This document shows positions 1-14,184 of a stretch of 14,184 bases of DNA, piece after piece. The translations under genes were made by a program, and so were the position numbers. The stretch comes from Candidatus Izemoplasmatales bacterium (GTDB lineage: Bacteria > Bacillota_I > Bacilli_A > Izemoplasmatales > Hujiaoplasmataceae), in contig JBFXGX010000037.1 of NCBI GenBank assembly GCA_050177605.1, positions 1 to 14,184 of the forward strand, written 5' to 3'. The notes beneath the pieces are model-generated. The model saw nothing but the letters and a program-made list of their open reading frames with translations. It had not been told where the DNA came from and did not search any database. How positions within the stretch are numbered: the first letter of the stretch is position 1; each line of letters starts with the position of its first letter.

Positions 1-534
1 GGACATGATATGTTTCATGTTCAACGTGTTTATCAAATGGCGCTTCAGTTAGCTTCTTTTTATGAGGTGGATAATGAAGTTGTGGCTCTTGCGAGTATAC
101 TTCATGATCTCGATGACCCAAAAATAAGTGAAAACACGCATTTTGTATCCCGTTTTTTGAGTTCCGCTGATTTAGATTCAGGAAAGAAAACAATGATTCA
201 AGATATCATAAACAATATGTCATTTTCAAAACAAAAAGAAGGTGCGATGATTGAATGTCTAGAAGGTAAAATCGTACAAGATGCCGATCGGCTGGATGCC
301 ATTGGAGCGATTGGTATCGCTCGATGTTTCGCCTATGGCGGGGCTAAACACCGTGCAATTTATCTTGGAGATAATGATGATTCTTCATCTTTAGCCCATT
401 TTTATCAAAAGTTACTCAAATTAGAAGATTTGATGAATTTGGAAGAATCAAGAATGATTGCACATGAAAGAACCAAATTGATGAAAGAATTTTTGACTCA
501 TTTTCACGAAGATTTTAATCTAGGCGTGATTTAA
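1..534 (+). CDS. HD-domain metal-dependent phosphohydrolase (YedJ/YpgQ-like), 5'-truncated
   Basis: Frame is open from base 1 (GHDMFHVQRV), so the true start lies upstream of the window. Motifs LHDLDD and VQDADRLDAIGAIGIARCFAYGG, plus HFYQKLLKL, are typical of this HD family. Confidence 0.9.
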   Translation, partial: GHDMFHVQRVYQMALQLASFYEVDNEVVALASILHDLDDPKISENTHFVSRFLSSADLDSGKKTMIQDIINNMSFSKQKEGAMIECLEGKIVQDADRLDAIGAIGIARCFAYGGAKHRAIYLGDNDDSSSLAHFYQKLLKLEDLMNLEESRMIAHERTKLMKEFLTHFHEDFNLGVI

Positions 535-570
535 TTCTTTTCAAAAATGATTTTGTTTTTTTATTCAGCC

Positions 571-598
571 TTGTCATGAATTCAAAAAATGTTAAAAT
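571..598 (+). promoter_or_regulatory. Putative sigma-A promoter of the modification operon
   Basis: TTGTCA (571-576), 16-bp spacer, extended -10 TGtTAAAAT (590-598). RBS GAAGGTGA at 603-610 precedes the ATG at 616. Confidence 0.55.
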
Positions 599-615
599 AA
601 ATGAAGGTGAACTGA

Positions 616-1596
616 ATGGATCGATACTTAGAAATGAAGCGTCAATTGCTAAAGATGGCCTCAATCAATCATATTCCCATTCTTGGTGAGTTTGAACTCA
701 CCAGTTTTTGTAATGCATCATGTTATATGTGTTACGTTGCAGGAAGAAAGAAAGATTTTCCAAGTTACCTACAATGGATGGCCCTATTTGAAGAGGCAGT
801 AAAGTGCGGAATGCTCTATGCTTTGCTGACGGGTGGAGAAGTATTTGCCCATCCTGATTTTTGCAAAATCTACGAGGACCTTTATGATTTAGGTGTCAAA
901 ATCACTGTGTATACGAATGGAAGTCTATTAAGTGATGCCATTCTTGAAACCTTTAAAAAGCGACCACCTGAAATGATTGCGATTACGCTCTATGGCGCAA
1001 ATAATGATACCTATAAGAAGATTACATCTTCCCTTACGTTTGATGAGGTGAAAGACAGTATTGCGGCCTTGCAAGAGAGTCACTTACCACTTCAAATCAG
1101 AACGATTCCATTACGTGAAATCTATGAGACGTTAGATGAAGTCATCGCATATGCGAAAAGTATCGAACTATCTCTTGGATACTTTTTATATGTCTCAAAA
1201 GGAAGTTACGATTTAAATAAGCGATTAAATACGACAGAACTTATCGATTTTGAAAAGAGAATTCGATCTGCGTTTTCAAAGTTTGAAGAAAGAAAAGATT
1301 TTAATACATTTGTAAGTTGTCAAGCGTTAAAAAATAGTTTTTATATCAATTCAAAATTTGAGATGAGGGCTTGTTCATTAGCCATTTATCCTAGTAAAAA
1401 AGTGGAAGTAGGAAACTTCTTACGTACTTTTTTAGAACTGGAAGAAATGTGGGAAGAACTGGACACAGATCACTGCAGTTCTTGTAATGTTGTGAAGAGT
1501 TGCATCGCATGTAAAGCACGAAAGATGTTAGAAACTGATAAACAATGTTCACCTTACCTTTTAGATATTGCGAAAGGTAGGGTTCAAAATGAATAA
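616..1596 (+). CDS. Radical SAM protein with C-terminal SPASM-like domain (putative peptide maturase)
   Basis: CxxxCxxC (CNASCYMC), LTGGE and YTNG motifs. C-terminal 7-Cys pattern C-x17-C...CxxC-x5-C-x2-C-x11-C. Confidence 0.92.
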   Translation: MDRYLEMKRQLLKMASINHIPILGEFELTSFCNASCYMCYVAGRKKDFPSYLQWMALFEEAVKCGMLYALLTGGEVFAHPDFCKIYEDLYDLGVKITVYTNGSLLSDAILETFKKRPPEMIAITLYGANNDTYKKITSSLTFDEVKDSIAALQESHLPLQIRTIPLREIYETLDEVIAYAKSIELSLGYFLYVSKGSYDLNKRLNTTELIDFEKRIRSAFSKFEERKDFNTFVSCQALKNSFYINSKFEMRACSLAIYPSKKVEVGNFLRTFLELEEMWEELDTDHCSSCNVVKSCIACKARKMLETDKQCSPYLLDIAKGRVQNE

Positions 1597-2446
1597 AGTA
1601 TATAATGTAGCTGGAATTACGCTCACAGTTGATTATCTTTATCCTGACCTTCTAGAAAAAAGTCTTGAGCAATACATAACCAGTGAAGAAGCAAACTATC
1701 ATATTCGTGTTTCATTAATTGATCATTTTGATATACCAAAAACAGAACCTTCTATCATCTATAAAAATCGTTTTATCTATGAATTAGAGGAAGAATCGAT
1801 TTATGTTATCTATGATAAAACACTCACGCGAATATCGCATGTAATTACCTATCAGAATGAAGGGAAAGATATTTCTTTATATTTGATGAAATCTTCCACT
1901 AAAAATCTTGTGGAGCTAGAGTATCTATTAACAGGCATTTTCTTCTATGAAATTGCTTTAAAAGAAGGATTCATTATTCTCCATGCGAGTGCGGTAAAAC
2001 AGGGTGAGGAAGTTTATTTATTCTCTAGTCCAAGCGGTGGTGGAAAATCTACGATGGCAGAGCTGTTTCTAAAGGAGTACCCTGAAAGTACAATCTTAAA
2101 CGATGATAAACCGATTATCAAGCAACGCGGGAATGAATTTTATGTATACGGAACGCCATGGAGTGGAAAAACTCAAACGAACATGAATGATGAAGGTCAT
2201 CTTCATTCAATCATCTTTTTAAAACAAGCTCCGTTCAATCAAGTATCGCCGCTCTCGCCAAGATTAAAGATTGAACAAATGTACCGCAATATGTTCCGTC
2301 CTCGTGAGGAAGCAGAGAATGTCAAGGTAGCCACTATGGTCGAAAAATGCATTGCGAGAACAAGAATCATCCAGTATGAGTTTATCAATCATCCATCCGC
2401 AGCACAGTATATTTACAAGTGGATCAAGAAGGAGCAAATCAAATGA
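1589..2446 (+). CDS. HPr-kinase-related P-loop kinase (ScmC/PadeK-like)
   Basis: LHASAV, Walker A SPSGGGKST, LNDDKPII and VYGTPWSG motifs. ATG 1589 follows AAGGTAGG and overlaps the radical SAM stop, so it is preferred over the TTG at 1568. Confidence 0.8.
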   Translation: MNKVYNVAGITLTVDYLYPDLLEKSLEQYITSEEANYHIRVSLIDHFDIPKTEPSIIYKNRFIYELEEESIYVIYDKTLTRISHVITYQNEGKDISLYLMKSSTKNLVELEYLLTGIFFYEIALKEGFIILHASAVKQGEEVYLFSSPSGGGKSTMAELFLKEYPESTILNDDKPIIKQRGNEFYVYGTPWSGKTQTNMNDEGHLHSIIFLKQAPFNQVSPLSPRLKIEQMYRNMFRPREEAENVKVATMVEKCIARTRIIQYEFINHPSAAQYIYKWIKKEQIK

Positions 2447-2712
2447 AACTAAAAAAAGGATATGTCGTGAGAGAAATCGCAAATGAAATCATTGTGGTTC
2501 CTACAGGAGAAGAAGCTATTCATTTTAATGGGATTATGACACTCAATAAAACGGGAAAAACTTTGTTTGAAGCCCTTCTTAGCGATCAAACAATTGAATC
2601 TTTATTAGAAATCATCTTGAATAAATATGATATTGATAAAGCAAAAGCTTTACAAGATATTGAAAGTTTTATTACTGTCTTAAAGAAAAAGGAACTATTA
2701 AGGGATGAATAA
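2443..2712 (+). CDS. PqqD-family protein / stand-alone RiPP recognition element (RRE)
   Basis: 89 aa with VVREIANEIIVVP...LNKTGKTLFEAL...ILNKYDIDKAKALQDIESFITVLKKKELL pattern. RBS AAGGAG at 2429-2434 and ATGA overlap with the kinase stop. Confidence 0.92.
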   Translation: MKLKKGYVVREIANEIIVVPTGEEAIHFNGIMTLNKTGKTLFEALLSDQTIESLLEIILNKYDIDKAKALQDIESFITVLKKKELLRDE

Positions 2713-3160
2713 AGAAGTTTCCATCAAAGAGTTATCTCCATTAATCAAATCAAAAATAGATGAAGGCGGAGAGGTATATCTTCAAGTAAAAGGAGGATCA
2801 ATGTATCCTTTCTTTTTAGATGGAAAAACAATCGTTTGTCTTTCAAAGATCAAGGGTCGTTTCAAAAAGAATCAAGTTGTTTTATTTGAAAAAAACGGTG
2901 TCTACGGATTACACCGAATTATCAATGTTCATGATGATTATCTTACCACGAGAGGTGACGCATTAATTCAAAAAGAAAATGTCTTAAAAAGAGATGTGAT
3001 TGGTATCGTGACTTCTTTTAAGACAAAGAAAAAAGAAGTCACGACGAACAACTTCTTTTATCTATGTTTGGTCACTTTATGGCGCCTCACGTTCGCTTTA
3101 CGTCGTGCAAAACTTTTTTTCTTAAGAAAGGTGGTTAAATATGGACAACCTCACTCTTAA
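2705..3160 (+). CDS. S24/S26-family peptidase (Ser-His type), putative leader peptidase
   Basis: VKGGSMYPF (catalytic Ser), LHRII (His) and TRGDA motifs. No N-terminal transmembrane segment; hydrophobic/basic C-terminal tail. Overlaps both neighbours. Confidence 0.85.
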   Translation: MNKEVSIKELSPLIKSKIDEGGEVYLQVKGGSMYPFFLDGKTIVCLSKIKGRFKKNQVVLFEKNGVYGLHRIINVHDDYLTTRGDALIQKENVLKRDVIGIVTSFKTKKKEVTTNNFFYLCLVTLWRLTFALRRAKLFFLRKVVKYGQPHS

Positions 3161-4319
3161 TTTATTGAGTCTTGTTAATTCAAGTCTGAAGCAAGAACCT
3201 TCAGAGATTGTTTTAACTAAGGAAATGTACAAAATCGCAAAAGAAAATGGCTTATCTGGAACCCTTTTTCCTGCATTGAAAAAAGAGATTCAAGAAAGTG
3301 ATGTTTACTCGCTGGTTCAAAAGGACTACTATGAATTTATCTCGAAAGATACAGTGCAAATGCAGGCGATTGAAGATTTAACTTCTTTATTTGAAGAAAA
3401 CCATATTGAACACATCTTCTTAAAAGGTTCAGTGCTCAAAAAAGTCTATCCAGCATCTTACATGCGCTCTATGGGCGATATCGATTTCTTAGTAACAAAC
3501 GAAAAAATGAACCTTGTTCATCAAGTGCTTGAAGAAAGCGGATATATAAACTGGTCTAATTCGAAAGCACATGATTGTTTCCATAAAAATAGACAAGTGT
3601 TTTTGGAAGCTCATCCGACCCTCAATTCGGATTTTGATGATGCCTATAAAAATCTTTTTAAAGATGTATGGTCCACTTGTACAAGTGAAGGATATGTTTA
3701 CAAGATGAACCATGAAACAGAGATTACTTACCTTTTATTTCATATGGTGAAACATTTATCATCTTCAGGAATTGGACTACGAAATATTCTTGATTTATCA
3801 CTCTACCTTGAAAAATATGACAGTGAAATCAGTGTTGATTATTTATATAGCCTCCTCGAGAAAGCAAAACTTGAACGATTTGCACAAAATATTTTTTCGC
3901 TTTGTATTCTTTACTTCAAACCAAACCTTCTTCAAGACTATTTAAAAAACTATCAAATGGATCAAGCATTGATCGAAGAAGCAACCACGTTTATTCTCAC
4001 TTCAGGAGTACATGGAAAAGGAGAAAATAACAATGCGCATCTTTCCGGAAGTGCCAAACAGTCACTCAAGAAAAACAATGTTGTTATTGGGCGAATTGCT
4101 TATTTAGTTAAACTTGTGTTTCCACCCTTTGACACAATGCGAGGAATGTATCCTGTTCTTCATAAGCATCCTTATCTCTATCCTTTTACCTTTCTCGCCA
4201 GATGGTATAAGATTTTTGTGAAAAAGAGAAAAACAAGTTTTAATAAAATCAAAAAATTAAAAATTACTCACAATGAAATTGAACAAAGAAGATCACTTTA
4301 TGAGCGATTTGGTTTATAA
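3141..4319 (+). CDS. Nucleotidyltransferase family protein (NTP_transf_5-like)
   Basis: FLKGSVLKKVYP...RSMGDIDFLV, LEAH and HMVKHLSSSGIGLRNILDL motifs. RBS AAGGTGG upstream; overlaps the peptidase gene. Confidence 0.88.
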   Translation: MDNLTLNLLSLVNSSLKQEPSEIVLTKEMYKIAKENGLSGTLFPALKKEIQESDVYSLVQKDYYEFISKDTVQMQAIEDLTSLFEENHIEHIFLKGSVLKKVYPASYMRSMGDIDFLVTNEKMNLVHQVLEESGYINWSNSKAHDCFHKNRQVFLEAHPTLNSDFDDAYKNLFKDVWSTCTSEGYVYKMNHETEITYLLFHMVKHLSSSGIGLRNILDLSLYLEKYDSEISVDYLYSLLEKAKLERFAQNIFSLCILYFKPNLLQDYLKNYQMDQALIEEATTFILTSGVHGKGENNNAHLSGSAKQSLKKNNVVIGRIAYLVKLVFPPFDTMRGMYPVLHKHPYLYPFTFLARWYKIFVKKRKTSFNKIKKLKITHNEIEQRRSLYERFGL

Positions 4320-4394
4320 TTTTATCAATTTCAGTGATTATTCTTACATTTTTGTTAAATTCATGTAAATATTTAAAAAATATCGATATTTATG

Positions 4395-4422
4395 TTGTAA
4401 TATGTGATGAATTTGTTACAAT
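4395..4422 (+). promoter_or_regulatory. Putative sigma-A promoter overlapped by inverted repeat TTGTAA-N15-TTACAA
   Basis: TTGTAA 4395-4400, 16-bp spacer, extended -10 TGtTACAAT 4414-4422. Confidence 0.5.
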
Positions 4423-4428
4423 AATATT

Positions 4429-4559
4429 AGTAATTAATAAACATATGTCAAATAAATGGAATTAAGTCAATCGTTTTATTACTTCATGGGGGAGACAAGA
4501 AGTCAGTAATAAACCTTACTTTCTTTTTGTGCATCCTTTCTTGGATGCACATTTTTTTT
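4429..4559 (+). ncRNA. Candidate ~130-nt small RNA or structured leader
   Basis: Lies between a putative promoter and a strong terminator. Contains stem TTTATTACT (4475-4483)/AGTAATAAA (4505-4513) enclosing GGGGGAGAC. No known RNA family recognised. Confidence 0.3.
4528..4559 (+). terminator. Rho-independent terminator
   Basis: Perfect 9-bp stem TGTGCATCC/GGATGCACA, 6-nt loop, then T8. Confidence 0.9.
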
Positions 4560-4643
4560 ATGAGATACGGTAAATGATATTGAATAGTGAACGCTATGAT
4601 AATATATGTTTTAAAAAAATAAGTTCTGAGGGAGAATGTATTT

Positions 4644-4781
4644 ATGACTAAACAAGAATTAAATAAGAAAGAAACTTATGAAACACCTACAATTGAAGTC
4701 GTTGAATTTTCACTTGAAGAGAGTATTGCATTAAGTGGAGATTTTGGTTCAAGCGTAGTTTGTTCAGAAGAGTTGTTTTAG
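4644..4781 (+). CDS. Putative RiPP precursor peptide, 45 aa (MTKQELNKKETYETPTIEVVEFSLEESIALSGDFGSSVVCSEELF)
   Basis: Translated by hand. RBS GAGGGAG at 4628-4634, ATG 4644, TAG 4779-4781. YxxPxI leader motif of the type bound by RREs. Nearest ORF with a clear RBS downstream of the RRE/rSAM/peptidase operon. Confidence 0.85.
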   Translation: MTKQELNKKETYETPTIEVVEFSLEESIALSGDFGSSVVCSEELF

Positions 4782-4790
4782 GGGGACAGT

Positions 4791-7076
4791 ATGATGAAAA
4801 AACTATTTGGTTTTATCAGTCTTATCTTATTGTTTGGCATCGCGACAGCCTTTCATTATGTTGAAGCAGCCTCACCAGTGGGAACACCAGTCGACTTATC
4901 TATTACTTCATATTTTGATGAATTTAATAAAGACGTTGTTCCACTAACAAATGTTGCCTACGGATCTAAAATTGCATTTGACAGTAGTGTTACTGCAGAT
5001 GATTCAAGTTACACATTTTTATTTTGGCAAGTTAATGGTACTGTAAACTGGAATTTAGCAAAAGATTATCAGTTCACTGTAACGAATAATCTAGATTTAG
5101 TTGCTATGTTCAAGCCAGCTGATAAATTCGCAGTAGTCTTTATGGACTCAAACGGTGAATTAATTGATGTTAAATATGTTAATTCTGGTGTAGCCGCAGT
5201 AGAACCTGATACTACTAACTATACAAAAGTTGGATTTGTCTATGATTCAACAAAATGGAGTCAAGACTTTTCAAATGTTACTTCTGACATCGTAACCTAT
5301 CTTCAATATGTTCCAGTTGAAACGCCTAATACATTTACATTATCAGTTGAAAATGGATCAGACATAACAGTAGGTGGAACTGGTACATATGATTTTAATA
5401 AGGTTGTAACAGTAGAAGCAGATGCAAATGATTCTTACCAAGTGTTTAAATATTGGAGAGTTGATAGTAGAGTTGTCTCATACAGTTCTACTTATTCATT
5501 CACTATGTTACAAAATACAACTGTAACTGCAGTATATGATTCTTCCGCATTTGTGGATGCTCCAATTGTAACGATCACTCCAGCATTAAGTTTGAGAGGC
5601 GGATATGATTCATTCTTGGGTCAATACTATCTTCCTGCTGGATATACTTATGTTGAACATGGATTAATTAATAATGTTTCAGTTTCAAATCCTACTCTTG
5701 ATAGTGATGGAACTGTTCAACATGCTGGAACGAAGATTAATGCCTCTACGAATGAATTCCTTATCAGTTTAGATAACACTTCCAGTTTAGGCAATGTTAG
5801 AGGTTATTTAGTATACAAAGATGGTTCTGATGTTTTACATACAATTTATTCTGAAGTAGAAACTCCAAAATTATTTATAAGTGAATATGGTGAAAATGGT
5901 ACAAATAAATGGATTGAATTATACAATCCAACAAATGAGACCATTGATTTATCACAATATTCTGTTGATACTTCCAATGCTTCATCAATACCACTCTCTG
6001 GTTCTTTAAATAGTGGAGATACTTATTCGATATGTAATTCTTCGCCATCCTCAGAAGTCAGTTCATATTGTGATCTAACTACATCAGGAATCAATTTCAA
6101 TGGTGATGATGCTGTAAGTCTTTATTATGGATCTGTGATTATTGATACAATTGGTGCATACTCAGGTATGGTTACAAATGAATTAGCAGATATGACATTA
6201 ATACGAAAACTATCAACAGTATCTGGAAACGCCAATTTCAATATAAATGATTGGATAGAAAAACCGATTTATTATTACGATAATATCGATGTTTGGGGAT
6301 TCCCTTCTGTTGAGTCAGTATCAATTTCTGGAGAAATCAGTGTTGCTGCTGGAAGTTCAATTCAATTAACGGCGACAGTTGAGCCACATGGCTCCGACAC
6401 ATCTGTAACATGGTCTTCAAGTAACGAATCCGTCGCAACAGTAAATAGTGCTGGGCTAGTTTCCGGGGTCTCAGAAGGGACTATTATAATTACTGCTACA
6501 TCAGTCGAAAATGAAAACATTTTTAATACGTATGAAATCACTGTTTCTTCTTCGAGTTCAATCACATCTACGATAATTATTTATGAAATCTATGGTTCTG
6601 GAGGTAATACGGGTGCAGTATATAAATCTGATTATGTAATTTTATATAATACAACTAGCTCCAGTATTGATTTAACGGGCTATTCTATTCAATATGCAAG
6701 TTCGACTGGAACTACCTTCCAGGTTCAAGCTTTATCCGGATCAATAGCAGCTAATGGATATTTTGTTATTCGTCTAAAAACCGGAACTGTAGGCAGCGAT
6801 CTTCCTTCATACAATGTTAGTGGAACAATAGATATGTCGGGGACAAAAGGAAAGGTTGCATTAGTTAATTCTACTACAGCACTTAGTGGATTAACAGCGT
6901 CTTCCTCATCATCTGTCATTGATTTTGTTGGATATGGTTCTGCAAATGATTATGAAACTAGTGCTGCTCCTGCACCAGGAACTACTACCTCTGTACAGCG
7001 TACTTCTTTTGTTGATACGGATAATAATTCAGCTGACTTCGCAGCTGTTACTGCAGATTTATCTTATTTACCTTAA
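4791..7076 (+). CDS. Secreted modular protein: N-terminal beta-rich repeat module, lamin-tail domain (LTD), Ig-like Big_2 domain, second LTD
   Basis: Signal peptide MKKLFGFISLILLFGIATAFHYVEA. LFISEYGE...WIELYNPTNETIDLSQY (LTD); IQLTATVEP...VTWSSSNESVATVNSAGLVSGVSEGT (Big_2); IIIYEIYGSGGN...DFVGYG...DTDNNSADF (LTD). No catalytic domain recognised. Confidence 0.85.
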   Translation: MMKKLFGFISLILLFGIATAFHYVEAASPVGTPVDLSITSYFDEFNKDVVPLTNVAYGSKIAFDSSVTADDSSYTFLFWQVNGTVNWNLAKDYQFTVTNNLDLVAMFKPADKFAVVFMDSNGELIDVKYVNSGVAAVEPDTTNYTKVGFVYDSTKWSQDFSNVTSDIVTYLQYVPVETPNTFTLSVENGSDITVGGTGTYDFNKVVTVEADANDSYQVFKYWRVDSRVVSYSSTYSFTMLQNTTVTAVYDSSAFVDAPIVTITPALSLRGGYDSFLGQYYLPAGYTYVEHGLINNVSVSNPTLDSDGTVQHAGTKINASTNEFLISLDNTSSLGNVRGYLVYKDGSDVLHTIYSEVETPKLFISEYGENGTNKWIELYNPTNETIDLSQYSVDTSNASSIPLSGSLNSGDTYSICNSSPSSEVSSYCDLTTSGINFNGDDAVSLYYGSVIIDTIGAYSGMVTNELADMTLIRKLSTVSGNANFNINDWIEKPIYYYDNIDVWGFPSVESVSISGEISVAAGSSIQLTATVEPHGSDTSVTWSSSNESVATVNSAGLVSGVSEGTIIITATSVENENIFNTYEITVSSSSSITSTIIIYEIYGSGGNTGAVYKSDYVILYNTTSSSIDLTGYSIQYASSTGTTFQVQALSGSIAANGYFVIRLKTGTVGSDLPSYNVSGTIDMSGTKGKVALVNSTTALSGLTASSSSSVIDFVGYGSANDYETSAAPAPGTTTSVQRTSFVDTDNNSADFAAVTADLSYLP

Positions 7077-7093
7077 TTACTTTGGTTTTACTC

Positions 7094-7123
7094 GCCACGA
7101 TTTTTCGAAATCGTGGCTTTTTT
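7094..7123 (+). terminator. Rho-independent terminator
   Basis: 10-bp stem GCCACGATTT/AAATCGTGGC with TTCG loop, then T6. Confidence 0.92.
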
Positions 7124-7133
7124 CTTTTCAAAC

Positions 7134-7153
7134 TTACATCTTTGATGTAAAAT
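7134..7153 (+). promoter_or_regulatory. Palindrome TTACATC-N3-GATGTAA overlapping a putative -10 (TAAAAT 7148-7153)
   Basis: Perfect 7-bp inverted repeat between the terminator and the RBS GGAGGT (7170-7175). Confidence 0.4.
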
Positions 7154-7183
7154 AGAACTATGCCCTTGTGGAGGTACTCATAT

Positions 7184-10100
7184 ATGAAGAAAATCAAATT
7201 ACTCGTATTTACTCTTATTGCTCTTTTTATGCTTAGCAATATCAAAGTAAATGCAGAAACAAATCCTCAAGATAGTTTAGTAAATATTACTGTTAAAACT
7301 TATTTTGATTCAACAAATATCATTACCAATCCTCTTGATCCTATTGCCTATGGCTCTCGGGTTTCTTTCGCAAGTGAATTATCTAGTTTAGAAGGATATT
7401 CATTTGTTTTTTGGATGGTTAATGATATTATTTATCCTGATTTTCAGTTAACTGATAATTTTACAGCGAATGGAAATTCTACAATCACGGCTGTCTTTAA
7501 ACCAAATGATAAAGTCGCTGCGATTTTTCTAGATAGTAATGGGAAATTACTTGAGGTTCAATATGTTACTCCTGGAGATAGTGCTATTGAAATTAGTGAA
7601 TTAAAGTTGCCTTCTAAACCAGGTTATATGATATCTTCAACAAAGTGGAATCATAGTTTATCAAATTTAACAGTAGATACAATCTTTATCTTACAATATG
7701 AGAAAGTAGATAACTCGTCCTACACTGTTTCTGTAACAAATGGAACTGGTGGAGGAAGTTATGAGTTTAATACACAAGCAACTGTCGTTGCTAGTGATGC
7801 AGCTGCAGGAGAATATTTTAATTACTGGAAGAGCGGAGATCGAATTGTTTCTTTATCTCCTAGTTATACTTTTACTGTTTTACAAGACATAGCAGTAGAA
7901 GCAGTATATTCGACTTCAAGTTATCAAGATCAACCATTTGTTTCACTTAGTCCTAAACTAGGTATTCGAGTAGGATATTTATCTTATCTTGGTCAGTTTT
8001 ATCTACCTGAAGGATATACATTAATAGAACACGGAATGGTTGTTTCAACCTCTTCAGGAATTATCAATTTAGGTTCAAGCAGTATTACAAAATATCAAAG
8101 CAATACATTTGTTGCTACAACAAATGAATACTTAATGAGTTTTTCAAATACTAGTATTCAAAGTGTGAGAGCTTATATCATTGTAGAAGATGTAAATGGA
8201 AATTATATGACCATCTACAATGAAGTATTAACTTCTGCATCAACTCCATCTATTGCAGATGATTTGTTCTTCTCATTCTATATGGAAGGATCTAGCTATA
8301 ACAAAGTAGTATCAATTTATAATGGTACTGGAAGTAGTGTTAATTTATCAGAATATTCTGTTCAGTTGTACTCTAATGGAGCAGCCAGTGCATCGCAATC
8401 AATGACATTAAATGGAACATTAGCTAATGGTGATGTTTACGTTATTTCACATTCGTCGGCTATACCAGAAATTCTTGCAATAGCTGATGCGACATCATCT
8501 GCAGTTATTAATTTTAGTGGAGATGATGCGGTAACACTAACACATAATAGTACTATTATTGATACAATTGGACAAGTCGGTGTTGATCCTGGTTCTGCAT
8601 GGGGAACTGGCGATATTACAACTCTGGATCATTCTCTTGTTAGACTTTCGTCTACTACTTCGGGAGACACAGTATACAATGATGCCTATAGTCCAGCAGA
8701 TTATTGGGTAGGCTATGCAAAAGATACTTACTTAGGCTATATTGATACCTTCACAATGGATGGTTCAGGTTCTTCAAAATCAGTTACTGGTTTTGATGCC
8801 TTTATCAATACAATGACTTATAATGCATTATCTACATTAAGTCTTTCAAACTCTTATCTAAAAGTTTATTATGATGATGGTTCATCTTCCATAGAAACCA
8901 TCACTTCAGATATGGTTTCAAACTTTTCAACTTCCGTATCAGGTGACTACACCTTAACAGTTACTTATGGAAGTTTCACTGATACGCTCGATTATCATGT
9001 ACAAAAGATTAATCCAAGTTATACAATACCTACATTTAGTGATACAGAATTAACAAGTGGATTAAGTTTAAATAACATAACGCTTCCTAGTAATTTTTCA
9101 TGGGAAAACCCAAGTGCTTCCTTATCACTTGGAACGCATACCTTTACTGTGACTTATACGCCATCCAATACAGATGCTTATAACACGATTACAGGTATTG
9201 AAGTTTCAATCAACTTTGTTGAAGTTGTGACGCCAATTATCATTTATGAAGTCTATGGTGGTGGTGGAAATGTTAGTGCAACCTATAATCAAGACTATGT
9301 TATTTTATATAACAATACATCATCGAGTATTGATTTAAGTACTTATTCGCTTCAATATGCTTCGACTAGTACTTATACTGTCTTTAATTTATCCGGGACA
9401 ATTATGTCTCATAACTACTTTGTTATTGGATTATTAAAAGGAAGTGTTGGGGAAGACCTAGATGTCGCTCCAAATGTTAGTTTTGGAACGAGTATTGTTG
9501 TCACAGCAGGAAGAATTGCTTTAGTCGATGATCAAAATCAAATTACCGATAAAACAGACGCAAACGTTGTTGATTTTGTTGGATATGGAAGTGCCAGTGA
9601 ATACGAAACTAGTCCAACAGCGACGACATCCGCTTCACTTAGTGCGAAACGTATTTCTTTCTCCGATACCAATGATAATAGTGCTGATTTTACTGTTGGA
9701 ACGCCTAATTTAAGTTATGTTGCTTCAAGTCTTACAGTGACCGGATTCTCAGTCCATAATTTAAAAGCATATTATGAAGTTAGTGAAGCACTTAGTGTTA
9801 CGAATGCTTACTTAATTGTGTCATATAGTAATGGTTCTACATCGCAAGTCGATGTAACAAGTGATATGATTTCTTCCTTTAGTTCATCTACGTTAGGTGA
9901 TTATTCAATGAATGTAACTTATTCTGGAATTACAGAAAGTTACGCCTACCATGTTATTGATTATTCTTCTTTAGGAGAAGTCGAGATTTATTATATCGAT
10001 ATCGGAATTGATGGTGGACCTGCAGGAGAAGCAGCGTTAATCAAAATTGGAGGAATTGATATTTTAATCGATTCTGGTGATGATGATTCGTCAGCCCATA

Positions 10101-11614
10101 CGTCACTTCTTAATTTCTTAAGTACACATGTTACGGATGGTGTTATCGAATATATTATCGCAACCCATCCGCATGCAGATCACATTGGTGGATTCGTGGA
10201 TGTTATGGATAATTATGTTGTCCAAAACGTGATTGAATACTCAACTTCTACCGATTATGTGAGTGCTTTGCGTGCTGAATACGAGGATCGTATTGTGACG
10301 GAAGGTAGTACAGTCTATGATGTTTACACGATGGTCACAAATTCAGAAAATATTATTAACATCATTTCAGGCGTTTCTTTAACTTTCTATAACACTGGAT
10401 ATTTAACAAGTGCAGACCCTAATAATTCAAGTATTGTTTTTGTACTCAATGCATTTGACACCTTAGCTTTATTTAATGGAGACGCAGAAGGCGATCAAGA
10501 AGCGGTTTACGCTCCTTTAGTTGGCGATTTAGATATCTTAAAACTAGGACATCATGGTAGTGCTGCAGGAACAACATCCTTTTTATTAACTGAAACAACA
10601 CCAAATGCGATTGTGGTAAACGATGGTAATTATTTAGGAAATAGTTATGGTCATCCAACCTATACTGCTTTATCACATATTTATAATTATTCTGATAATG
10701 TTCCAGTGTATAGTGTTACAGGTGGCAATGGTGCTTCCTCTGATATTATGCTCGATAGAAACGGTACGCTAACAGTAACGATTTCAAGTGGTGGCTATGT
10801 AGTCACTTCAGAGTATTATGGATACAATCCGATGGAGTTATCTAATACAGCATATTGGAGTACGATAAATACAAGCAATATTGATGGGTATTATTACGCT
10901 GCCGCAACAGGAGAAACAACAGCTTCTGTTTTAAAAGCTTACCTGCATAATATCATTAAAGGTCATCATTCTGTTGGCTATAGTCAAGTAGATGAAAATT
11001 TAGGAATCACAGATGAAGATCCAAATAATGCGAATAATGTGATTTTGTTCTATACTGGAAGAAGTCAAGCTAAATCAACTTTTGGAAGTTTAGTTGATCA
11101 ATGGAATAGAGAACATATTTGGGCTAACTCTCATGGAATTGACGATCAAGAACCAGCCTATTCAGATTTGCATCATTTACGTCCTACCGATGTATCGGTA
11201 AATAGTATTAGAGGAAATCTAGATTTTAGTACCGTCGAGCACATTAGCGCAAATCTTGTTTCGGATACTTACGGGGATTCAATTATAACTAGAAACTATG
11301 AAGATGGTGTTTACTTTGAACCTCGAGATGAAATTAAAGGTGATGTTGCTAGAATGTTACTCTATATGACTGTACGATATGAAGGGGATGTTTCTGGAGA
11401 ACCTGATTTAGAGTTAGTCAATGGCGTTACCACAACTACTTCAAATAATCTTGGAGATTTAGCTACCCTTTTACAGTGGTGTATTGATGATCCTGTGGAT
11501 GATACTGAAAGACTTAGAAATGAAGCAATTTTCGGTATTCAAAATAACCGAAATCCATTCATTGATCACCCTGAATTAATTTATATCTTATATAGTAGTG
11601 AATTAGGAGTATAA
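7184..11614 (+). CDS. Large secreted multidomain nuclease: N-module, 2x LTD, Ig-like (Big_3-type) domains, ComEC-like MBL-fold hydrolase, C-terminal Endonuclease I domain
   Basis: Start placed at ATG 7184 (RBS GGAGGT; signal peptide MKKIKLLVFTLIALFMLSNIKVNA). MBL motifs ILIDSG, THPHADHIGG, GDAE, GHHGS, YGHP. Endonuclease I motifs WNREHIW, DLHHLRP, FEPRDEIKGDVARMLLYM, QNNRNPFIDHP. Confidence 0.9.
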   Translation: MKKIKLLVFTLIALFMLSNIKVNAETNPQDSLVNITVKTYFDSTNIITNPLDPIAYGSRVSFASELSSLEGYSFVFWMVNDIIYPDFQLTDNFTANGNSTITAVFKPNDKVAAIFLDSNGKLLEVQYVTPGDSAIEISELKLPSKPGYMISSTKWNHSLSNLTVDTIFILQYEKVDNSSYTVSVTNGTGGGSYEFNTQATVVASDAAAGEYFNYWKSGDRIVSLSPSYTFTVLQDIAVEAVYSTSSYQDQPFVSLSPKLGIRVGYLSYLGQFYLPEGYTLIEHGMVVSTSSGIINLGSSSITKYQSNTFVATTNEYLMSFSNTSIQSVRAYIIVEDVNGNYMTIYNEVLTSASTPSIADDLFFSFYMEGSSYNKVVSIYNGTGSSVNLSEYSVQLYSNGAASASQSMTLNGTLANGDVYVISHSSAIPEILAIADATSSAVINFSGDDAVTLTHNSTIIDTIGQVGVDPGSAWGTGDITTLDHSLVRLSSTTSGDTVYNDAYSPADYWVGYAKDTYLGYIDTFTMDGSGSSKSVTGFDAFINTMTYNALSTLSLSNSYLKVYYDDGSSSIETITSDMVSNFSTSVSGDYTLTVTYGSFTDTLDYHVQKINPSYTIPTFSDTELTSGLSLNNITLPSNFSWENPSASLSLGTHTFTVTYTPSNTDAYNTITGIEVSINFVEVVTPIIIYEVYGGGGNVSATYNQDYVILYNNTSSSIDLSTYSLQYASTSTYTVFNLSGTIMSHNYFVIGLLKGSVGEDLDVAPNVSFGTSIVVTAGRIALVDDQNQITDKTDANVVDFVGYGSASEYETSPTATTSASLSAKRISFSDTNDNSADFTVGTPNLSYVASSLTVTGFSVHNLKAYYEVSEALSVTNAYLIVSYSNGSTSQVDVTSDMISSFSSSTLGDYSMNVTYSGITESYAYHVIDYSSLGEVEIYYIDIGIDGGPAGEAALIKIGGIDILIDSGDDDSSAHTSLLNFLSTHVTDGVIEYIIATHPHADHIGGFVDVMDNYVVQNVIEYSTSTDYVSALRAEYEDRIVTEGSTVYDVYTMVTNSENIINIISGVSLTFYNTGYLTSADPNNSSIVFVLNAFDTLALFNGDAEGDQEAVYAPLVGDLDILKLGHHGSAAGTTSFLLTETTPNAIVVNDGNYLGNSYGHPTYTALSHIYNYSDNVPVYSVTGGNGASSDIMLDRNGTLTVTISSGGYVVTSEYYGYNPMELSNTAYWSTINTSNIDGYYYAAATGETTASVLKAYLHNIIKGHHSVGYSQVDENLGITDEDPNNANNVILFYTGRSQAKSTFGSLVDQWNREHIWANSHGIDDQEPAYSDLHHLRPTDVSVNSIRGNLDFSTVEHISANLVSDTYGDSIITRNYEDGVYFEPRDEIKGDVARMLLYMTVRYEGDVSGEPDLELVNGVTTTTSNNLGDLATLLQWCIDDPVDDTERLRNEAIFGIQNNRNPFIDHPELIYILYSSELGV

Positions 11615-11615
11615 A

Positions 11616-12509
11616 ATGAGAAAAATTTCGATTTTATTACTTGTCCTCTTCATAGGCACGGTAATGATTGGTTGTAATGAAATAACATCCTCTACAATCT
11701 CTACAACGACCACCACAACGATAACTTCGACTTCAACCACAACGACAGAACCGAATGAAATTTCTTTTACTGGATTTCAGTATGTAGAAGGCATTATTTC
11801 TTGGGACATTATCCCTGATGTGAAATATGATGTCTATGTAAACAATTCGCTTGTTTTAGAAAACGCAACTTCTTATGATACAACATTGCTTGCTAGTGAA
11901 ATGATTTACAAAATACAAGTTCATGCCTCCCTCGGAGAGCTCGTTTCAGATTCTGGGATTATGTTGATTAACCGTATGCAAACTGCACCTGAAGCGGAAC
12001 TGTTAACCCTAGACTTATCAGTTAATCGTGATGAGGCCGTTTATGCAAGTGAAGTAGAGGCTTCTTTAGTTCTAAACGCTGACTTTGTGGAGGTTCCTTA
12101 TACCTATAGTGAAGGAGAGTATCTACTTTCTGCGAGTTATCTAGCAAGTCTTGGATATGGCGACCATGTTTTCTATTTTGTTTTTGAAGACAGTGTTCAT
12201 GCTTTGTTACTAACGATTATAGACACGAGAACACCTAGTTTGATTGGAACCAATCAAATTGCAGTGGATGCTGGAAGTGATGTTGTCGTAGAGTTTAGTT
12301 TATATAATGGATCGTTTGTCTCTTTAAGTGGCAACGATATCACAACGGAGGACTATAGTATCGTTTCAGGTATTCTTACGATCGATGGAAGTTATATCCA
12401 AAATAAGTTTGTGAATGAACCTGGAAGAACAACACTCATTCTCAGTTATACTTTACAAGCAGCGGATAGTATCATCATTGGATATTTATTCATTACTCTA
12501 AATGATTAA
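11616..12509 (+). CDS. Lipoprotein with Thr-rich linker and possible X2-like Ig/carbohydrate-binding modules
   Basis: Lipobox MIGC, linker TSSTISTTTTTTITSTSTTTT, X2-like segments (YLLSASYLASLGYGDH; DYSIVSGILTIDGSYI). RBS AGGAG lies inside the end of the nuclease gene; 1-bp gap. Confidence 0.75.
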   Translation: MRKISILLLVLFIGTVMIGCNEITSSTISTTTTTTITSTSTTTTEPNEISFTGFQYVEGIISWDIIPDVKYDVYVNNSLVLENATSYDTTLLASEMIYKIQVHASLGELVSDSGIMLINRMQTAPEAELLTLDLSVNRDEAVYASEVEASLVLNADFVEVPYTYSEGEYLLSASYLASLGYGDHVFYFVFEDSVHALLLTIIDTRTPSLIGTNQIAVDAGSDVVVEFSLYNGSFVSLSGNDITTEDYSIVSGILTIDGSYIQNKFVNEPGRTTLILSYTLQAADSIIIGYLFITLND

Positions 12510-12514
12510 AAATG

Positions 12515-12544
12515 AAACCTTCAAATTTGAAGGTTTTTCTTTTT
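12515..12544 (+). terminator. Probable Rho-independent terminator
   Basis: Perfect 22-bp palindrome AAACCTTCAAATTTGAAGGTTT (12515-12536) followed by a T-rich run. Confidence 0.8.
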
Positions 12545-12574
12545 CAATTGTGTTTGAATTGTGATTTTTTAATG

Positions 12575-12628
12575 TTCACTGTTTTTTAACACAACCTTAA
12601 CAATATCTTCACAAAGGAAGAATATAAT
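12575..12628 (+). promoter_or_regulatory. Four phased direct repeats (PhoP/OmpR-family box-like) plus TATAAT -10
   Basis: TTCACT 12575, TTAACA 12586, TTAACA 12597, TTCACA 12608 (exact 11-bp period). TATAAT at 12623-12628 with no consensus -35. Confidence 0.7.
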
Positions 12629-12658
12629 AAGGGTATCTTAGACAAAAGAGGTAGTTTC

Positions 12659-14184
12659 ATGAAGAAAACATTCATACTTTTTTCTCTCCTATTTTTAAGT
12701 ATCATGCTTTCTGGTTGTAGTCTACTACCAACGACGACTGTGACCTCTGATTTGGGAAGTTACACCCAAACATCAACGTCTTTATCTATTTCAGTGAAGG
12801 ATGAAGATATCTACACCTCCGATTATACAGTAGATGATACGATTACGTTTTCGTCTAGTGCTGTCGAAAGCCTAAGTAATCTCGTCACCATCACCGGAAG
12901 TATGGTACTGATTGGTAACGAAGGAACGGTTAATTATTTAACTGATTCTTCTTCAACTTATACAGCTTCAGTAATTGATTCAAATGATGATGTGACAATA
13001 AACGGTGAAGGAACACTCATCATCCAAAGTAATTCTCACAATGGTATCGGCGTGGATGACGATTTTGTCATCACTTCAGGGAATATAGAAATTGATGCAT
13101 ATAATAATGGAATCACAGTGAATAATGACTTTACAATGACTGGTGGAACACTCTCTATCGTTTCAGGCAATGATGGGATCCAAGTTGAAAATCTTGATGA
13201 CGATTTACTAGGAAATATCTTAATTTCAGATGGAACCTTCACAATTAGTGCTTATGGCGATGGAATGGACGCGTCTAATGTTGTCGCAATTTATGGTGGA
13301 ACCTTCACCATTTCCTCAGGGGTAGGGAACTCAAACATTACCCTTGTGAGTGGAAAAGGAATTAAAGCAACAAAGGGAATTAACATCCTCGGTGGTACAT
13401 TTACGATTAGTTCAGCTGATGATAGTTTACACGCAAATAGCGATTTCTATATTCAAGATGGAAGCTTAACGTTATCTTCTAATGATGATGGCATCCACGC
13501 TGATGATACTTTAATCATAAGTGGTGGCACCATTGACATTACAAAAAGTTATGAAGGAATCGAATCAGCCTATGTTACGATAACTGGCGGAACGATTAAA
13601 ATCAAAAGTAGTGATGATGGTATCAACTGTGCCGGTGGCGCAGATTCGAGTAGTAATTGGACGAATTTTGACCAAGTTGAAAATGCGATGTTAACAATTA
13701 GTGGTGGATATATTTATGTCAATGCTTCTGGAGATGGTCTTGACTCCAATGGCAATATGCAAATCAGTGGCGGAACGATCCTCGTTAGTGGCCCAACAGA
13801 TTCTAGCAATGGTGCGATTGATTACAATGGAACATTTAGTATCAGTGGCGGAACCTTGATTGCGGTGGGTGCTTCAGGAATGGCAGAAAACGCAAGTAGT
13901 GCTACTAATCAAGCATCCATTATGATTAACCTATCCACAACGTCCACTTCACTCATTCATTTAGAAGATGAAAGTGGGAATATGGTTATTGACTTCTTAC
14001 CCGCGAAAAGTTATTCCTCCATCGTCATCTCCTCTCCTAGTTTAAGTGTAGGAAACACCTATAAATTATATCTAGGTGGAAGTAGTAGTAATTTAAACAG
14101 TGAAGGATATGCTAATTCAGGGAATTATACTTATGGAACACTGAACCAAAGCTTTACGATTTCATCCAATATAACAAATATTGG
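12659..14184 (+). CDS. Cthe_2159/DUF4353-type beta-helix carbohydrate-binding lipoprotein, 3'-truncated
   Basis: Not in the ORF track because there is no stop in the window. RBS GAGGT, start MKKTFILFSLLFLSIMLSGC (lipobox). Beta-helix repeats DDSLHAN, DDGIHAD, SYEGIES, SDDGIN, GDGLDSNG, NGAIDYNG, GGTLIAVGASGMA. Confidence 0.9.
   Translation, partial: MKKTFILFSLLFLSIMLSGCSLLPTTTVTSDLGSYTQTSTSLSISVKDEDIYTSDYTVDDTITFSSSAVESLSNLVTITGSMVLIGNEGTVNYLTDSSSTYTASVIDSNDDVTINGEGTLIIQSNSHNGIGVDDDFVITSGNIEIDAYNNGITVNNDFTMTGGTLSIVSGNDGIQVENLDDDLLGNILISDGTFTISAYGDGMDASNVVAIYGGTFTISSGVGNSNITLVSGKGIKATKGINILGGTFTISSADDSLHANSDFYIQDGSLTLSSNDDGIHADDTLIISGGTIDITKSYEGIESAYVTITGGTIKIKSSDDGINCAGGADSSSNWTNFDQVENAMLTISGGYIYVNASGDGLDSNGNMQISGGTILVSGPTDSSNGAIDYNGTFSISGGTLIAVGASGMAENASSATNQASIMINLSTTSTSLIHLEDESGNMVIDFLPAKSYSSIVISSPSLSVGNTYKLYLGGSSSNLNSEGYANSGNYTYGTLNQSFTISSNITNI

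Follow-up and report, generated by a model that had tools for sequence, protein, structure and literature searches.

A probable LPP-type RiPP cassette with an additional radical SAM/SPASM enzyme in a wall-less, DNA-degrading member of the Izemoplasmatales

What is made by five overlapping enzyme genes that are followed, at some distance, by a gene for a 45-aa peptide with a YxxP motif? The question is raised by positions 616-4781 (forward strand) of the contig JBFXGX010000037.1, whose full 14,184 nt, encoding 11 proteins, are called the window here; the genome is 89% complete. When the ORF coordinates were checked, the six ORFs of the original prediction, their overlaps and the 324-bp gap were all found in place on the forward strand (Table 1). 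Also supported was the reading as a peptide-maturation cassette that depends on an RRE and has the 45-aa peptide as its likely precursor. The claim that this combination has no characterised relative did not hold, as the set of kinase, RRE, SipW-like peptidase and NTP_transf_5 enzyme is that of the pathway for linear polyphosphorylated peptides (LPP), lppA-K-B-S-D-N, reported for Paenibacillus alginolyticus DSM5050 (Popov et al., Nat Commun 2026, PMC13381572). Since the window shares these enzyme families, the cassette is not wholly uncharacterised. We consider it likely that it represents an LPP-type RiPP cassette plus a radical SAM (rSAM)/SPASM enzyme, without an exporter gene in the window and in a wall-less, DNA-degrading host, and that it follows the pathway proposed below.

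Table 1. Features of the cassette and its downstream neighbours (positions within the window).
Feature	Position	Strand	Remarks
Radical SAM/SPASM enzyme	616..1596	+	326 aa, first gene of the operon
ScmC-family HPr-kinase/PEPCK-fold P-loop enzyme, LppK-like	1568..2446	+	292 aa (TTG) or 285 aa (ATG 1589)
Discrete PqqD-type RRE, LppB/lasso-B1-like	2419..2712	+	97 aa (GTG) or 89 aa (ATG 2443)
Soluble Ser/His S26B (SipW/archaeal-type) peptidase, LppS-like	2705..3160	+	151 aa
NTP_transf_5 nucleotidyltransferase-fold enzyme, LppN/PsmN-like	3141..4319	+	392 aa
Intrinsic-terminator-like hairpin with T-run	4528..4561	+	between operon and peptide gene
Candidate precursor peptide, LppA-like	4644..4781	+	45 aa
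Secreted protein	4791..7076	+	761 aa; N-domain, two lamin-tail domains, Big_2
Secreted nuclease	7160..11614	+	1484 aa; N-domain, LTD, metallo-beta-lactamase (ComEC-like), Endonuclease I

Consecutive genes of the operon share 4-29 nt, according to which start codons are taken. The kinase-like protein likely starts at the ATG at 1589, the form present in the protein database, and the PqqD protein likely at the ATG at 2443, which overlaps the kinase stop codon as ATGA; the PqqD gene also overlaps the peptidase gene. The spacer between operon and peptide gene (324 nt, 4320-4643) gave no Rfam match and contains, at 4528-4551, a strong hairpin with a 9-bp stem, including 5 G-C pairs, and a 6-nt loop, followed by TTTTTTTTAT. 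Of 18 loci of relatives that were fetched and compared with the proteins of the window, 8 had the gene order rSAM, kinase (K), PqqD (B), peptidase (S), nucleotidyltransferase (N) and peptide, as did one further locus retrieved afterwards. The remainder mostly lay on cut contigs or deviated, e.g., in having no S-N, no K-B or no linked peptide gene. A relative with a 95% complete genome kept rSAM, peptidase, NTP_transf_5, peptide and N-domain protein at a locus with neither kinase nor PqqD gene, and the kinase search of its whole genome gave a weak match elsewhere (E 1.3e-4, in a 554-aa frame). In one relative of the same genus, the PqqD gene is broken by a stop codon.

Domains were called with Pfam and NCBIfam profiles, and bit scores were compared with the curated cut-offs. 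The kinase-like protein has a precomputed assignment to PF27840, a family named ScmC in the Atlas, and scored 24.1 bits (2e-5) against the ScmC model TIGR04249, under the cut-off of 125. The residues invariant in 20 homologues (H139, G159-K160-T162, N178-D179-D180 and G195-P197-W198-S199-G200) include a P-loop, a His and an Asn-Asp-Asp motif. Foldseek searches with its structure model (pLDDT 92.6) retrieved PEPCK (E 1e-6, TMq 0.43-0.53) and HprK/P (1knx, 7.5e-6; 1kkl, 3.2e-5), and at the level of the model a fold of the PEPCK/HPr kinase type is confirmed, with a putative kinase activity. The peptidase scored 21.7 bits against Peptidase_S24 PF00717 (1.7e-4; cut-off 23.3), and its best NCBIfam match was archaeal-type signal peptidase I, TIGR02228 (29.7 versus 51.85 bits, 5.2e-7). 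These matches below the cut-offs are backed by conservation in both proteins and, for the kinase, by the modelled fold. In 49 peptidase homologues G30, S32, M33, P35, H70, R71, G84 and D85 were invariant and E91 was 98% conserved. S29, H68 and D93 were reported to be essential in LppS (PMC13381572); the spacing of S32 and H70 is LppS-like, and the acidic catalytic residue would be D85 or E91. As no membrane anchor or signal sequence was visible on inspection of its N-terminus, the enzyme should act in the cytoplasm on unfolded peptides, like LppS.

The PqqD protein clearly exceeded the PF05402 cut-off (45.5 versus 23.4 bits), and the lasso PqqD models stayed under theirs. A profile of 27 homologues matched TbiB1 (1.3e-8), PbaB1 (9x90_B, 6.9e-7), TfuB1 (2.2e-6) and LppB (9x8z_B, 8.8e-6); LppB is no nearer to it than are the lasso B1 proteins TbiB1 and PbaB1. 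The nucleotidyltransferase scored 158.8 bits against NTP_transf_5 PF14907 (cut-off 31.2) and keeps the motif LKG...RsmGDID in 15 homologues; a PDB sequence search found no relative. This domain is described as a core domain of LPP neighbourhoods (140 counts over 126 loci), and the NTP_transf_5 enzyme of that study was reported to show no activity (PMC13381572). During biosynthesis of pseudomycoidin, a lasso peptide, a homologous nucleotidyltransferase puts hexoses, not a nucleotide, on the phosphate (PMC8498205). The enzyme of the window might nucleotidylate its substrate, as had been suggested; by analogy to pseudomycoidin, it would load a group on the phosphate that is more likely a sugar.

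For the LPP pathway, removal of the leader by the peptidase and the polyphosphorylation of a single core Ser were demonstrated by mass spectrometry; the SipW-like enzyme depends on the RRE for this cleavage, and the kinase polyphosphorylates the Ser (PMC13381572). The corresponding four enzymes of the window belong to the lppK-B-S-N families, keep the order K-B-S...N and stand in a cell-envelope setting. The peptidase is of the Ser/His SipW-like kind with an adjoining discrete RRE, and the kinase is HprK-like and of the TIGR04249/TIGR04352 type, next to an NTP_transf_5 enzyme; the neighbourhood of the peptidase studied by Popov et al., WP_029196374.1, contains one TIGR04249 and no TIGR04352 domain (PMC13381572). 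In agreement with a linear product, neither a macrolactam synthetase nor a B2 protease is encoded in the window, and the B2 family PF13471 had 0 matches in the 89% complete genome. New in comparison to LPP are the leading rSAM/SPASM gene, the mostly Cys-bearing core and the missing exporter in the window, where no ABC domain as in LppD was detected among the 11 proteins.

Phosphorylated lasso peptide clusters share several of these parts. Their HPr-kinase homologue phosphorylates a precursor Ser and their RRE binds a [Y/W]xxP leader (PMC8498205, PMC13381572), and the kinase-like protein, the nucleotidyltransferase-fold enzyme and the discrete RRE of the window resemble the HPr-kinase homologue, the phosphate-acting nucleotidyltransferase and the B1 RRE among the equipment of paeninodin (PadeK) and pseudomycoidin (PsmK/PsmN). 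A lasso peptide, which calls for an Asn-synthase-like cyclase, a transglutaminase-like B2 protease and a core offering an N-terminal amine and, at position 7-9, Asp/Glu, was nevertheless rejected as the product class: as the original prediction had noted, the window contains neither a lasso cyclase-like gene nor a B2 protease, a signal-peptidase-like enzyme of the S26 type taking the place of the Cys protease. The B2 family was not matched in the 89% complete genome either, and the last residue of the peptide is not Ser. The second comparison drawn there, to the SynChlorMet (Scm) cassette, was likewise borne out at the level of shared parts. To our knowledge, this cassette is described only by the NCBIfam models TIGR04249-04251, and a literature search for it found no paper. 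The combination of rSAM/SPASM enzyme, PqqD protein and ScmC-family protein is common to both, and ScmE was among the top matches of the rSAM protein. Membership was rejected in view of the scores for ScmE (48.1/400 bits), ScmF (40.2/400) and ScmC (24.1/125) and of the single rSAM gene in place of two; the peptidase and NTP_transf_5 genes are extra in the window.

The rSAM/SPASM gene is absent from LPP clusters; in the main text of the LPP paper the terms 'radical' and 'SPASM' have 0 occurrences, and Radical_SAM accounts for 1 of the 834 domain columns of the supplement (PMC13381572). The encoded protein scored 65 bits against Radical_SAM PF04055 (cut-off 29.5), and its NCBIfam matches were all far under the cut-offs, the top peptide maturase being ScmE (48 versus 400 bits). 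The CxxxCxxC motif (C32, C36, C39) and seven C-terminal Cys residues were invariant in 18 of 18 homologues, and by its residue pattern the C-terminal set is a full SPASM domain; an N-terminal RRE is not present. Searches against PDB sequences matched SkfB best (1.1e-8), followed by the CteB-type 5v1q (3.9e-4), in each case in the core only. The subfamily comprises about 86 clusters at ≥ 38% identity, beyond which similarity falls to about 30%, and all named clusters are Izemoplasmatales, Tenericutes or Acholeplasmataceae. The sactipeptide maturases SkfB and AlbA and the ranthipeptide maturase CteB likewise combine an rSAM core with a seven-Cys SPASM domain and act on a Cys-bearing, RRE-recruited peptide, as is predicted here. 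In contrast to SkfB and CteB, with which the sequence likeness is restricted to the rSAM core, the RRE of the window is a separate protein, and the peptide core has one Cys. We infer that the enzyme may form a radical cross-link in this cassette.

The 45-aa peptide is, judged by its sequence and conservation, a real precursor candidate. Its gene has the RBS GAGGGAG, and its motif is Y12-x-x-P15; Y12, P15, F22, S27, I28, A29, S31 and C40 were invariant in 14 homologues. We propose a leader M1-A29 and a core L30-F45 (LSGDFGSSVVCSEELF) with S31 and C40. The 325 homologues found at E ≤ 0.01 fall into no Pfam family, and a profile of the peptide matched no PDB chain, the LppA leader included. As in LPP precursors, a conserved Ser follows just past a YxxP leader, and A29-x-S31 resembles the start of the LppA core, A1-Q2-S3, in which S3 is the phospho-acceptor (PMC13381572). 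Compared with the LPP logo YxxPxVLxHQxIxFETxxS, the intervening residues differ, the distance from Tyr to Ser is 19 versus 18, and the leader ends in SIA-x-S instead of FET-xx-S and is 1-2 residues longer. Since the leader is unlike the LPP logo, the cleavage and phosphorylation sites named here for the window peptide are guesses. The core is also short (about 16 aa, versus 45 in LPP) and Cys-bearing. Unlike in LPP, the precursor gene lies downstream of the enzymes, past the terminator-like hairpin, and is coupled to a secreted-protein gene, and the host is a wall-less bacterium in place of Paenibacillus alginolyticus DSM5050.

This position of the gene bears on whether the peptide is the substrate at all. 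It could instead serve the secreted-protein operon beyond the terminator as a small partner, chaperone-like factor or regulator, with the substrate of the enzymes encoded elsewhere. The hairpin separating it from the operon would fit such a role, as would its coupling to the gene after it in all 34 assessable copies, including those on contigs without the operon, and the lack of the rSAM gene in 15 of the 44 peptide-positive genomes. We nonetheless regard this as unlikely in view of the YxxP RRE motif and of the Clostridial relatives of the cassette. Among the best 80 of 321 kinase loci, mostly from gut or rumen Clostridia, 62 contained PqqD, 50 the peptidase, 48 both and 18 all four enzymes, and Clostridial K-B-S(-D-N) loci are adjoined by short acidic ORFs whose leader reads K/YxxPxhEhxxFxxEDhhxxS. 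As it resembles theirs, the leader of the window belongs to this wider precursor family. In three relatives lacking the rSAM gene (L127, L128 and L135), the peptide still follows K-B-S-N or B-S-N genes, and the operon and its flanks showed no further conserved small ORF; that homologous operons might lack a conserved neighbouring YxxP peptide had been named as grounds against the original prediction, and the peptide proved to be conserved. A predicted complex of RRE and peptide weakly supports binding: it scored 0.41 versus 0.02 for the best control, with runs agreeing in ≥ 92% of contacts and a partner pLDDT of ≥ 53. Among 157 solved complexes, 116 reached the mark set for such predictions, as did 2 of 215 mismatches. 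At scores ≤ 0.60, however, no more than 18 of the 157 did so, along with both passing mismatches, and since RRE-leader complexes have already been solved, the pass may reflect likeness to them.

With the peptide as substrate of the LPP-type cassette, the pathway would proceed as follows. The YxxP leader strand would be bound by the discrete PqqD domain, and the invariant Ser31 would be phosphorylated, possibly several times, by the ScmC/HPr-kinase-like enzyme. The Ser/His S26B peptidase together with the RRE would cut off the leader, most likely after Ala29, alternatively after Ile28 or Ser31, and the NTP_transf_5 enzyme would then act on the phosphate. The rSAM/SPASM enzyme would modify the acidic core of 14-16 residues, with the nearly universal Cys40 as its most likely target, e.g., for a thioether. 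Among 158 genomes of the order, 35 had the rSAM gene, 44 the peptide and 29 both; the six with rSAM only were 70-87% complete. A core Cys was present in 26 of 29 rSAM-positive versus 7 of 13 rSAM-negative genomes (Fisher p = 0.016, the relatives not being independent). Three rSAM-positive genomes have Cys-less cores only, and two rSAM-negative genomes, 91% and 96% complete, have Cys cores. Core Cys and rSAM gene thus tend to co-occur, and the link is imperfect.

PQQ and mycofactocin systems combine an rSAM/SPASM enzyme, a discrete PqqD protein and a peptidase, and the same combination in the window could point to an intracellular small molecule or cofactor derived from the peptide, with the core trimmed further and not exported. 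Several loci of kinase relatives (e.g., L085, L089 and L108) have the order K-B-S-ABC exporter-N; the missing exporter in the window, unlike in these Clostridial K-B-S-D-N loci, would suit such a product, and so would the final core residue, which is mostly aromatic. However, this residue varies among the homologues (F, W, Y, or extensions, e.g., GGF or PS), as does the core length, whereas in cofactor precursors such residues are fixed. The products of the partner genes are secreted, and the homologous LPP pathway releases its peptide and has an MsbA-like ABC exporter, LppD (PMC13381572). We therefore judge a cofactor to be quite improbable and retain a modified peptide as the probable product.

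The neighbouring genes indicate where this peptide might act. A gap of 9 nt lies between the peptide gene and the gene of the 761-aa protein, to which, as the layout indicates, the former is translationally coupled. This protein has LTD, Big_2 and Flg_new_2 matches and, on inspection, a signal-peptide-like N-terminus. Its N-domain (aa 30-355), which it has in common with the 1484-aa protein, is modelled as tandem small beta modules (pLDDT 90.2), and Foldseek retrieved only adhesin stalks or tandem ubiquitin (TM < 0.25). Each of the 34 assessable copies of the peptide gene is directly followed by an N-domain gene, and 40 of the 158 genomes encode both, 4 the peptide only, 5 the N-domain only and 109 neither. 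From its domains, the 1484-aa nuclease is part of an Izemoplasmatales 'DNA-degradation locus' of the kind described previously (PMC8289736). Given the coupling of its gene to that of a secreted protein in this nuclease locus, the product made from the peptide probably acts with these surface proteins and not as a free antibiotic.

The near-perfect co-occurrence might also mean that some or all of the enzymes act on the secreted beta-repeat proteins themselves, e.g., by phosphoglycosylation or processing, and that the peptide is an adaptor or decoy. We give this very little credence: no YxxP-type leader was visible when the 761-aa and 1484-aa proteins were inspected at their N-termini, and a peptidase without visible anchor should meet its substrates unfolded in the cytoplasm, as was shown for LppS (PMC13381572). 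A surface-protein setting recurs in the Clostridial LPP-like loci, which would fit this alternative as well: 24 of 66 have an ORF of ≥ 800 aa within 3.5 kb, and they adjoin large surface-protein and capsule genes, as seen also with Pfam in 12 hand-picked loci. For the LPP-type cassette, the constant pairing of the peptide gene with a gene for a secreted surface protein hints at the purpose of such peptides.

The window is the entire 14,184-bp contig of a 1.94-Mb genome (66 contigs, 89% complete), and all six open reading frames claimed in the original prediction are present in it. The first five overlap one another and encode a radical SAM (rSAM)/SPASM enzyme, a kinase-like protein (K), a PqqD-like RRE protein (B), an S26 peptidase (S) and an NTP_transf_5 protein (N). 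The sixth, which has a good ribosome-binding site, lies 324 nt further on and encodes a 45-aa candidate precursor. A terminator-like hairpin with a T-run separates the operon from the peptide gene, and an Rfam search of the 324-nt spacer (E ≤ 1) revealed no RNA element. The gene for a secreted 761-aa protein begins 9 nt past the stop codon of the peptide gene. Radical_SAM, PqqD and NTP_transf_5 scored above the Pfam cut-off and Peptidase_S24 marginally under it, and the NCBIfam matches all stayed below threshold: the peptidase matched archaeal-type signal peptidase I and the kinase-like protein matched ScmC.

Positions of the features in the window and in the loci of relatives
Locus	Feature	Position	Strand
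Window	HD phosphohydrolase	10-534	
Window	rSAM/SPASM enzyme	616-1596	+
Window	Kinase-like protein (K)	1568-2446	+
Window	PqqD/RRE protein (B)	2419-2712	+
Window	S26 peptidase (S)	2705-3160	+
Window	NTP_transf_5 protein (N)	3141-4319	+
Window	Terminator-like hairpin with T-run	4528-4551	
Window	Candidate precursor, 45 aa	4644-4781	
Window	Secreted 761-aa protein (N-domain, aa 30-355)	4791-7076	
Window	Secreted 1484-aa protein	7160-11614	
Window	Phe_leader match, sub-threshold	12470-12543	
Window	Cthe_2159-family protein (PF14262)	12659-14182	
L016 (G001:C41), closest relative	PqqD frame with stop codon	~1930-2187	-
L018 (G009:C28:72000-88000), 95%-complete relative	Reduced cassette	4906-7690	
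L018	Cthe_2159-family protein (PF14262)	7810-9537	
L020 (G021:C35:74000-93999)	Tandem pair of cassettes	4879-12416	
L044 (CAYLVT010000037.1), Acholeplasmataceae MAG	Cassette without rSAM gene	2861-6749	
L103, Clostridial locus	Cthe_2159-family protein (PF14262)	3303-5039	

The CxxxCxxC motif and seven C-terminal cysteines of the rSAM enzyme were kept in 18 of 18 homologues and therefore indicate a full SPASM domain; the protein leaves no space for an N-terminal RRE. Its subfamily is compact, comprising about 86 clusters at ≥ 38% identity before identity falls to about 30%, and the named clusters all derive from Izemoplasmatales, Tenericutes, Mycoplasmatota, Acholeplasmataceae or unclassified Bacillota MAGs. 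The kinase-like protein belongs to a precomputed family (PF27840) named ScmC in the protein atlas. Its P-loop, His139 and Asn-Asp-Asp178-180 are invariant among 20 diverse homologues, and its structural model (pLDDT 92.6) resembles PEP carboxykinases (E ~1e-6, TMq 0.43-0.53) and HPr kinase/phosphatases (1knx, 7.5e-6; 1kkl, 3.2e-5). A PDB sequence search with the kinase profile returned nothing beyond P-loop noise and PEPCK at E 0.07. In the peptidase, GxSMxP, LHR and GD are invariant across 49 homologues, the Ser/His arrangement of S26B enzymes of the SipW/Sec11 type; no N-terminal membrane segment was seen by inspection, and a PDB sequence search gave nothing meaningful. The NTP_transf_5 protein has kept the nucleotidyltransferase motif G-S...D-x-D and found no match in a PDB sequence search.

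The closest described system is that of the linear polyphosphorylated peptides (LPP; lppA-K-B-S-D-N of Paenibacillus alginolyticus DSM5050), which was first reported in 2026 and whose final product and biological role are stated to be unknown in the Discussion of that study (Popov et al., Nat Commun 2026, PMC13381572). There, LppK was reported to place up to four phosphates on core Ser3 in B. subtilis, LppS to cut after Thr-1 and LppB to be required, while no detectable effect was reported for LppN. The consensus leader is given as YxxPxVLxHQxIxFETxxS and the clusters are described as embedded in capsule loci. The domain table for 126 loci counts 126 TIGR02228, 140 NTP_transf_5, 67 TIGR04249 and 65 TIGR04352 domains, with one TIGR04249 domain in the neighbourhood of the studied peptidase (PMC13381572). 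K, B, S and N of the window therefore belong to these families and have kept their order. In contrast to the LPP clusters, the window has a leading rSAM/SPASM gene, lacks the exporter (the MsbA-like ABC protein D) and carries its precursor downstream rather than upstream of the enzymes; its leader ends with SIA-x-S, and its core is short and Cys-bearing. The window RRE profile matched LppB (9x8z_B) at 8.8e-6, which is weaker than its matches to TbiB1 or PbaB1, and membership in the published LPP RRE clade is therefore not claimed.

Two further assignments were rejected. The lasso peptide assignment fell because no cyclase or B2 gene was found in the window and no match to the B2 family (PF13471) in the 89%-complete genome. 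Membership in SynChlorMet, an rSAM cassette defined by NCBIfam, was rejected on scores and gene number, and no paper on this cassette was found. In the literature searched, we found no description of an rSAM-bearing LPP-type cassette or of its coupling to genes of secreted proteins; subscription journals and supplements may hold more. The terms "radical" and "SPASM" are absent from the main text of the LPP study, whose supplement lists Radical_SAM among 834 columns of neighbourhood domains (PMC13381572). Likewise, "radical SAM" is absent from the main texts of the Hujiaoplasma paper (PMC10470597) and the Izemoplasmatales DNA-degradation paper (PMC8289736), the RRE-Finder paper (PMC7470986) mentions no kinase, nucleotidyltransferase or signal peptidase, and a literature search for PF14907 gave nothing related.

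In the precursor, Y12, P15, F22, S27, I28, A29, S31 and C40 are common to all 14 homologues from relatives. Searched against 5.8 billion proteins, the peptide profile recovered 325 at E ≤ 0.01, none of which carries an annotation; those with a named source came from Candidatus Izemoplasmatales or Izimaplasma MAGs and Hujiaoplasma nucleasis. No paralogue was found in the peptide's own genome, where the remaining matches (E 0.05 and 0.35) lie inside long ORFs, and a PDB sequence search with the profile gave no match. A search across 158 genomes of the order found the rSAM gene in 35 and the peptide in 44. Both occurred together in 29 genomes, the rSAM gene alone in six (all 70-87% complete) and the peptide alone in 15. 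Eight of the initial 18 loci and one locus added later showed the order rSAM-K-B-S-N-peptide; loci without the full order were mostly short contigs ending within the cassette. Deviations comprised one locus without a linked peptide gene, one without kinase and PqqD, and a tandem second copy without peptidase and NTP_transf_5.

Several of these variants deserve description. In the tandem pair of locus L020, the first cassette has rSAM and kinase fused in a 627-aa ORF followed by PqqD, peptidase and NTP_transf_5, and the second consists of rSAM, kinase and PqqD only, followed by the peptide and a gene whose product carries the N-domain of the secreted 761-aa protein (an N-domain gene). Locus L018 is cut down to rSAM-peptidase-NTP_transf_5; kinase and PqqD genes are absent from it, and elsewhere in this genome (G009) the kinase profile gave a weak match (E 1.3e-4) in a 554-aa frame. 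The peptide gene and its paired N-domain gene are located on a different contig of G009. In L016, a stop codon in the PqqD frame leaves a 45-aa ORF, reflecting either a sequencing error or decay.

For homologous families, RRE-dependent cleavage by a SipW-like peptidase and Ser polyphosphorylation were reported (PMC13381572). What the present analysis shows for the window cassette is its gene content, its motifs and fold, and its conservation, co-occurrence and gene coupling. In the proposed pathway, the RRE would bind the Y12xxP15 strand of the leader, the kinase would phosphorylate S31 and the peptidase would cleave after A29, with I28 and S31 as alternative sites; NTP_transf_5 might decorate the phosphate, and the rSAM enzyme might modify the core at C40. 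A29 is a small -1 residue like Thr-1 of LppA, and Clostridial peptides have Thr at this position. A pseudomycoidin homologue of NTP_transf_5 is reported to add hexoses (PMC8498205). The predicted complex of PqqD protein and peptide scored 0.41 against 0.02 for the best control (contact agreement ≥ 92%, partner pLDDT ≥ 53) and lends weak support to an RRE-peptide pairing. The mark for such scores was attained by 116 of 157 solved complexes and two of 215 mismatches; with scores ≤ 0.60, only 18 of the 157 solved complexes attained it, together with both passing mismatches. Since RRE-leader complexes have already been solved, likeness to them may account for the pass. Because an rSAM/SPASM step is joined to the kinase/peptidase/RRE core, the locus is plausibly a natural hybrid of rSAM chemistry and an LPP-type core, and its product could plausibly be of a new type, a peptide both phosphorylated and cross-linked.

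Action of the rSAM enzyme on Cys40 would predict covariation of the rSAM gene with the core Cys. A Cys was present in the core in 26 of 29 rSAM-positive versus seven of 13 rSAM-negative genomes (Fisher p = 0.016, which is overstated because related genomes are not independent samples). Cores without Cys occur in six rSAM-negative genomes, of which four are 90-99% complete; there they follow K-B-S-N or B-S-N or adjoin N-domain genes. Two other rSAM-negative genomes (91% and 96% complete) have Cys cores and no rSAM gene even at E ≤ 1e-5, and in three rSAM-positive genomes only Cys-less peptides were seen. Strict covariation of Cys with rSAM thus holds in part only.

The fetched loci contain 36 distinct peptide copies, 34 of which were assessable, the contig stopping 83 and 164 nt past the stop codon of the peptide in the other two. 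In 34 of 34, the next gene, on the same strand, encodes a protein with the N-domain shared by the 761-aa and 1484-aa proteins of the window, and this gene also follows peptide copies on contigs without the operon. The gap between the two genes is -43 to +13 nt by a heuristic start-codon estimate, and the N-domain alignment starts 83-152 nt past the peptide stop in 33 of 34 copies, which leaves space for a signal peptide. The N-domain was found in 45 of the 158 genomes, with the peptide in 40 and alone in five (76-90% complete); four genomes have the peptide alone (two weak matches, one at a contig edge). Precursor and N-domain are gained and lost together. This welding of the precursor gene to the gene of a secreted beta-repeat protein in every assessable case is a strict genetic rule pointing to function, and since one homologue is labelled by its source as a protein of cultured Hujiaoplasma nucleasis, the rule can be tested beyond heterologous hosts.

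The model of the N-domain (pLDDT 90.2) is a chain of small beta modules, one of which matches the InlB B-repeat family. Foldseek returned only generic adhesin stalks and tandem ubiquitin (TM < 0.25), which indicate no function. The secreted 1484-aa protein combines the shared N-domain with lamin-tail, ComEC-like metallo-beta-lactamase and Endonuclease I domains. Together with the 761-aa LTD protein and the HD phosphohydrolase it resembles the DNA-degradation loci published for Candidatus Izemoplasmatales, which are described as containing extracellular nucleases and lamin-tail domains and as defining the niche that these bacteria occupy in sediments and the subsurface (PMC8289736). The N-domain proteins belong to loci of this kind. 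We tentatively suggest, as a possibility with the odds against it, that the modified peptide might be a dedicated partner (ligand, tether or activating factor) of the co-translated secreted protein and not a free antimicrobial. It might bind the tandem beta-grasp-like N-domain common to extracellular nuclease and lamin-tail proteins and hold or organise them at the surface of the wall-less Izemoplasmatales cell, and LPP-type peptides might generally be accessory factors of large surface proteins. A role of the acidic peptide as a DNA-mimic nuclease inhibitor was considered and set aside, as the product of the gene immediately 3' of it in the window lacks a nuclease domain and the Clostridial partners are adhesin-, protease- or lipase-type proteins. 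A partner role, if true, would provide the first functional handle on the LPP-type RiPP family.

A kinase-profile scan of one genome per species yielded 321 relatives, the best 80 of which were kept. Four of these 80 loci came from Izimaplasma, Bacilli or Acholeplasmatales MAGs, one from an Acholeplasma MAG and the remainder mostly from gut and rumen Clostridia. Within the best 80, PqqD was present in 62 loci, the peptidase in 50, both in 48 and all four enzymes in 18; an adjacent rSAM homologue occurred in three Izemoplasmatales-like loci only, and one further locus had a weak rSAM match 8.5 kb off. Small acidic ORFs with a K/YxxPxhEhxxFxxEDhhxxS leader adjoin the kinase gene in relatives. 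Twelve loci picked by hand for a recognisable peptide and long flanks showed, according to Pfam, the order kinase-PqqD-peptidase-ABC exporter-NTP_transf_5, and no cyclase or B2 was seen in them. In the Clostridia among these 12, the peptide gene is often located directly 3' of a large surface-protein gene (Flg_new, Flg_new_2, MBG, M26), with SLH-domain proteins also adjacent and capsule genes near. Of 66 loci whose flanks were long enough, 24 have an ORF of ≥ 800 aa no more than 3.5 kb from the core genes. By comparison, four such ORFs were fully contained in 350 kb of more distant flank; the estimate is rough, and this control is biased against long ORFs.

In the Clostridial loci L085, L089, L102, L106, L107 and L108, a precursor-like ORF starts at most ~50 nt past the stop codon of a gene for a 580-2758-aa surface protein (Flg_new_2, MBG or M26 peptidase) and is located upstream of K-B-S-D-N genes. 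At several of them, capsule genes (Wzz, CpsB, Bac_transf, glycosyltransferases) are found on the flanks. Locus L044 contains kinase-PqqD-peptidase-NTP_transf_5, a 336-aa ORF that by eye has the look of an SGNH/GDSL-type hydrolase, and, last, a peptide of the precursor family that lacks Cys; its 6.8-kb contig has no rSAM gene. Where the gene for a 297-aa lipoprotein-like protein ends in the window, Rfam matched Phe_leader below threshold (34.1 bits versus 55, E 0.016), which is probably a terminator-like chance match. The window, one relative (L018) and one Clostridial locus (L103) each encode a Cthe_2159-family protein with beta-helix-like repeats close to the cassette.

Follow-up and report, generated by a model that had tools for sequence, protein, structure and literature searches.

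The open reading frame (ORF) at positions 4644-4781 of the window, that is, of the whole stretch of 14,184 nucleotides analysed here, is very probably the translated precursor gene of the adjacent PqqD-dependent operon, and would belong to an undescribed, lasso-related but non-lasso RiPP family of the Bacillota. The features of the window on which this reading is built are the following:

616-1596, plus strand: radical SAM enzyme, CxxxCxxC motif, C-terminal region rich in Cys (Pfam PF04055, 1.2e-17)
1568-2446, plus strand: P-loop protein of HPr-kinase/PEPCK fold, assigned from its model and Foldseek matches; alternative ATG at 1589
2419-2712, plus strand: PqqD-family recognition protein, ATG at 2443 (Pfam PF05402, 9.9e-12)
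2705-3160, plus strand: S24/S26 peptidase of the archaeal/SipW type, without an N-terminal membrane segment (Pfam and NCBIfam)
3141-4319, plus strand: NTP_transf_5 nucleotidyltransferase (Pfam PF14907, 2.4e-46)
4528-4551, plus strand: terminator-like hairpin, a 9-bp stem and then a T-run, between the enzyme operon and the peptide gene
4628-4634, plus strand: Shine-Dalgarno sequence GAGGGAG, read directly, 9 nt ahead of the ATG
4644-4781, plus strand: predicted precursor peptide gene, 45 codons, TAG stop at 4779-4781 included
4644-4736, plus strand: proposed leader, residues 1-31, ending I28-A29-L30-S31 at a predicted cleavage site
4677-4694, plus strand: YxxPxI recognition motif Y12-E-T-P15-T-I17
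4737-4778, plus strand: proposed core GDFGSSVVCSEELF, residues 32-45, variable, acidic and aromatic
4761-4763, plus strand: codon of Cys40, the likely radical SAM target
4791-7076, plus strand: secreted protein of 761 aa with a signal peptide; N-terminal module (N-dom) at 4791-5855, then LTD and Big_2
7160-11614, plus strand: second N-dom protein, 1484 aa, with LTD, metallo-beta-lactamase and Endonuclease I, without a peptide gene in front

The ORF and ribosome binding site described in the earlier note were recovered exactly: GAGGGAG at 4628-4634, the ATG at 4644 and the stop at 4779-4781 all match the sequence, and the frame encodes MTKQELNKKETYETPTIEVVEFSLEESIALSGDFGSSVVCSEELF, followed by TAG. 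Eleven ORFs of at least 20 aa overlap positions 4250-4800; since small ORFs are so frequent there, the status of this one as a gene is argued from its conservation and not from its length.

Among 5.8 billion proteins, a word-indexed search picked out 8 small ones (41-47 aa) with 67-96% identity to the peptide; for one of these the source record gives the name hypothetical protein and a Candidatus Izemoplasmatales MAG as origin. In a translated search of 61 genomes of the same order, matches were found in 24 genomes at E<=1 and in 21 at E<=1e-5, frequently with two or three copies per matching genome. The genome that carries the window holds no second copy, its other matches (E 0.05 and 0.35) lying inside long ORFs, and the 324-nt spacer at 4320-4643 is unique in that genome. 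A profile search that went beyond the order, to the class, matched 50 of 399 scored genomes, and a profile of 34 members retrieved 263 representatives at E<=1e-3 from a library of 1.84 billion proteins. The best 150 of the 263 are all 29-100 aa long, and fused forms are absent among these 150. Homologue searches of the kind that the earlier note had put forward as a check uncovered a conserved family, whose members keep the YxxP leader.

In the 34-member alignment (A1), Y12, P15, F22, I28, A29 and S31 are invariant, and E13, E18, L24, G35 and C40 are conserved at 90% or more. When the best 150 of the 263 representatives were aligned to A1, Y12 was kept in 149, P15 in all 150 and S31 in 148. 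The mean pN/pS over 406 pairs of 29 DNA copies was 0.39 for the whole peptide; by segment it was 0.63 over residues 1-11, lowest over residues 12-31 (0.28), and 0.42 over residues 32-45. A GGAG-type or Shine-Dalgarno-like sequence was present upstream of the start in 29 of 29 homologous ORF copies. Judged by these comparisons, the 45-residue ORF is a real, conserved small gene whose substitutions are under purifying selection.

No Pfam or NCBIfam family was found for five family members even at E<=10, and the ESM Atlas entries for the family are 'hypothetical protein' clusters only. Rfam gave nothing near the peptide, and across the window returned a single, sub-threshold match (Phe_leader, 12470-12543). 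A full-text literature search found no published description of the peptide family, or of the enzyme set without a lasso cyclase; the term 'radical SAM' is absent from the main text of two Izemoplasma papers, PMC8289736 among them. We read the 263 representatives as a large, unannotated ribosomal peptide family of the Bacillota, which appears to be an undescribed lasso-related class with ties to surface proteins.

The family's cores vary from lineage to lineage and the leader segment is conserved, a feature of RiPP precursors. Asp or Glu occurs in 146 of 148 cores and Phe, Trp or Tyr in 133, and 140 are net acidic. S24/S26 peptidases prefer small residues at -3 and -1, and LexA-type enzymes cleave Ala-Gly. 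Among the best 150 of the 263 representatives residue 29 is A in 125 and T in 22, and Gly stands at +1 after S31 in 91. Since the residues found at -3 (A or T), -1 (S) and +1 (G) fit this specificity, the SipW-like S24/S26 peptidase would cut after A29-x-S31 and release a short core, acidic and aromatic. With the cut placed between S31 and G32, it is plausible from the sequence pattern that the core consists of the last 14 residues, as had been proposed from the single sequence. In a register drawn by analogy with lasso peptides, the core would instead open with residue 29 as position +1, which places S31 at Ser3.

The five upstream genes lie on the same strand as the peptide gene and overlap one another. 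The radical SAM motif reads C-NAS-C-YM-C in translation. The nearest solved chain is SkfB (6efn, 1.1e-8), through a match limited to the radical SAM core (residues 18-176), with BlsE nearly equal (1.3e-8) and SuiB more distant; no Pfam SPASM match was obtained at E<=0.01 for this protein, the C-terminal region of which is Cys-rich. The product of 1568-2446 has no Pfam match, and its NCBIfam matches, to ScmC and HprK_rel, are weak. Its AF2 model (pLDDT 93.2) matched PEPCK (1.4e-6) and HPrK/P (6.9e-6) in Foldseek with probability 1.00, the Walker A residues S149, G152, K153 and T155 are invariant in alignment A4, and a PEPCK/HPr-kinase P-loop fold is confidently predicted from the model. The homologues of the peptidase keep a Ser box GxSMxP (31/31) and a His box HR[IVL] (28/31), which identify it as the archaeal/SipW type; its TIGR02228 score of 29.7 bits, below the cut-off of 51.85, marks it as a divergent relative of the archaeal/ER (SipW) S26 type. 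An exporter gene was not found in the window. In this window the hairpin at 4528-4551 parts the operon from the peptide gene, which counts against an operon link.

The HprK-like gene was found in 26 and the NTP_transf_5 gene in 26 of the 61 genomes of the order. The peptide-bearing genomes number 22, of which 21 were recognized by the protein query and one, G059, by the profile; all 22 carry an HprK-like or NTP_transf_5 gene and 21 carry both, related genomes being non-independent observations. Peptide, HprK-like and NTP_transf_5 genes are all missing from 33 of the 61. Six genomes showed cluster genes without a detected peptide: three of these are 70-83% complete with the cluster-gene matches at contig ends, and in the other three the matches are divergent or fragmentary. 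The exception among the peptide-bearing genomes is G009, in which the peptide is kept and an HprK-like gene was not found; the interval from the radical SAM gene to the S24 gene of its cluster contains neither PqqD nor HprK.

At the level of gene order, the five-gene operon lies directly 5' of the peptide in about half of 20 fetched loci, and the same synteny was seen again in 20 loci fetched from outside the order. Seven peptide copies have no cluster within 10 kb. For named Clostridia and Bacilli records, among the matches listed for a degenerate leader pattern, an HprK-like, PqqD, S24 or NTP_transf_5 gene was found within 3 kb of the motif ORF in 33 of 80 loci with flanks. The proposal of a precursor with a YxxPxI leader beside a PqqD-type protein is borne out by the near-invariance of Y12 and P15 and by the co-occurrence of peptide and operon. 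On these genomic grounds the ORF most likely encodes the substrate peptide of the adjoining peptide-modifying enzymes.

The core Cys and the radical SAM gene were found to vary together. Among the cluster-adjacent motif matches, 28 were decidable: a radical SAM gene and a core Cys occur together in 14 and are both missing from the other 14, with no discordant case; one of those without radical SAM (L066:10219-10392) is a spurious motif match, which leaves 13 real ones. Outside the order most members lack a radical SAM gene and their cores lack Cys. In L060, from another family, both are present, and within the same order G059 (L077) and G053 (cluster L073, peptide L041) have neither, so the pattern is not purely phylogenetic.

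The same was observed for whole genomes. Six genomes of 90-99% completeness, G053 and G059 among them, have no radical SAM homologue at E<=1e-5 and only Cys-less peptides, and seven others have both a radical SAM homologue and a Cys-bearing peptide. The homologue is the sole genome match in five of these seven; G405 has a weaker second match. There are three exceptions. In G412 and G007 (90% and 87% complete), which carry the radical SAM gene, the only peptide found is Cys-less; G060 has a Cys-bearing peptide and no radical SAM gene was found, its cluster contig ending inside the HprK-like gene. Since the Cys covaries with the radical SAM gene (14 of 14 with it, against the 13 real matches without), Cys40 is the likely target of the enzyme, and what the earlier note had proposed for the core Cys gains support. 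In the simplest case the enzyme would join Cys40 to a residue close by through an intramolecular thioether.

In lasso leaders YxxPxL is described as the B1/RRE recognition site (PMC10368454). The resemblance to this lasso-type site that the earlier note had pointed out holds for the motif itself, Y12, P15 and I17 fitting the RRE-site pattern; membership in a lasso system did not survive, as the genome (89% complete) gave no B2 protease and no cyclase nearby. A prediction of the complex of PqqD (A3) with the peptide (A1) lent weak support, with a score of 0.41, the best of 3 controls giving 0.00. Of 157 solved complexes, 116 pass the mark that this score passes, as do 2 of 215 mismatched pairs; with scores of 0.60 or below it is passed by only 18 of the 157 solved complexes, and by both passing mismatches. 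The runs showed at least 91% contact agreement with a partner pLDDT of at least 53; the contacts were not reported. Since RRE-leader complexes have already been solved, the score may reflect likeness to those. In the proposed pathway the leader would dock on PqqD through Y12xxP15xI17 and the strand-like IEVVEF, and PqqD would present the peptide to the enzymes.

HPr-kinase homologues of lasso clusters are described as phosphorylating a serine on the linear precursor, and in pseudomycoidin a nucleotidyltransferase as attaching hexoses to that phosphate (PMC8498205). The kinase BsfK is described as phosphorylating the internal Ser3 of BsfA (PMC10368454). The three Ser of the core, suggested previously as the targets of kinase and nucleotidyltransferase, turned out to be poor candidates: they are variable, and 33 of 148 family cores have neither Ser nor Thr. 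The only near-universal hydroxyl residues across the family are Y12 and S31. Since S31 is near-universal and the core Ser are not conserved, S31 is, from this conservation, the likelier phosphorylation site or else a cleavage determinant. The HPr-kinase-like protein and NTP_transf_5 would then add a phosphate-linked group, most likely on S31 and not on a core Ser.

The prominence of S31 also fits a different product, which we consider unlikely: the N-terminal 31-mer, set free by the peptidase after S31, phosphorylated by the kinase on this new C-terminal residue in the manner of lasso kinases and decorated on the phosphate by NTP_transf_5, with the variable tail as a follower or second product. 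Residues 12-31 are indeed the most constrained, and S31 is the sole near-universal serine in a family in which cores without Ser or Thr are found. However, leaders are normally conserved anyway, because they are read by enzymes, and the covariation of the core Cys with the radical SAM gene argues that it is the C-terminal part that is modified. Moreover, the internal target of BsfK, as described in PMC10368454, indicates that a C-terminal serine is not required.

A link that had gone unnoticed in the earlier note is that the peptide gene is, from its gene neighbourhoods, locked to the downstream gene for a secreted protein. The 761-aa gene starts 9 nt past the peptide stop and its ribosome binding site overlaps that stop codon. 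The N-terminal ~330-350 residues, N-dom, are homologous between the 761-aa and the 1484-aa proteins, and in the 20 fetched loci each of the order's peptide copies lies directly 5' of a gene with an N-dom-matching N-terminus. When the earliest possible start codon of the downstream ORF is assumed, a long ORF with a signal peptide can start -20 to +18 nt from the peptide stop in 44 of 45 pairs, and at +253 in the other. Motif matches without such an ORF were spurious ones, contig-end copies, the divergent L072 and L080, and also L055, L067 and L057; L055 and L067 were counted as followed by N-dom in a separate N-dom check, and L057 is an orphan peptide copy followed by housekeeping genes.

At E<=1e-10 N-dom occurs in 22 of the 61 genomes of the order, and these are exactly the 22 peptide-bearing genomes. 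N-dom proteins outnumber peptides, as in the window, where a single peptide goes with two modules. AF2 gives a confident model of N-dom (pLDDT 87.6, pTM 0.79), made up entirely of beta strands. Its Foldseek matches are of a generic tandem beta-domain kind only (for example the cell-surface protein YwfG, poly-ubiquitin and Ig-like chains), and the fold therefore points to no specific function.

In the Clostridial loci the order of genes is reversed: a very large ORF, often of at least 960 aa and extending past the edge of the locus, stops 3-90 nt short of the peptide gene, and the enzymes follow. The domains of these large ORFs are GLUG, BspA-type LRR, M26_N, and NlpC/P60 or lectin-like. A C-terminal module of ~330 residues (A5) is common to 15 of the 25 upstream Clostridial ORFs examined. 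No credible Pfam family was found for A5, a match to ACD (6e-4) in 1 of 14 members being probably spurious, and no relation of A5 to N-dom was detectable (hhalign probability 0.3%). Three of the 25 ORFs (those of L172, L119 and L129) end in a module homologous to N-dom (blastp 4e-17 to 1e-12). The module is N-terminal with the peptide upstream in Izemoplasmatales and Acholeplasmatales, and C-terminal with the peptide downstream in Clostridia; either way, the precursor gene lies next to that end of a large gene for an exported protein which codes for the module.

Because of this adjacency in both gene orders, it is conceivable, and we suggest it only tentatively from gene order, that the mature peptide is a dedicated in-trans partner for a conserved module that giant proteins, secreted or on the surface, carry. 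It might serve as ligand, anchor or assembly element, and its makers would be a lasso-derived set of enzymes. In the proposed pathway the peptide would be made together with the N-dom secreted protein and its function tied to such proteins, which here are extracellular nuclease-type enzymes. Izemoplasmatales loci with several extracellular nuclease genes, including a large lamin-tail-domain nuclease, are described in PMC8289736, where proteins of this type are thought to set the niche of these organisms as environmental DNA degraders.

The tight coupling could also mean that the gene encodes an unmodified small protein, such as a co-translated chaperone or partner of N-dom, the enzyme operon being a mere neighbour. 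A downstream signal-peptide ORF able to start between -20 and +18 nt from the peptide stop (44 of 45 pairs), the presence of N-dom in exactly the peptide-bearing genomes (22 of 22) and the several peptide copies without a cluster inside 10 kb would all be expected of such a protein. We nevertheless regard this as quite improbable: cluster genes are present in 22 of 22 peptide-bearing genomes, the leader carries an RRE motif, the core Cys follows the radical SAM gene, and the Clostridial members keep the enzymes with N-dom absent save in 3 loci.

To take the peptide for a lasso precursor finds next to no room in the data. The YxxPxI leader, the lasso chaperones as best NCBIfam matches of the PqqD protein, and a kinase and nucleotidyltransferase as in paeninodin-, pseudomycoidin- and Bsf-type clusters do point in that direction. 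However, the B2 transglutaminase-type protease PF13471 has no match in the window or in its genome, which is 89% complete, and no lasso cyclase was found nearby, the matches to PF00733 (Asn_synthase) lying only on two contigs (C9 and C15) other than that of the window. Asp or Glu is absent at core positions 7-9 in either register (V, V, C when counted from G32; G, S, S from A29), and both lasso chaperone models score below their cut-offs on PqqD (NF033530, 32.3 against 70 bits; NF033536, 29.9 against 80). A lasso system was rejected on these four grounds.

A regulatory upstream ORF, an attenuator or arrest peptide controlling the downstream gene, is almost certainly not what is seen here, in spite of the position directly 5' of a tightly coupled gene and the hairpin nearby, given purifying selection along the entire peptide, a family of 263 representatives travelling with dedicated enzymes, and a peptide gene that sits 3' of the large gene in Clostridia.

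For the preferred reading, a precursor modified by the adjoining enzymes, the closest known systems are the phosphorylated and phosphoglycosylated lasso clusters of paeninodin (PadeA/K/B1), pseudomycoidin (PsmK/PsmN) and Bsf (BsfA/K/N/B1). As described for those (PMC8498205, PMC10368454), a YxxPx[LI] leader is predicted to be read by a discrete PqqD-type protein, and the cluster includes an HPr-kinase homologue and a nucleotidyltransferase. Unlike those, the present system is without a lasso cyclase, a B2 protease and an ABC exporter; it has an S24/S26 peptidase instead and, in Cys-bearing lineages, a radical SAM enzyme; its peptide has no ring-forming acidic residue at core 7-9; and its precursor gene is coupled to the gene of a large secreted protein.

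The system shares with sactipeptides and ranthipeptides (SkfB/SkfA) a radical SAM enzyme and a recognition element acting, as predicted, on a Cys peptide, with the Cys covarying with the enzyme. In contrast to them, it has one Cys only, the similarity to SkfB covers the radical SAM core only, the radical SAM gene is dispensable for the peptide family overall, and a thioether is the presumed rather than the established chemistry. The SynChlorMet cassette (ScmC/ScmE/ScmF), itself uncharacterised, also combines HPr-kinase-like, PqqD-like and radical SAM proteins, and ScmC is the best NCBIfam match of the kinase-like protein. Membership in it was rejected, since all three scores lie far under the equivalog cut-offs (ScmC 24.1 of 125 bits, ScmE 48.1 of 400, ScmF 40.2 of 400).

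In quinohemoprotein amine dehydrogenase, an exported enzyme, the small subunit QhpC carries Cys-to-Asp/Glu thioether cross-links introduced by a radical SAM enzyme; QhpC has several Cys and its own exporter. As an analogy only, it is an earlier case of a modified peptide with a secreted protein as its partner.

The family, with its 263 representative clusters, ranges from gut Clostridia to marine and subsurface wall-less bacteria. Its leader, recognition protein, kinase and nucleotidyltransferase would be those of the phosphorylated lasso peptides, reused with no lasso being made, and it so offers a natural experiment in the rewiring of a peptide pathway, including a clean radical SAM/Cys add-on. 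In Izemoplasmatales the precursor gene is operon-fused to extracellular nuclease-type proteins; if the peptide partners, anchors or regulates nucleases, this bears on how wall-less cells retain secreted enzymes. Should the in-trans partner reading be true, Bacillota, wall-less ones and others, would have a new means of equipping exported enzymes or holding on to them, extracellular nucleases for example.

A degenerate DNA pattern of the leader matched at least 121 stretches, chance matches inside long ORFs included. The records are labelled Lachnospiraceae, Oscillospiraceae, Ruminococcus, Roseburia, Faecalimonas, Clostridium, Acholeplasma, Mariniplasma, Erysipelotrichaceae and Izemoplasmatales, with a few others. 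Records of named isolates with the pattern are those of Faecalimonas umbilicata DSM 103426, Roseburia sp. AM59-24XD, Clostridium sp. AM49-4BH and Acholeplasma granularum ATCC 19168. At the locus of the last the peptide ORF is truncated to 17 codons; the other named isolates make the chemistry testable.

Three large proteins of Clostridial loci end in a homologue of the N-terminal module, the region of about 330 residues common to the window's two large secreted proteins (blastp 4e-17 to 1e-12):

L172, 2-2971: large protein with the homologue at its C terminus
L119, 3063-3881: likewise
L129, 2461-3195: likewise

The gene of the YxxPxI-leader peptide follows directly after each of these three genes, and the adjacency of peptide and module is thus retained despite the inverted gene order.

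In Clostridial loci, a gene for a giant surface protein was found 3-90 nt upstream of the peptide gene. Of 25 upstream ORFs of this kind, 15 have in common a C-terminal module of about 330 residues (L098, L104, L105, L108, L111, L116, L124, L134, L153, L162, L163, L166, L168, L171 and L093). No relation of this C-terminal module to the N-terminal module of the window was detectable, and no credible Pfam family was obtained among 14 of its members: one match, to ACD in a single member of the 14, is probably spurious.

In the modification gene cluster of the related genome G009 (L083, 8933-11690), the radical SAM gene is followed by a gap of 129 nt and then by the S24 peptidase and NTP_transf_5 genes; neither PqqD nor an HprK-like gene separates the radical SAM and S24 genes. 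An HprK-like gene was not found anywhere in this genome, which is 95% complete; despite this, G009 retains a peptide with the core cysteine and proteins carrying the N-terminal module.

Some copies of the peptide gene are atypical. An orphan, Cys-bearing copy (L057, 878-1012, genome G079) has no gene for the N-terminal module downstream, where housekeeping genes (rlmN-like and others) are located instead. In the record of Acholeplasma granularum ATCC 19168 (L151, 2986-3039), a leader-motif ORF of 17 codons only, which stops just past LEVIEFK and adjoins PqqD and S24 genes, may be a decayed precursor gene. Two records carrying non-Bacillota labels, Succinivibrio sp. (L132, two peptides with two cysteines apiece) and Rikenellaceae (L137), also contain small leader-motif ORFs that adjoin PqqD together with an HprK-like or NTP_transf_5 gene; this may be due to binning or to transfer.

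Stop codons were observed in three PqqD homologues:

L024, 1930-2187 (-), the window's genus: in-frame stop inside the tblastn match
L035, 9440-9679: stop near the start of the match
L037, 1139-1411: stop near the start of the match

Such stops may mark pseudogenes, stem from sequencing errors or be an effect of the start site.

Three further features of the window were noted:

11616-12509: lipoprotein-like protein, 297 aa
12470-12543: region between two lipoprotein-like genes
4320-4527: AT-rich stretch of about 200 nt between NTP_transf_5 and the terminator-like hairpin

The C-terminal domain of the 297-aa protein (residues ~170-295, weak CBM_X2 match) recurs beside cluster or nuclease genes in many related loci (L026, L027, L030, L035, L039, L053, L055, L056 and others), as does an Endonuclease I domain protein. 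In the second region, the Rfam model Phe_leader scored 34.1 bits (E 0.016), below its gathering score of 55, which is probably a chance match. The AT-rich stretch, in which neither a conserved ORF nor an Rfam match was found, occurs once in the genome; in the same-genus loci L024 and L025, NTP_transf_5 and the peptide gene lie only about 84-92 nt apart.
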